In this document: positions 1 to 64,000 of the stretch, one piece after another | How the letters are laid out: each line of letters starts with the position of its first letter | Position numbering within the stretch: position 1 is the first letter of the stretch | NCBI GenBank assembly: GCA_965238005.1 | Contig: OZ250165.1 | Coordinates: 2,816,001 to 2,880,000 of the forward strand | Direction: 5' to 3' | From: Longimicrobiales bacterium | GTDB lineage: Bacteria > Gemmatimonadota > Gemmatimonadetes > Longimicrobiales > Gaopeijiaceae | Length of the DNA: 64,000 bases | Notes under the pieces: model-generated | What the model saw: only the letters and a program-made list of their open reading frames with translations | The model's database searches: none | What the model was told of the DNA's origin: nothing | Program-made: the position numbers and the translations under genes

Positions 1-41
1 AAGTGTCGGATTCGATCAACATCGCAGGCCGCCGTGAAGTC

Positions 42-893
42 TTAGTCGGGAAGAAAACGAAAGCGCGCGCGTCCCTGATACTTGGCACGAGCTACCCGAA
101 CGAAGGCAGCCTTCCCGGACTGGAAAAGCACCCTCCCCCTACCGGGAGTAGTCGCCTCGCTCAGCAGAAATCTGCTTGTGCTTAGCCGGCACTCCAAGAC
201 ATCACCCTCAATGGATGTACACGGGGGCAAAGCAACGACTGATCCGGTCTGAAGATCGATGGCTCGATCCGACCAATCCGAACTTACTATGGTGACGGCG
301 CCCTTGATATCGGATTTCAAGAGATCCGTGCAGAGGTCGATAGGACGTAGCTTCTTCAGGACGTCATACCGCGCGCGCGGGAGAAATCCCAGAGAAAGTG
401 CCATTTGGTTCACGAGAGTCGAGTAGCCGACGCCAAGCCACTGGGCTACTTGGAGGATCTCAACAGGAGACGCTACGCCGGGCTCCCAGCCGCGCTCCCT
501 GAACCCTCTAGACACTGCCGTCATCGGCATCATGAGGAAAGCGGCAAACATATTGGCAAGCCACTCTGCTTCAGTTGCCTGGTCAGTGGGGTCCTCAGCG
601 ATAAACGCATCCAATCTCGAACCGTGACCGAAGACGTGGTGTCCTAGCTCGTGCGCGCAGGAAAAGGCTTGACGTCCTGGCGGCCTGTCGGATGGTAGCA
701 GGATCGTCGGGGTCTCTCCCGAATAATACATACCCTCCAACGATCCCAGGGGAACGAACAAGACTTCGAGGCCCGCTGCTTCGGCTAGGTCAATCACATC
801 CAACGCTTCCCAAGGCTGCTTACCGTGCTTCTGGCGAGTTTCCAGGGCTGCACGAGCAGCCTCTAAACTAAGAGTGCGCTTTAACTTAGACAC
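42..893 (-). CDS. ImmA/IrrE-family Zn metallopeptidase with C-terminal extension
   Basis: 'RQAFSCAHELGHH' HExxH motif and downstream 'EWLANMFAAFLMMP'; GTG start overlaps the HTH stop. Confidence 0.9.
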   Translation of the reverse strand: MSKLKRTLSLEAARAALETRQKHGKQPWEALDVIDLAEAAGLEVLFVPLGSLEGMYYSGETPTILLPSDRPPGRQAFSCAHELGHHVFGHGSRLDAFIAEDPTDQATEAEWLANMFAAFLMMPMTAVSRGFRERGWEPGVASPVEILQVAQWLGVGYSTLVNQMALSLGFLPRARYDVLKKLRPIDLCTDLLKSDIKGAVTIVSSDWSDRAIDLQTGSVVALPPCTSIEGDVLECRLSTSRFLLSEATTPGRGRVLFQSGKAAFVRVARAKYQGRARFRFLPD

Positions 894-1230
894 CGGCTTG
901 ACGAGCCCCCTGGATCGCCTTGATGATTTGGATCAAGGCATCTAGATCTTCCCGGCTCATCTTCTGGAGTTCGCGCGCAGCCACAACTGCCTCAAGCCGA
1001 AGGTCGTCGTCGTCTTCGGCCGTCAGCCAGCCCGTCGAGACACCATAGAGATCCGCAAAGCAGGCCAGCTCATCTGCACGCACTCTTCGGCGGCCAGCCT
1101 CTATTTCCGAGATTGTCGGGCGATGAAGCTTCATCAATCTCGCCGCCTGAGCCTGAGATAGCCCGGCCAGCTTGCGGGCCTTCTGGAGCCTTTCGGCAAG
1201 ACCTGCCACTCTGCTAACCTCATCAGACAT
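886..1230 (-). CDS. XRE-family HTH transcriptional regulator
   Basis: 'RLQKARKLAGLSQAQAARLMKLHRPTISEIEAGRR' HTH_3 pattern; ATG at 1230. Confidence 0.9.
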   Translation of the reverse strand: MSDEVSRVAGLAERLQKARKLAGLSQAQAARLMKLHRPTISEIEAGRRRVRADELACFADLYGVSTGWLTAEDDDDLRLEAVVAARELQKMSREDLDALIQIIKAIQGARQAGV

Positions 1231-1510
1231 TCTCAGCTCCCCCAAATCCAGGTGTCTGAGCAATCCGTTCGGCCACCTCCGCCACGGTCAGGACGGTCCC
1301 TGGCTCGTCCTCAGGGATGAGGACTCCCTTCACTTCAAACTTCAACTTTTCTGAGACCAAGACCTCTAGCTCGAGGCACTTGAGGCTATCGAACTCGTCC
1401 AGGTCAAGGGGCTTCGAATGCTCGGTGAGCTCTGGAGCGGGCAGACCCGAGCTAATCTGTATCTCACACAGAGTTTCGATCAGGACCCTCACAACTCCAC
1501 TATGCTCCAT
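1223..1510 (-). CDS. Acyl-carrier-protein-like small protein
   Basis: 95 aa, acidic, 'DLDEFDSLKCLELEV' resembles the phosphopantetheine DSL motif; ends with 'LTVAEVAERI'; good RBS. Confidence 0.65.
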   Translation of the reverse strand: MEHSGVVRVLIETLCEIQISSGLPAPELTEHSKPLDLDEFDSLKCLELEVLVSEKLKFEVKGVLIPEDEPGTVLTVAEVAERIAQTPGFGGAENV

Positions 1511-2279
1511 GCGATCTCTCTCCTTCCAAGACGATGGGTAAGATTATCTTACCATGACATAAGATACAGCATCCGGCCAGATGCGAAACAGGGATCTTTC
1601 TGCCGGCACGTCGGCCCCGGTCTGAAACCAGTCGCACGTTTGCCGGGCGAGCAAAAAGCAGAAGTGCAGGAAGAGGGACGCGACGAGGAAGGCAAGCTCT
1701 GGAGATGCCTCCAGTTCAGGATGGACCGGCGCCCTTGGTGGGCTACCGACACTTGTCTCAAGGATTCCGGTGCATAATCAGTCAACGCTGAGACCATGGC
1801 GGACGGGAGCGACCCCAGGCCAAACCAATACCACGCCCCAGATGGGTGCCTCTTCTGCCGCAGATCGCCCGTCCTCTACCGCCTTGAGAGCGATCCGATA
1901 CGGGGTGGCCCTACCTTCCGGGGTTGGGACAAGAGAAGCGCGAGAATACCGGCTATCACTAGCGCAGCTTGCATCATCTCCGGGACCTCCCAAACGGAGA
2001 CACGAACCCCCCGCGGGGGGTTCGGAGCGTTTCCCTCCGGGCGCTATCTACCCGCAGGGGAAGCGACATACGGCCCCCTGGCCAGGATCGGTAGGATTTC
2101 AAATCGCCGGACCATCATCGGGCCGTAGCCATCATCGCCGTCCAGGTCGGGCCGGTCGATCAGCCCAACCGTCAAAGCCAGGCAAACAGCCTCGGGATCT
2201 CGAGCCAGCGCCCGCTCACCACCGCGCCCCACACTCCGGCCGTCAGCTCTTCGCGGTCCAGCTGGTCAATTCTCATTCC

Positions 2280-2359
2280 CCGGTCACGTAGGCCGCCCAG
2301 TCACCCATGAGCCGGCGGCGGCGCTCGAACAGGTCCGTACGCCGATAGGCCGCCTCGGC
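2280..2359 (-). pseudogene. Solo 3' tail of P4-like integrase
   Basis: Minus strand reads AEAAYRRTDLFERRRRLMGDWAAYVT, matching the C-terminus of the two full integrases. Confidence 0.85.
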
Positions 2360-2840
2360 AGAGTACCGGTGGCGTGATTCACGGCAAGATATCGTCTAAA
2401 GTCAACCAGGACTGCACGATCTGCGTTTCTTGCCGTTCGACCATACCTGAGTCCACCGCACTAGAATGGCGGGGAAATCGCATCAAATCGCGGGAACCCC
2501 GGTCGGCTCGAACTGCTAACGGTACCTGCCGGAATAGACGGTCGCCGGCGACCGGATAGGCCGCCAAGGCAAGAACGGTTGGCGATCTCTTCGCTCGGTA
2601 GCTCCGGCCGTTCCACAAATGAGCGATTCCCAAACGCCCCACCGCAAAAAGCACGTGGAGTACCGCCGCCAAGCGGGAAGGCGAGATGCCAACGGTCTCC
2701 AGTTGGGGTCCAGCCGCGCCTCGGTCAAGTGGAAGTTGGGCAGCGACGACCAACGCCATGGCCACACGGACCTGAAGGCGTGTCCTGAGCTCTACCTATT
2801 CTCCTTCGGCTACGACCCAGACAAGAGATAGCACCTGCGA

Positions 2841-4124
2841 TTGACGCGGAATCGCCAGTGTGCTCTCAAAGAGTTCAACGGGCTGGCGTTGCTCGATCTC
2901 AAGGCACGCGTAGAACGACCTCCGCAACGCAAGCCGCGCGGCCGGCATCCCAACAACGCGCTCACGCCGGTCTTCGTCCGCAACGTGAGCCGGGCCGGGC
3001 GCTATTGTGACGGCCAGGGCCTCTATCTCGATGTCCGGCCCACGGGGAGCCGGGGCTGGATCCAGCGCCTCACGATCCGGGGCCGCCGAACCGAACTCGG
3101 GCTCGGCGGATTCCCTCTGGTCTCGCTGAAGGAGGCGCGCGCGAAGGCGTTCGCGAACCGGAAGCTGGCCCGCGACGGTGGCGACCTCCTAGCCGAGAAG
3201 CGGCGGGCCGAGTCGATGCCCACCTTCGCGGAGGCGACACGGCAGGTCTGGACGCAGTTGCGGCCGGGCTGGCGCTCCGCGCAGCATGCGCAGCTATGGA
3301 TGAGCAGCCTGAAGCGCTTCGCCTTCCCCCGCATCGGCGGGATGCCGATTTCGGAGGTGACGAGCGCCGACGTGATCGGGATTCTGGCCCCGATCTGGCA
3401 CGACAAGGCAACCACCGCCCGGAAGCTGCGCCAGCGCATCCGCGCGGTCATGGAGTGGGCGGTGGCGATGGACCTTCGGCCCGACAACCCGTGCGATCGG
3501 ATCGCCCCGGTGCTCGGAGCCCACCGGAATGTTGTGCGTCACATGCGGGCGTTGCCTCACGGCGAGGTGGCGTCCGCGATCGAGAAGGTGCGGGGGTCCA
3601 ACTCGGGGCCGGTCGTGAAGCTGGCCTTCGAGCTGCTGGTGCTGACGGCGACGCGCTCCGGCGAGGTCCGTGGGGCGGTGTGGACGGAGATCGACCGGGA
3701 CGAGGGCGTGTGGACCATCCCGGCCGAGCGCACGAAGGGGAGCCGCGAGCACCGCCTCCCGCTCAGCGGTCGAGCGCTGGAGATTCTCGAGGAGGCGCGC
3801 GCGCTCGGTCGCGGCAGCCCGCTCGTGTTTCCGAGCGTGCGCGGCAAGCCGCTCGGGAATACGTCGTTGTGGGACCTGCTCAGGGGGCTGAAGATCGCGG
3901 CTGTGCCGCACGGCTTCCGGTCGTCGTTCCGGGACTGGGCGGCCGAGGAAACCGATCATCCACCCGAGGTGGCGGAGGCGGCGCTGGCGCACAAGGTCCG
4001 CAACCGGGTCGAGGCCGCGTACCGTCGCACGGATCTGTTCGAGCGGCGGCGTCGGCTGATGAACGATTGGGCCGCGTATCTGGCCGGCGAGCGTCGAGAC
4101 CCGGAGGCCGGTCCCAGCCGCTGA
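2841..4124 (+). CDS. P4-like tyrosine integrase (arm-binding N-terminal domain); native start probably replaced
   Basis: 'YCDGQGLYL', 'TATRSGE', 'HGFRSSFRDW', 'LAH', 'AYRR'; similarity to the 18503-19726 copy begins only at RPPQRK (~2917). Confidence 0.92.
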   Translation: MTRNRQCALKEFNGLALLDLKARVERPPQRKPRGRHPNNALTPVFVRNVSRAGRYCDGQGLYLDVRPTGSRGWIQRLTIRGRRTELGLGGFPLVSLKEARAKAFANRKLARDGGDLLAEKRRAESMPTFAEATRQVWTQLRPGWRSAQHAQLWMSSLKRFAFPRIGGMPISEVTSADVIGILAPIWHDKATTARKLRQRIRAVMEWAVAMDLRPDNPCDRIAPVLGAHRNVVRHMRALPHGEVASAIEKVRGSNSGPVVKLAFELLVLTATRSGEVRGAVWTEIDRDEGVWTIPAERTKGSREHRLPLSGRALEILEEARALGRGSPLVFPSVRGKPLGNTSLWDLLRGLKIAAVPHGFRSSFRDWAAEETDHPPEVAEAALAHKVRNRVEAAYRRTDLFERRRRLMNDWAAYLAGERRDPEAGPSR

Positions 4125-4163
4125 GGCGCGAGCCGTTGAGGCCCGATCCGAGGCCGATCCACG

Positions 4164-4197
4164 GCTGGCTCTTGACCCTTAAGGGTCAAGAGCCAGC
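4164..4197. repeat. Perfect 34-bp palindrome GCTGGCTCTTGAC-CCTTAAGG-GTCAAGAGCCAGC
   Basis: Read directly; variants at 9324-9358 and 18466-18499, each just after an integrase stop codon. Confidence 0.95.
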
Positions 4198-4524
4198 ATA
4201 CCCTTTGTACCCACAAAGGGGCTGGCGAGGGGGGCGCTCCGCTCCCCCTTCGATCCCCCCGAGGCCCGCGCTCCGGCGGAGCTCGCGGGTAGGGGGCGAG
4301 CCCCCCTTCCCCCCTGCCGGTGCGCTGCCCGCATCAGCGCTCGGTGGCCTTCCCGCCAAGGGATCCATGGAACGGGAGTATCCATGTCAAGAGGGTACCG
4401 TCAGGAGCGGGGCCGGGGAGACAGGGCGGGACGGTACCGGTGAACGCGGGATGCGGTCGCTGAGTCAGGCGAGAGCTCGCGGATGGAGCTGTTCGACCTG
4501 GCTCGCCGGTTGGGTGCATGGCGC

Positions 4525-5478
4525 TCATGCGTGGTGTCCAGGCGCGTACGCCGTCCAGATGCGATCCTGCTGCACGAGGGCGTTGGCGAGGACGAGGAGC
4601 TTCCGCATCACCGCCGTAAGGGCAACCTTCGGCGGTTTCCCCTTGGCCACGAGAGCCGCGTACTTCCGCTTGAAGTCGGGATTGTACCGGATCGCGACTA
4701 ACGCGGGCATGTAGAGCAATCGGCGCACCGGGTGCCTGCCACCCTGGATGAAGCTGCGTCCCTTCCAGGAGCCGGACTCCCGGGTCACTGGGGCGAGTCC
4801 GGCGAGGCTGGCGGCACGGGACCCGGTGAGAGTGCCCAGTTCAGGCATATGGACGATCAGTCCTGCGGCGGTGATGTCCGAGATGCCGGGGATGGAGGTC
4901 AGGATCTCGGACTGGCGCTCCAGAGCCTCCTCTGCCCGGAGCCGATTGCGGATCTCGGCGTCGATGCGCTTCAACTGGCGCTCGATCTGCTTCAGCCGTT
5001 GCTTGTTGAGCTGCTTGGCCACGGAGGTGCGCAAGTGCTTGCCGCGGTTGGTGATGGCGACCCGATCCCCGACCAGCGCATCGCGGACCAGCTGGAGTTC
5101 GGCAAGGTCGCGCTGCCCTTCGGACTTCGCTTGAGTCGGGCGGAGATCCTCGATGGCCGCCGCCATGGCGGCCAGCATCCGGGCGTCCACGGCATCGGTC
5201 TTGGCGCGCCGGCCGAGCGAGCGGGCGAAGGAGCGGACCTGGTAGGGGTTGATCGCGTAGAGGGGGAGCTTGGCCTTCAGGAGGGCATCCTCGAAGTCGC
5301 GGTGGAAGGGTCCGGTGGGTTCGTAGGCGATCCGGTCGACCTCGGAGCCGATCCAGGCGATCAGCTTCCGGAAGCCCGTCGGGTCATTCGAGAACCGGGA
5401 TGCTCTCCCCTCGGATACGGCGAAGACGTCGAGCCAGTCCTTGGAGATGTCGATCCCGATGGTGCGAAGGATGCTCAT
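4525..5478 (-). CDS. IS110 DEDD recombinase/transposase
   Basis: 'IGIDISKD', 'EPTG', 'KTDAVDA', 'GLAPVTRESG' motifs; RBS-supported ATG at 5478. Confidence 0.95.
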   Translation of the reverse strand: MSILRTIGIDISKDWLDVFAVSEGRASRFSNDPTGFRKLIAWIGSEVDRIAYEPTGPFHRDFEDALLKAKLPLYAINPYQVRSFARSLGRRAKTDAVDARMLAAMAAAIEDLRPTQAKSEGQRDLAELQLVRDALVGDRVAITNRGKHLRTSVAKQLNKQRLKQIERQLKRIDAEIRNRLRAEEALERQSEILTSIPGISDITAAGLIVHMPELGTLTGSRAASLAGLAPVTRESGSWKGRSFIQGGRHPVRRLLYMPALVAIRYNPDFKRKYAALVAKGKPPKVALTAVMRKLLVLANALVQQDRIWTAYAPGHHA

Positions 5479-5479
5479 C

Positions 5480-5700
5480 TTCCCTTCTCCTGTGCTTGTC
5501 ATGCGAGCCTCGATGCTCATGTATCCATTCAGGACGTAGGGAAGGACGGTGGCGACCATACTCCCGTGCGGCCCCTCACGGCCCAGCGACCCGCGGTCCG
5601 ACCACCGTCCCTGTTCGGCGCCCGCTCCGGCTCGCTACGCTCGCCTCCTCGGGTGCCGAACAGCCCGGGCCTTCCCCGTGACCCGGACCTGCAGATCAAA
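5480..5700 (-). ncRNA. Putative bridge RNA in the IS110 left end
   Basis: 5' hairpin plus two internal loops whose segments match target (GGGTCGCT, ACGGGAG) and donor junction (ATGGATAC, GACAAG); RNA ends approximate. Confidence 0.8.
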
Positions 5701-5729
5701 CAGACATACCTAAGAATGCAATAGACAAG

Positions 5730-5993
5730 CGACCCCAGGGGGCGGAGGCGGGCGCGTGAAAACGCGCACGGCTCCGCGCCCGTACCGGATCGTCAGATCG
5801 GGGGGTCGCTCCCGTCCCGGTCGGCGCGCCCTGATGCGCCCCCGCCGACCGGGCAAAACCTGGCGTAAACGCAACAACCGCAAAGAGATCGCGAGCTACG
5901 CCCCTGTGAATCGCGACCGGGGTAATCTGTGTATCGACCCCCGACGTGTCTTGCACATCGCAGTCCTGGCGTGGCGCGTCGGCTTCTCATCGG
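5730..5993 (+). repeat. Distal part of repeated non-coding module (inverted homolog at ~15592-15900)
   Basis: 5933-5993 is near-identical to the reverse complement of 15592-15654; 5730-5766 matches 15820-15858. Confidence 0.8.
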
Positions 5994-6024
5994 AATCGGG
6001 CCCGCCTATGCGAAGGAGGAGACG

Positions 6025-6510
6025 TTACGCCGGGCACGCCACCTGCCGAAGCATATCGGTGGTGTCCTCCAGGTCGAAGGTGGCCGTGACGGCCCCCCTG
6101 TTTGTCGTGACCTCAAGCTCTAGGGATTGGAAGCGGGCGAGCAGCCCGAGGAACCTGAGCCTCTCGGCCTCCAGGTGGAACGTGAGCCACGAGAGACCGT
6201 TGTTCCACCGGACGCGCTCCTGCGCTCCGTCGTCGAAGCGGTAGAGGACGGCGCCGCTGGTGAACTGCTCGCCGTCGTTGCCCTCGATGTAGAGATCCAG
6301 GCTGTCCATATAGCTTCCCGACAACGCGCGGAAGCACGCGTACTCCCAGACCAGGCGGTGCTCGGTGTCGTAGAGGCTCGCGGCCATAGCGGCCGGGCGC
6401 GAGCGGAGGGGATCGGTCTCTGCCGACTCCTCCATCTCCCACTGAGCCGAGACGGGAGTGACGTAGAGTAGAGCGAGCACGGCCCCGAGGGTCGCCTTGT
6501 TGACCAGCAT
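6025..6510 (-). CDS. Secreted hypothetical protein
   Basis: Signal peptide 'MLVNKATLGAVLALLYVTPVSAQ'; RBS. Confidence 0.7.
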   Translation of the reverse strand: MLVNKATLGAVLALLYVTPVSAQWEMEESAETDPLRSRPAAMAASLYDTEHRLVWEYACFRALSGSYMDSLDLYIEGNDGEQFTSGAVLYRFDDGAQERVRWNNGLSWLTFHLEAERLRFLGLLARFQSLELEVTTNRGAVTATFDLEDTTDMLRQVACPA

Positions 6511-6775
6511 CTTCCCGCCTCCTGGATGCCGTGGACGTCGCGCCCGGACATGGTGCCGGGATGTACGCCCTGATCTCGACATTCGCTCCTCTCCCCCTTA
6601 TCAATAGGGCATTACATAGGAAACTAGACATTTCTGGGCTTGTGCTTCCGCTTCGTCGGGTCTGGCGGTTTCGCGTTAGCGAAGATCTGCCGTGCTATTT
6701 CCTCAGGAGTGGCGTCGAGTTTCACACCGAATGTGGACGGCCTCTTGGGCGCTCGGGCCTGGGCTCTTTCATGGT

Positions 6776-7072
6776 TTAATCGTCGCCACAGGTAACGGTG
6801 ATCTCCATGGGCGTGAAGATGCCGACGGTGAGGAATGATACAATCTGGTTCAGAAACGAGAGTTGGGTTTCGACACTTGCCACTCCCGCGTCATCACACT
6901 CGTCCATGGCGTTTATAGGATTCGGCGGTACTAGGCCATAAATGAAACCCTTTGCCCAAGGCTGTTGTACCTGTCTCGCTCCCGGCTCAATGCCGGTGTT
7001 GACCGTGGCGTGGTAACAGCCACTCAGGCCGATCACTGCTAGTCCGACTGCAAACATCCTTACTCTACACAT
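6776..7072 (-). CDS. Bor/Iss-like lipoprotein
   Basis: Lipobox 'LSGC-YHATV', 'FIYGL', 'SFLNQIVSFLTVGIFTP...C'. Confidence 0.75.
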   Translation of the reverse strand: MCRVRMFAVGLAVIGLSGCYHATVNTGIEPGARQVQQPWAKGFIYGLVPPNPINAMDECDDAGVASVETQLSFLNQIVSFLTVGIFTPMEITVTCGDD

Positions 7073-7376
7073 CAGTCTCCCTCTCTCCTTCCCGTAGTAG
7101 CTGTGCGGCCCGAAGGTGCCGGGCCTTTTGCGAACCTCGGATATGTGGATAGCCCGCCTATTCGCGCCGAGGAGCTGTTCGCAGGGGGAGGGCATCCTAG
7201 GTCCGTTGCATGGTCAGGCGCAAGGAGATAGCTTTACCCATCCAAAAAACCAGGGCCAGATCATCCATCTCCGGCCTCGTCCCAACTGAGCTAGCACGAG
7301 CGCAGGCTTATTCGCCTAGTCTTGAGGGCATGGACTAGCAACAGGTCAGCTGCTTCTCGGCGGTGCTGATCTGGTC

Positions 7377-8084
7377 CTACTCGTTCGTACGAAATCCCAC
7401 AGATACGCCGAGTCCCACTGTCCAGAAATTCGTCTCGCTCTGTTGGGGATCCAGGACGACGTTTCCGTCGGGCTGGTCCTGGATATCTCCCTTGCGAAGG
7501 TAGCGTGCCTCGCCGTTCCCGTGGTATCGAGTGAACAGGTCGAACGAGACGGACGCCCTCTCGCCCGTCCAGACCCTGAGCTGTGCACCCGGCCCCACCG
7601 TCCACGCGAATGTGACATCGTCGAAGTTGGTCGATGACGCAAAGGGATCCCCGAAGTCGTTTTCTCCCTCAACAGATGAGGTCGTAGCAAAGTAGGCGAG
7701 CCCGATCGATGCGTTGGCGTACAGCCGCACCGCGCCGGAGCCGACCCCAACCTCCGGTCCGATGCCGAGAAGCAAGATGTTGTTCTCGGTGGTCAGATCT
7801 CCGGTAACCCGGCAAGGCTGGGTGATACAGATACGGATCGTTTCATTCCCATAGTTGATGAACCCGAGATCGAGCCGGAGGCTGAGGGTCTCGTTGTCAT
7901 CCAAGGGGAGACGCCCGTGCGCACCCAGGCCAAAGCCGAAGTCGACGTTCTCGTCGAACTCCCCCACCGGTCCTGCGAAGAGAAGATGGCCACCGACGGA
8001 TAAAGGGAACGTGTCGGGACCCTGCGCCTCCAGGGACGGCGGCCCGAAGGCAGCGACGAGTATGAGCAGCAGATACGGGCGCAT
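7377..8084 (-). CDS. Outer-membrane beta-barrel protein
   Basis: Signal peptide, amphipathic Gly/aromatic strands, C-terminal 'GLGVSVGF'. Confidence 0.75.
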   Translation of the reverse strand: MRPYLLLILVAAFGPPSLEAQGPDTFPLSVGGHLLFAGPVGEFDENVDFGFGLGAHGRLPLDDNETLSLRLDLGFINYGNETIRICITQPCRVTGDLTTENNILLLGIGPEVGVGSGAVRLYANASIGLAYFATTSSVEGENDFGDPFASSTNFDDVTFAWTVGPGAQLRVWTGERASVSFDLFTRYHGNGEARYLRKGDIQDQPDGNVVLDPQQSETNFWTVGLGVSVGFRTNE

Positions 8085-8789
8085 GGCAGACCGGAGAGTA
8101 AGAGGGGAACACAGAAGACAGGGATTGGAAAGATATTCTCATATGGTGTGAAGCTGCACGCTTAGATTTACCGCGTCGAGAGGAGAGGGCCCCGCAGAGG
8201 GCTTGTTCCCCTCGGTACGCCCCCCGTTCAGTCACGCGGTAATGGCGCTATGGACCACCTTGGCTGAGCGGAATCGCGGACCTGCGCACGCGGACGTTGT
8301 CAAGTCCCCTCGCGCGCAGGTAGTGCGTAAGGTCCCGCTCCTTGGGAGCGGCACCCGGACCGGGGCCGATGACAATGCAGGAAATCGAAAGCTGTTCTCC
8401 GATTCCTCAGGGCCCAGCGTGATGCCCAGGAGCCGGCGGTGGCCGTCCGGGCCCACGGCGTGCTCACGTTCTCGACCTTTCGGGCCCAGCGGGCATCGAG
8501 GAACGTCGCGTGTACAGGTAGGGGTGGGCCCCCTCGATGGGTGCACTCCGCAGCGTTTGCACGCCCTCGTACGCTGCGGAGACGCGATGTAGGGCACGAG
8601 GGCGCCGTTCCTCGCGAAACACGCTACTGGACTTCAAATCCTGACGCAGCTCGTCTTGCGTGGCGCGTGTCCTTCTGACCCGCGAAGTACACGCTCAGCC
8701 TAACCTCCGCCTCCTCGCCGAAGCCGGATCTTTGGTGCTCGCGAGGTACCCGAAGTACGTCCTGACGACGTTCCGCGGCTGCGGCGCGG

Positions 8790-8920
8790 CTGTCTTCGAG
8801 CGCCGATGCCAAGACGCCAAGGAGCAAGCATCGGCCCGGCAACCGCCCCGATTCCGCTGGCGACAACGTTCACCAGTTTCTCGAGCGCGGGCACCTTGAC
8901 CGTGACGTTTACGTCAACTA
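8790..8920 (-). pseudogene. N-terminal fragment resembling DUF2806-type proteins
   Basis: 'VPALEKLVNVVASGIGAVAGPMLAPWR', then frame degenerates. Confidence 0.4.
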
Positions 8921-9179
8921 ATTCGCCATTTCCTCTTCTACGAGGTTTCCCCGTGTTCGTGACCTTGCATCGGGACAGGGTATACTGATCGCCAGCTGAG
9001 CTCAAGGAGTTGCGAACTGCGCGACCACGATGCCAGGAGGAGCAAGGCGACCGCCGAGCCCTTGAAGAAACTCCCGCTACCCCGGAGGCGTGAAGACGGG
9101 GGAGCCGGACATCTTGACTACTACGGTGAGTGAGGAGAGACGGAATGGCGGAGCGTCATCTGTGCAGGACCTGTTGGGC

Positions 9180-9320
9180 CTGGCACATGTGGTCCAGAAA
9201 AGGGTCGAGGCGGCCTACAGGCGCACGGACCTGTTCGAGCGCCGGCGTCGGCTCATGGACGATTGGGCCGTGTACCTAGCCCGCGAGCGTCGAGAATCGG
9301 AGGCCGATCCGGTCCGCTGA
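9180..9320 (+). pseudogene. Solo 3' tail of P4-like integrase
   Basis: LAHVVQKRVEAAYRRTDLFERRRRLMDDWAVYLARERRESEADPVR*, followed by the palindrome. Confidence 0.9.
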
Positions 9321-9364
9321 GGCGCTGGCTCTTGACCCCTTAAGGGTCAAGAGCCAGCCTACCT

Positions 9365-10850
9365 ATGTGGACGCCCCCCTGGTTGGCAAGCCTGACGTCG
9401 TACCGAAGTCGCTGGCAGTCAGGTCAGGTACGGTACGGTCGTATGTGCGGCCTCTTGGTGCGGCACTTCTGGCCGCGGGCCCGTATGGTGTTCGTGAGAT
9501 CGGATCCAAATCGCAATGGCGGGCTCGGTGGCCCATCGTAGGCTACTGGTTTTTCCGACCCCGTCTTGTCGACCGTTTGCCCCTACCTTGTCCGCCGTCC
9601 TGCCTGCCCTCTCCAGTTGGGACCTTCCCAGCTCATGCCCATTCGGGTGATCGAGCCGTCAGCCCCGATGATCTCATCTCTCGCCTCCTCCGGGTTCCGG
9701 GTCTGGCCAACGCCTCTTCGCTACACGGATCCGACTCGCAACCCTACGCCGCGGCAGAAACGGCCTTCGTCACTCCCCGTGCCCTGTAGTTCTCCCCCCT
9801 CACCGTCACGGCCCAGATGATGCGCTCCATCCTGTTGGCCAGAGCCACCGCAACCACCTTCCTCGGCTTCTCGTCCAGCATCCGCCGAAGCCAGGGATCA
9901 GTGACTGGACCCCGCCGGATGGCACTCGAGATGACTGCCGTCGCCCCCAGGTACAGGAGCCTCCGGATGTCGCGCTGTCCCATCTTCGTGATCCGCCCCA
10001 GCCGCTGGCGGCCACCCGCCGAGGATTCACGAGGCGTGAGCCCGACCCATGCCGCGAAGTCGCGTCCATTGCGGAAGCTCTCCATCGGCGGAGCAAAGGT
10101 GTGGACCGCCATCGCCGTGCGCTCTCCCACCCCCGGGATCGTCATCAGGCGCCCGAGCGCCTCATCTTCCCTCGCAATGCGACGGATCTCCCGGTCCATC
10201 TCATGGATCTCCCCATCCAGCTCGTGGATCCGCTCGATGAGGAGGCGTATGGCGGGAGGCCCCATCGCCGGGAAATGCTCCTCACACCTGGCGAACGCCT
10301 CCTCCAGTCTCCCGATGTTGTCGGTCCCACGCGGAGCGACGAGGCCGAACTCCGCGAGGTGACCCCGCAGCGCGTTGATCGTCTGGGTCCGCTGGCGCAC
10401 GAGGAGCGCCCGGCTCCGGAACACCACCGAGCACGCCTGCGCTTCCTCGGTCTTCACGGCCACGAACCGCATCGTCGGCCGCTGGGCCGCCTCGACGATC
10501 GCCCCCGCGTCGTTCGCGTCGTTCTTCTGCCTCTTGACGTACGGCTTCACGTACACCGGGGAATCAAACGGACCACATGGCCGAGTTCCTGGATCTGCCG
10601 CCCCCAATAGTGGGCGCTACCGCACACCTCTAACACGACCCGACAGGCGGGCTGCCTGGCGAGGAACCCGAGCAGCTTCGAGCGCGTGAGCTTCCTGCGC
10701 AGCACAGGCTCACCGCCCGCAGTGGCTCCGTGCAGTTGGAAGTACCTCTTCGAGATGTCTATACCGATGATGCTGACCACCTTGTCCATGGATCCCCCCT
10801 CTCGTGTCCCGAACGCGCCCGGTGTGGGGGGCGTCCACTCCATCGCAATG
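9365..10850 (-). mobile_element. IS110-family element, IS1111 group
   Basis: 13-bp subterminal IR GTGGACGCCCCCC (9367-9379 / 10826-10838), long non-coding end downstream of the transposase, ATGTG at both junctions. Confidence 0.88.
9744..10789 (-). pseudogene. IS1111-type transposase with a 1-nt frameshift near 10558
   Basis: 'IIGIDISK' in one frame, 'PVYVKPYVKRQKNDANDA...GLTPRESSAGG' in another; break lies in a short C-run (may be a sequencing error). Confidence 0.88.
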
Positions 10851-11004
10851 TGATACATTGGAGCCTGGCGAGGGGGCGCTCCGCCCCCCCTTCGATCCCC
10901 CGGAGGCCCGAGCTCCGGCGGAGTTCGCGGGCGGGGGGCTCGGCCCCCGAACCCCCTTGCCGGTGCGCTGATGGCTGATCGCCCTGCAGCAATCGTCACC
11001 GCCA

Positions 11005-11120
11005 CCATCGAGGCGGCCCCTGGTGCATGTGGTCCAGAACGGGGTCGAGGCAAGCCTATCGGCGCACGGACCTTCTTCGAGCGCTGGCGTCGGCTGATGA
11101 ACGACTGGGCGGCCTACGTT
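11005..11120 (+). pseudogene. Degenerate solo 3' tail of P4-like integrase
   Basis: Frameshifted EAA..HVVQNGVEA.YRRTD..FERWRRLMNDWAAYV. Confidence 0.8.
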
Positions 11121-11217
11121 AGTGGGGAGCCGCCTCGTTGACGGTCTTTCGACTTGGCACTCTGCGCGGCTTGCCGGACGGGTCTTGAGCGTGGTGCTGA
11201 GGGACCCTCGAACCCGA

Positions 11218-11297
11218 CCGCCTCGACTTCCGCACCCCGAACGAGTGCCTATGACTCACACCGCGCCTAAGCCGTGTTGCACTTCAAAGTTGATCCC
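11218..11297 (+). mobile_element. IS30-like right-end remnant
   Basis: RLDFRTPNECL* followed by TGTTGCACTTCAAAGTTGA, resembling IS30-family ends. Confidence 0.55.
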
Positions 11298-11940
11298 TAG
11301 TGGCACCCCCCTCGAACGCGATTCGCCAACGCTCCTGAGGATCGTCAAAGTGCACGTCGGTGGCAGAAAAGGCCGTTGGATCAAGCGGCCCACCGGTCCA
11401 CTCAATCGAGTCTCTGTGCTCCGGATGTCCGGGGTCAGCTAGGGCAGCCAGCAAATTCGCGTAACCGTGGGACCCGCCGCTGTCCTCGGGAGGACAGGCC
11501 CCGGCGCCTCCGACACATTCGGGGCCAGTCCTCGGGCCGCCGGCCTGCTCAAAGCCTTCAAAGATCACCGCGTGGTCCCAGTTGTCGCCGAAGTCGTAGG
11601 TGTAGTGCATCGGCGGTAGGTCGCCCGCCGTAAAGTCGAGCGGAAACTCCATCCATCCAGCGGCGACTGAGAGATCATTGGGCACGTCCGAATCTGGGAT
11701 TCCGAGCAGCATTGCGGTGCCCGAACCGGGATCGAGGACACGGAATCTATGGAGGTGGCAGTCGAGCCATCCCATCGCGTCCTGGATCGCGACGTGGAGA
11801 TCCCAGAAGGAATAGGTCGCGGGAACCTGGATTCGTCGCCAAACGAGCGGGTTGGTCCCGGCCAGGACCACGAGGTATTGGAGCATCAGACCCGGAGGAA
11901 CCGGCCCGCCCCTAGGTTGATCCTGCGTCGACATCATCAC
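11284..11940 (-). CDS. Plasmid pRiA4b ORF3-family protein
   Basis: 'VWRRIQVP', 'LHVAIQDAMGWLDCHLHRF', 'YTYDFGDNW', 'ACPPEDSGG'. Confidence 0.9.
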   Translation of the reverse strand: MMMSTQDQPRGGPVPPGLMLQYLVVLAGTNPLVWRRIQVPATYSFWDLHVAIQDAMGWLDCHLHRFRVLDPGSGTAMLLGIPDSDVPNDLSVAAGWMEFPLDFTAGDLPPMHYTYDFGDNWDHAVIFEGFEQAGGPRTGPECVGGAGACPPEDSGGSHGYANLLAALADPGHPEHRDSIEWTGGPLDPTAFSATDVHFDDPQERWRIAFEGGATRDQL

Positions 11941-11965
11941 CCTGCTTGGAGCTTAATTAGGTGCA

Positions 11966-12024
11966 ATCTAACCGTTTGAGTTCAGCGGACGCCGGAGGTG
12001 GTCCGCTGCAACGAAGGGTTAGCC
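11966..12024 (-). other. Integron attC-like site (59 bp)
   Basis: Minus strand GGCTAAC...TGCAGCGGAC-loop-GTCCGCTGAACTCAAACG-GTTAGAT. Confidence 0.75.
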
Positions 12025-12123
12025 GACACTCCGGTTCAGCCTACCCTAATCCTTTACACAATGGCCTACACTGATGGTTGACAGGTTCCTATCAACCAAG
12101 GGTTCTAAACCTAGGAGAGCCCG

Positions 12124-12201
12124 ATGCAATGGAACCAGTCGACTATGTACGAACAGAGAGTACGCTTCATCCTCGAAGTACAGCAAGGCACGTTCAGTTA
12201 C
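12124..12201 (+). pseudogene. IS481-like transposase N-terminus cut by IS256
   Basis: MQWNQSTMYEQRVRFILEVQQGTFSY with RBS. Confidence 0.55.
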
Positions 12202-13580
12202 GGAGCTAGGATCAAAGGGTGTGTAAAAGAGAGGCGACGTACCTTTCCGCTGACCATTAACCAGCGAGTCCCGAGTTGAGGCCCGGGGGAAAGGAACGTC
12301 GCCTCATGAGGAAGGATATCGCGGGACCCGAGACCGAGTCCACCATGCCGCTGTGGGAGGGCCTGGAGGGAGTGGTCCGTGAGAAGGCCCAGGAGTTCAT
12401 CCAAGAGATCTTGGAGGAGGAAGTCACCGAACTCCTGGGTCGGCCCAAGTCGGAGCGGAAGGCAGCCGTGGATGCGGCGCCTGGCTACCGCAACGGGTAC
12501 GGCAAGGCGCGGCGGCTGTCGATGAGTTCGGGCACGATCACGGTGCGACGCCCCCGGGTACGGGGTCTGGAGGAACGCTTCGAGAGTCGGGTGTTGCCGC
12601 TGTTCGCGAGACGGACGAAGGAGGTAGGTGAGTTGATACCGGAGCTGTACCTACACGGGTTGGCCGAGGGGGATTTCGAGCTGGCACTCAGGGGCCTACT
12701 CGGTGAGGGGGCGCCGCTGTCGAAGGCTTCGATCCGCAGGCTCAGGGCCGTGTGGTCGAGTGAGTTCGAGACGTGGGCGAAGCGGTCCTTGGCGGACCGT
12801 GAGGTCGTCTACGTATGGGCGGACGGGATCTACGTGAAGGCGGGCCTGGAGCGAGACAAAGCGGCGCTGCTGGTGGTGATGGGAGCCATGCGCGACGGGA
12901 CGAAAGAGGTTCTGGCCGTCACATCAGGCTACCGGGAGTCAACGGACTCGTGGGCGGAGGTCTTTCGGGGTCTCAAGGCTCGAGGCCTCGCAGCGCCGAA
13001 GCTACTGATGGCCGACGGTAACGCAGCGATCTGGGGCGCGGCGAGGACGGTGTGGCCTGAGGCCGGCGAGCAGCGGTGCTGGAATCACAAGATGAGGAAC
13101 GTCCTGGATCGGCTGCCGCAGCGCGAGCAGTCAGAGGCCAAGGAACTGCTGCGCACAGTCGTCTACGCCTCGACACGGGCCGCGGCGCTCAAAGCTCGTC
13201 AGGCGTTCGGCAAGCGTTATGGGCCGTGGTACCCGAAAGCTGTGACGGTGCTCGAGGATGACTGGGACCGCATGGTCACGTACTACGACTTCCCCGAAGC
13301 CCACTGGAAGCATCTACGGACGACGAATGTGGTGGAAAGCCCGTTCGCTTCGGTACGGATCCGCACGTCGGCAGCAAAACGATTTAAGCGCGTCGACAGT
13401 GCTACCGCCCTCATCTGGAAGCTCCTGACGGTGGCGGAGAAACGCTTCAGAAGGCTTGACGCTCCAAACCTGCTCAAGGACGTGTTTGAAGAAAGGAAGT
13501 TCAGGGACGGTAAGCCCGTCTCAGCTCATCAGCGCAAAGCAGCCGCCTGAAACGTTTACACACCTATTGACCCGACCTCC
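12202..13580 (+). mobile_element. IS256-family element
   Basis: Imperfect 26-bp IRs GGAGCTAGGATCAAAGGGTGTGTAAA / TTTACACACCTATTGACCCGACCTCC. Confidence 0.9.
12306..13550 (+). CDS. IS256-family transposase
   Basis: 'YRNGY', 'WADGIY', 'QRCWNHK', 'LRTTNVVES'. Confidence 0.95.
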   Translation: MRKDIAGPETESTMPLWEGLEGVVREKAQEFIQEILEEEVTELLGRPKSERKAAVDAAPGYRNGYGKARRLSMSSGTITVRRPRVRGLEERFESRVLPLFARRTKEVGELIPELYLHGLAEGDFELALRGLLGEGAPLSKASIRRLRAVWSSEFETWAKRSLADREVVYVWADGIYVKAGLERDKAALLVVMGAMRDGTKEVLAVTSGYRESTDSWAEVFRGLKARGLAAPKLLMADGNAAIWGAARTVWPEAGEQRCWNHKMRNVLDRLPQREQSEAKELLRTVVYASTRAAALKARQAFGKRYGPWYPKAVTVLEDDWDRMVTYYDFPEAHWKHLRTTNVVESPFASVRIRTSAAKRFKRVDSATALIWKLLTVAEKRFRRLDAPNLLKDVFEERKFRDGKPVSAHQRKAAA

Positions 13581-13717
13581 GTTGGCAGTCAAGCATTCAC
13601 TGGAGCATCTCGCTGAAATCGCAGCAAGCCACCCTGGTTCCAAGGAGATGATCAGCGACTGGAGTTGACCCGCTTTGGTGGACACCTCAGTAGTGAGGGA
13701 GACAGGAGGAGTCCACG

Positions 13718-14032
13718 ATGCCAAGAACACATGCGCCGTACCCGCCGGAGTTTCGGCGGCAGATGGTCGAGTTGGTCAGGTCGGGCCGCTCCGTGGAGGA
13801 GCTGGCCCGGGAGTTCGAGCCCTCAAACGGGGCGATACGGAACTGGGTCAAACAAGCTGACTTGGATGAAGGCCGTCGCAGTGACGGGCTGACGACGGAG
13901 GAGCGTGGGGAACTCAGGCAGCTTCGGCGTGACAACAAGCGTCTGCGCATGGAGCAGGAGATTCTAAAAAAAGCCGCCGCCTGGTTTGCTCGGGAGAGCA
14001 ACTCGATCCCGGAACGGGGTTCGAGTTCATGA
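13718..14032 (+). CDS. IS3 transposase OrfA
   Basis: 'YPPEFRRQMVEL', 'EILKKAAAWFA'. Confidence 0.92.
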   Translation: MPRTHAPYPPEFRRQMVELVRSGRSVEELAREFEPSNGAIRNWVKQADLDEGRRSDGLTTEERGELRQLRRDNKRLRMEQEILKKAAAWFARESNSIPERGSSS

Positions 14033-14880
14033 AGACGAATCAGGCCGACTTCCCTGTGCGGGCGATGTGCCGTGTGCTGGATCTCTCCCCCAGCGGCTAC
14101 TACGCCTGGTTGGATCGCGAGCCTTCGGCTCGGGCGAAGCGAGATGAGGAGCTCACAGAGCGGATCGAGACGGTCTGGCGCGAGAACCGAAGGGTCTATG
14201 GCCGGCCCCGCATCTACGCGGACCTCAAGGAAGCTGGCGAGCGGGTCGGTGAGAAGCGGGTGGGCCGGCTCATGAAGCAGGCCGAGATTGTGGGAGCTAG
14301 CCGGAGGCGGCGCGGCCCGAAGACGACCAGGCGCAACGAGGACGCCCGTCCCGCGCCGGATCTCATCGAGCGGGACTTCAGCGCAGACGGGCCAGACCAG
14401 TTGTGGGTGGCCGACATCACCTACATCCCGACCTGGGCGGGGTTCTTGTACCTCGCGGTTGTGCTCGACGTCTGGAGCAGGCGGGTGGTCGGGTGGTCGA
14501 TGGCTACGCACCTGCGCACCGAGCTCGTCCTGGACGCGCTGAACATGGCGACCTGGCAGCGCCGGCCCGAATGCGTCATCCATCACAGTGATCAGGGAAC
14601 CCAGTACACCTCGATCGCCTTCGGCCTACGCTGCAACGATGTCGGTGTGCGGCCCTCGATGGGCTCCGTGGGCGACGCCTACGACAACGCGATGTGCGAG
14701 AGCTTCTTCGCGACGCTCGAGTGCGAGCTACTCGACCGGCAGCGCTTCCGGACCCAGGCCGAGGCGAAGATGGCCGTGTTCGACTTCATCGAGGGCTTCT
14801 ACAACCCCCGGAGGCGACACTCGGCACTGGGTCAGCTGTCGCCCATCAACTTCGAGCGTCGCCACGGAGCGGCAGCATGA
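14029..14880 (+). CDS. IS3 transposase OrfB (DDE)
   Basis: 'WVADITY', 'HHSDQGTQY', 'DNAMCESFF'. Confidence 0.95.
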   Translation: MKTNQADFPVRAMCRVLDLSPSGYYAWLDREPSARAKRDEELTERIETVWRENRRVYGRPRIYADLKEAGERVGEKRVGRLMKQAEIVGASRRRRGPKTTRRNEDARPAPDLIERDFSADGPDQLWVADITYIPTWAGFLYLAVVLDVWSRRVVGWSMATHLRTELVLDALNMATWQRRPECVIHHSDQGTQYTSIAFGLRCNDVGVRPSMGSVGDAYDNAMCESFFATLECELLDRQRFRTQAEAKMAVFDFIEGFYNPRRRHSALGQLSPINFERRHGAAA

Positions 14881-15014
14881 GAAACCTGCGTGGCCAAGTT
14901 GCCCTTTACTCCCCCGCTGCGCGGGGGAAGCTTTCCTCTCCCCAGCGAGGGGGACAGACTATAAACCTCAGTGTTCACCCGTCCACTGAAACGGGACAGC
15001 TCCACTGTGACCAG

Positions 15015-15568
15015 GTTGCACCGGGCTTAGTGCCGGGTGAGGATTGAAACGAGGGCACGGTCCACGTTGTTGGCGTCATCGAAAGTGTTGCACCGGGCTT
15101 AGTGCCGGGTGAGGATTGAAACGGCGGCGAGGTGGGCGGCAAGACGGCGCTCTACGAGGTTGCACCGGGCTTAGTGCCGGGTGAGGATTGAAACGAATCA
15201 TAGTCGCTGAGCGCCTGCGCGACTGACAGGTGTTGCACCGGGCTTAGTGCCGGGTGAGGATTGAAACGGGTCGATGCCCATCCGTTTGCACAGTGCCTCT
15301 GACAGTGTTGCACCGGGCTTAGTGCCGGGTGAGGAGTGAAACACGGACAACGGCGAGACGCCGGACGACGGGCGCCTGGTTGCACCCGGCTTATTAGTGC
15401 CGGGTGAGGATTGAAACGCGGTAGACAACTTCACCGAGGCGCGTGCGACGGGCGAAGGTGGTTGCACCCGGCTTAGTGCCGGGTGAGGATTGAAACGTTG
15501 TCGGATATCTTGGAGACTGGCGACCACCTGCGGCTCCACCCGGCTTAGTGCCGGGTGAGCACTGCGCG
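15015..15568 (+). CRISPR. CRISPR array: 7 repeats plus 1 degenerate terminal repeat, 7 spacers (36-43 bp); no cas genes in window
   Basis: 36-bp GTTGCACC(G/C)GGCTTAGTGCCGGGTGAGGATTGAAAC at 15015, 15087, 15159, 15232, 15307, 15379, 15461; degenerate copy at 15533. Confidence 0.97.
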
Positions 15569-16324
15569 GGTGAGCGCTTCGATCATGGACGTTCCGATGA
15601 GAAGCCGACGGGCCACGCCAGGACTACGACGTGCAAGACACGTCAGGGGTCGATGCACAAACTTCTCGGGTTGCGATTCACACGGGCATGGCTTGCTAAC
15701 CCCTTGTGGCCGCTTGCAGTTGCGCACGTCGCTGCCCGGCCGTCGGTGCCAAACGGGGCGGCAGCGACGCGGAGGGGAGCGACCCCCCAGGCCGAGGGCC
15801 TGGAGATGGCGCGGGCCATGCGCGTTTTCACGCGCCTGCCCCCGCCCCCTCGGGGTCGCTCCCGAGCCATCAATCCCTTGGCGGGAAGGCCATCGAGCGC
15901 CGCCGGAGCGCGCAGTCGGGGGCTCCGCCCCCTTCCCCCGGCGCGTCCCGATGCCCGATCGCCGCAGCGGCACCGTCGCCCCCTGAACGTCCGCCGGACC
16001 CCGCTTTCCCACAAGCCGAGGAGGCACGGTCCGAGGGGGGAACCCGAGCACGAGGGACCAAGCGAGGGATCCCCACGGTGCTCGAGTCGAGCGAGGATTC
16101 AGGCTGCGAGTGGCGCAAGAGACCGTCTTGCTCCGAGGTCGGCGGCCCGCCTATGGTTGAGGGTGCTCAGAGAACCGGGGGTGGCACAGCCTGCCCCACG
16201 AAGCTCGCGGTCCACGTCAGCGCGTGAAGATCAACGCCGGGGGCAAGAAAGCTGCCGGAATCCACTTTCGCTGTGCCCTCGGACTGTCCAGCAAGGTAGG
16301 ACCACCCCACCCGGACTCCTCGAC

Positions 16325-17473
16325 ATGAGACCACTCTACGTTGCCTGCGTCGCGGCGATCGTATTGGCCGCTTGTGACGATGAGACTGCCCCGACTTCCA
16401 TTTTGGAACCCGGCGATAGCGCCGTGAAAATTGGATTCCTGGTTTCGGGCGACCGGATCACCTATCCGAACGGAGCCAGGATTGCGGTGGACGAGGTCAA
16501 CGAGCGCGGAGGGTTGCTGGGTCGCTCCGTCGAACTGGTCATCCAGATGGACCTGCAGGAGGAGGAGGCGGCGGTCCAGGCCGCAGAGACCATGATTCTC
16601 GCCGATGAGGTCGTTGCCCTCATTGGCCCCAACCGCTCGTCGCACGCCATCGAGGTAGGGGCCGTGGCCCAGAGTCATGGTGTGCCGATGGTTACGACGG
16701 CGGCCACCAACCCAGCCGTGACCGAAGCCGGCGACCTTGTCTTCATGGCCGCGTTCACCGACCAGTTTCAAGGGCGAGTCATGGCGCAATTCGCCTCGGA
16801 GACCCTCGGGGTGACCGCAGCCGCTGTCCTGACGCAGCAGGGAGAAGTCTATAGCGAGGGGATCGGTGAATTCTTCATCGACCATTTCGGTGGCCTTGGA
16901 GGGACGATCGTCGCCGACGAGTCCTACGAGGGCGGTGCGACGGAGTTTACCTCGCAATTGGCGCGCATCGCGGCGGCTACTCCTGGGGCCATGTTTCTCC
17001 CGGGTCTGCCGGCGGAAGTGGCGCTCGTGACCACGCAGGCGCGCGCCCTACCGCTGCAAGACGGTGCCGGGGAACCGACGCTCTTTCTCGGGGCGGATGC
17101 GTGGGACAATCCGACGCTGCTGGACAATGAAGAAGCCGCCATCGATGGCAGCTTCTTCAGCAGCCACTTTTCGCCGGACACGAGCGAGCCAAGCGCACGC
17201 GCATTCGTCGACACGTATCAGGGTCTGTACGGGACTGTCCCCACCGGCGGCGATGCGGTGAGCTACGATGCGGTCCGGTTGCTCTTGGAAGCCGCAGAGC
17301 GAGCGGGCAGCCTCGACGCAGACGCCGTGCGCCAGGAACTGCTAGCTACCGAAGGATACGCCGGGGCAACCCACATCGCCCATTACAATGAACAGCGCCA
17401 TCCGACAAAAAGCGCGGTCATCATGACCATCGAGAACGGCGTCAAGAGGTTCCTTCAGCATGTGGATCCGTAA
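16325..17473 (+). CDS. Branched-chain amino acid ABC substrate-binding lipoprotein (LivJ-like)
   Basis: Lipobox 'LAAC', 'AVDEVNERGGLLGRSVEL', 'FTDQFQG', 'GADAWD'. Confidence 0.9.
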   Translation: MRPLYVACVAAIVLAACDDETAPTSILEPGDSAVKIGFLVSGDRITYPNGARIAVDEVNERGGLLGRSVELVIQMDLQEEEAAVQAAETMILADEVVALIGPNRSSHAIEVGAVAQSHGVPMVTTAATNPAVTEAGDLVFMAAFTDQFQGRVMAQFASETLGVTAAAVLTQQGEVYSEGIGEFFIDHFGGLGGTIVADESYEGGATEFTSQLARIAAATPGAMFLPGLPAEVALVTTQARALPLQDGAGEPTLFLGADAWDNPTLLDNEEAAIDGSFFSSHFSPDTSEPSARAFVDTYQGLYGTVPTGGDAVSYDAVRLLLEAAERAGSLDADAVRQELLATEGYAGATHIAHYNEQRHPTKSAVIMTIENGVKRFLQHVDP

Positions 17474-17797
17474 GGAGGCGTGCCGGCACTAAGCGCGGGA
17501 TCTGAGGGATCCGGAGCCGCTCGCCCGCAGGCATGCCGCCCAGAGCCCGGGTCGGAGGCGGTCTGAGTACGGGTTATGGACCCCCAAGGGGACCCTCCCC
17601 GCGGACGAGGGACCGCGGGCGGGGGCGAAGAAACGACGCCCATCCTTGATCTTCGGGGCAGTCTCATCGTCACAAGCGGCCAAGACGATCGCCAGCGCAC
17701 TGCCCGGAGGGCTTCCGCATTCAGGCCCGGACCGTCGATCTCGATCAGGCCCGGCGCCGGGATCGTGTCTTGGCCATGCGGTCGGAGGCTGTCGCGC

Positions 17798-18163
17798 TCA
17801 TGCCCCACGTTGCCGCAGCAGCGCCAGCGCGTAGACCACTCCGATGACCGGAACCACCGCGAAGGCCAGCGCCAGTCCCGACTCGCCCAGCACGCGTCCC
17901 GCAGCAATCAGCTGCGCAAGGACCAGGTCGGCTATCACGTTCGCCGTCAGGAGTGCCGCCAGGGCAAGGATCGTCGTCGTGGCGAGGCGGGGCCGCAACA
18001 CTAGCACGAGCACGCCCACGGCGCCAAGCGGATGCAGGAGGACGACCAGCAGCCGTTGCCAGACATCTCCACCGTCCGCGAATGCACCCGCCATGGCCGT
18101 GAAGCCGACGAATACCGCGTGCATCACCGCGAGCACCCTCACCGCCATCCGGAAGCCGATCAT
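17798..18163 (-). CDS. Small multi-pass membrane protein
   Basis: Four hydrophobic segments. Confidence 0.6.
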   Translation of the reverse strand: MIGFRMAVRVLAVMHAVFVGFTAMAGAFADGGDVWQRLLVVLLHPLGAVGVLVLVLRPRLATTTILALAALLTANVIADLVLAQLIAAGRVLGESGLALAFAVVPVIGVVYALALLRQRGA

Positions 18164-18502
18164 GGAAGACACCCCGGCAGGGTATGGGCCCAGGCCCACA
18201 TGGCACAAGCGGGGGTCGCCGGGGCGGTCCGCGTCCGCGTGTGCGCCATGGCCTGCCGCAGCCGCGCCGACAGAGCGACACGCCAGCGGCTGCGGCCCGT
18301 CAGGTGGCGAGCGCGGCCGGTGGCGGTGACGGCCCGGCGATCGGGCATCGGGGGAAGGGGGGGCGAGCCCCCGCCCGCGAGCTTCGCCGGAGCGCGGGCC
18401 TCGGGGGGATCGAAGGGGGAGCGGAGCGCCCCCCTCGCCAGCCCCTTTGTGGGTACAAGGGGTATGCTGGCTCTTGACCCCTAACGGTCATGAGCCAGCG
18501 CC

Positions 18503-19726
18503 TCAGCGGATCGGTCCGGCCTCCGCGTCTCGACGCTCTCTGGCTAGGTAGGCAGCCCAGTCGTTAATCAGTCGGCGTCGGCGCTCGAACAGGTCCGAGC
18601 GCCGGTACGCCGCCTCGATCTGGTTGCGGACCTTGTGCGCCAGCGCCGCCTCCGCCACCTCGCGAGGGTGGTCCGTCTCTTCGGCCGCCCAGTCGCGAAA
18701 GCTCGACCGGAAGCCGTGCGGCACGGCCGCGATCTTCAACTCCCCGAGCAGTTCCGACAGCGCCGTGCTCGCGAATGGCTTCCCGCGCACGCCCGGAAAC
18801 ACGAGCGGGCTGCCGCGACCGAGCATCCGCGTCTCCTCGAGGATCTCCAACGCACGGCGGCATAGCGGGACCCGGTGCTCGCGGTTCCCCTTCGTGCGCA
18901 GCGCCGGGATGGTCCACACGCCTGCGTCCCGGTCGATCTCCGTCCAGACCGCCCCCCGGACCTCGCCGGAGCGTACCGCCGTCAGCACCAGCAACTCGAA
19001 GGCCAGCTTGACCACTGGCCGCGCGTTCGACGCCCGCACCGTCTCGATCGCGGACGCCACCTCACCGTGCGGCAACGCCGGCATGTGCCGGACAAGCCCC
19101 CCCTGCGCTCCGAGCACCGGACCGATCCGGTCGCACGGGTTGTCGGGCCTGAGATCCATCGCCACGGCCCACTCCATGACCGCGCGGATGCGCTGGCGCA
19201 ATTTCCGGGCGGTGGGCGGCATGTCGTGCCAGATCGGAGCGAGAATCCCGATCACGTCGGCGCTCGTCACTTCCGCAATCGGCATCTCACCGATGCGGGG
19301 GATCGCGTAGCGCTCCAGGCTCTTCAGCCAGAGCTGCGCATGCTGAGGGGAGCGCCAGCCCGGCCGCAGTTGGTTCCAGACCTGCCCCGCCGCCTCCGCG
19401 AAGGTGGGCATCGACTCGGCCCGCCGCTTCTCGGCCAGGAGGTCGCCACCGTCGCGGGCCAGCTTCCGGTTCGCGAACGCCTTCTCGCGCGCTTCCTTCA
19501 GCGAGACGAGGGGGAATCCTCCGAGCCCAAGCTCGGTTCGGCGGCCCCGGATCGTGAGGCGCTGCACCCAGCCCCGGCTACCCGTGGGCCGGACATCGAG
19601 ATAGAGCCCCTGGCCGTCGCAATAGCGTCCGGCCTGGCTCACGTTGCGGACGAAGGCGGGCGTGAGCGCGTTGTGGGGATGCTGGCCGCGCGGCTTGCGT
19701 TGCGGAGGTCGGTTGGGGAGTGTCAT
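18503..19726 (-). CDS. P4-like tyrosine integrase, close paralog of 2841-4124
   Basis: Same motif set (TAVRSGE, HGFRSSFRDW, LAH, AYRR); ATG at 19726. Confidence 0.95.
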   Translation of the reverse strand: MTLPNRPPQRKPRGQHPHNALTPAFVRNVSQAGRYCDGQGLYLDVRPTGSRGWVQRLTIRGRRTELGLGGFPLVSLKEAREKAFANRKLARDGGDLLAEKRRAESMPTFAEAAGQVWNQLRPGWRSPQHAQLWLKSLERYAIPRIGEMPIAEVTSADVIGILAPIWHDMPPTARKLRQRIRAVMEWAVAMDLRPDNPCDRIGPVLGAQGGLVRHMPALPHGEVASAIETVRASNARPVVKLAFELLVLTAVRSGEVRGAVWTEIDRDAGVWTIPALRTKGNREHRVPLCRRALEILEETRMLGRGSPLVFPGVRGKPFASTALSELLGELKIAAVPHGFRSSFRDWAAEETDHPREVAEAALAHKVRNQIEAAYRRSDLFERRRRLINDWAAYLARERRDAEAGPIR

Positions 19727-19912
19727 ACCCGCCAATATATCCACCATCATATAGTGGATGCAAGGGTGTGTAACGCGTCGGTACGGGACAGGGAATACCT
19801 TCATGTCTCGTGGTAAGTCAATATAAACAAGTCAGTTATGTGCGTTACGGGCCTTGGCTGGACATAATGGTAATATCCTACCATGCAGCCCTCCGGGAAG
19901 GGTGTCGGACCG

Positions 19913-20616
19913 ATGAGGCCCTGGACGCTCCTCATCATCGGGGTGGCCCTGACGGCGGCCACGGTCCGCGCGTTCCTGGCGCCGTTTCCGGGCATCGGCG
20001 GGAACCCCGTGCTGGACCTGATCGCCTACCACGACCCGGGCCTGCACACGGTGATCCACGTCTGGTACTACGCGGCGCCAGCCGTCGCCTTGCTGCTCGC
20101 CGGCAGCGTCTGCCTCTCGGTCTCGAGGGTCTGGCTCGAGCCGCGTACCCGGCGCGGCGCTCGCGGGAAGCTGCCCGCCTGGCCCACCTCGGCCGGCGAC
20201 GAGGCGCCCTCGCTCGTCGTCGGCGAACTGCACCATCCGACCGTGCCGCGCGAGAGCGAGCGGCCGTCGTGGCTCGTCGTCCCCGAGAAGGGGCTCTACA
20301 CCGGCATCCTCATCGTAGGGGCCGTCGGCACCGGCAAGACCACCGCCTGCATGTACCCGTTCGCCCAACAACTGCTCTCCTGGCGGGCCGACGAGCCGGG
20401 CCGCAGGGCGGGCGCGCTCGTGCTCGAAGTCAAGGGGGATTTCTGCCACCAGGTCCGCCGCATCCTGGGCGACGCCGGGCGCGGGGACGACTACCTCGAG
20501 ATCGGACTCGACGGCTCGTGGCAGTGGAACCCGCTCGACGATCCCCTGCTCGACTCCTATTCGCTCGCCTACGGCGTCGCGTCCCTCATCAACCAGCTCT
20601 TCGGCAAGAGCCGGGA
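19913..20616 (+). pseudogene. VirD4/TraD-like coupling ATPase, N-terminal part only
   Basis: Two TM segments, Walker A 'GAVGTGKT', 'LVLEVKGD', 'WNPL'; protein-like sequence stops after 'NQLFGKSRE'. Confidence 0.75.
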
Positions 20617-20726
20617 AACTCCTCAGCAAGCTCGGCCTGAGCGGCGACGGCGGCTCCTGGCTGCGCGGACCGGCCGACCGCGACCCGGCCGCGGTCGAAC
20701 TCTGACGACCCGGAGGACTTTAGCCC

Positions 20727-21041
20727 ATGCAACCTTGGAAGATCAGCGCGGGACTCACCGCCGCGATAGCCGGGACCGCCTTCCTCCTCGGCGGCGCCCA
20801 CCTCGAATACCTCGCACCGTTCTGGCCGGTCATCCTCGCCGAATACGGTGTCTTGCTCTCCCTACACCTCGCACTCGCGCTCACAACCGTCGCGGCCGCC
20901 ATCTACGCCGTCGCGCGCGCCACGGGGCTCGCCGACCTCGGGCGCCGCGTCGATCTCGCCGAGCGCTCCGTTCGGCGCGGCGAGGGGGACCCGGCCCTCA
21001 CCGAAGCGCTCCGCAGGGACGCCGAGGGGGACTGGGAGTGA
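20727..21041 (+). CDS. Small membrane protein
   Basis: Two hydrophobic helices, RBS. Confidence 0.65.
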   Translation: MQPWKISAGLTAAIAGTAFLLGGAHLEYLAPFWPVILAEYGVLLSLHLALALTTVAAAIYAVARATGLADLGRRVDLAERSVRRGEGDPALTEALRRDAEGDWE

Positions 21042-21047
21042 ACGCGC

Positions 21048-21437
21048 ATGAGTGAGAGAACATCCGTCAAGGCCCTGCCCGCCAACTGGCGCAGGCACGC
21101 CAAGGCGCTCCGACGCTACGGGGGCGAGACTCCGGCCACCGCGCTCGAAAGCTGCGCCGCCGAACTCGAAGCCACGCTCGTCGAGCGGGACGAGACCACC
21201 TTCTCGCTCGTCGAGGCGGCCACGGAGAGCGGCTACTCCGCCGACCACCTCGGCCGCCTGGCCCGCGACGGCAGGATCCCCAACGCCGGACGCCCCGGCG
21301 CGCCCAGGATCGCCCGCGGAGACCTGCCCCGGAAGGCTCACGCGCCAACGGAGCCGCGACTGGCGGAGCAGCCCCGCCGACGCGACGTTTCAAACGTGCA
21401 GATCGTGCAGTCCATCATCGAAAAAGGAATCGAATGA
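21048..21437 (+). CDS. Excisionase-like HTH protein
   Basis: 'SLVEAATESGYSADHLGRLARDGRIP'; coupled to integrase. Confidence 0.7.
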   Translation: MSERTSVKALPANWRRHAKALRRYGGETPATALESCAAELEATLVERDETTFSLVEAATESGYSADHLGRLARDGRIPNAGRPGAPRIARGDLPRKAHAPTEPRLAEQPRRRDVSNVQIVQSIIEKGIE

Positions 21438-22606
21438 TGGCACGCACGAAACGAGTCCGGCGCAGCTATGGCGCCGGCGAATGGGGCCGGAACCGGGTAC
21501 GGGTCTTTCCCGATCCCAAGACCGGCTTGTACCAGATCGAGTGGCGCGAGGACGGGCGCAGGCTCACCCGGTCGCTGAAACACCGCGACTGGAGGCGGGC
21601 GAAGCGGCAGGCGGACGAGGTCGCCGCGGGCTTCGCCGGGCCGGAGCTGAACGGCAAGAAAAACGCCGAGCCCGAGCCGCTCACCCTGGAGACGCTTTTT
21701 GACATCTACGGTGAGGAGGTGACGCCCACCAAGGGCAGGCATTCGCGGCAGCACGACAGGGCCGCGATGAGGATGTTCCTGGGTTGCTTCGGCAGGGACC
21801 GAAAGCCAGTAACGCTCTCACAGCGGGACTGGGACCGGTTCATCCGGGAGCGTAGGGCGGGCAGGGTCGGGCCGAGCGGGAAGCCCGTGTCCGATCGAAT
21901 GATTGAATACGACCTGAAGTTCCTGCTCGCGATCCTCAATTGGGCCGCGAAGTCGAGGGACGAGGAGGGAAGGCTCCTCCTCGAGTCGAACCCGCTGAGG
22001 GGCTTGAAAACGCCCAGGGAGAAGAATCCGAAACGAGTGGTCCTCATCCAGGCGGAGTACGAGGCTTTGCTCCAAGTGTCTCGCGCCTTGGATTGGCGGT
22101 TCCGCGTGGCGCTGGTGATCGCGCACGAGACGGGACACCGCATCGGTGCCATCCGCCAGCTCCGGTGGTCGGACATCGACATGGAGGGCAAGACCATCCG
22201 ATGGTGTGGCGAGCACGAGAAGACCGGTTACGAGCACCGGACGCCCGTGACGGCCGAGGTGCTCGCCGTCTTGGACGAAGTGCGGAGACAAAACCCCGGG
22301 ACCGGGGACGTTCCTCTGCTTCCCGCGCCGAAGGACCCCTCCGTGTGTGTGGGCCGCTGGCTCACCCGTGGCTGGTGGAACAAGGCTGTGGCGCGCGCCG
22401 GGTTGCAACCCAAGCGTGGGCGGGGCTGGCACTCACTGAGGCGGAAGTTCGCTTCGGACCTCATGAATCAGCCGCTCAAGGTGCTCTGCGAACTCGGCGG
22501 CTGGAAGACGGCCCAGACGGTGCTGCAGTGCTACCAGAGGGCCGACGAGGGGCAGCTCAGGAAGGCCCTTGGGCACCGGCGGAGGGCCGTTTTTCCCGCC
22601 AATTAG
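21434..22606 (+). CDS. Tyrosine integrase (second family)
   Basis: 'TGHRIG', 'HSLRR', 'GGWK', 'CYQ'; adjacent to tRNA. Confidence 0.92.
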   Translation: MMARTKRVRRSYGAGEWGRNRVRVFPDPKTGLYQIEWREDGRRLTRSLKHRDWRRAKRQADEVAAGFAGPELNGKKNAEPEPLTLETLFDIYGEEVTPTKGRHSRQHDRAAMRMFLGCFGRDRKPVTLSQRDWDRFIRERRAGRVGPSGKPVSDRMIEYDLKFLLAILNWAAKSRDEEGRLLLESNPLRGLKTPREKNPKRVVLIQAEYEALLQVSRALDWRFRVALVIAHETGHRIGAIRQLRWSDIDMEGKTIRWCGEHEKTGYEHRTPVTAEVLAVLDEVRRQNPGTGDVPLLPAPKDPSVCVGRWLTRGWWNKAVARAGLQPKRGRGWHSLRRKFASDLMNQPLKVLCELGGWKTAQTVLQCYQRADEGQLRKALGHRRRAVFPAN

Positions 22607-22656
22607 CGGGAATCAATTAGCTGGAACTCCACCTCGAAATCCCGTAAGTTCAATAG

Positions 22657-22730
<74 letters not shown>

Positions 22731-22924
22731 CTTTTTAAGTACTAGCCCCGTAAGACCTTAGGGCTTGGCCGGCGGCTCGCCGTAAGGGCGCGGTGACATT
22801 CATGGTGGACAACCTGGCCATTGGGTTGTTCCCGGTACTGGTTACACTGCTGGGCTCGTACGTGAACTTTTTACAGGCAAACCCGGCGATGTTTGGAGTG
22901 GTGGCGGGAATCTACTGGGCGCCG

Positions 22925-23430
22925 TGTACCGGTTCCGGTTTGCTGGACAAGTCGGCGGCCTAATCAAGCCGCCTTCAGGGTGAGCTCCTGACGGACCTGG
23001 GCCGGGGTCCGATACCCATGCCGCTCTAGGAGCCACCCGCGGTTGTAGCGTTCGATAAACGCGTCGATCTCCTGTCTGGCCTCCTCGAGACTCTTGAAGT
23101 CGTGGAGGTACAAGCACTCCTCCTTCAGCGTCCGCATGAAGCGCTCTGCGACGCCGTTGCACTCCGGCTCTCCCACGTACGAGGCCGTCGAGCGGATCCC
23201 GAGCCAGGCCAGCTCCCCCTGGAACTGATGCGCCGTGTACTGCGGTCCCCAGTCGTGCCGTAGGCCGAGCCCCAGAGCGATCTTGGGCGCGTAGTCGTCC
23301 ATGTGGGTCCGTACGCCCTGGCGGATCGGCTCGAGCGCTGCCCACCGATCGCCCTTCTTCGCCACGTGCCAGCCCACCACGTCCGTGACGCAGTGATCCA
23401 CCGCCACGAAAAACCAGCACCACCCAGCCG
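22925..23430 (-). pseudogene. IS3/IS481-superfamily transposase 3' fragment with IS end
   Basis: 'HDWGPQY', 'NGVAERFMRTLKEE'; same end repeated at 27652-27762. Confidence 0.85.
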
Positions 23431-23494
23431 CTGCTTCGGAAGATCACGGTTCCGCGGTTTGCGTCTTAAAGGCAGACGGAGAAAGGCGCAGCGG

Positions 23495-24841
23495 CTACTG
23501 TAGTGACACCCATATGGAGCCCTCGGACAGGCGAACCGGAAAGATCGACAGAGGTCGTTGGTTCTTGCTCACATCTCCTGCCTCTTCATGGCCTAGCGCC
23601 GTGCCATCCGCCGCCAACGCTCCGGTCCACACCCGTATCTCACCCGTCTCCAGATCGAAACAGCTCTCGTGCCAGCGGCAAGTGATGGAGTCGTCATCTC
23701 CCACCTCGCTATCGTTCAGCGGAGGCATCAGGTGGGGGCAAGCATTGTTGATTGCATGAAGACTGTCCGCCGTACGTATGAGGAGGAGATCGAACTCCTC
23801 GAGTTCGACGACCTTACGCGTGCCGATGGGCAATTCGGCCTCGCTGAGGACGCGCACCCAGTCCAGGCCTGCATATCTGTGCCTCGTCTCGTCTGGTTCT
23901 TCGACCTCGTCCGACAGGGCCGCCGCGGCCGATGGAGCCAGTCCCGAGATCTCGTATAGGCTCCAGCGCCCACTCGCCCCGGGCAGCTTTACCCGCACGA
24001 AGTCCTCGATCGTCACGCTTTCCTTCACCTCTTTGTACAGATCTTCGGAAACGAGCAAGCGGGTGTCGGCGGATTTGTTGGCGGCCTCGATTCGGCTGGC
24101 GACGTTGATGGTCTCACCGACCCCAGTGAGCTTCTCCGTCTTGGCGGATCCGACGGTACCGATCACGGCCGGGCCGTAATGCATACCGATCCCGACGTCG
24201 AAGCTTTGGCTGTACATCGCCTCCAGGTAGGGCTTGAGGCGATCTACCACATGGAGGATCTCCATCGCGGCCATCACACCTCGCAAGGGCGCGTGGGCGT
24301 CGTCCTCGATACCGAAGAGAGCCAGGACGCCATCCCCGTAGAAGTCGACGATATAGCCGCCGTTGCGCTCGATGACATCGCCTACCTGGAAGAAGTAGCG
24401 ATTCAGGATGAAGATGACGTCGTATGCAGACAGGGTTTCGGTCAGGGCCGTGAAACCACGTATGTCACAAAACAGAACGGCGACGTTCTTGACTGCGCCG
24501 CAACGCCCCAAGCGCTTCCGCGATAACTGGCTGGTGATCTCTAGATCCGTCTCGTCGAGCACTAGGCGTCGGAGCTTCACGTCGCCGACTACCTTGGTCT
24601 GGCAAGCCAAGCGTACCTCCGGCCCGAACCCGAGTCGATCTGCGAGGGAGCGTTCCCGATCCGAGCGTGCGACACAGTTCTCTAGTCCCTCCAGGATCCA
24701 GACACGGCAAGTGGAGCATCTGGCGTGGCCGCCGCACGCGTGTGCGTGTGCAAGGTTCGCCCGAAGTGTCGCTTCCAGAATCGTGTCGCCGTCCCTGGCA
24801 TCGATTCCCTTCCGGTCGGGAAGGCATGTGATTTTTGGCAT
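23495..24841 (-). CDS. 2Fe-2S ferredoxin / class III nucleotide cyclase / Rieske fusion
   Basis: 'CGGHARCSTC...RLAC'; 'FCDIRGFT', 'GDG', 'NVASR'; 'CPH...CRWH'. Confidence 0.88.
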   Translation of the reverse strand: MPKITCLPDRKGIDARDGDTILEATLRANLAHAHACGGHARCSTCRVWILEGLENCVARSDRERSLADRLGFGPEVRLACQTKVVGDVKLRRLVLDETDLEITSQLSRKRLGRCGAVKNVAVLFCDIRGFTALTETLSAYDVIFILNRYFFQVGDVIERNGGYIVDFYGDGVLALFGIEDDAHAPLRGVMAAMEILHVVDRLKPYLEAMYSQSFDVGIGMHYGPAVIGTVGSAKTEKLTGVGETINVASRIEAANKSADTRLLVSEDLYKEVKESVTIEDFVRVKLPGASGRWSLYEISGLAPSAAAALSDEVEEPDETRHRYAGLDWVRVLSEAELPIGTRKVVELEEFDLLLIRTADSLHAINNACPHLMPPLNDSEVGDDDSITCRWHESCFDLETGEIRVWTGALAADGTALGHEEAGDVSKNQRPLSIFPVRLSEGSIWVSLQ

Positions 24842-25269
24842 CGGCTAGTGACCCATAACAGCTGAACGTTAAGCGACGTTGATCGGTCGCGAGGGTCATC
24901 ATACTGCCATTTGAAAGGATGAACGAATCATTAGCTCGTCCTTTCAGCGAGCCCGATCACGCCTGCGGCGGGAACATCACGGTGATCAGCCGGGCCTAAG
25001 GCAGCTAGGTTCCTTCAGGGTCCTAACGACCCACCGCGTGCGCTTCCGGTTCAAGAGAGTGACTAGGAAGCTCAGTAACATCGCACGTGGCGACATGGAG
25101 GATCGAGTTGATCGATGCCTAACAGGGCGGGTTCGCTCGGCGTGACGAGAAACCTGTAACACAACCTGTATCATCGCCCACCAGCGCTCATGAGCGCCCA
25201 CGAGCGCAGAATAGGCCAAATCCTCCGATTTCCAGCGCCCACGAGCGCCCACGAGCGCTCGACTCATAT

Positions 25270-25313
25270 CTGATAAGCGTGAGGTCGGAAGTTCAAGTCT
25301 TCCCAGGCCCACT
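25270..25313 (+). repeat. att-like copy of tRNA-Ile 3' half
   Basis: 41/44 identical to 22689-22732. Confidence 0.92.
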
Positions 25314-25397
25314 GTTCCAAGAGTAAGCCCCGGCACCAGTTACGGTGTCGGGGCTGTCTTGTTGGAATTGTCCACGTGTCCGAAACGTGTCCTGGAT

Positions 25398-25860
25398 TCA
25401 GCTTGCGTTGACTGCGGCCAAGACCCCTGCGGGGTCTGCATGTTGATACGACAGCCGCAAAGCCTGTGTGTCTTTCCAGCCACCGGCCGCCGCTACGTCC
25501 GCGTCCGGCAGGCTCTTCCGCTCGGTCGCCCAAAGGCGTCTGTAGGGATGAAAAACCCCACCCACGAGCTTGGGGAGTCCGGCGAGTTTCTCGGCTTTGA
25601 GCACCCACTTGGCGACGGTGTCACGTCGAATCGGCCTGGAGTCGTCCCTCGGGGCTGGGAATAGTGGTGCGTTTCCCATTCGTGGGCGTTTGCGGCGGTC
25701 GCATGGGCATACCCTGCTGGGGCAGCTTCGGGTTTGGCGCAGTTCAGCCGAAGCAATCAACCCGCACTCCTCGCCTCCCTTCGCATCTCACACCAAGCTG
25801 ACGCTGCGTCGATCGGGGTCCGAGTGTCCTTCGTGGTGGCTCTTTCGGACATGACGTACC
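25398..25860 (-). pseudogene. Tyrosine integrase C-terminal remnant
   Basis: 'FHPYRRLWATE', 'AGGWKD', 'SYQHAD'; frameshifted upstream. Confidence 0.8.
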
Positions 25861-25873
25861 TCCATACCGAGCC

Positions 25874-26488
25874 TCACACCCCCACGGCCGCGATCGGGAT
25901 CCGCACCTCGGTCCGCTCCCAGGACAGCACCATGTGGGCGCCGCCTTCGGCGGTCTCAAACGCGATCGTGAACTGATCTACATCCTCCGCGAGGGAGCCC
26001 GAGGGAATTTCGACAACGAGCACGTCGTCGGCTTCGTCGTAGCTCGGGGTGACCTGGCGGGTCTCGGCATCGAACCGGCCGGTTCCGTCCATCCCGAGCT
26101 GCGTGTTGAAGCGCACTGTCCAGCTCGATGCCCCGGGAACGGTGAAGACTGAATAGGTGCCGGCTTCTAGCCGCTCCCCAGCGATCAGCACGGGCCGCGT
26201 CACGGTGATTTCGGTCGCTTCGTTGGCGCCGGTCCTCCAGAGCTCTCCGAGCGGCACCAAATACGTGCCCCCGTCCGCTGGGTTACCGAATACATCCCGC
26301 CCGCGCACGTAGGGCCGGCCGTACGTCACCTTGACATACGTATCGCCGACGAAGGTCTTGGCGATCCCGACGGGGGAGGGGCGCCGGGAGCGGTGGAGAT
26401 CCTGTGCGGCGCCGCTCTCGGCGGAAAGCACGACGGCGGTCAGCGCGAGCAGGACCAGCAGCGCGCCGGCAGGGAATCGGTACGTCAT
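25874..26488 (-). CDS. DUF2911-family secreted protein
   Basis: 'RPSP', 'TYGRPYVRGR', 'WRTGANEAT', 'LSWERT'. Confidence 0.88.
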   Translation of the reverse strand: MTYRFPAGALLVLLALTAVVLSAESGAAQDLHRSRRPSPVGIAKTFVGDTYVKVTYGRPYVRGRDVFGNPADGGTYLVPLGELWRTGANEATEITVTRPVLIAGERLEAGTYSVFTVPGASSWTVRFNTQLGMDGTGRFDAETRQVTPSYDEADDVLVVEIPSGSLAEDVDQFTIAFETAEGGAHMVLSWERTEVRIPIAAVGV

Positions 26489-26693
26489 GGTGCGTCTCCA
26501 GCGTAGGTGGAAGAGAACAGACAGCGGAACACCAAGCCGCGGCTGCGTGAAGTCCGCCGATCGAACCGGAAAGTGAACTCCTCTGGCCTCCTCCACGAAC
26601 ATGCCCGCGAGCCGGAAGCCATGGACCGCATCCGCTGCGCCAATTCTACGGTCGTCCGGCTGGTGTGGGAAGATGGCCGAGTGAGCACCCATT

Positions 26694-26871
26694 GTGCGCC
26701 GGGATAAACCGGCATGGAGAAGCGGATGAAAGAGCCGTACACCGAAGAGCTAGCGACTCACGGTGGCCCCGAGTCATGCGTGGGTGTCAGCGAGGGCATC
26801 GGCGAAGCGTTGACAGGGGCTCGTGTAGGCGAGGTATCGAGCCGCGAAATCATTCCTTCGGGACGCCGACA
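26694..26871 (+). ncRNA. Group II intron 5' fragment (part of domain I)
   Basis: GTGCG start, then GGCCCCGAGTCATGCG, GAAGCGTTGACAGGGG, GAGCCGCGAAA blocks. Confidence 0.7.
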
Positions 26872-26876
26872 GGGTA

Positions 26877-27173
26877 ATGGGCTTGATACCGGGCTGCCTA
26901 CTGTGCAACACGGCCACCGAACTCGGAGCTAGCGATCCCGAAATCGCCCGCCGCGTGGAAGACTATTTTCAGAGGCTCGAGCAGGCCTTTATCTCTTGCC
27001 TGACGCGGGCGAAGAAGCTCGATGAGATCCAAGGCAGCCCCGCCGAGCTCCGCGCACGTGCGCTTATGACGCGATCTAGTATCCAAGGGATATTAGTGGC
27101 GCTCCGACTCTCCAAAAACGAGCGGCAGGCTCGACGCACACTGGCAGCGGTCGAGTCCTATTGCCTCGATTAA
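26877..27173 (+). pseudogene. TetR-family C-terminal fragment
   Basis: 'GCLLCNTATELG', no HTH. Confidence 0.65.
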
Positions 27174-27249
27174 TGTGCCAACGCTCGTCATGGCCGGCGA
27201 CCACGACCTTATTTTCGATGAGCACCCCAGCTTCGGCCGAGGTACCTCG

Positions 27250-27650
27250 TCACTTCGCTGCCTTGGCAGCTGCCTTCACCATCTCGCTCAACGTTGGATG
27301 GGCGTGGACGGACTTCCCGATGCGCTCGATGCGGCCGTGGTCGTGCATGGCCGCCACGACCTCGTGGAGCAGCTCGTCCCCGTGAAGGGCCAGGATATGA
27401 AATCCGAGGATTTCGCCATCGGCTTGATTGACCACGGCCTTGAGCCGGCCACGGGGATCCCCGATCGCAAGGGACCTGGCGCCCTGGACTGGGACGCTCC
27501 CCACCGCCACGTCGTAGCCCTGCTCGCTGGCCTCGGTCTCCGTCAGACCTACGGCGGAGAGGGCCGGATCGCTGAAGATGACGCGTGGCACCACCCGATA
27601 GTCAACGCTGCGCCCTGTCCCCTTTACCGCATTGCGAGCGGCGATGGTCA
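27250..27650 (-). pseudogene. Pyridine nucleotide-disulfide oxidoreductase dimerisation-domain fragment
   Basis: 'VPRVIFSDP', 'VGLTE', 'HAHPTLSE'; cut by IS end. Confidence 0.8.
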
Positions 27651-27651
27651 G

Positions 27652-27762
27652 TGTACCGGTTCCGGTTTGCTGGACAAGTCGGCGGCCTAATCAAGCCGCC
27701 TTCAGGGTGAGCTCCTGACGGACCTGGGCCGGGGTCCGATACCCATGCCGCTCTAGGAGCCA
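27652..27762 (-). mobile_element. Second copy of IS end (same as 22925-23035)
   Basis: Direct sequence identity. Confidence 0.85.
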
Positions 27763-27988
27763 TTGACACACCCCGAGCAAATGAGGATGAGGACGAAGCG
27801 GGACTGAGCTAGGCGCATGACGACTCTCCTCCAGCGTGCCAACGGGCTGGCATCCGCCTAAGATGCACTTTTGCGCTCAAGTCGCGCCAGTGGGGAAATC
27901 CCTGATATTTACGGGTTTGGTGGTGCGAATGCTAGAAGGCTCCGAACATCCAGAGAATGGATTCCTTCGATTGGGGGGCATCGGGACA

Positions 27989-28175
27989 CTATACCCACCG
28001 GGCCAACTCGATCACGCCACACGAAATCCTAGCACCTGCATTTCCCGCTGGCTGAGAGGTCAAGTCGTCCTCATCAACATGCAGGATGAAACCCTTGCCA
28101 ATTATCGAGTTGGCACCATCAAAGGTCAATATGATGTCTACGAATTCAGCCTTTGCACCGTCATGGGCGTCGGCC
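27989..28175 (-). pseudogene. Cu/Zn superoxide dismutase C-terminal fragment
   Basis: 'SIIGKGFILHVDEDDLTSQPAGNAGARISCGVI'. Confidence 0.8.
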
Positions 28176-28319
28176 CTCACCTGCTTGACCGTCTCACTCG
28201 CAAACGGCACCGGCCACTCCCCCGCCTCATCCGTCTCCACCTCGGACTCCTCATGCTCCTGCATCATGCTCAAAAACCAATCGTGGGCCTCACGGGCAGA
28301 GTGGATGCCGTAGCGAGAG

Positions 28320-28488
28320 TGACGACAACCGCAGCCAATTCAGGTTTCAAGACCTTGAGCGCGACCTTCCGCTCGTGCTTCAGGTCATCGGCCAGGAAGA
28401 CCGTGGCCATGCCGCCTTCACCGAGCTCACGCTCGATGGCGTAGCGGCCTTCGAGGGCGGTGTTCAGGCGGACAACTGGATCGGACAC
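28320..28488 (-). pseudogene. Ser/Thr kinase N-terminal fragment
   Basis: 'RELGEGGMATVFLA...VALKVLKPEL'. Confidence 0.85.
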
Positions 28489-28555
28489 GGGCGCACTCCG
28501 GGATCAGACCGAGGTCAACATCCGAGAGCAGAGTTGATCCTGAGTGGCATGATCA

Positions 28556-28876
28556 CTAGTGGATCTGAACATCATTAACGTACCGCCCCTCGCTAAAATC
28601 AGTGAAGTAGCGCTCAACTAGGGGATGTTGAATGGGGAGGCCACTGTGATCTGGTTCGAGGTTTCGTTCGGCTACATACGTTTGATGTTGGGCTCTGTGT
28701 GGCAATACGTGATACCAAGGATGGTGCTTGGGTGGCCTCGAACGGGCTACGGCTTCGTACCATGCCTCGGTTCCTCGAAACTGCGTATCGACATCAACGA
28801 TCACACCTCGGTAATCGAACAGTTTGTGTTGCACCACGTCACCAACTGAAAAGCGTGCACTCGGCATCCTTATCAT
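28556..28876 (-). CDS. hspQ: Heat shock protein HspQ (YccV domain)
   Basis: 'FSVGDVVQHKLFDYRGVIVDVD', 'PWYHVL', 'TYVAERNL'. Confidence 0.88.
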   Translation of the reverse strand: MIRMPSARFSVGDVVQHKLFDYRGVIVDVDTQFRGTEAWYEAVARSRPPKHHPWYHVLPHRAQHQTYVAERNLEPDHSGLPIQHPLVERYFTDFSEGRYVNDVQIH

Positions 28877-29019
28877 TGATTCATGGCCGATCCCAATAAG
28901 CGACCGCTAACGTCTCTGCGATTCTGATCTTATAAGGCGAAGGGCTGGCCTCACTCGGGCTGGGCGTTACGCTGGGCTTACTCAAGGTCCTGCGGCACCC
29001 GAACCCAAGGAGGCCAGCC

Positions 29020-29098
29020 ATGTTTGTCGCAGGAATCGACGCTCACGCAACGTATTGAGTGATAGCCATCGTAGGCAACACAGGTCAGCTCGATCAAC
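29020..29098 (+). pseudogene. IS110 transposase N-terminal remnant
   Basis: RBS + MFVAGIDAHATY*VIAIV. Confidence 0.5.
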
Positions 29099-29151
29099 AT
29101 GCAAACCGTGAGTGAAGTGATCGAGCTCGACAGGCACGTCGTGGGTCGGGG

Positions 29152-29551
29152 CTACGCCCTACCCGTTTCTCGCCGCATCACATCCATCAGGATGTCGTGG
29201 ATGATGCCCGTGGCCACCTCCACGAGCAGAACGTCCAGCCCCACCTCGACGAGCTCGTATTCCTCAGGCACGGTCACTTTGGACCATAGCTCTTCGGGGG
29301 CGACCTTCTTGGCGATGCCCGGAGGGAGGGGCTTCCCCTTCGCCAGCCTCTTCCGAATCCCGGGAGGGAGCGCGTCCAACTCAGGCTGCGGATTGGCCAT
29401 GTAGTACTCGCGGATCTGCTCACGGACGCCAATCGTCAGCGTGAACTCCGCCGTGATCTCCGCGGTGACCTTCGCCTCTTCCTTTGCCTTCTTGCCTCGG
29501 CGCTGGCCTTCAGCGTCCTGGGTGGAGAGCAGGAGGAAGGGAAAACCAGAG
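29152..29551 (-). pseudogene. RcnB/CigR-like secreted protein separated from its start (~31194) by IS1182
   Basis: 'LPPGIRKRLAKGKPLPPGIAKK'; ATG and signal-like codons lie beyond the IS. Confidence 0.6.
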
Positions 29552-29555
29552 CTAG

Positions 29556-31157
29556 GAGTCTGCGCCGCAGAAGCACAGCTGACTGAGCCGAATGGTCATC
29601 GAGCCGTCCGCGGCGAGGCGGATCCGGGTGATTGGGAGGTTGAGGACTTGTGTCTGCGACGGATCGGGAGAGCGGAATGGATGCGTTGGGGGGGGCAAGA
29701 GAGCTACGAGAGCCCTCGCGCCGGCAGATGCGGGTGAACCCTCGTGCAGTCATGCCGCCTGAAGGGTGTGCAGCCGCTTCACATTGAGTGCCAGGCACAC
29801 GAGGGTCCACTCGGCCCGGACCTTCTCGAGGCCCCGGAAGCTGAATCGTCGAAAGCCCATCACTTCCTTGATCCAGCCGATGGGCGCCTCGGCCTGCGAC
29901 TTTCGCCGTGCGTAGCGTCTGCGGCCATCTTCGCTCGCCAGCTTCTCCGCCATGCGGACTTTCGCCGGATATTCCTCCTTGTCAACCGTGGGGGCGGCCT
30001 TGCCCTCCCGGGCCAGCGCCACATACCCGTCGATGTCTCGCTCTTCCAGTTCCTCGAGATCCCGCTCGTTGCAATAGCCCGTGTCCGCCAGCACCTGCGC
30101 CGGCGTCTCGCCGTACGCTTGCGCCACCGCGTCGACCATGGGCACCAGCTGGCCCTGGTCGCTCGCGTTGTCCGTCACCTCGGCCCCGACCACCAGCTGG
30201 TTCTCCCCCTCCACGACCGTCTGTGCGTTGTAGCACTGCTGGAACCCCTCCGAACTCGTCTTCATGATCCGGCTCTCAGGGTCCGTGAAGTTGCTCTGCG
30301 CCGCCTCGTCCGGCTCTCCGTACTCCCGCTTGTAGGGCCTGCCGCCCTTCGGGTTGCGCGTCTGCCCCGGCTTGCGGCCCCGTGCGTCGTCCGCCGCTCT
30401 CTGCTCGGCTTCCAGGCGCGCCTTCGCCTCCCGGATCGCCGCCAGCCGGTCCTCGCGCCGCTTGAGCTCCTCCGGCACCTCGTCTCCGCATGCTTCCTCG
30501 CCGTAGCGCTCGTCTTCCGCTTCGTCCACCGCCTCGGCCCTCTCCAACAGCCCCCGGATCTCCGCCTCCAGCCGAGGCTCCCCGGTCACCATCCGGCCGT
30601 AGCTCATCGCCTTGCGCTTGTTCGCGTTCGCCCGAACCTTCGTCCCGTCCACCGACACCCTGCCAAGCCCCGCCAGCCCCAAGGCCCGCGCGAGCATCAC
30701 CACCTCCACAAACACCGCCCGGAAATCCCCGAGATGGCGCTTGCGGAACTCGCACAGCGTCCGGTGCTTCGGGAAGTTCTCCGCCGCCAGCATCCGAAAC
30801 GCGACATCCTCCTCCAGCTTCCTCGCCATCTTCCGCGACGAGAAGGTGCCCGTCGCATACGCGTAGATCAGCACCTTGACCATCATCCGAGGGTCGTACG
30901 GCGAGTTGCGCCGCCCGTCCCCCCGGTACCGCCCGTAGAACGCGCTCAGCTCCACCGCGTCCACCAGGTCGCTCACATGGTGCGCCAAATGACCCTCCGA
31001 CACCCACTCCCGAAGATCCGGAGGCAGCAACAACATCTGCTCCGGATCGTACGGTCGAAATGTCGTTCCCATTCACCCCCCTCGGTGATCCGCAAGCCTT
31101 CCCAATGCCTTCGCTACCACCAAAGATAGCCGCCGCAGGGTTCTGCGGCGCAGACTC
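29556..31157 (-). mobile_element. IS1182-family element, copy 1
   Basis: 17-bp IR GAGTCTGCGCCGCAGAA, CTAG on both flanks, 1602 bp. Confidence 0.95.
29750..31072 (-). CDS. IS1182-family transposase
   Basis: 'YDPRMMVKVLIYAY...SSRK', 'VDGTKVRANA', 'TDPESR', 'ADTGY'. Confidence 0.95.
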   Translation of the reverse strand: MGTTFRPYDPEQMLLLPPDLREWVSEGHLAHHVSDLVDAVELSAFYGRYRGDGRRNSPYDPRMMVKVLIYAYATGTFSSRKMARKLEEDVAFRMLAAENFPKHRTLCEFRKRHLGDFRAVFVEVVMLARALGLAGLGRVSVDGTKVRANANKRKAMSYGRMVTGEPRLEAEIRGLLERAEAVDEAEDERYGEEACGDEVPEELKRREDRLAAIREAKARLEAEQRAADDARGRKPGQTRNPKGGRPYKREYGEPDEAAQSNFTDPESRIMKTSSEGFQQCYNAQTVVEGENQLVVGAEVTDNASDQGQLVPMVDAVAQAYGETPAQVLADTGYCNERDLEELEERDIDGYVALAREGKAAPTVDKEEYPAKVRMAEKLASEDGRRRYARRKSQAEAPIGWIKEVMGFRRFSFRGLEKVRAEWTLVCLALNVKRLHTLQAA

Positions 31158-31395
31158 CTAGCCCAATGGCATGGCGTTGGAGTGTCGCGCGCATAATCTG
31201 CAAGCCTATCTCGGGGAACAGACCACCCAAGGAACGGTGGAAGCACTACTTCAAAGGTAGTTTCGGTATCGGAGGACCTCCATTGAAATCTCAGAGGGGG
31301 ACCTGCTGCATTTCTGCTGCGCCTTCCGTTGTTGATCGCCTAGAAGCGCGCGAGCCTGATGCCTAGGGATAGGCATCATAGTGGCCTGGCGTCCG

Positions 31396-33690
<2,295 letters not shown>

Positions 33691-33911
33691 CTTGCCTCCT
33701 GGCTAACAGCGGTCGCGCATGATTGAGGCGCGGGCGACGGGATCAGACCGTGGTCAACATCCGAGAGCGGGCCGGTAGGCGCAAGCAGACCCCCGTGAGA
33801 CGCTTGTAATCGCGTTCTGAGCGTCTTCGGGGTTTATTCGGCATCCTGGAGGCGGGCTGGAGCGTCCTCGTGGCTTAGAAGGCCCTTCACGCCACGAAGT
33901 CAGTCACCTAG

Positions 33912-35513
33912 GAGTCTGCGCCGCAGAAGCACAGCTGACTGAGCCGAATGGTCATCGAGCCGTCCGCGGCGAGGCGGATCCGGGTGATTGGGAGGTTGAG
34001 GACTTGTGTCTGCGACGGATCGGGAGAGCGGAATGGATGCGTTGGGGGGGGCAAGAGAGCTACGAGAGCCCTCGCGCCGGCAGATGCGGGTGAACCCTCG
34101 TGCAGTCATGCCGCCTGAAGGGTGTGCAGCCGCTTCACATTGAGTGCCAGGCACACGAGGGTCCACTCGGCCCGGACCTTCTCGAGGCCCCGGAAGCTGA
34201 ATCGTCGAAAGCCCATCACTTCCTTGATCCAGCCGATGGGCGCCTCGGCCTGCGACTTTCGCCGTGCGTAGCGTCTGCGGCCATCTTCGCTCGCCAGCTT
34301 CTCCGCCATGCGGACTTTCGCCGGATATTCCTCCTTGTCAACCGTGGGGGCGGCCTTGCCCTCCCGGGCCAGCGCCACATACCCGTCGATGTCTCGCTCT
34401 TCCAGTTCCTCGAGATCCCGCTCGTTGCAATAGCCCGTGTCCGCCAGCACCTGCGCCGGCGTCTCGCCGTACGCTTGCGCCACCGCGTCGACCATGGGCA
34501 CCAGCTGGCCCTGGTCGCTCGCGTTGTCCGTCACCTCGGCCCCGACCACCAGCTGGTTCTCCCCCTCCACGACCGTCTGTGCGTTGTAGCACTGCTGGAA
34601 CCCCTCCGAACTCGTCTTCATGATCCGGCTCTCAGGGTCCGTGAAGTTGCTCTGCGCCGCCTCGTCCGGCTCTCCGTACTCCCGCTTGTAGGGCCTGCCG
34701 CCCTTCGGGTTGCGCGTCTGCCCCGGCTTGCGGCCCCGTGCGTCGTCCGCCGCTCTCTGCTCGGCTTCCAGGCGCGCCTTCGCCTCCCGGATCGCCGCCA
34801 GCCGGTCCTCGCGCCGCTTGAGCTCCTCCGGCACCTCGTCTCCGCATGCTTCCTCGCCGTAGCGCTCGTCTTCCGCTTCGTCCACCGCCTCGGCCCTCTC
34901 CAACAGCCCCCGGATCTCCGCCTCCAGCCGAGGCTCCCCGGTCACCATCCGGCCGTAGCTCATCGCCTTGCGCTTGTTCGCGTTCGCCCGAACCTTCGTC
35001 CCGTCCACCGACACCCTGCCAAGCCCCGCCAGCCCCAAGGCCCGCGCGAGCATCACCACCTCCACAAACACCGCCCGGAAATCCCCGAGATGGCGCTTGC
35101 GGAACTCGCACAGCGTCCGGTGCTTCGGGAAGTTCTCCGCCGCCAGCATCCGAAACGCGACATCCTCCTCCAGCTTCCTCGCCATCTTCCGCGACGAGAA
35201 GGTGCCCGTCGCATACGCGTAGATCAGCACCTTGACCATCATCCGAGGGTCGTACGGCGAGTTGCGCCGCCCGTCCCCCCGGTACCGCCCGTAGAACGCG
35301 CTCAGCTCCACCGCGTCCACCAGGTCGCTCACATGGTGCGCCAAATGACCCTCCGACACCCACTCCCGAAGATCCGGAGGCAGCAACAACATCTGCTCCG
35401 GATCGTACGGTCGAAATGTCGTTCCCATTCACCCCCCTCGGTGATCCGCAAGCCTTCCCAATGCCTTCGCTACCACCAAAGATAGCCGCCGCAGGGTTCT
35501 GCGGCGCAGACTC
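33912..35513 (-). mobile_element. IS1182-family element, copy 2
   Basis: Same length, IRs and CTAG flanks as copy 1. Confidence 0.95.
34106..35428 (-). CDS. IS1182-family transposase
   Basis: Protein identical to 29750-31072. Confidence 0.95.
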   Translation of the reverse strand: MGTTFRPYDPEQMLLLPPDLREWVSEGHLAHHVSDLVDAVELSAFYGRYRGDGRRNSPYDPRMMVKVLIYAYATGTFSSRKMARKLEEDVAFRMLAAENFPKHRTLCEFRKRHLGDFRAVFVEVVMLARALGLAGLGRVSVDGTKVRANANKRKAMSYGRMVTGEPRLEAEIRGLLERAEAVDEAEDERYGEEACGDEVPEELKRREDRLAAIREAKARLEAEQRAADDARGRKPGQTRNPKGGRPYKREYGEPDEAAQSNFTDPESRIMKTSSEGFQQCYNAQTVVEGENQLVVGAEVTDNASDQGQLVPMVDAVAQAYGETPAQVLADTGYCNERDLEELEERDIDGYVALAREGKAAPTVDKEEYPAKVRMAEKLASEDGRRRYARRKSQAEAPIGWIKEVMGFRRFSFRGLEKVRAEWTLVCLALNVKRLHTLQAA

Positions 35514-35915
35514 CTAGCCCGTATTTAATGGTGGCCCTACCTCTTCGATGATGTGGGCGAGTTGCTCTGGTTGTTCAGATGTGGTCATATGACCGCCAGG
35601 CAACATGCGAATATCTAGGCCATGGTCACCCAAACGTTCTCTGGCTTTGACGACCTGATTTGGCTCAAAAATATCGCCTTCGCTGCCCACGATGTGGAAC
35701 GACACCGACTCCTGCAACGCGAGATACAGGCGGCGTAGATCCCACCGCTCCCCGTAATTAGAACGGTGCTCCGCAACAAACCCTGCGGCCTTGCTGACGA
35801 AGGGGAACCCGTTGCGACGACTAATCGCCTCATAGATTTCGTTGAACTCCATGGACGATAACCCGTACGATCTGCGCAGGATGGTCGTGCCAATCATGCT
35901 AAGTTCGTCCTTCAA
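35514..35915 (-). pseudogene. Alpha/beta hydrolase C-terminal part
   Basis: 'IVGSEGD', 'GGHMTTSEQPEQLA'; no nucleophile motif. Confidence 0.55.
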
Positions 35916-36946
35916 TCCTTTGCACTCTTTATGAAACTGACCATTAGATTGGCGACCTCCCGGGGATGGTCATCCCAAGGATGATGCCCGGCTTGGTTGA
36001 AGAAGTGGAGTTGTGCCTGGTCGACTGACTCGCTGATCAGCTCGAAGAGTTCCAGCCCCAAGCGGTGCGGCCGTGAACCTCCGCTGGGATCATTGAATCC
36101 CCAGATCATCAGAGTCGGTGTTTTCAAGCGACCAGTCTCGATGGCTGCCAGCGTTTCATCCTTGACCTCATACATCCACCAACCGGTGCCTGAATTGTTC
36201 GCAAGGGCCGGTCTGGCCTGCACCTTTTCCGGATTGAGCTCAATGAAACGTTTCCTGAGTGCGTCGAATCTCTCTGCGACCTCCCTCCGCTTTTCCCAGT
36301 TTAATTGCAGCTCAGCCAAAGCCTCGTCATACTCGTCGATGTCGAAATTCTTATGAAAACCCATGCTGCTCCTGGAGCGTTGGGCCTGACGACGTGATTC
36401 CAATCTCTCCGCAGTGATAGGGAACCCGACAAAACTAGGGAGGTTGGGTGCGCTGGGCGGGGGATCGCCAGGGGCCAGAGTGTTGGTGTCGAAGATGGTG
36501 AGGGTCTTGACCAGTTCAGGATGATCTATGGCAATGCGAGCTACCGGTAGAGTTCCTCTGGACTGACCGACCAGATGGATCTGATCGATACCCAGCGTCT
36601 CCATAAACTTGTGCAGATGCTTGACCGTGGCCTGCATCGTATACTCCTCATCGCTGGCAGGTTTGTCGGTTAGGCCCATGCCGAGTTTGTCGATGGCAAA
36701 GACATTGAAATGAGCGGCCAAGTGAGTAAAGACCGGCATCCACCCAAGGGCGTTTGACGTCGCACCGTAATGGCCACCATGGACCAGCAACATGGCTTCG
36801 CCGCTTCCGGCTTCAAAGTAGCGGGTCCGGATGCCGTCAACATCCACAAACTTGGACTCGCCCCATGACTGCTCCACTGTTGAGCAGGATGTCGTCGATA
36901 GCAGCAAGAGCAAAGTGCCAATGCCATTTGCAGGAGAGAGCCTCAT
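35912..36946 (-). CDS. Alpha/beta hydrolase
   Basis: 'LLVHGG', 'LVGQSRG', 'IWGFND', 'AGHH'. Confidence 0.88.
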   Translation of the reverse strand: MRLSPANGIGTLLLLLSTTSCSTVEQSWGESKFVDVDGIRTRYFEAGSGEAMLLVHGGHYGATSNALGWMPVFTHLAAHFNVFAIDKLGMGLTDKPASDEEYTMQATVKHLHKFMETLGIDQIHLVGQSRGTLPVARIAIDHPELVKTLTIFDTNTLAPGDPPPSAPNLPSFVGFPITAERLESRRQAQRSRSSMGFHKNFDIDEYDEALAELQLNWEKRREVAERFDALRKRFIELNPEKVQARPALANNSGTGWWMYEVKDETLAAIETGRLKTPTLMIWGFNDPSGGSRPHRLGLELFELISESVDQAQLHFFNQAGHHPWDDHPREVANLMVSFIKSAKD

Positions 36947-37554
36947 GTTCGCCTCCTTGGATCCGAGTTGAGGACTATGGAATCGTTCGACCGAATAGAT
37001 GCGGAGCCGGTCTCCCAGAGCTCGTCTATCAGGTCAAATAGACGCGGCGGAGCGGTCGCGATGACGAGTTCGCACACGGCATCTGCCGCACCCTCCTCTC
37101 CCAATTGCTCGCTGAGCCTATCCCACAAGACCTCATACGAAGTCTTGGGCTGAGCCGCCGCGCTCAGCTGTTGTGCAGGACGACCAGCGGAGTCGTATCA
37201 AGATCACTTCGGTGTCGCTGAGTCAAAGCTCCACCCATGACAATGGCATTACCGACAGTGACGGCTTTACCGCCTGGCTGTACACAGTTCCTACCCACCC
37301 ACCGAATCGTAGGGTTCGACCCTAGGTCATAGACCTTCCTGTCGAGGAAGACCTCCCGCCTGAAACATGGGACCCTAATGGGGGCCATCGGCGGGATTTG
37401 AGGATGGGGAGGAGGAGACTGGCACCACCTCACCTCTTGGGCGATAGCCTGGATCAGCACCGCCAGATCCCTAGCCGAGTAAGGTGTGTGCAAGAAACTG
37501 TGCAAGAACGGATGTAGAAAGGGTGCGAAACCCCTGCTTCGAGCTCGTGCCGCC

Positions 37555-40092
37555 CTAGCGCCCTCCCTCCGAAATCACCTCCGACTCCCCACCCGCGTTC
37601 TTCACGTGCTCGTCGAACCAGCTGATGAAGCGCGCCCACATGTCGAGCTTGTTCTCGATGGCCCGCGGCGTGTGTGACTCGTACGGATAGACGTAGAGGA
37701 CCGCAGGCTTTCCGAGTGTGGTAAGTGCTTGGATGAAGCGTTCGGACTGAATGGGGAAGGTACCGGTGTTGTTGTCATCCCCGCCGTGGTACATGAGGAG
37801 CGGCGTGTTCATCTGGTCGGCCTTGAAGAACGGGGACATCTCGATGTAGGTCTGGGGCGCCTCCCAGATGCTCCGCCTCTCGGATTGGAATCCGGCCGGT
37901 GTGAGCGACCGGTTGTAGGCGCCATCCCCGGCGATCCCCGCCTTGAAGTAGGGGCTGTTGGCTAGGATGTTCGCCGTCGCGAAGGCGCCGTAGCTGTGCC
38001 CCCCGTGGCCGATGCGATCGATGTCGATCACACCCAGCCCGTCCACGGCCCGGATGGACGCGTACATGGCGTTCACCAGGTTCGAGATGTAGGTGTCGTT
38101 GTAGTTCTCGCCGATGATGGGGATGTCCGGATAGACCAGCGCGTACCCCTGAGTGAGCCAGATGTCGGACCAGCGCAGCCAGCTCATGTGCGTGAAGGCG
38201 TTTCGATTGCGCGCCCGCACGGCGGCGTTTTCATAACCCTCCGGCTCCTCGTACTCCCTGGGATACGTCCAGAAGATGGCCGGCACCTTCTGTCCCTCCT
38301 CGTAGTCCACCGGGAGCGACACCCGCCCCTGCACCTCGAGCCCGTCCCGTCTCACGAAGTCGAAGTCGATGCGGCGGGCGGCCGTCACCGCGGGGAATGG
38401 ATCGACGTTATTGGTGAGGTTCTCCATGGAGCCGTCCGCACTCCACAGATAGCTGTCGGGAAAGTCCGTCATGGACTCCCGGCCTACGACGATGCTCGTG
38501 AGATCGGCGTCGAGGGGGACCAGCGGCTGCTCGAACGAGTCCCGCGCGCCCTCGAACACTCGCGTGGTGGAGCCGTCGGACACGCTCAGGCGGTCCACGA
38601 AGGGCTGCGGACGAAAGTCGGCCTTGAAGCCGTCGCCTCTGAGGTAGGCCGAGCGAGAATCGGAGGACGTGAGCGCATAAAAGATACCGTTCCCGGTACG
38701 GGACGCCCACAGGTCGCCGGGCTGCTCCGTGGGATCGTCGGTGTCGAGGAAGTCCACCAGCATGCGTCGCGCCTTAGCGCTCCCGCCGAGATCCCAATAC
38801 GCCAGCCCCGACTGCTCGTCCTTCGAGACCTCGGCGAACACGCCCGCTCCGTCTCGCGTGTACGTCACTGCGCTCACGGGATCTTCGCTCTCGGCGACCA
38901 CCCGAGCCTGCTCCATGTCGAAGGGCGGAGCCAGCAGAATGATCCGGTCCGGCCTCGGCACGTCGCCATCCCCCTCAGCCCGCTGCAGGTAGGTGATCCC
39001 CGCTCCGTCAGGACGCCACGCGAACCCTCGCGGCTCTGCGCTACCGTTCGAGCCGGGGCGACTTCTCCCTTCCTGGAGTGGCCGCTCGTCCAGGGTCGCC
39101 ACCTCAGTACCCTGCCGGTCCATGACCGAAGTCACTCGCGGAAAGCCCCGGTAGGCCGTTCGGAAGGAGAAGGGACGCTCGATAGCGGTCGTCAGCAGAT
39201 GCCGCCCGTCCGGGCTCAGTGAGATCGACTCGAACATGGCCGGCTCACCGAGCAGGCGCGGAGCCCTTCCCTCCGCCAGCTCCGCGACCTGGCTCCGCGT
39301 ATAGTGCTCGAAGAGCGTCTCGTCATGGTCGTCCCTAAGGAGGTTCGGGTAGGTGGGCGTCGGAGTGGGCTCGGCACGAGTGCGGCGCACCACCGGGCCG
39401 CTGGGCACCGGATTGCGCGGTGGCTCGGGGCCCCGGTCCCCTGGCACGAGGAGCGTTATCACCGTCCCTTCGGGAGTCCACTGCAGCATGTTGGACGGTT
39501 GGCTCCCCTGCCCGCGTGCGCTCGTCCCGACGGTGGCGAGGACACGGGCGTCGCTGAGGCTCCGAGCACGGCCGGTCGCAGGGTTCGCGGTCCACACCTC
39601 GGTGCCGTCCGTGAGGTGGGCGAGGAAGGCCATCTGCGCGCCATCCGGTGACCACGTCAGATCGCTCACGAAGCTGCCCTCGGGCAGATCGACGTCCACG
39701 AAGCGCCTCCCGCTGAGCGAGTAGAAGCGCAGCCCGTAGATCCCGTAGGTGTCCAGGTGCCACAGCCGATCCGTCTGCGGCCGAATCTCGAGCTCGGCCA
39801 ACCGATAGGTCTCTCTCGACATGATCTCCAGGGTAGAGAGCTCCGTCACCAGCGGCACGACGAAGTGGTCCCCGTCCGGGCTCATGTAGCTCAGGGTCGC
39901 GTAGTTCTTGTTCGTTCTGAACAGCTCCCGGATCGACGCCGAAGGGAGGACGTAGTGATCGGCATCGGGATTGGCCGCCGGGGCGTCCTGAGCCGAGACC
40001 GTAGAGGGCGCAACTGGTGCGACCGCGAGCGACCCGCCGATCAGAAGGGCGTACAGTAGGAACTGAGGTCGGAGACCTGGCATCTGCGACAC
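37555..40092 (-). CDS. S9 prolyl oligopeptidase-family peptidase
   Basis: 'GGHSYGAF', 'HGGDDNNTG', 'YESH'. Confidence 0.92.
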   Translation of the reverse strand: MSQMPGLRPQFLLYALLIGGSLAVAPVAPSTVSAQDAPAANPDADHYVLPSASIRELFRTNKNYATLSYMSPDGDHFVVPLVTELSTLEIMSRETYRLAELEIRPQTDRLWHLDTYGIYGLRFYSLSGRRFVDVDLPEGSFVSDLTWSPDGAQMAFLAHLTDGTEVWTANPATGRARSLSDARVLATVGTSARGQGSQPSNMLQWTPEGTVITLLVPGDRGPEPPRNPVPSGPVVRRTRAEPTPTPTYPNLLRDDHDETLFEHYTRSQVAELAEGRAPRLLGEPAMFESISLSPDGRHLLTTAIERPFSFRTAYRGFPRVTSVMDRQGTEVATLDERPLQEGRSRPGSNGSAEPRGFAWRPDGAGITYLQRAEGDGDVPRPDRIILLAPPFDMEQARVVAESEDPVSAVTYTRDGAGVFAEVSKDEQSGLAYWDLGGSAKARRMLVDFLDTDDPTEQPGDLWASRTGNGIFYALTSSDSRSAYLRGDGFKADFRPQPFVDRLSVSDGSTTRVFEGARDSFEQPLVPLDADLTSIVVGRESMTDFPDSYLWSADGSMENLTNNVDPFPAVTAARRIDFDFVRRDGLEVQGRVSLPVDYEEGQKVPAIFWTYPREYEEPEGYENAAVRARNRNAFTHMSWLRWSDIWLTQGYALVYPDIPIIGENYNDTYISNLVNAMYASIRAVDGLGVIDIDRIGHGGHSYGAFATANILANSPYFKAGIAGDGAYNRSLTPAGFQSERRSIWEAPQTYIEMSPFFKADQMNTPLLMYHGGDDNNTGTFPIQSERFIQALTTLGKPAVLYVYPYESHTPRAIENKLDMWARFISWFDEHVKNAGGESEVISEGGR

Positions 40093-40222
40093 GTTTACCT
40101 CCCGGGATGGACCATCGGGTGAAGGGGCTCACCTTAGGGCGGGCGACTTTAGGGCGCCATGGCAGGACGGCGGCCGATCGAATGACAGGCCGGCGGGGAG
40201 GACCCCGAACCGTCTCTGGAAG

Positions 40223-41320
40223 TCATCCAGGCCCTGCTGCGCTGAGCGTCCGACTCGACACCTCGTGGACCCGGTCCACCAGAAAGGCCACCGCGTCGGG
40301 ATCCGTCGTCCGCTCGATCCCGTGACCCAGATTGAACACATGGCCCGGGGCGGAGCCCGCCTCCGCGAGAACCCGGTCGATCTGACGTCCCAGCTCGTCG
40401 CGGGGGGCGAACAGAGCCGCCGGATCCAGATTCCCCTGCACAGCCAGGTCCGGGCCAAGGATCTCCCGGGCCCGGGAGAGCGGTAGTCTCCAGTCGATCC
40501 CCACGACGTCAGACCCGCAATCACGAGCCGTATCCAATAGGGTAGCCCCCTGGTTCGGGAAATAGATGAGCGGAACGTCGAGCGACTGGAGGGACTCCAT
40601 CACCCGCTGAACCGCCGGGAAGGCGAAGGTCCGGTACGCCTCCGGGCCCAGCAGGCCCGCCCAGGAATCGAAGAGCATGAGGGCCTTCGCGCCCGCACGA
40701 GCCTGGGCCTCCATGTAGCCGATCATGGTGTCCGCCAGCCTCTCCAACAGCTTCCGGGAGGCCTCCGGCTCGGCGAACAGGAAGCCCTTGGCCTCGGCGA
40801 AGGTCTTGGACCCCCGTCCCTGAACCAGGTAGCAGAAGAGCGTGAAGGGAGCTCCGGCGAACCCGATGAGGGGCGCCGAGTCGGGAAGCTCCCGACTCAA
40901 GATGCGCACCGTCTCGAGAATGAAGGGCACGCTCTCCTCCGGATCCGGGACCCGGAGCGCCTCCACCTGTGCCAGGCTCCGGACAGGGTTCTCAAGGACG
41001 GGCCCCGGAGCGAAGTCCAGCGAGACCCCCATCCCTTCCACGGGCGTCATGATGTCGCTGAAGAGGATGGCCGCGTCCATACCGAAGCGCCGGATGGGCT
41101 GGAGCGTCACCTCGGCCGCCAGATCCGGGGTCTTGGTGAGGGTCAGGAAGTCCATATCGGCCCGGATCTTCCGGTACTCCGGCAGGTAGCGTCCGGCCTG
41201 CCGCATGATCCAGACCGGCGTGTGCTCCACCGGCTCACGACGGCAGGCGGCCAGGAAGGGGGATGTCGCCGTCGAACCTGCCCCCGTCTCGGGGGTTACG
41301 GCCACCGAGGCATCGCTCAC
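40223..41320 (-). CDS. hemE: Uroporphyrinogen decarboxylase
   Basis: 'PVWIMRQAGRYLPEY', 'LFSDI', 'FNLGHG'. Confidence 0.97.
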   Translation of the reverse strand: MSDASVAVTPETGAGSTATSPFLAACRREPVEHTPVWIMRQAGRYLPEYRKIRADMDFLTLTKTPDLAAEVTLQPIRRFGMDAAILFSDIMTPVEGMGVSLDFAPGPVLENPVRSLAQVEALRVPDPEESVPFILETVRILSRELPDSAPLIGFAGAPFTLFCYLVQGRGSKTFAEAKGFLFAEPEASRKLLERLADTMIGYMEAQARAGAKALMLFDSWAGLLGPEAYRTFAFPAVQRVMESLQSLDVPLIYFPNQGATLLDTARDCGSDVVGIDWRLPLSRAREILGPDLAVQGNLDPAALFAPRDELGRQIDRVLAEAGSAPGHVFNLGHGIERTTDPDAVAFLVDRVHEVSSRTLSAAGPG

Positions 41321-41321
41321 G

Positions 41322-42311
41322 TCACTCCCCTCCCTTCAAGGCCCGGGCGGCGTCCTTGGCGAAGTAGGTGAGGATGAGGTCGGCGCCGGCCCGCTTGAGC
41401 CCCACAAGACTCTCCATCACGATGCGATCTTCGTCCACCCATCCCTTCTCGGCCGCCGCCTTGATGATGGAATACTCACCCGACACCTGATATGCGGCCG
41501 TGGGCATGCCGAACGCCTCTTTCACCCGGAAGATCACGTCCATGTAGGGCCCGGCGGGCTTCACCATGACGATGTCGGCACCCTCGTCGATGTCCAGCTC
41601 GACCTCGCGAAGCGCCTCGTCGCCGTTGGGCGGATCCATCTGATACGAGCGCCGGTCCCCGAAGGACGGGGCCGAGTGGGCCGCATCACGGAAGGGACCG
41701 TAGTACGCCGATGCATACTTGGCGGCGTACGAGACTATGACCACGTCGGGAAGCTCGGCCACGTCGAGGGCGGTGCGGATGGCGCCCACACGGCCGTCCA
41801 TCATGTCGCTGGGGGCCACCGCGTCGGCGCCGGCCTGGGCGTAGGCGACCGCGGCCCGGGCCAGGAGCGGGAGCGAGGAGTCGTTGTCCACCTCCCCCGC
41901 TTCGGTGAGCACGCCGCAGTGGCCGTGGTCGGTATACTCGCAGAGGCAGACGTCGGCCCACACCAGCAGGTCGGGCACGGCGTCCTTGATGGCTCGGATC
42001 GCCCGGGGAACGATCCCCTCGGGATCGTATCCGGCAGAGCCCTGCGCATCCTTGTGCTCGTCGTCGGGAACGCCGAAGAGGATGACCGCGGGAATGCCCA
42101 GCTCGTGGACCTCCCTAGCCTCCTCCACGACGAGATCGACGGAGAGCTGAAAGACCCCGGGCATGCTCGCCACGGCGTTCTTTACGCCCTCTCCCTCCAC
42201 GACGAAGAGGGGATAGACGAGATCGTCCACAGACAGTGAGGTCTCCCTCACCGCTCGCCGCCAGGTCTCATTCTGGCGAAGCCGGCGCAGGCGGCGCCTC
42301 GGAAAGCTCAT
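41322..42311 (-). CDS. hemB: Porphobilinogen synthase
   Basis: '[14 protein letters not shown]', 'PSDMMDGR', 'MVKP', 'YQVSGEY'. Confidence 0.97.
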
Positions 42312-42322
42312 TCCCCTGCCTC

Positions 42323-43552
42323 TTATTGCGACTCCAGCACGACCGTGATCTCGGCCGCGAAGAGCATCGTTCGGTCGTGGTCTCGCGCCGCCCACTTCCG
42401 GAGGGTCGCGACGCTGGGCTCTACACGCCCCTCGAAAGATACTTCACCATTGGTCACGAGGCGGATAGGCCGGCCGAGATCGAATGCGTCGGGCGAGATC
42501 AGCAGTGTGAATCGCGGGACGTGGTAAGCCTCGATGGTGACCGTGTTCCCTTCTCGGAGGGCATCCACCAGTCCGCTGGCCCCGTCGTAAGTGAGGGCCG
42601 CCAACTGACCCCGCTCCTCGTCGCCGGCGATGTGCCCAACCTCGTCGATGACCACCCAGTGGGCCCTGTTGTACCGGTCGGCCTGCTCGGTGGCCCAGAT
42701 GACGCGCTCGGGAAGTGGATCTCTGGGGTGGAGCTCCATGAAGTCCTCGATGTTCTCCAGCTCCTCCGGCCACCAGCTGGTGTTGTGCCCCCCGGGCTTC
42801 GGCTTGAACACGAAATCGACGCCCAGCCTCTCGAAATCCTCGAGGAACGGCTCCATGTAGCGGACGGGGTAGAGCCGGTCCGTCTCCCCGTTCACGATGA
42901 AGAGCGGCTTGTTCACCAGGTTCGCCAGATGCATCATCCCGTCGGCTCCCACCCGAGAGTTCAGGAGCACGCCCGGATAGCCGATGAACGGCAGGAAGCC
43001 GGCCCACGGTGTCGTGTCCCGGAAGCTCAGGAAGTACACGCCCGTGCCTCCGTCGGAGATACCCGTGGCGAAGACGCGGTTCTCGTCCACGTTGTACGTT
43101 TGCTTCAGCTTCGTGAGGATGCCGTTCAGGTTCTCCACCTGGCTCGCATGCCACCACAGCGACTCGCGCGTCGAGAGCGGGATGACCGCGATGTGATCCT
43201 CGCTCGTGACGCGCTCGGTGTTGCGCCACCAACCGCCCCCGGGCCCCGGATCGGGCCGGCCTACGCCCCCGTGCAGGTACACGCTCACCGGATAGCGACG
43301 AGCGGGATCGTAGCTCTCGGGGACGAGAAGGAGATACCGGTGCAGGAGCCCGTCCCGGTTGTTGCGGGTGAGCTCGATGCGCCCCGTGGGGACGTCACTC
43401 TCATACTGGGGTCCGTGTCGCAGCTCTTCGTACACCCGGTCGAAGAGTTTTTCCGACGATTGGGCAGCCAGCCGCAGCGGCATCAGCGCCGACAACCCCC
43501 CGCCCGACAGCGCCACAGCCAGCGGGATCAACGCCAGACGAAATCCCCTCAT
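42323..43552 (-). CDS. Secreted esterase/peptidase (alpha/beta hydrolase)
   Basis: Signal peptide, 'YLHGG', 'TGISDGG', 'GGH'. Confidence 0.8.
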
Positions 43553-43646
43553 ATCCCTCCCCCTCCGCTCGGCTCTGGAGTTCTGTTGATCTTCTTCAAC
43601 AGGCCTCTGGATCGGATCACACTCAATTCGGATCACACTCAATGCA

Positions 43647-43676
43647 GAAGGCCGGGCCGACATCGGCCCGGCCTTC
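43647..43676 (-). terminator. Strong hairpin after 43707-44354
   Basis: GAAGGCCGGGCCGA-CA-TCGGCCCGGCCTTC; weak U-tract. Confidence 0.55.
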
Positions 43677-43706
43677 CTGAAATAGCTTCCCACGATAATC
43701 GCGAGC

Positions 43707-44354
43707 CTACATCCCCCCTTGGAGTGCGAGGTTCTTGATCCGCATGTCCAGGTTGTGGTTCAAGCGGACGCCCCACACCCCGTCGGTGTAGATCTCAGCC
43801 GTCTTCTCACGATGGACCTCCTTGCCGTTCATCTTGAAGATGACGTCCTCGGCTCCGACCTCGACTGACATGTCGTTGGTGGCGTGGCTCGAATCGTCAC
43901 TCTGATGGATTGACGCGTTCGGCGTCCACGGAGCCAGCTCGAAGGTCTCGCTCCCGGTCCTGGTCTTGATGATGTAGTTGCCGTCACCGCGCACCAGGAA
44001 GTACGTGTACACCTGGTTCAGGCCCTGCAGATCGTCACCACCGATGATCAACCCGATGCCGTGAGCGTGGCCCTTGGAGCTGAGCTGCTCGAAGGTGCCC
44101 GACACCGTGTACGCCCCATGGGCCGTGTTCTCGGGCCGATAGAGAACGATGGCGGGACCGACGCTGACGTCGAGTACGCCGCCCTCATCCGTGAACCGGA
44201 CGTTGTCGAAGCTCTGACCTCTGTCGGTCCGACCCATCCAACCCTCGGCCAACTCACCGCCGCCCTCGACCTCCCGGTCGGCGTCCATCGGCTTCTGCGC
44301 TGCCAGAGGCACGGCAAGCAGGAGCGTCACCAGAGCGACAAGACTCGATCGCAT
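43707..44354 (-). CDS. Secreted hypothetical protein (beta-rich)
   Basis: Signal peptide, RBS. Confidence 0.75.
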   Translation of the reverse strand: MRSSLVALVTLLLAVPLAAQKPMDADREVEGGGELAEGWMGRTDRGQSFDNVRFTDEGGVLDVSVGPAIVLYRPENTAHGAYTVSGTFEQLSSKGHAHGIGLIIGGDDLQGLNQVYTYFLVRGDGNYIIKTRTGSETFELAPWTPNASIHQSDDSSHATNDMSVEVGAEDVIFKMNGKEVHREKTAEIYTDGVWGVRLNHNLDMRIKNLALQGGM

Positions 44355-44542
44355 CGTTTCTACCTCCGTCGATACATGACCCTCAGGTGAAGAACCGGCT
44401 TCTACTATTGGGATAGTTCATTTGATCCCGTGGCGCCGTCCAAAGTGCCGGAGCCGAGCGAGGGGCGCCAGTCCCGCGGAGTGGAGGGCCCTCAGCGGTT
44501 CCATTCGGCCTTGGGTACTTCCACCCGATCTCCGCCCTGAGC

Positions 44543-44989
44543 TCAGGCGGCGACCAGCGCGCCCTTGAGGGCCCGGAGCATGTCCTCCTTCGTTCCCTCC
44601 CCGTCTCCGCGATAGCTCGCCACCGCCGCACTCACGGTGGTTCCGGTCTTGCTGGTGTAGTCGGAGATGGCATCGCGGATACGGTCGGCGAAGATCAAGC
44701 CGCCCTGGACGTTGCACAGGGTCAGAAGACAGATGAACAGATCCTCCCCATAGCGAGCGGCCAGATCGCTCGATCTCGTGACCTCGCGGATGGCCAACCC
44801 CAGCTCGGTTATCTGCTGCTTCGGGTCGGGCTGTTCCTCGGCCCAAGACCCCTCGTCGATCCCGAAGAGAACCAAAGTCATATGCATACCACGGTGTGCG
44901 ATCGGAAAGAGGAAGTCGAAGAGGATCTCGAAGTGCCACTCGCTGGAGAGGCCCGTCGCTTGATCCCTCAGTCGGTCGGAGTCGCGCAC
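44543..44989 (-). CDS. Stand-alone degenerate GGDEF-domain protein
   Basis: 'DQATGL', 'RSSDLAARYGEDLF'; GTG start inferred. Confidence 0.65.
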   Translation of the reverse strand: MRDSDRLRDQATGLSSEWHFEILFDFLFPIAHRGMHMTLVLFGIDEGSWAEEQPDPKQQITELGLAIREVTRSSDLAARYGEDLFICLLTLCNVQGGLIFADRIRDAISDYTSKTGTTVSAAVASYRGDGEGTKEDMLRALKGALVAA

Positions 44990-44993
44990 TTCC

Positions 44994-45530
44994 CTACTCG
45001 CCTCCCGGGGGCCCGTCGGGGTGGGTGCTGCAGTCCGGCGGCATCCGCACCGTGTAGCTGACCAAGACGACCTTCCAGCCCTCCGGGGTCTTGGCGAGCT
45101 GGAAGGCGTCGGTGCCACAGTGGCTGAACTCCAGGCCACGGTAGAAGTCGTAGGGCGCCCACAGCGTCGCCACCGGTCCGTCGATCCGGACCTCGGGATC
45201 CCACATGCGCTCGTACATGGGGCTCGTCACATCCGCCAGGCGAGTCGCGAACTGCTCCCGGGTGGTCCGCTGTGTGGTATCGAATCCGACGGCCGTGAGC
45301 AAGCCCTCCGGGATCATCGAGTCCCGGAAAGCTTCAGGATCGAGAGCCTCCATGGCGTCGAACATGGCCTGGACGGCCTCGATCACCCCACGCTCCTCGT
45401 CGTCCTGGGCCTCGACGCCCGACGCCACGCCCAGAAGGGAGGCCGAAAGGGCGATGAGGACGAGGGACCGCCATAGCGCCCGCGGTAGGCCGGGCCGACC
45501 CACTGGGAGGAGGGTATCGCCTCGCATCAT
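44994..45530 (-). CDS. NTF2/SnoaL-like secreted protein
   Basis: 'ERMWDPEVRIDG', 'WAPYDF', 'SHCGTDAFQL'. Confidence 0.8.
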   Translation of the reverse strand: MMRGDTLLPVGRPGLPRALWRSLVLIALSASLLGVASGVEAQDDEERGVIEAVQAMFDAMEALDPEAFRDSMIPEGLLTAVGFDTTQRTTREQFATRLADVTSPMYERMWDPEVRIDGPVATLWAPYDFYRGLEFSHCGTDAFQLAKTPEGWKVVLVSYTVRMPPDCSTHPDGPPGGE

Positions 45531-46954
45531 CAGTTGATTCCTACGCGCCCCTTCACCTCGTCGAGGAGCGTGCGTGAGTCGTAGCCCACCCCGTCCTTGA
45601 ATACGGTAACTGTGTTCCGGATGATGGACGGGTCACCCGTGAAGTCCCCCCGCAGGAGCACCATGTCGGCGATCTTGCCCACCTCGATGCTGCCGAGCTC
45701 GTCATCCACGCCCAGGATCTTAGCGCCATTCAGGCTGGCGATTCGGATGGCCTGGGAGAAGGTGAACTCGGCCTCGACCAGGAGCTCGACACCCCGCTGG
45801 TCCCCATATCCGGGTAACGCTCCACCCCGGCCCGTGGGGTCCACGCCGGCGGCTAGGAGCCCACCCATCTCGACGAACCGCACTTCGTACGCCATGGCGT
45901 TCCTCAGGAGGTCGACGGTGAGCCGCGGATTGGGGTCGTTGTCGATGCGCTCACGGTCGGCCAGATAGGCCGCACGGACGTCCGGCGACATGGCCTCCAG
46001 CGCCCTGGGGTCCTTGGTGGGACGGTTCGGGTACGAGAGCTCGTAGACCGGAAGCGTCGATGTCATGGCCACACCGGCGTCGATCATCTTCGTGAACGTG
46101 GCCTCCACCTCGGGGCCCCTCACGTCGACGTTGAGGGCCACCATGCTGTTGTTCGGCGGGCACCGGTCGGGCTCCTTGTCCGGGTTGAAGTCCGAGTTGG
46201 TGGAGAGCCCGTGCTCGATATTGTCGATTCCCAGCTCAACGGCCTCGCTGTGGCTGATCGAGCAGATATGGCCGGTCACCTTCATTCCCCGCTTGTGGGC
46301 CTCGTCGATGACAGCCGCCATCTCGGCCCGGCGGATGTTCGTGTAGGCTTTCAGCCACGTGGCACCCTCCTCACCCCAGTAGGCCACGAAGCGGCGTGCC
46401 TGCTCGGGCGAGTTGAGGAGGGTCATCTGAGTGTTGCCCTCACCTCCCGTGATGTAGGGCGCCGTGATGTGAATCCGGGGGCCCGGAATGCGCCCGTTGT
46501 CGATCTCCGCCTTTAGATTGATCTCGGCGTAGGGCGCCCGGCTTCCCGTGGTCCGGACCGTGGTCACGCCGCCTCCCAGGTAGAGGCGGGGCCCCGTGAA
46601 CGTCATCTGCGCACTTCGTCCACCGGCCGCCATATAGAACATGTGATCGTGGAGGCCGAAGAGGCCGGGGATGAGCGTGTGGCCCGAGTAGGTGAGGACG
46701 TCCGCGTCCTGGGGGATGTCCACGTTCGTCCCGATCTGGGTGATGCGTCCCTCTTCGACGACCACCGAGACTCCACGCTGTGGCGGTCCCCCCGTCCCGT
46801 CCACGAGCGTGAGGTTCCGGAGAACGAATGCGGGGGCGGATACGGTCACGTAGCGGTCCCGCACCTGGCTCGATAGCTCGGTGGCGAGCTGTGCAGCCAC
46901 CGACATCGGGAGAGCCACGGCGAGGCCTGCGAAGAGGAAAAGCATGCGTCTCAT
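45530..46954 (-). CDS. Amidohydrolase, paralog 1
   Basis: 'PGLFGLHDH', 'GVTTVRT', 'IEHG', 'GSIEVGKIAD'. Confidence 0.92.
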   Translation of the reverse strand: MRRMLFLFAGLAVALPMSVAAQLATELSSQVRDRYVTVSAPAFVLRNLTLVDGTGGPPQRGVSVVVEEGRITQIGTNVDIPQDADVLTYSGHTLIPGLFGLHDHMFYMAAGGRSAQMTFTGPRLYLGGGVTTVRTTGSRAPYAEINLKAEIDNGRIPGPRIHITAPYITGGEGNTQMTLLNSPEQARRFVAYWGEEGATWLKAYTNIRRAEMAAVIDEAHKRGMKVTGHICSISHSEAVELGIDNIEHGLSTNSDFNPDKEPDRCPPNNSMVALNVDVRGPEVEATFTKMIDAGVAMTSTLPVYELSYPNRPTKDPRALEAMSPDVRAAYLADRERIDNDPNPRLTVDLLRNAMAYEVRFVEMGGLLAAGVDPTGRGGALPGYGDQRGVELLVEAEFTFSQAIRIASLNGAKILGVDDELGSIEVGKIADMVLLRGDFTGDPSIIRNTVTVFKDGVGYDSRTLLDEVKGRVGIN

Positions 46955-47067
46955 CGTACTACTCCTTCGAAGCGCCCCCACGCCGGGGGTGTCCAATGAA
47001 TCGTGGAGGCCCTCATCATACCGGCCTCGGCGTGCTCCACAACATGACGGCGCATCGGATCCGCGCG

Positions 47068-48501
47068 TCAGTTGATTCCGACCCGGCCCTTCACTTCCTC
47101 GAGGAGGGTGCGCGAGTCGTACCCGACGCCGTCCTTGAAGACCAGGACCGTGTTCCTGATGACGGACGGATCGCCGGACAGGTCTCCGCGAAGGAGCACC
47201 ATGTCGGCGATCTTCCCCACCTCGATGCTCCCCAGGTCCTCGTCCACGCCTAGGATCTTCGCACCATTCAGGCTCGCGATCTGGATGGCCTGGGCGAAGC
47301 TGAACTCGGCTTCCGTCAGGAGCTCGATGCCGCGCTGGTCGCCATAGCCCGGCAGGGCTCCTCCGTTGCCCGTCGGATCCACTCCGGCCGCCAACAAGCC
47401 GCCCATCTCCACGAATCGGACCTCGTACGCCATGGCGTTCTTGAACATCTCGAGCGTGAGGAACGGGTTGGGAGCGCCGTCGATTCTGTCGCGTTCGGCC
47501 AGGTAAGCTTCACGCACCCCGTGCGACATGGCCTCCAGCGAACGCGCATCTTTGATGGGTCGGTTCGGGACGAAGAGCTCCCAGTAGGGAAGCGTCGACG
47601 TCATGGCTACACTCTGGTCGATCATCTTCCGGAACGTGGCCTCCACCTCGGGGCCCCGCACGTCGACCCGGCCCGCCACCGCCTCGTTGCCCATGGGGCA
47701 CCGGTCTTTCACCTTGGCCGGATTGTAGTCGGTGTTGGTGAGGAGGCCGTGCTCGACGTTGTCGATGCCGAGGTCGGCGGCCTCGGTGAAGGAGAGGGAG
47801 CAGAGGTGTCCCGTGACCTTCATGCCGGCCCGGTGCGCTTCGTCGACGGCGGCAATGAACTCGGAACGCCCGATGTTCGTGTACGCCTTGATCCAGGTGG
47901 CGCCTTCTTCGCCCCAGTAGGCAACGAACCGGCGGGCCTGCTCGGGAGAGTGCAGGAGGGTCATGTCCGGGAACTCGGGGTCGGTCCGCCCGCTCGTGAT
48001 GTACGGCGCCGTGATGTGCATACGGGGACCCGGCATCCGTCCCTCGTCGATCTCCGCCTTGATGTTGATCTCGGCGTATGGGGCGACGCTCCCGGTGGTC
48101 CGGATCGTCGTCACGCCCCCACCCAGGTAGAGTCGCGGGCCAGAGAAGGCGAGGGGAGCCACGCGGCCGCCCGCTGCCGTGTAGAACATGTGATCGTGGA
48201 GGCCGACCAGGCCGGGGATGAGCGTGTGACCCGAGTACGTGAGGATGTCCGCATCCTGGGGAATATCGACGTTCGTGCCCACCTGGGTTATGCGGCCATC
48301 TTCGACTACCACCGACACGCCCCGCTGCGGCTCCGCCCCCGTTCCGTCTACCAGGGTGACGTTCCGGAGGACAAAGGCGGGCGCCGAAACGACCACGTAA
48401 CGGTTTCGGACCTGACTCGTGAGCTCCGTGGCCAGCTGGCCCGCGGCGAATGCGGGGGACGCCATCGCGACGCCCGCGAGGAGGAGGATGGTGCGGCTCA
48501 T
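47068..48501 (-). CDS. Amidohydrolase, paralog 2
   Basis: Same motifs; tandem paralog. Confidence 0.92.
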   Translation of the reverse strand: MSRTILLLAGVAMASPAFAAGQLATELTSQVRNRYVVVSAPAFVLRNVTLVDGTGAEPQRGVSVVVEDGRITQVGTNVDIPQDADILTYSGHTLIPGLVGLHDHMFYTAAGGRVAPLAFSGPRLYLGGGVTTIRTTGSVAPYAEINIKAEIDEGRMPGPRMHITAPYITSGRTDPEFPDMTLLHSPEQARRFVAYWGEEGATWIKAYTNIGRSEFIAAVDEAHRAGMKVTGHLCSLSFTEAADLGIDNVEHGLLTNTDYNPAKVKDRCPMGNEAVAGRVDVRGPEVEATFRKMIDQSVAMTSTLPYWELFVPNRPIKDARSLEAMSHGVREAYLAERDRIDGAPNPFLTLEMFKNAMAYEVRFVEMGGLLAAGVDPTGNGGALPGYGDQRGIELLTEAEFSFAQAIQIASLNGAKILGVDEDLGSIEVGKIADMVLLRGDLSGDPSVIRNTVLVFKDGVGYDSRTLLEEVKGRVGIN

Positions 48502-48673
48502 GGTGCTACTCCTTCGAAGCGCCCCCACGCCGGGGGTGTCCAATGAATCGTGAAGGCCCTCATCATACCGGCTTCGGCGTGCTCCGCAACATGACGGCGC
48601 ATTCGCTCAGACCCGTCACCCAACCGCCCCACGGCCCCCCTCAAGGCACCGACGAGGACCGCTTATCCGCACC

Positions 48674-49633
48674 CTACCCGCCCACCTCGCCCTCACGGCT
48701 CACCGGAGTGATCTGGTGGAGGCGGCGCGGCTCGAGCTGGAAGGTCACATGCTCGATGCCGCGCTCCCCCATCCGCTCCCGGATCTCGTCCAGCACTCCC
48801 TGGTGGTGAGCGGGGTCCTGGAGGACGGCGTGCCCGCTCAGCGCCACGAACCCGCTCGTGAGGGTCCAGACGTGCAGGTCATGCACGTCGTCCAGGTGCG
48901 GGATGGCGTTCAGCTCCTTGAGGACCGCCGTCATGTCCACGTGCCGGGGCGCCATCTCCAGGAGGACCTCGGTGGCCTCCCTCACGAGCCGCCAGGCCCC
49001 AAAGAGGATCAGCCCTGCGATGACCACCGACACCAGCGGATCGGCGGGACTCCACCCCGTGAGGAGGATGATGGCACCGGCACCGATGGCTCCCACGGAC
49101 CCGAGAAGGTCACCGAGGACGTGCAGGTACGCTCCGCGAACGTTGAGATTGTCGCCGGCGTGCTCTTTCAGGAGGCTGGCGCCCACCAGGTTCACCACGA
49201 GGCCGAGGACGGCTACGGCCATCATCAGGGGCCCGTCCACCTCTTGAGGCGCCCGCAGTCGCTCCCAAGCCTCCCAGGCGATCCACACGCTGACCCCCAG
49301 GAGGACCGCTCCGTTGACCAGGGCCGCCAGGATCTCCAGGCGGACGTAGCCGAACGTGCGCTCCGGACTCGGCGGACGCATCGCCAGGCGCATGGCCATG
49401 AGCGACAAGGCCAGCGCCAGCACGTCGGTGAGCATGTGGCCGGCGTCGGCCAGGAGGGCCAGGGAGTTCGCCAGCACGCCGCCGACCACCTCTGCCACCA
49501 TGAACGCGCCGGTGATGAGGAGCACGATCCACAGGCGGCTCGCTTGAGAGCGCCGATCCAGGCCGCCGTTCCCGACGTCGTGCCTGTGGGCGCCGAAGGC
49601 GTGACGGTACGAGGATCCGTGAACGTGACGCAT
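48674..49633 (-). CDS. Cation diffusion facilitator (CzcD/ZitB-like)
   Basis: 'SLALLADAGHMLTD', 'YLHVLGD', 'HDLHVW'. Confidence 0.93.
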   Translation of the reverse strand: MRHVHGSSYRHAFGAHRHDVGNGGLDRRSQASRLWIVLLITGAFMVAEVVGGVLANSLALLADAGHMLTDVLALALSLMAMRLAMRPPSPERTFGYVRLEILAALVNGAVLLGVSVWIAWEAWERLRAPQEVDGPLMMAVAVLGLVVNLVGASLLKEHAGDNLNVRGAYLHVLGDLLGSVGAIGAGAIILLTGWSPADPLVSVVIAGLILFGAWRLVREATEVLLEMAPRHVDMTAVLKELNAIPHLDDVHDLHVWTLTSGFVALSGHAVLQDPAHHQGVLDEIRERMGERGIEHVTFQLEPRRLHQITPVSREGEVGG

Positions 49634-49818
49634 CGTCTAGTGTTCCGTTTCCGAAGTTCGCGAGCCACCAAGAGGGTCGGCGCGCCGTGGGATCAAGGCG
49701 GGATGACGCGGCGTAGCGCAAGCGGGCACCGCGCGTAGCGTGGTCGCAAGGAGTCCCAACGCCGAGCCCACGGATGCACCGTGCCCTCGACTGGCCGAGA
49801 CACTTTGGTAACGGGACA

Positions 49819-50172
49819 CTAGCTCGCCACCGCCGCTACGGGTGACTGCTCTGGAAGAGCGGAGGGCGGGCCCATGCCCAGGAGCGCCCGCTTCAGGAGA
49901 ATGGGGCCGCCCAGGATGTTGCCGATTATGAACCCTGCGGCCACACCGGTGAGCAGGAGCTCCACCTGAAGCCGCGCGGCCACCACCACGACCAGATAGG
50001 CGAAGAGGAACGTTGCCACGGGCGGCCGGTGGCGGTCCTTGTCGTCGCCCAGGGAAATGGAGAACACCCAGCCAAGGACGGCCCCGACCAAGAGCGCCCC
50101 GGTGGCGGCGAAGGCCACGAACGTGATCCCGAAGAGCAGGAGCAGCGTCAGGGAGAGACCGATGATTCTCAC
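49819..50172 (-). CDS. Small membrane protein
   Basis: Several hydrophobic helices. Confidence 0.6.
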   Translation of the reverse strand: MRIIGLSLTLLLLFGITFVAFAATGALLVGAVLGWVFSISLGDDKDRHRPPVATFLFAYLVVVVAARLQVELLLTGVAAGFIIGNILGGPILLKRALLGMGPPSALPEQSPVAAVAS

Positions 50173-50309
50173 GAAGAACGGTTATTGGCGAACGGTCGAC
50201 GAATGGACGTGCGCGGGGGGCTTGCGCGTGAACTCGGCTCGCCCTCTCGTGTCGGTCAACTTACATCGGAGCCCACGAGAGTGCAGCCATCACCACCGAG
50301 TCACGACGC

Positions 50310-50660
50310 ATGACGCCCTTCACTCGACGCGTCTACGCGGTCGTGGCGGCCATCCCACCAGGCCGCATTCTCTCGTATGGCGACGTCGCGGCCATGGCCG
50401 GTCGACCTCGGGCTCCCAGGGCCGTGGGCGGAGCGCTGTCGGCTCTCCCCGACGACCAGGACGTCCCGTGGTGGCGGGTCGTGAGCAGCACCGGGAGGAT
50501 CTCGACGTCTTCTATCCACCATATCGCCCAGGTCCAACGCGCTCTCCTGAAAGATGAGGGGGTGGTCTTCAGCGCCGGTGGACGGATCGACTGGGACCGG
50601 TTCGGGTGGTCCGCGGAGGATGACGTGGTCGACAAGATTCTGGAGGAGGTCGACTCTTGA
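50310..50660 (+). CDS. Alkyltransferase-like (ATL/MGMT family) protein
   Basis: 'SYGDVA', 'RAVG', 'PWWRV' (Trp in place of catalytic Cys). Confidence 0.9.
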   Translation: MTPFTRRVYAVVAAIPPGRILSYGDVAAMAGRPRAPRAVGGALSALPDDQDVPWWRVVSSTGRISTSSIHHIAQVQRALLKDEGVVFSAGGRIDWDRFGWSAEDDVVDKILEEVDS

Positions 50661-51961
50661 ACCAGCTCGCCACCGCCCTCGGCCTGATCCTGGGCCTCCT
50701 CGTCGGACTCGTTGCCGCCGCCACCGACATCGGAGTCCTGGACCGGTTCGCGGAGGGCGTCGCCCCTCTGGGCACCCTGTTCATCAACGCGATTCGGATG
50801 GTGGTGATCCCCCTGGTGGTCACCACGATCTTCGTGGGCGTGGCCCGGCTCGGGAATCCGAAGACGGTGGGCAAGCTGGGTGGCTCGGCTCTGGGCTTCT
50901 TCTGGGGCACCACGGTCCCCGCCATCGTCATCGGCGTGGTCTTCATGAAGATCACGCTGGGGATCTGGCCGGCTACGGTCCAGGTCGCCGCAACAGGAGA
51001 GGCGCCCCCCGAGATTCCCGGCCTCCTCGACTTCTTCCTGCGACTGATTCCAGCCAACCCGTTCGCTGCCGCGTCCGACGGCGCCCTGCTCCCGCTCATC
51101 GTCTTCACCCTCCTCGTGGCCGCGGCCGCAGGGGCCCTCGCCGAGGACCCGCGCCGGCGCTTGATCACCCTGGCCGAGGACATCAGCGCGATGTTCGTGA
51201 AACTCATCGACTGGATCTTGTGGACGGCCCCCGTCGGTGTGTTCGGGCTCACGGCGCCGGTCATGGCTCGCATGGGCCTGGGACTCCTGGCGAGCCTGGC
51301 CGTATTCGTGGCCACAGTCGTCGTGGGCCTCTTCGTTTTCATCGCCCTCTTCTACCTGCCGCTGGTGCGCTTCCTGGGTAGGAGGGGAGTGGGCGAGTTC
51401 ATCCGGGGCGTCGTCGGGACGTATACCATCGGCTTCTCGACCACGAGCTCGGTCGCGTCCCTCCCGGTCATGTTCGAGGACGCCGACAACCTCGACGTCT
51501 CGCCTCCCGTCGCGTCGCTGGTGCTCTCCCTGGGCGCGGCCATCAACCGCGCCGGCAGCGCGCTGTTCCAGGCAGCCGCCGTGGTCTTCTTGGCCGCCCT
51601 CTCCGGTGTTTCGCTTTCCGCCACCGCCATCGTCAGCGCCGGGATCGTGGGCTTCCTGGTGGCCATGTCCGTGGCCCCCGTCCCCTCGGCGAGCATCGTG
51701 ACCCTGGCGCCCATCCTCGAGGCGGCGGGCGTGCCCCTGACCGGAATCGGGATCCTCCTGGGGATCGACCGCATCCCGGACATGTTCAGGAGCGCCACGA
51801 ACACCACGGGTCACGTGGCGTGCGCCGTGGTGGTGGAGGAGCTCGTGGGCGGCGAGGTGACGGCTGCGGATCAGGCCGCGGCGGATCGCATCACGGGGGG
51901 TGGTACTCTGGTGTCGACGGGGGAGCCGGGGGAGCCGGGGGAGCCGGGGGAGCCGGCCTAG
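50657..51961 (+). CDS. Dicarboxylate/amino acid:cation symporter
   Basis: 'FSTTSSVASLP', 'IDRIPDMFRSATN'. Confidence 0.92.
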   Translation: MNQLATALGLILGLLVGLVAAATDIGVLDRFAEGVAPLGTLFINAIRMVVIPLVVTTIFVGVARLGNPKTVGKLGGSALGFFWGTTVPAIVIGVVFMKITLGIWPATVQVAATGEAPPEIPGLLDFFLRLIPANPFAAASDGALLPLIVFTLLVAAAAGALAEDPRRRLITLAEDISAMFVKLIDWILWTAPVGVFGLTAPVMARMGLGLLASLAVFVATVVVGLFVFIALFYLPLVRFLGRRGVGEFIRGVVGTYTIGFSTTSSVASLPVMFEDADNLDVSPPVASLVLSLGAAINRAGSALFQAAAVVFLAALSGVSLSATAIVSAGIVGFLVAMSVAPVPSASIVTLAPILEAAGVPLTGIGILLGIDRIPDMFRSATNTTGHVACAVVVEELVGGEVTAADQAAADRITGGGTLVSTGEPGEPGEPGEPA

Positions 51962-52230
51962 GAGCCTGTCCTAGTGAAGGGGGTGCGGCCTCCTAGACCA
52001 TCAGTCCGGATTTCAGCAACGCCGTCGGCGTCCGTGCCGGAATGGGAGACCGCTGGTAATCACGGGTGTTCCGGGTGGCAATCAGAGAGGCTTGCCTTGC
52101 GGAAAAGCCTGTGTGCACCCGTCACTCCCTTCACATCAGCAGCAAGGGTTCTCGACCCCGACCCCTGCCACCGGCTATTGTGGCAAGACGTCAATCGTAT
52201 GTTCCATGTCCGTGGCGCGTGAGACTCTCT

Positions 52231-53109
52231 ATGCAAGTGGATCGAACCATCCTGTTCGCTGACATATGTGGCAGCACTCGGCTGATTGAGGCCCTTGGAG
52301 ACGATCGAGGTTGGCAGGTCATAGGGGGTGTCCTGGAGGAGCTCGAGCAAGTAACGGCGGACCTTCGGGGAACGGTGATCAAGACCATCGGGGACGAGAT
52401 ACTGGCGGCCTTCGAGTCACCCTTCGACGCTATCGCTGCCGCCGTCGATATGCAGCGGGCAGTGCAGGAGCGTACGGCGCCCCACGGTCATCCGATCGAG
52501 ATCCAGATCGGAATACACGCGGGTCCGGTGCTGTTCGAAGCCGGGGACGTTTTCGGGGACGTGGTCAACGTCGCCGCACGCGTGACAACGATCTCCGCGG
52601 CCGGGCAGGTGCTCACGACGTTGCACACGCTGGAGCAGACACACGGTACGGACATCCCCTGTCGGAGCCTTGGTGAGCACGGCGTGAGGGGGCGAGAAGA
52701 GCGGCTGCACCTCTACGAGGTTCTTTGGCGGGAGGAAACCGCGCAACTGACCACGGTTGCCCCCAAGATAGACAAGGACTGGGTGGATCGGGTCGAGCTA
52801 CGCGTCGGAGACCAGGTCCAGTTGATGTCGAGCGGGTCGGTCGAGTCCCTGTCTCTGGGTCGCGGGACCCGGAACGCCCTCGTCGTTCCGGACACGGGGG
52901 CGTCTCGTGCCCACGCCATGATCACGGCACGTAGTGGCCGGTTCTACCTGGCCGACCAGAGCACGAACGGCACATACGTGCTGCCCGACGGTGGGACCGA
53001 GATCTTCATTCACCGCGACGAGGTCCTCCTCCAGGGCACCGGTACTATTCGCCTGGGTGGTGCCTTCTCGGAGACCGGGCCTGTCGACATCGAATACAAG
53101 ATTATCTAG
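52231..53109 (+). CDS. Adenylate/guanylate cyclase with FHA domain
   Basis: 'FADICGST', 'KTIGD', 'GDVVNVAAR'; 'LGRG', 'SRAHA', 'STNGT'. Confidence 0.92.
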   Translation: MQVDRTILFADICGSTRLIEALGDDRGWQVIGGVLEELEQVTADLRGTVIKTIGDEILAAFESPFDAIAAAVDMQRAVQERTAPHGHPIEIQIGIHAGPVLFEAGDVFGDVVNVAARVTTISAAGQVLTTLHTLEQTHGTDIPCRSLGEHGVRGREERLHLYEVLWREETAQLTTVAPKIDKDWVDRVELRVGDQVQLMSSGSVESLSLGRGTRNALVVPDTGASRAHAMITARSGRFYLADQSTNGTYVLPDGGTEIFIHRDEVLLQGTGTIRLGGAFSETGPVDIEYKII

Positions 53110-53228
53110 TGGTGAATCCGGCCACGCCCAATGAAGGCGTCGCCACCAGTATGGCTACCGGTTTCTCTACCGAGGATCATTGGCCGATCCTGCGGCGCCC
53201 CATGCCCCGGTCGCCATGCGAAACCGAT

Positions 53229-54838
53229 CTATCGCCGCCGCCGAGGCCATGTCGGTTCATGCCCCGAGTCCCGGTAGTCCGACGAGTCACCTAAGCGCTC
53301 GTCCTCCAATTCCCGCAGCTCCCACAGGTGTGAACGCAACTCGTGGTTGGGCGGTCTGGTGAACCCGGCCATGGCCGGTGAAGACTGTGCAACCCGTGAA
53401 GGTACGGGCTGGAACCAGTCCACGCCGTTCCCCATCTTGCCGTTCGAGTTGGAGCCCCAGCAGTAACCCGTGCCGTTCGACGCCACGCCGCACGTGTGAG
53501 CAGATCCAGCGTCCACACTGCGGAACGTGATGCCGCCGGAGACCCGCAGCGGCACGCTGCTGTTGAACCAGCCGGCGTCGCCCAACTTGCCAAAGGAGTT
53601 GGAGCCCCAGCAGTAGGCGGCGCCACCGGGGGTGACGCCACACGTGTGGCTCGACCCTGCGCTCACGGAGGCGAAGGTGAGGCCCCCGGAGACCCGTAGG
53701 GGAACGCGGCTTTCGGTCGTACCTTCGGCGCCCAGCCGGCCGTCGCCGTTGTGACCCCAGCAGTAGGCGGCGCCACCGGCGATGACGCCACACGTGTGGC
53801 TCGACCCGGCGCTCACGGAGGCGAAGCCGAGGCCTCCGGAGACGAGCACCGGAACACCGCTGCTCTCGGAAGTGGATCCGTCGCCCAGCTGGCCGTCGCC
53901 GTTCCACCCCCAGCAGTAGGCGGCCGCACCGAAGGTGACGCCACACGTGTGGTCCGACCAGGCGCTCACGGAGGCGAACGCGAGGCCCCCGGAAACGGGC
54001 ATCGGAACAGCGCTGCTCTCGGACGTGGATCCGTCGCCCAGCTGGCCGTCGCCGTTCCATCCCCAGCAGTAGGCGGCGCCACCGGTGGTGACGCCACAAG
54101 TATGGAACAATCCGGCGCTCACGGAGGCGAACGCGAGGCCGCCGGAGACCCGCACCGGAACGTTGCTCTCGGAAGTGGATCCGTCGCCCAACTGACCGTC
54201 GCTGTTCCACCCCCAGCAGTAGGCGGCGCCACCGCTGGTGACGCCACAAGTGTGGAACGATCCGGTGCTCACGGAGGCGAACGCGAGGCCGCCGGAGACC
54301 GGCACCGGAAGCAGGCTTTCCACAAACGATGCGTCGCCCAGCTGGCCGTCGCCGTTAAACCCCCAGCAGTACCCGTCACGACCGGTCGAAAGGCCGCACG
54401 AGTGAAAGTTTCCGGCGCTGACGACTCTGGCCGCCGGAAGGCCGAGCACAACTTGGGGTGTATTCCAGCGGGCCTGGCTGCCGCCTCCTAATTGCCCGTA
54501 CCCCACGAAGCCCCAACAGTACCTGTCAGCCCCCGTCGTGACGCCACAGGCGTGGCTCGATCCTGCGCTCACGGAGGCGAACATGAGGCCGCCGGAGATC
54601 GGCACAGGAACGCTGCTGTCGAACGTGGATCCGTCGCCCAGCCGGCCGTTGGCGTTACTCCCCCAGCAGGAGGCAGCCCCACCAGTGGTGACGGCGCAGG
54701 TATGACTCGACCCCGCACTAACAGAAGCGAACCTGAGGCCGCCGGAGACCCGACCCAGACCGCTGCTGGCGAACGAAGCGAACGTGAGGCCGCCGGAGAC
54801 AAGCACCGGAACACTGCTGTCGGTGGTGGATCCATCAC
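53229..54838 (-). pseudogene. RCC1/BLIP-II repeat protein, 5'-truncated
   Basis: About nine ~50-aa repeats '[27 protein letters not shown]'. Confidence 0.85.
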
Positions 54839-55313
54839 CTATCAGCAGCTTGCCAACAGGGCCGCCGCCGCCATCTACAGTCGTGTGCGCAAGCTGACGT
54901 CCGGATCGGGCTTCCCCACCGCTCAGCAGGTGTTAGCCTTGTCGGAAGACGATCTGCGTGGAGCCGGGCTCTCGCGCAGCAAGACACGAGCCATTAAGGA
55001 CCTGGCCGCAAAAACCGTGAACGGCGACCTCGGGTTAAGGAGCATCGGTCGCCACGGGGACGAAGAGGTCATCCGACGACTTACCACCGTCTGGGGAGTC
55101 GGGGAGTGGACGGCACACATGTTTCTCATCTTCAAGCTCGGGAGGCCCGACGTCATGCCTGCCGGTGACCTGGGGGTCCAGGAGGGCCTCAGGATTCTTG
55201 ACGGGCTGGACAAGCGTCCGGAGCCGGAGTACCTCCTGGCCCGGGCGGAGGTGTGGCGGCCACTCCGAAGCGTCGCCGCATGGTTCCTTTGGCGCCTCAC
55301 GGACAAGCGATGA
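54831..55313 (+). pseudogene. AlkA-type DNA-3-methyladenine glycosylase, 5'-truncated
   Basis: 'SITYQQL', HhH 'GVGEWTA', 'PAGDLG'. Confidence 0.85.
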
Positions 55314-55834
55314 TCCGACGTGCAGCGATGATCCGACGTGCCTTGATACCGGTCGCAGCGGTGCTCGCCACGGGCTCGCTCGGCACGCCTCGGCCTGCCG
55401 CGACCCAGATCCTGGCCCCCATCGGGGGCGCGCTGGCAGGGGCCGGGGCGGGCGCGTGGCTCAGCGTAGCCTACATCACCGTGCAGGCGCGGAAGGGCAA
55501 CTACCTCGACTCGGGGGAAGAGGCCGTCCGCATGGCTGCCATTCCCCTCTTCACTGGACTCGCGGCCGGACTCGCCCTGGGCGTGTTCGCCGAGGATCGG
55601 ATGAATCAGGCGCTACTCTGGGGCGCGGTGGGGTGGGCCTCGGGGATCGGGGTCGGCGCCCTCATCGGGCACCAGGTTTGGGACGATCCGCAGCGGAGAT
55701 GGGCGGGAGGGGTCATCGGAGGCGCCGTGGGGTTGATAGTGGGTGGCGTGGCCGGCCTCGTCTCCTCCCAGGGCGACGGGGAGGACAGTCAGCAGCCTGA
55801 CGGCCTTCCTCTTTTGATCAGGTTCCGATTCTGA
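55310..55834 (+). CDS. Gly-rich membrane/secreted protein
   Basis: Signal peptide, glycine-zipper helices; start codons duplicated (55310/55328). Confidence 0.65.
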   Translation: MIRRAAMIRRALIPVAAVLATGSLGTPRPAATQILAPIGGALAGAGAGAWLSVAYITVQARKGNYLDSGEEAVRMAAIPLFTGLAAGLALGVFAEDRMNQALLWGAVGWASGIGVGALIGHQVWDDPQRRWAGGVIGGAVGLIVGGVAGLVSSQGDGEDSQQPDGLPLLIRFRF

Positions 55835-55836
55835 GG

Positions 55837-57102
55837 ATGCCCGGCGCAGCTCCGCGTGCCCCTGTTCGAGGGCAACTCATGCCGGCGATCCGGGGGCCGC
55901 AGCAAAGCCGGAGCCTGGCGCACCGAGTCTGCTCGCTCCTGACGCCGCTCGTGGCCGCAGGTGCTTGCGCCTACGCCCCGGCACCCCTTCCCGGCGCCCC
56001 ACCCATGGCCGACCCTGGGCCCGACAGCGTGGACGCAGTCGTCTTCCTGGTCGGTGACGCCGGGGAGGCAGACGGGGTCGGCAGTCCCGTCCTGCAGAAG
56101 GTCGCCAACGAAGTGGAGAGTTGGTCCGAGTCTCTGGCGCGTGACTCGGCGGTGGCCGTCGTCTTTCTGGGAGACAACGTCTACCCCAACGGATACCACT
56201 ATCCCTCCGAAGGCGACTACCCTCGGGACTCGGTGCGCCTCGGAAACGAAATCGCCACCGTGTCCGGCCCACAGGCTCGCGCGCACCTAACACCCGGGAT
56301 CTTCATCGCCGGCAACCATGACTGGGCAAACACTTCAGGGCCCGTAGCCCTGGCCCGCCTCCGCAACCTGGAAACGAGGCTCGAGCGGGAGCGATCCGCC
56401 GGGACGCTGGTGGAGCTCATGCCCGGAGCCGGACTAGGGGGACCGGAGTACGTCGACCTGGGCCAGAACGTGCGGATCGTGTTCCTCGACACGCAGTGGT
56501 GGCTGGCCGAGGGCCAAGACGAGGATCGGATTCTCGAAGCCTACCAGCGTCTCGCCGAAGTCATGGCGGACTCCGACGATCGTGACGTGATCGTCGCCGC
56601 TCACCACCCCATAGTGACAGGCGGTGAGCACGGAGGCGCCGTGGGCTTCTGGTCCACCGTCGGCGTCCGTTGGCTCCTCAGCCGCACCGGCGCAATCAGA
56701 CAGGACCTTACCTCCCTCCCGTACCAGGGCATGATCCGCGGATTTCGGGAGGCGTTCTCCCGTGGTGGCGCTCCGCTGGTCTACGCTTCGGGCCACGACC
56801 ACAACCTCCAGGTCATCGCCGCAGTCGAAACTGGTGACCCCGAGTTCACCCTGGTGAGCGGGTCCGGCAGCAAGTTATCGACGCCTCTGAGGGGTGTCCC
56901 CGGGATGCATTTCGGAGTGGCCGCCCCGGGCTACATGCGCGTCGTCTTCCACCGGGACGGCGTTGTCGACGTGTTCGTGATCTCCGGCCCCCGAAGCTTC
57001 ATGGCATGCCCCGAGGACGCGACGCCAGAGCACGACTGTCTCACCCTCTGGCCCACGGCCTTCCGCGTCGTGTACTCCCAGCGCCTGAAGCCGGCTCCTT
57101 GA
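55837..57102 (+). CDS. Calcineurin-like metallophosphoesterase
   Basis: 'GDAG', 'GDNVY', 'GNHD', 'GHDH'. Confidence 0.9.
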   Translation: MPGAAPRAPVRGQLMPAIRGPQQSRSLAHRVCSLLTPLVAAGACAYAPAPLPGAPPMADPGPDSVDAVVFLVGDAGEADGVGSPVLQKVANEVESWSESLARDSAVAVVFLGDNVYPNGYHYPSEGDYPRDSVRLGNEIATVSGPQARAHLTPGIFIAGNHDWANTSGPVALARLRNLETRLERERSAGTLVELMPGAGLGGPEYVDLGQNVRIVFLDTQWWLAEGQDEDRILEAYQRLAEVMADSDDRDVIVAAHHPIVTGGEHGGAVGFWSTVGVRWLLSRTGAIRQDLTSLPYQGMIRGFREAFSRGGAPLVYASGHDHNLQVIAAVETGDPEFTLVSGSGSKLSTPLRGVPGMHFGVAAPGYMRVVFHRDGVVDVFVISGPRSFMACPEDATPEHDCLTLWPTAFRVVYSQRLKPAP

Positions 57103-57190
57103 AACCCCGGGCCCTGGAGGCCCGTAGTATAAGCAGGCCGTCCGACCACGTGGGTTCGGACGGGACAGTCATCCATCGAGGAGGATCCTG

Positions 57191-57373
57191 ATGGCCAAGA
57201 GTAGTCGAGGACGTGCGCCACGGGACAAGAAGCCCTCGCTCAAGCTTCCCGAGTGGCCCTGCACGCCCAAGCCGCCGCGCACACCCCCACCTCCGCGGCC
57301 CACGGATCCCGTGGGCGCGACGCCGGGCCCCGACTTCAAGAAGGTGATCAGGAAGCTACGGAAGAAGCGCTAG
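57191..57373 (+). CDS. Small basic Pro-rich hypothetical protein
   Basis: GAGGAGG RBS; no recognised motif. Confidence 0.4.
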   Translation: MAKSSRGRAPRDKKPSLKLPEWPCTPKPPRTPPPPRPTDPVGATPGPDFKKVIRKLRKKR

Positions 57374-57699
57374 AGGCCTGTTGAAGGAGTACGGCGGGTC
57401 GGGTTAGGAGCGCCGAACTAGACGGTCCGCAGTGCCAAGACCTCTCCGAGCCTCCGGACCACTACGTCCACCTCGTGATCCTTCAGCATGGCGGTGCCGA
57501 CTTCCAGCTGGCCGTCGGAAAGGACCAAGTAGGGGGTCCTGATCGAAGGCTCCCCGTCCTCCAGCGCCTTCTGCGCCTCCTCCACCGATAGCGGGATCAG
57601 CGACTCGTCCTGGCAATCGTCTTGCTTTCGACGACGAACGAGAGGCCGTGCCAGCCATACTGCATGTATGGGAGGAGTGCCCATTCGCTGTTCTCCGAG

Positions 57700-57886
57700 A
57701 ACATCTGCAGCCCTTGTGACAACCGAATTCCGCATAATCACCGCCTATGCCGTTGAACGAGAGGGCTCTGAAGGCATTGTAGAAGAACTCGCGACGGCAG
57801 AGGCGTTCCCTTACCCGGACGCGGGACCGGAAGCTGAAGGGTCGTTTGATCACATATGACTTCAGCTTTTCAACAATCCCGGGCAT
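57700..57886 (-). pseudogene. TylF/MycF-like methyltransferase N-terminal fragment
   Basis: 'GDYAEFGC'. Confidence 0.5.
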
Positions 57887-58999
57887 ATTGCCAGTGCTCC
57901 TCCTGAACAGGGCTGACTACAGCTATCACCGCCCGTGGACTCTTGCGAGTCCCCCGATTTTCGATCGACATCCCGCTGAATCCGGACCTCCCAGGGGCAT
58001 CCGGAGGCCATGCTAGTGGGTGCCACGGGAGCCGTCAACCGATGGAACGAAGGAGGCGCTCCCCCATGTTGACCACCTTGGTCCTGCCCCTCACGTTATC
58101 CCGATCCGGCAATGGACTTCTTTCTCCTGTCCCCGTTGGAGAATCGGAAATGGGAATCGAGCTCGAGTTGTCAGCCATGCTCTTCATGTTGACGCCTTGA
58201 GTCCCCGTACTCAAAACACAAGACCTTAATTGAAGGGTCCGCCCAGAACGAGTCGGAAGGTCGAAGCGCCACGTCCGACGCGATAGCTCATGCCGATCCT
58301 GGGTATCTCGAGCCCCAGGACCTTCCAGGGAGTAATCGTTCCGAACATGACGCCGAACTCAAATTGCACGTCGACCGAGCGCTGCTTGCCGTAGAAGCGA
58401 ATGAGCTCCGGACTCACGAAGTAAGGTAGTTCATGGCGAACAGCCCGCCGTCCACACCCGCAGCGGCGAAGGGCTTTAGCTGCCATTCTCAGCAACGGGA
58501 AGCTACGGCGTTGAACACCAACCCCCAGCCGGGCCAACGGAGCTGTACGCGATCGTCGGAGCCACCGCGGTGGATGGTGTGGGTCTCCTATGCCAACGCG
58601 TTGATCGAGGCCCACCTCGATGAGTTCAGCGAGTTCGCCGACTCACTCTATGCGCCGGTTGAGCAGATGATGCGGCGTCAGGCCTACGGGTCATGGGAAT
58701 CGATGCTGTACGAATCGCTGGTCCGAGCAGCCGTGGCGCGGTATCGGCTGAGCCACGGTGGTGAAGCGGAGGCGGCAGCGGAGATCGAGGAGCAGGTTGA
58801 AGCTGGGTTCGTGTGGACTGGGGAGCTTTGTGAGCTTCTGGGGGAATACGAGAGGGACCGGGAGGCCTATCCGTCGATGGCGGAGTTTATGGACCGGGTC
58901 GTGGGGTTCTTTCGGGAGTTTGCGGGGGGGCGTTGACGGGCTCAAGTTGACAACGCCCGCGCACCGCGATCCGAGGCATGGTCGACCGAAAGGCCTCTA

Positions 59000-61576
59000 T
59001 TGTCAGACATACGCGTACCGTGGATCGTCCTCAAGTTCGGGGGAACGAGCGTCTCGACGCCCGAGAACTGGGGTGCGATCGCCGATGTCGTGAGCGAGCG
59101 AGTCGTCGAGGGCTTCCGACCGCTCATCGTTCAATCGGCTCTGGAGGGTGTGACCCTCCAGTTGGAACGGCTCGTAGAGGCGGCGAGCATGGGCGACGCG
59201 GACCTGTCCGTCGAGAGCATCGCACAGGCACACGCGGAACTGCTCGATGCAAGAGGTGTGCACCAGCCCGACCTGCTTGCGAGAGACGTCGACGAGCTGA
59301 CAACCCTGCTCGAAACGATCTCGACGGCCCGAGAGGCGAGCCCCGCCAACAAGGCGCGAGCCCTCGCCATTGGCGAGTACATGGCGACCCGCGTCGGGGC
59401 CGCCCTACTCGCCGCGTCGGGCGTGGAGGCCGTTTGGGTAGACGCCAGGGACCTCTTGGTCTCCGGGCCCTCAACCCGAGGAGATTGGGGTCACTACCTC
59501 TCAGCGGAGTGTGGCGCTGACGCTGACCCGGTGCTGGACCGCAAGCTCGCCAGCCTTGGGGATGTCATTATCACGCAGGGTTTCGTTGCTCGGGACGAAG
59601 AGGGCAACACGGTGGTCCTCGGAAAGGGCGGATCGGACACCTCCGCCGCCTACCTCGCAGGACGGCTGGAGGCCGAGCGCGTCGAGATTTGGACCGACGT
59701 GCCCGGCATGTTCACCGCCGATCCCCACGTCGTGCGCGCGGCGCGTCTACTTCGCCGCCTCGACCACGGAGAGGCTCAGGAGATCGCTACGACCGGCGCG
59801 AGCATCCTTCACCCTCGCTGTATCCCAGCGTTGAGAGATCGAGGCATTCCGATCCACATTCGGAGCACGCTTTTCCCCGACCACCCAGGCACAATCATCT
59901 CGCGTTGGCCAGACAGCGGAGTCCCACAGCTCAAGGCGATCTCGGTCCGGCGAGGGGTATGTCTCGTATCGATGGAAACCTTGGGCATGTGGCGGCAGGT
60001 CGGCTTCCTGGCCGACGTGTTCGACTGTTTTCGTAGACGGGGCATCTCGGTGGACATGGTGTCGACGTCCGAGACGAACGTCACCGTTTCGCTCGACGCC
60101 GACGCCATCGAACTCGACTCGGACAGCTTGTCTGCCCTACTGGAAGATCTGGGCGCCCATTGTCGGGCTCGTCTGATCCACTCCTGCGCCGCTATCAGCC
60201 TTGTCGGGCGAGGCGTACGAGCGCTCCTGCACCGTCTCAGCCCGGTATTCGAGGCGTTCGAGGAGCACCCGGTGCACATGGTCAGTCAGGCAGCCAGCGA
60301 CCTGAACCTCACGTTCGTCGTGGACGAGGATCGAGCCGAGAAGCTGACCCGTGATCTTCATGCCCTCCTGGTTTCCGAAGCCTCCGACCCGGAAGTATTC
60401 GGGCCCACGTGGGAGGAGTTGGCGTCTCCTGAACCGCACCCCCACACACACGCTTGGTGGATCGACAAGGCACCACGTCTCGAAGAGATCGCTCGCCGGC
60501 ACCGTTCGGCGTTCGTGTACGACCTCGAGACGATTCGGGATCGCGCGCGGCGCGTGCGAGCCGTCACGGGCATCGACCAGGTCTTCTACGCGATGAAGGC
60601 GAACTTCCACGAGGGGATCCTCGCGGCAATCGAAGAAGAAGGCTTGGGCTTCGAGTGCGTCTCTCTACCCGAAGTGCATGCGGTACTCGATCGCTTCCCC
60701 GACATCGAGCGGCAGCGGGTGTTGTTCACTCCCAACTTCGCACCCAAGGAAGAGTATCTCGCCGCCCTGGAGTTGGACGTCTGGCTGACGCTCGACAGCC
60801 TGTATCCGCTCCGGCACTGGCCCGAACTGTTCGAAGGTCGTGATCTTCTCGTCCGGTTGGATCCGGGTGTCGGGAAGGGACATCACCACAACGTGCGGAC
60901 GGCCGGCGGCCACTCGAAGTTCGGAGTGCCGCTCTTCGAGTTGGAGGAGTTGGGAAAGCTGTCGGGCACAGTTGGCGCGCGGATCGTCGGCCTTCATGCC
61001 CACTCGGGAAGCGGCGTGTCGTCCGCGGATCATTGGGTCGAGGTCGGAGAGATCCTCGGCGCCGCCGCGGATCGGTTGCCCCACGTACGCATCATGGACC
61101 TGGGCGGGGGCCTCGCCGTTCCGAGCCGCCCGGGGGAGTCCGAAATCGATCTCGTGCGTCTGGCGGAGGGCTTGGAGGGACTGAGGAAGAAACACACCCG
61201 GATCGAGATCTGGCTAGAGCCCGGACGCTACCTCGTGGCGGAGGCCGGAGTACTCGTCAGTCTGGTCACCCAGACCAAGGGCAAAGGGCGGCACCGATAC
61301 GTAGGAATCTCCACAGGCATGAACTCGCTGATCCGACCAGCCCTTTACGGGGCCCATCACGAGATCACCAACCTATCGCGCCTAAACGCCCACCCTGAGG
61401 AAGTCGTCACGGTCGTCGGGCCCATATGTGAGTCCGGGGACCGGCTCGGCGTCGACCGCCTGCTCCCCCGCACGAGCGAAGGCGACGTTCTCCTGATCAC
61501 GAACGCGGGTGCCTACGGGCGGGTGATGAGCTCGTCCTACAACCTACGGTCCCCCGCGACCGAGGTCGTGCTCTAG
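59000..61576 (+). CDS. Bifunctional aspartate kinase / diaminopimelate decarboxylase
   Basis: 'LKFGGTSV', 'GGSDTSA', ACT domains, 'YAMKAN', 'SKFG', 'EPGRY', 'GPICESGD', 'GAYG'. Confidence 0.96.
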   Translation: MSDIRVPWIVLKFGGTSVSTPENWGAIADVVSERVVEGFRPLIVQSALEGVTLQLERLVEAASMGDADLSVESIAQAHAELLDARGVHQPDLLARDVDELTTLLETISTAREASPANKARALAIGEYMATRVGAALLAASGVEAVWVDARDLLVSGPSTRGDWGHYLSAECGADADPVLDRKLASLGDVIITQGFVARDEEGNTVVLGKGGSDTSAAYLAGRLEAERVEIWTDVPGMFTADPHVVRAARLLRRLDHGEAQEIATTGASILHPRCIPALRDRGIPIHIRSTLFPDHPGTIISRWPDSGVPQLKAISVRRGVCLVSMETLGMWRQVGFLADVFDCFRRRGISVDMVSTSETNVTVSLDADAIELDSDSLSALLEDLGAHCRARLIHSCAAISLVGRGVRALLHRLSPVFEAFEEHPVHMVSQAASDLNLTFVVDEDRAEKLTRDLHALLVSEASDPEVFGPTWEELASPEPHPHTHAWWIDKAPRLEEIARRHRSAFVYDLETIRDRARRVRAVTGIDQVFYAMKANFHEGILAAIEEEGLGFECVSLPEVHAVLDRFPDIERQRVLFTPNFAPKEEYLAALELDVWLTLDSLYPLRHWPELFEGRDLLVRLDPGVGKGHHHNVRTAGGHSKFGVPLFELEELGKLSGTVGARIVGLHAHSGSGVSSADHWVEVGEILGAAADRLPHVRIMDLGGGLAVPSRPGESEIDLVRLAEGLEGLRKKHTRIEIWLEPGRYLVAEAGVLVSLVTQTKGKGRHRYVGISTGMNSLIRPALYGAHHEITNLSRLNAHPEEVVTVVGPICESGDRLGVDRLLPRTSEGDVLLITNAGAYGRVMSSSYNLRSPATEVVL

Positions 61577-62053
61577 AAGCAAGGCGACGCGTGGTCGCTC
61601 TAGCAAGTAACCTGTTATCACTGCGGGCCGGATGGAAGCCGACCACCGGGTCTTTCTCTCGCTGGAATGCGTATGTAGGGCCACCGGCGGCCCGGATCGT
61701 CGAGAGGAGTGGGAACGAGCGTCTCGACGTCAGGAAGGGCAGACGGATGGGGCGGGGCCATGGATGGAGGCGCCGTCGCCGCAGTGCAGTGGCAACCTGA
61801 ACTGACCGAGGCGGACGATCCCACTCAGCAGAGGTCTTCGACGGCTGCTTCAGCTCATCGAAGAAGTTCGTCACCAAGACCACCTGGTTCGCTCCCCGTC
61901 CGATCCCGCGTTGGGGGCTCCTCGAGGTATCCGGGCTTCCGAGTTCCTCAAGGATCTAAAAGCGGATGTGGACGCCTGGTATTACCGCTCCACATGGGAC
62001 GCGGGAGATACCCGGTCGGCCAGTTCGGACGTGGGGAAGCCCTCCACGGAGCG

Positions 62054-62455
62054 TCATCCCCCGTCGCCAACCGTGAACGTGACGGTCTCCAGCACGCTGC
62101 CGTCCTCATCGCGGATCTCGACCCGCCACTCACCCGTCCAATCCTCGGGGATGTTCTTGTTACTCCACGAGCGCCACGGCGAGCCACCTATCGCCGGCAG
62201 CGTCAGAGTCCTCTCGTGGGGCCCATGGATCCATACGTGCGAGAGAGTCTTGCCCTCTGCGCCGGACACCCGGGTCCAGCACCAGAGGCTGCCCACGTCC
62301 GCGGCGAAGGCCGAGCCGCTGTCGACCGGTATTCGGTCGACGACATCCGTGGCGATCTGGACCTCGACCGTGATCTCGGCGTCCTGAGCCAACGCCACTT
62401 CGACAGTGCTCGCCAGCAGGCAGGCTGAGATCAGTGCATACGCAATCGGCTCCAT
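62054..62455 (-). CDS. DUF2914-domain secreted protein
   Basis: 'LSHVW', 'WRSWSNK', 'GEWRVEI'. Confidence 0.85.
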   Translation of the reverse strand: MEPIAYALISACLLASTVEVALAQDAEITVEVQIATDVVDRIPVDSGSAFAADVGSLWCWTRVSGAEGKTLSHVWIHGPHERTLTLPAIGGSPWRSWSNKNIPEDWTGEWRVEIRDEDGSVLETVTFTVGDGG

Positions 62456-62502
62456 GGTTGTCTCCCGCAATGGGTCGTCCTTCGTCCGGCCACCTCAGTC
62501 GG

Positions 62503-62946
62503 CTACTCGAAGATATACGCCACCGCCTCGGCCGCCTGCTCCAGCGTCTCCACAGTGAGCGTGGCAAGCGCGTCCAGCTCCTTGAGCGCGTGGATCAGCT
62601 CGCCGTCCCTCACCGGAATCAGCGGAAGCCCGGAGGCCACGGCCGCGCCTGCATCGGTGGCGGTGTTCCACTGGCGGTACTTCGGGCCGAAGTAGGCCAC
62701 CACCAGGTCCGCCCTGCGGAACAGGATGCGCGTCCGCAGTGTGTTGACGCGGGCTCCCATCAGGTCACGGTAGCGGGGCCCCGGCTGCTCCCCGAGGATG
62801 TCCTCGCCGACGGCGTCCGAACGGTCGTGCTCGACGTTGGGGCCCACCAGACTCGCGCTTACCCCCGCCGCTTCGAGCGCGGCCCCGAAACGGTCGCGCC
62901 AGTCGCTGTGGATCTCGCCGGCGGTGTAGATCGTGATGGTGTCCAT
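62503..62946 (-). CDS. YtoQ-family protein
   Basis: 'GEIHSDWR', 'KYRQWN', 'HALKELDA'. Confidence 0.88.
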   Translation of the reverse strand: MDTITIYTAGEIHSDWRDRFGAALEAAGVSASLVGPNVEHDRSDAVGEDILGEQPGPRYRDLMGARVNTLRTRILFRRADLVVAYFGPKYRQWNTATDAGAAVASGLPLIPVRDGELIHALKELDALATLTVETLEQAAEAVAYIFE

Positions 62947-63103
62947 TCGCCTCTCGTCGGTGTCTTGCGCCGATTCATCAATCGGCCTGTTTGGCCGAGA
63001 CCCACCGGACCATCCCCCATTTCACGGCCACACCGCCGATGACGACGAAAAGCACGATGAGGTAGCTGGAGAACGGTGCGGGCTCCCGGAGATGAAGAAA
63101 AGT

Positions 63104-63340
63104 TCAGGATGACAGCGCCATTTTCAAGCCCGTCTCGCCGTTCGATCCCTCCCATACGTGGAACGCGACCGGTACGAACTGTCCGGGCCGGAGCTGAACC
63201 TCCCCGGTTCCGTCCTCGGTCCGGAGCGGCCTGCGGAGCGCGCGCGCGCTGCGTCGGACGGTCCGATGGCGTGAGGATCGACTGGAGAATCTGCTGGCTT
63301 CGAGCCACGCCCGCGAGGACTTCGTGGTGACGCGGGCCGC
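63104..63340 (-). pseudogene. DOMON/ethylbenzene dehydrogenase-like C-terminal fragment
   Basis: 'RRPL...VPVAFHVWEGSNGE'. Confidence 0.5.
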
Positions 63341-63356
63341 CGGCAGCGCTGCTGGC

Positions 63357-64000
63357 TCAAGCCGCGCCACCAGCGCGTTCATCGTTCAGATGGCAGGCGG
63401 ACAGCCGTGCATCCGCGATCGGCTCGAGCGCCGGCGCCTCGCGCCCACAGCGCTCCATGGCGTAGGGACAGCGCGGATGAAAGTGGCATCCCGGAGGAGG
63501 CGCCAGAGGCGATGGTATCTCGCCCTTCACCGGCTCGAAGCGTCGCCGCCGTGCGCTGAGCCGCGGTACCTCGTTCAACAGCGCCTGGGTGTAGGGGTGG
63601 TTGGGAGCAGCGAACAGCTCTTCCGTGGGCGCGACCTCTATCACGCGACCGAGATACATGATCACCACCCGGTCGGACAGGTGCTCCACCACGCCCAGAT
63701 CGTGGCTGATAAAGAGGTAGGTGAGGCCCAGCTCCTCCCGCAGCTTCATGAGCAGATTCAGCACCTGCGCCTGGATGGAAACGTCGAGGGCCGCCACCGC
63801 CTCGTCGCACACCAGGAACTCGGGCTCCACGGCAAGCGCCCGGGCGACGCAGATGCGCTGGCGCTGCCCGCCGGAGAACTGGTGCGGATAGCGCCGCCTG
63901 TAGATGGGGTCGAGGCCGACGCGGGTCATCACCTCGTCGAGCCGGTCCTCGACCTCGTCCTTGCGCCAGATCCGGTGCACCAGGGGCGCCTCGGCGATGA
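63357..64000 (-). CDS. Oligopeptide ABC ATP-binding protein (OppF/DppF-like), runs off window
   Basis: 'FSGGQRQR', 'CDEAV', 'HPYT', 'GCHFHPRC'. Confidence 0.93.
   Translation of the reverse strand, partial: IAEAPLVHRIWRKDEVEDRLDEVMTRVGLDPIYRRRYPHQFSGGQRQRICVARALAVEPEFLVCDEAVAALDVSIQAQVLNLLMKLREELGLTYLFISHDLGVVEHLSDRVVIMYLGRVIEVAPTEELFAAPNHPYTQALLNEVPRLSARRRRFEPVKGEIPSPLAPPPGCHFHPRCPYAMERCGREAPALEPIADARLSACHLNDERAGGAA

Follow-up and report, generated by a model that had tools for sequence, protein, structure and literature searches.

The locus between positions 4377 and 5729 raises the question of whether an insertion sequence of the IS110 group spells out, in its own non-coding end, the RNA that would direct it to the site it occupies, and whether that site belongs to another mobile element. 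The DNA analysed is a stretch of 64,000 nt, called the window below, from a Longimicrobiales bacterium (GCA_965238005.1, contig OZ250165.1, positions 2,816,001-2,880,000 of the forward strand) whose genome is a single contig of 4.84 Mb. Our answer to the first part is that the element at 4377-5729 (minus strand) is, with high probability, an intact IS110-group insertion sequence working like IS621. Sequence matches, the placement of guides in loops, conserved catalytic residues and guide-flank covariation among relatives were observed directly; transcription of the element, binding of its RNA by the protein and its present-day mobility we infer. The element is made up as follows:

4377..5729, minus strand: the whole IS110-group insertion sequence with the CT core at both junctions included (1,351 bp with one core counted)
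5479..5727, minus strand: left-end non-coding region, predicted to be the template of the bridge RNA, with stem-loops at 5700-5611 followed by the target-binding and donor-binding loops
4525..5478, minus strand: recombinase ORF, 317 aa plus stop, with Pfam, NCBIfam and PDB-sequence matches
4379..4524, minus strand: right-end non-coding region, 146 nt, with the terminus CTTGACATGGATA
5730..5736, minus strand: left target flank GGGGTCG
4372..4376, minus strand: right target flank CCCGT

On the minus strand the left junction reads GGGGTCG-CT-TGTCT, with CT at 5729-5728, and the right junction reads CATGGATA-CT-CCCGT, with CT at 4378-4377. These ends are fixed by an uninterrupted paralogous copy of the surrounding repeat (genome positions 839301-839447), which is 95% identical to window positions 5728-5831 and crosses the junction with a single CT. 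Long terminal inverted repeats are lacking, and in place of a target duplication each side carries a dinucleotide core, as is characteristic of the IS110 group. Its left end of 249 nt and right end of 146 nt show the long left and short right layout that, according to PMC11208160, sets the IS110 group apart from the IS1111 group.

The recombinase had been called intact in the initial annotation, and this holds. The full-length protein matches PF01548 (DEDD_Tnp_IS110, E 9e-23, 81 bits against a cut-off of 29), PF02371 (Transposase_20, E 4e-19, 69 bits against a cut-off of 21.3) and NCBIfam NF033542, "IS110 family RNA-guided transposase" (213 bits against a cut-off of 140). Residues 4-302 align to ISCro4 (9t56) and to IS621 from Escherichia coli (8wt6) with E values around 1e-31. 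ISCro4 is the best-scoring solved relative (E 9.9e-32, same aligned span, a comparison made at the protein level only), while IS621 is a distant match in sequence (phmmer E 1.4e-31). In the 8wt6 alignment D10, E53, D95, D98, S235 and G236 correspond to D11, E60, D102, D105, S241 and G242 of IS621, where the list of catalytic residues is that given in PMC11208158 and the 8wt6 chain offset of 2 was derived by hand. The predicted protein is a two-domain DEDD/Ser recombinase like that of IS621, with a RuvC-like DEDD domain at the N-terminus and a Tnp domain at the C-terminus, and all IS621 catalytic residues are conserved.

The left end is predicted to encode an IS621-type bridge RNA in which all four guides can be read, ordered along the RNA as left target guide (LTG), right target guide (RTG), left donor guide (LDG) and right donor guide (RDG):

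5544..5610, minus strand: target-binding loop module, outer stem 5610-5594/5558-5544 in the RNAalifold consensus, with the 5' loop side at 5593-5584, the inner hairpin at 5583-5570 and the 3' loop side at 5569-5559
5585..5592, minus strand: left target guide GGGTCGCT, 8 nt, same sense as the left target plus core
5561..5567, minus strand: right target guide ACGGGAG, 7 nt, reverse complement of CT-CCCGT
5481..5542, minus strand: donor-binding loop module, outer stem 5542-5530/5492-5481 in the consensus fold, with the 5' loop side at 5529-5520, the inner hairpin at 5519-5504 and the 3' loop side at 5503-5493
5521..5528, minus strand: left donor guide ATGGATAC, 8 nt, same sense as the right-end terminus ATGGATA plus core C
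5495..5500, minus strand: right donor guide GACAAG, 6 nt, reverse complement of CT-TGTC at the left-end terminus

A script check found every string of the initial annotation in its place and the four guides matching the flanks and ends. The further claim, that these guides lie in unpaired loops of an IS621-type RNA, is borne out by folds, matches and covariation. The minimum free energy fold of the left end contains two stem-closed internal loops (z -2.75), and in consensus folds with 22 and with 50 relatives all four guides are unpaired within such loops rather than buried in stems. Compensatory pairs occur in the outer stem of the target loop (AU to GC in 4 sequences, AU to GC in 6 and CG to UA in 11), and the donor-loop stems hardly vary among relatives. 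The guide lengths (8 and 7 nt for the target, 8 and 6 nt for the donor) agree with the rules reported in PMC11208160, namely a 5' guide of 8-9 nt and a 3' guide of 4-7 nt, core included. A scan of window positions 4000-6200 against Rfam 15 with E up to 1 gave no match, and this library may hold no bridge-RNA family.

The layout repeats that of IS621 in several respects: the RNA is encoded in a long left end opposite a short right end, and each of two internal loops has an 8-nt guide in the same sense on its 5' side and a guide of 6-7 nt in reverse complement on its 3' side, with the CT core included. IS621 is also reported to have its target in a palindromic repeat, as here, and a -35 box at the right-end terminus, where the present element has a candidate one. 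For IS621, handshake guides beside the right target and right donor guides are described as well, at positions given in its own numbering (PMC11208158). Apart from the distance between the proteins, the two differ in their guides and ends, in the host, which is here a G+C-rich member of the Gemmatimonadota, and in about 115 nt of extra upstream stem-loops ahead of the target loop in the present element.

If the target loop directs insertion, guides and flanks should change together among relatives, and this expectation was examined in related genomes of Longimicrobiales and Gemmatimonadota, which yielded 63 unique guide/flank combinations. From 137 loci, 39 without the two stem anchors were dropped from the count; several of these have variant stems, which were used for stem covariation, and others are truncated or distant (36-42% identity). 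The mean match was 5.52/7 on the left against 4.42/7 in shuffles, and 3.78/7 on the right against 2.33/7, and none of 5,000 shuffles reached the observed value on either side, the shuffles ignoring relatedness among copies. The target loop is hypervariable and follows the flanks, with at least 35 different target-loop sequences among the 63 unique copies. The left-guide classes GGTCGCT, GGCTGCT, GCTGGC and TTCAGGCT each sit at their own matching flank, and changes of the right guide within one class are mirrored by the flank (for example L080/L081, L051 and L009). Copies at unrelated targets had been named as a possible refutation; at the 14 unique sites with the GGTCGCT guide, this copy included, GGTCG-CT stands on the left in every case and an exact CT-CCCGT on the right in 7, and 10 of them lie inside the same palindromic repeat as here. 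The fit is poor for some copies: L004/L036 and L016 each reach 3/7 on the left and 2/7 on the right, L009, L037, L058 and L102 reach 2/7 on the left, and nine copies sharing one guide set reach 1-4/7 on the right. Both donor guides are unchanged in all 50 aligned relatives; neither the donor loop nor the IS ends vary in any of the relatives found, so that covariation lends the donor pairing no support.

The target is one basal-stem arm of a palindromic repeat, 86-94 bp in length, whose fold is a three-way junction. Within the family, 8 of 81 genomes contain the repeat, and this genome has 18 exact copies, or 21 with at most one mismatch per arm. The following sites in the window bear on it:

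5802..5815, plus strand: empty perfect 14-nt target, the other arm of the IS-interrupted repeat, the arms being 86 nt apart
1803..1816, minus strand: empty perfect 14-nt target, a solo arm for which no inverted partner was found
15773..15865, no strand assigned: intact palindromic repeat copy, both arms 13/14 to the target, folding as a three-way junction

The two perfect sites were already recognised in the initial annotation and stand unchanged, whereas its 13/14 match at 15852 ends at 15865, one base beyond the 15864 given there, and its counterpart at 15773-15786 (minus strand) had been missed; the former lies on the plus strand. Three further perfect 14-mers occur elsewhere in the genome, all five being empty, as are six perfect 13-nt targets (GGGTCG-CT-CCCGT). 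For the 11-nt core GGGTCGCTCCC, base composition predicts about 12 occurrences, and 44 are present.

A palindromic landing site has precedents. ISPpu10 and ISPpu9 of Pseudomonas putida, both IS110 members, are reported to target a conserved intergenic stem-loop or REP, inserting into its identical copies, and for ISPpu10 the structure of the target is said to contribute to recognition (PMC12288879; 10.64898/2026.03.19.712850). The target described here is likewise the stem of a dispersed palindromic repeat, but that repeat is larger and forms a three-way junction. The IS1111-attC group comprises IS110-family elements that insert into integron attC sites, a precedent for elements of this family that target another mobile system's recombination site. 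The present element differs in having the IS110-group layout, where the IS1111 group is described with short left ends, long right ends and long sub-terminal repeats (PMC11208160), and its repeat is a recombination site only as a candidate.

By analogy with IS621, transcription of the left end would yield a bridge RNA containing two internal loops, and the target-loop guides would together specify GGGTCG-CT-CCCGT. Among the 22 runs listed, no RNA run with the element occurs. The donor-loop guides match the circle junction CATGGATA-CT-TGTCT and would recognise it by pairing with the DNA. The recombinase would then exchange strands at the CT core through D10, E53, D95, D98 and S235, and the circle would be inserted with no duplication beyond that core. 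Circularisation might also assemble a promoter, from the following two boxes:

4385-4390, minus strand: TTGACA, candidate -35 box of the circle-junction promoter, in the right end 6 nt from the core
5713..5718, minus strand: CATTCT, candidate -10 box, 17 nt after TTGACA on the joined ends, a weak consensus match placed by string position only

Joined in this way, the boxes could perhaps boost expression of the RNA and the recombinase. TTGACA is kept in 11 of 17 aligned copies, this one included, and is replaced in the other six (TTGTGA in five, TTGCGA in L019).

Whether the element still moves is a separate matter. It is possible, if on the unlikely side, that the same anatomy belongs to a resident, immobile copy whose guides record a past insertion and which undergoes no meaningful transposition in this host. 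The genome contains one full copy, and the only other trace is a decayed 55-nt left-end remnant cut by an IS256-family element. An IS3-family element of the same window is present in at least 20 near-identical copies, showing that the host does not bar IS expansion generally, and with a single full copy in spite of six empty perfect 13-nt sites, current activity is unproven. IS621, too, is reported to express its bridge RNA weakly when integrated and to be excised less efficiently than it is inserted (PMC13626964). Against immobility stand the full-length ORF with every catalytic residue, the intact stems and guides with both flanks still matched, and the close relatives (79-93% protein identity) that are multi-copy elsewhere, with up to ten loci per chromosome. 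A metagenome contig that joins 4376 to 5728 and skips exactly 1,351 nt, found when the contigs of four runs were checked, was considered as an empty allele and rejected; its shorter side is only 21 nt long with 90% likeness, and it most likely derives from the paralogous uninterrupted repeat.

The intact IS621-like element that we favour leaves the second part of the question, the ownership of the target. The initial annotation had assigned the repeat to a host integrative element on which the IS would be specialised, and the gene in question is:

2841..4124, plus strand: P4-like tyrosine integrase paralog (PF13356, PF22022 and PF00589), its stop 248 bp from the interrupted repeat arm

The association stands in part: the repeat is concentrated near multi-copy P4-like integrase genes and is not confined to them. 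Twenty of 21 intact repeats lie within 15 kb of an integrase paralog, while the 28 integrase matches at that radius would span only about 17% of the genome, and 5 of 22 copies, the IS-interrupted one included, lie 197-268 bp downstream of an integrase stop. The integrase-to-repeat interval is shared by paralogous modules (82.6% identity over 2915-4378, then 95% over 5728-5831), and just past the integrase stop a second hairpin at 4166-4205 resembles the target of the relatives with the GCTGGC guide. From this one might read the IS as a specialist parasite of another mobile element, aimed at an att-like site of the integrase module, and we regard this as unlikely. Sixteen of the 21 intact repeats have no integrase next to them, no matching second arm was found beyond the four other integrase modules examined, and of the 62 unique insertion loci in relatives only 7 show an integrase-like match within flanks of about 1.3-1.5 kb. 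Any action of the integrase on the repeat would be hypothetical, and the targeting of host palindromic repeats is, judging from the reports on ISPpu10 and ISPpu9 (PMC12288879; 10.64898/2026.03.19.712850), the ordinary case for IS110 elements. Two smaller proposals were also rejected. The direct repeats formed by 1803-1816 and the interrupted arm around the integrase were considered as attL and attR, a pattern not found at the four other integrase modules examined, and the hairpin at 4166-4205 was considered as carrying a CTCT footprint, of which the extra CT is mirrored in both arms and is thus ordinary variation.

A wider reading, which we consider quite unlikely as a whole, would combine a frozen donor loop with a target loop rewritten many times after different palindromic repeat families and make the IS lineage an RNA-reprogrammed hyperparasite of the integrase module. 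Taken jointly, it would place at least two repeat families within 250 bp downstream of multi-copy P4-like integrase genes, the three-way-junction repeat would be the module's own recombination site, and the G374 copies would be mismatched as a result of guiding in trans by the RNA of another copy.

For the IS621-like reading itself the mechanism is already known, and the findings leave it unchanged; what is new is the bacterial lineage in which it occurs. Thousands of such bridge recombinase orthologues have been analysed in print (PMC11208160), and among the literature matches listed there was no mention of IS110 in Longimicrobiales, Gemmatimonadota or Palauibacter. With this element, a family under development for genome editing gains a cleanly readable bridge recombinase whose host phylum is uncultured and G+C-rich (Gemmatimonadota, Longimicrobiales). 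That it is a programmable ortholog, as first proposed, is plausible. Its close relatives form a small natural experiment, in which a single recombinase and a single donor loop are paired with many target loops at matching sites, and could serve as a compact test set for the rules of target-loop reprogramming and for off-target tolerance. The lineage-specific palindromic repeat is flagged as a landing pad.

That the loop-flank matches are coincidental, and the left end a structured 5' leader regulating translation of the transposase, is highly improbable: single guide matches are not rare in mononucleotide shuffles of this G+C-rich end (605, 1854, 51 and 2282 of 20,000 for LTG, RTG, LDG and RDG, or 3%, 9%, 0.3% and 11%), but all four occurred jointly in none of the 20,000, they fall at the loop positions and in the strand senses prescribed by the IS621 model (PMC11208160), and between relatives the letters of the target loop change together with the flanks, the stems remaining constant. 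A GGAG at 5490-5487, in the 3' arm of the donor-loop outer stem (the second stem) and 8 nt ahead of the ATG, is a candidate ribosome-binding site, so that a translational role is possible beside guiding.

The ends of the IS110-group element at 4377-5729 (minus strand) are independently fixed, because an empty paralogous copy of the interrupted repeat (genome 839301-839447), 95% identical to window 5728-5831, runs on into the sequence right of 4378 and so crosses the junction uninterrupted with a single CT. With one CT core counted the element is 1,351 bp long, and the 4.84-Mb single-contig genome holds no other full copy. The initial annotation had assigned four readable guides to a bridge RNA, and a script recovered all four strings at the positions proposed.

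5736-5719, minus strand: left junction, ...CCCCTGGGGTCG-CT-TGTCTATTGC...
4391-4369, minus strand: right junction, ...CTTGACATGGATA-CT-CCCGTTCC...
5592-5585, minus strand: left target guide, GGGTCGCT, script-located
5567-5561, minus strand: right target guide, ACGGGAG, script-located
5528-5521, minus strand: left donor guide, ATGGATAC, script-located
5500-5495, minus strand: right donor guide, GACAAG, script-located

Taken one by one, the guide matches are not rare in shuffles of the left end with its G+C-rich leader (605, 1854, 51 and 2282 of 20,000); jointly they were found in 0 of 20,000. The 249-nt left end has a fold energy of -118.8 kcal/mol (z -2.75), and consensus folds built on 22 full left ends and on 50 unique loop regions of relatives agree with each other, giving upstream stem-loops at 5700-5611 followed by two modules.

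5610-5594 / 5558-5544, minus strand: outer stem of the target module, enclosing unpaired CGGGTCGCTG, small hairpin GGCCGTGAGGGGCC and unpaired GCACGGGAGTA
5542-5530 / 5492-5481, minus strand: outer stem of the donor module, enclosing unpaired AATGGATACA, a hairpin and unpaired CATGACAAGCA

Since the unpaired segments hold the guides, all four are placed in loops and none is buried in a stem. Compensatory changes occur in the target module's outer stem (AU to GC in four and in six sequences, CG to UA in 11) and in the long upstream stem of the consensus fold. Stems of the donor module hardly vary and are therefore uninformative on pairing, for or against. On its 3' side the donor stem includes GGAG, 8 nt ahead of the ATG, and folding of the left end may thus gate translation as well.

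5478-4525, minus strand: recombinase ORF, 317 aa, DEDD_Tnp_IS110 and Transposase_20

The product scores 213 bits against the NCBIfam model “IS110 family RNA-guided transposase” (cut-off 140), and its residues 4-302 align with the solved ISCro4 and IS621 recombinases (E about 1e-31). D10, E53, D95, D98, S235 and G236 stand opposite D11, E60, D102, D105, S241 and G242 of IS621, the essential residues according to the excerpted structure paper (PMC11208158). By the published rules for IS621 (PMC11208160), the core is part of each pairing, a long left end goes with a short right end, and joining of the ends in the circle recreates a promoter; the layout found here agrees on the core and on the lengths of the ends. 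The right end carries a perfect TTGACA 6 nt from the core, followed in the joined molecule by CATTCT 17 nt further, so that the circle junction would rebuild a promoter from the two ends; as CATTCT is a weak -10, we infer this step. Integrated IS621 copies are reported to give little bridge RNA and to excise less efficiently than they insert (PMC13626964), behaviour with which a quiet lone copy close to empty targets would be consistent.

When 401 genomes of the phylum were searched with the protein, 74 had matches at E up to 1e-30; three of the 74 are unpublished genomes, counted in that tally alone. Scanning species-representative genomes gave 80 loci, chiefly titled Longimicrobiales or Gemmatimonadetes MAGs and a few Acidobacteriota, Bryobacterales, Gammaproteobacteria or Candidatus Palauibacter; multiple copies per genome are common. 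Both stem anchors were present in 98 of 137 loci, reducing to 63 unique guide/flank combinations. Stems, donor loop and termini (CT-TGTCT / CATGGATA-CT) are fixed across the alignment, and the columns that vary most are those of the 5' and 3' sides of the target loop. Over the 63 combinations the left guide matches its own flank at a mean of 5.52 of 7 non-core positions (4.42 in shuffled pairings) and the right guide at 3.78 of 7 (2.33). The observed match on either side was reached by 0 of 5,000 shuffles, a control that ignores relatedness among copies, and the stronger evidence is therefore that separate guide classes each occupy their own site: GGTCGCT at GGTCG-CT, GGCTGCT at GGCTG-CT, GCTGGC at GCTGG-CT and TTCAGGCT at TTCAGG-CT. 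Within a class, the flank likewise mirrors changes in the right guide, with GCCGGAG at CT-CCGGC (loci L080 and L081), AAGTGAG at CT-CACTT (L051) and GTCGTCAAG at CT-TGACGAC (L009). Some GCTGGC-guide copies (L014, L043, L087 and L125) are embedded in tandem arrays of short units, (GCTGGCTT)n or (GCTT)n, resembling their own left target plus core.

Some relatives do not fit. The guides of L004 and L036, both in genome G374, are GGCTGCT / CTGGTAG (CTGGCTGCT / TCTGGTAG) and mismatch their own flanks, GGGGTCG-CT-CTCGT, but match the site held by the near-identical copies L005 and L006 in two other genomes; this may have come about by off-target insertion, by guiding in trans or because a single odd insertion was duplicated later. 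L016 fits on neither side, L009, L037, L058 and L102 fit on the left at just 2 of 7 positions, and nine copies with one common guide set fit on the right at 1-4 of 7. These misfitting copies may be off-target events or reflect guiding in trans.

The observation made in the initial annotation and its main reading, an IS110 bridge-RNA element, are upheld. Judged from sequence, the element is an addition to a known kind of bridge recombinase, with predicted activity and a mechanism that is not new. No paper pairing IS110 with Longimicrobiales, Gemmatimonadota or Palauibacter was found among the matches listed.

The genome holds five perfect copies of GGGGTCGCTCCCGT and six of the 13-mer truly covered by the guides. 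This motif makes up the terminal arm of a palindromic repeat 86-94 bp long, with arms GGGAGCGACCCC / GGGGTCGCTCCC around two inner hairpins and at least two internal-sequence subfamilies.

15770-15868: intact copy, three-way junction fold, DNA z-scores -5.1 and -7.0
Genome 741199-741286, 839320-839408 and 2807030-2807122: example copies

If the 11-nt arms must be exact, the source genome contains 18 copies; at no more than one mismatch per arm the number is 21. Of 81 genomes sampled from the family, 8 carry the pattern (24, 16, 7, 7, 3, 3 and 2 copies in the seven others), and a reversed control pattern gave zero copies in the same search. An inverted arm lies 86-90 nt upstream at 10 of the 14 unique sites of relatives sharing the left guide (the present element included), placing those 10 sites in the same repeat family, across several genomes. 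Rfam gave no match to the repeat in the one stretch scanned (window 4000-6200). Outside the window, at genome 526204-526265, a decayed 55-nt remnant of the left end (locus L002, 89% identical) adjoins GGGGGGGGCG-CT. This remnant borders a degenerate repeat arm and is truncated by an IS256-family element.

The proposal that the element is specialised on an integrase-linked integrative element, to which the repeat would belong, is only partly supported. An integrase lies within 15 kb of 20 of 21 intact repeats, an integrase stop precedes five of 22 repeats (the interrupted one counted) by 197-268 bp, and this interval is kept between paralogous modules. However, the majority of copies have no adjacent integrase, the far side of four other integrase modules has no second arm, and among 62 unique insertion loci of relatives only 7 show an integrase-like match within the flanks examined. 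Our reading is therefore that the repeat is a palindromic element, dispersed and enriched in islands, and not demonstrably a component of any integrative element. IS110 members usually land in elements of this kind, as reported for ISPpu9 and ISPpu10 (PMC12288879; 10.64898/2026.03.19.712850).

The P4-like integrase has 28 tblastn matches in the genome, in a few clusters and at 29-87% protein identity.

2841-4124 and 18350-19711: P4-like integrase and paralog in the window
9176-9363 and 10844-11131: integrase fragments
Genome, near 0.33, 0.51, 0.64-1.0, 2.1, 2.7-2.84 and 4.79-4.83 Mb: integrase clusters

This family is unusually large, with many fragments, and is concentrated in a few regions where IS copies and palindromic repeats also gather; it may stem from islands accreted in tandem or from a small mobile module made of the integrase alone. 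Directly past the integrase stop, a perfect hairpin (4166-4205, GGCTCTTGACCC-TTAA-GGGTCAAGAGCC) resembles the GCTGG-CT-TGACCA sites entered by GCTGGC-guide relatives in other genomes.

Further IS elements are present in the window.

9744-10607, minus strand: second IS110-family ORF, 287 aa, Transposase_20 complete, DEDD domain last third only
12202-13580 and 13654-15004: IS256/Mutator-family IS and IS3-family (rve) IS

The second IS110-family ORF shares 31% identity with the main element across 107 residues and is probably truncated. Several copies of the IS256/Mutator-family IS exist, 79-97% identical; the IS3-family IS has at least 20 copies that are about 100% identical, pointing to recent expansion. 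About 550 bp at 15010-15559 show tandem or dispersed self-similarity, with offset self-matches at 70-77% identity.
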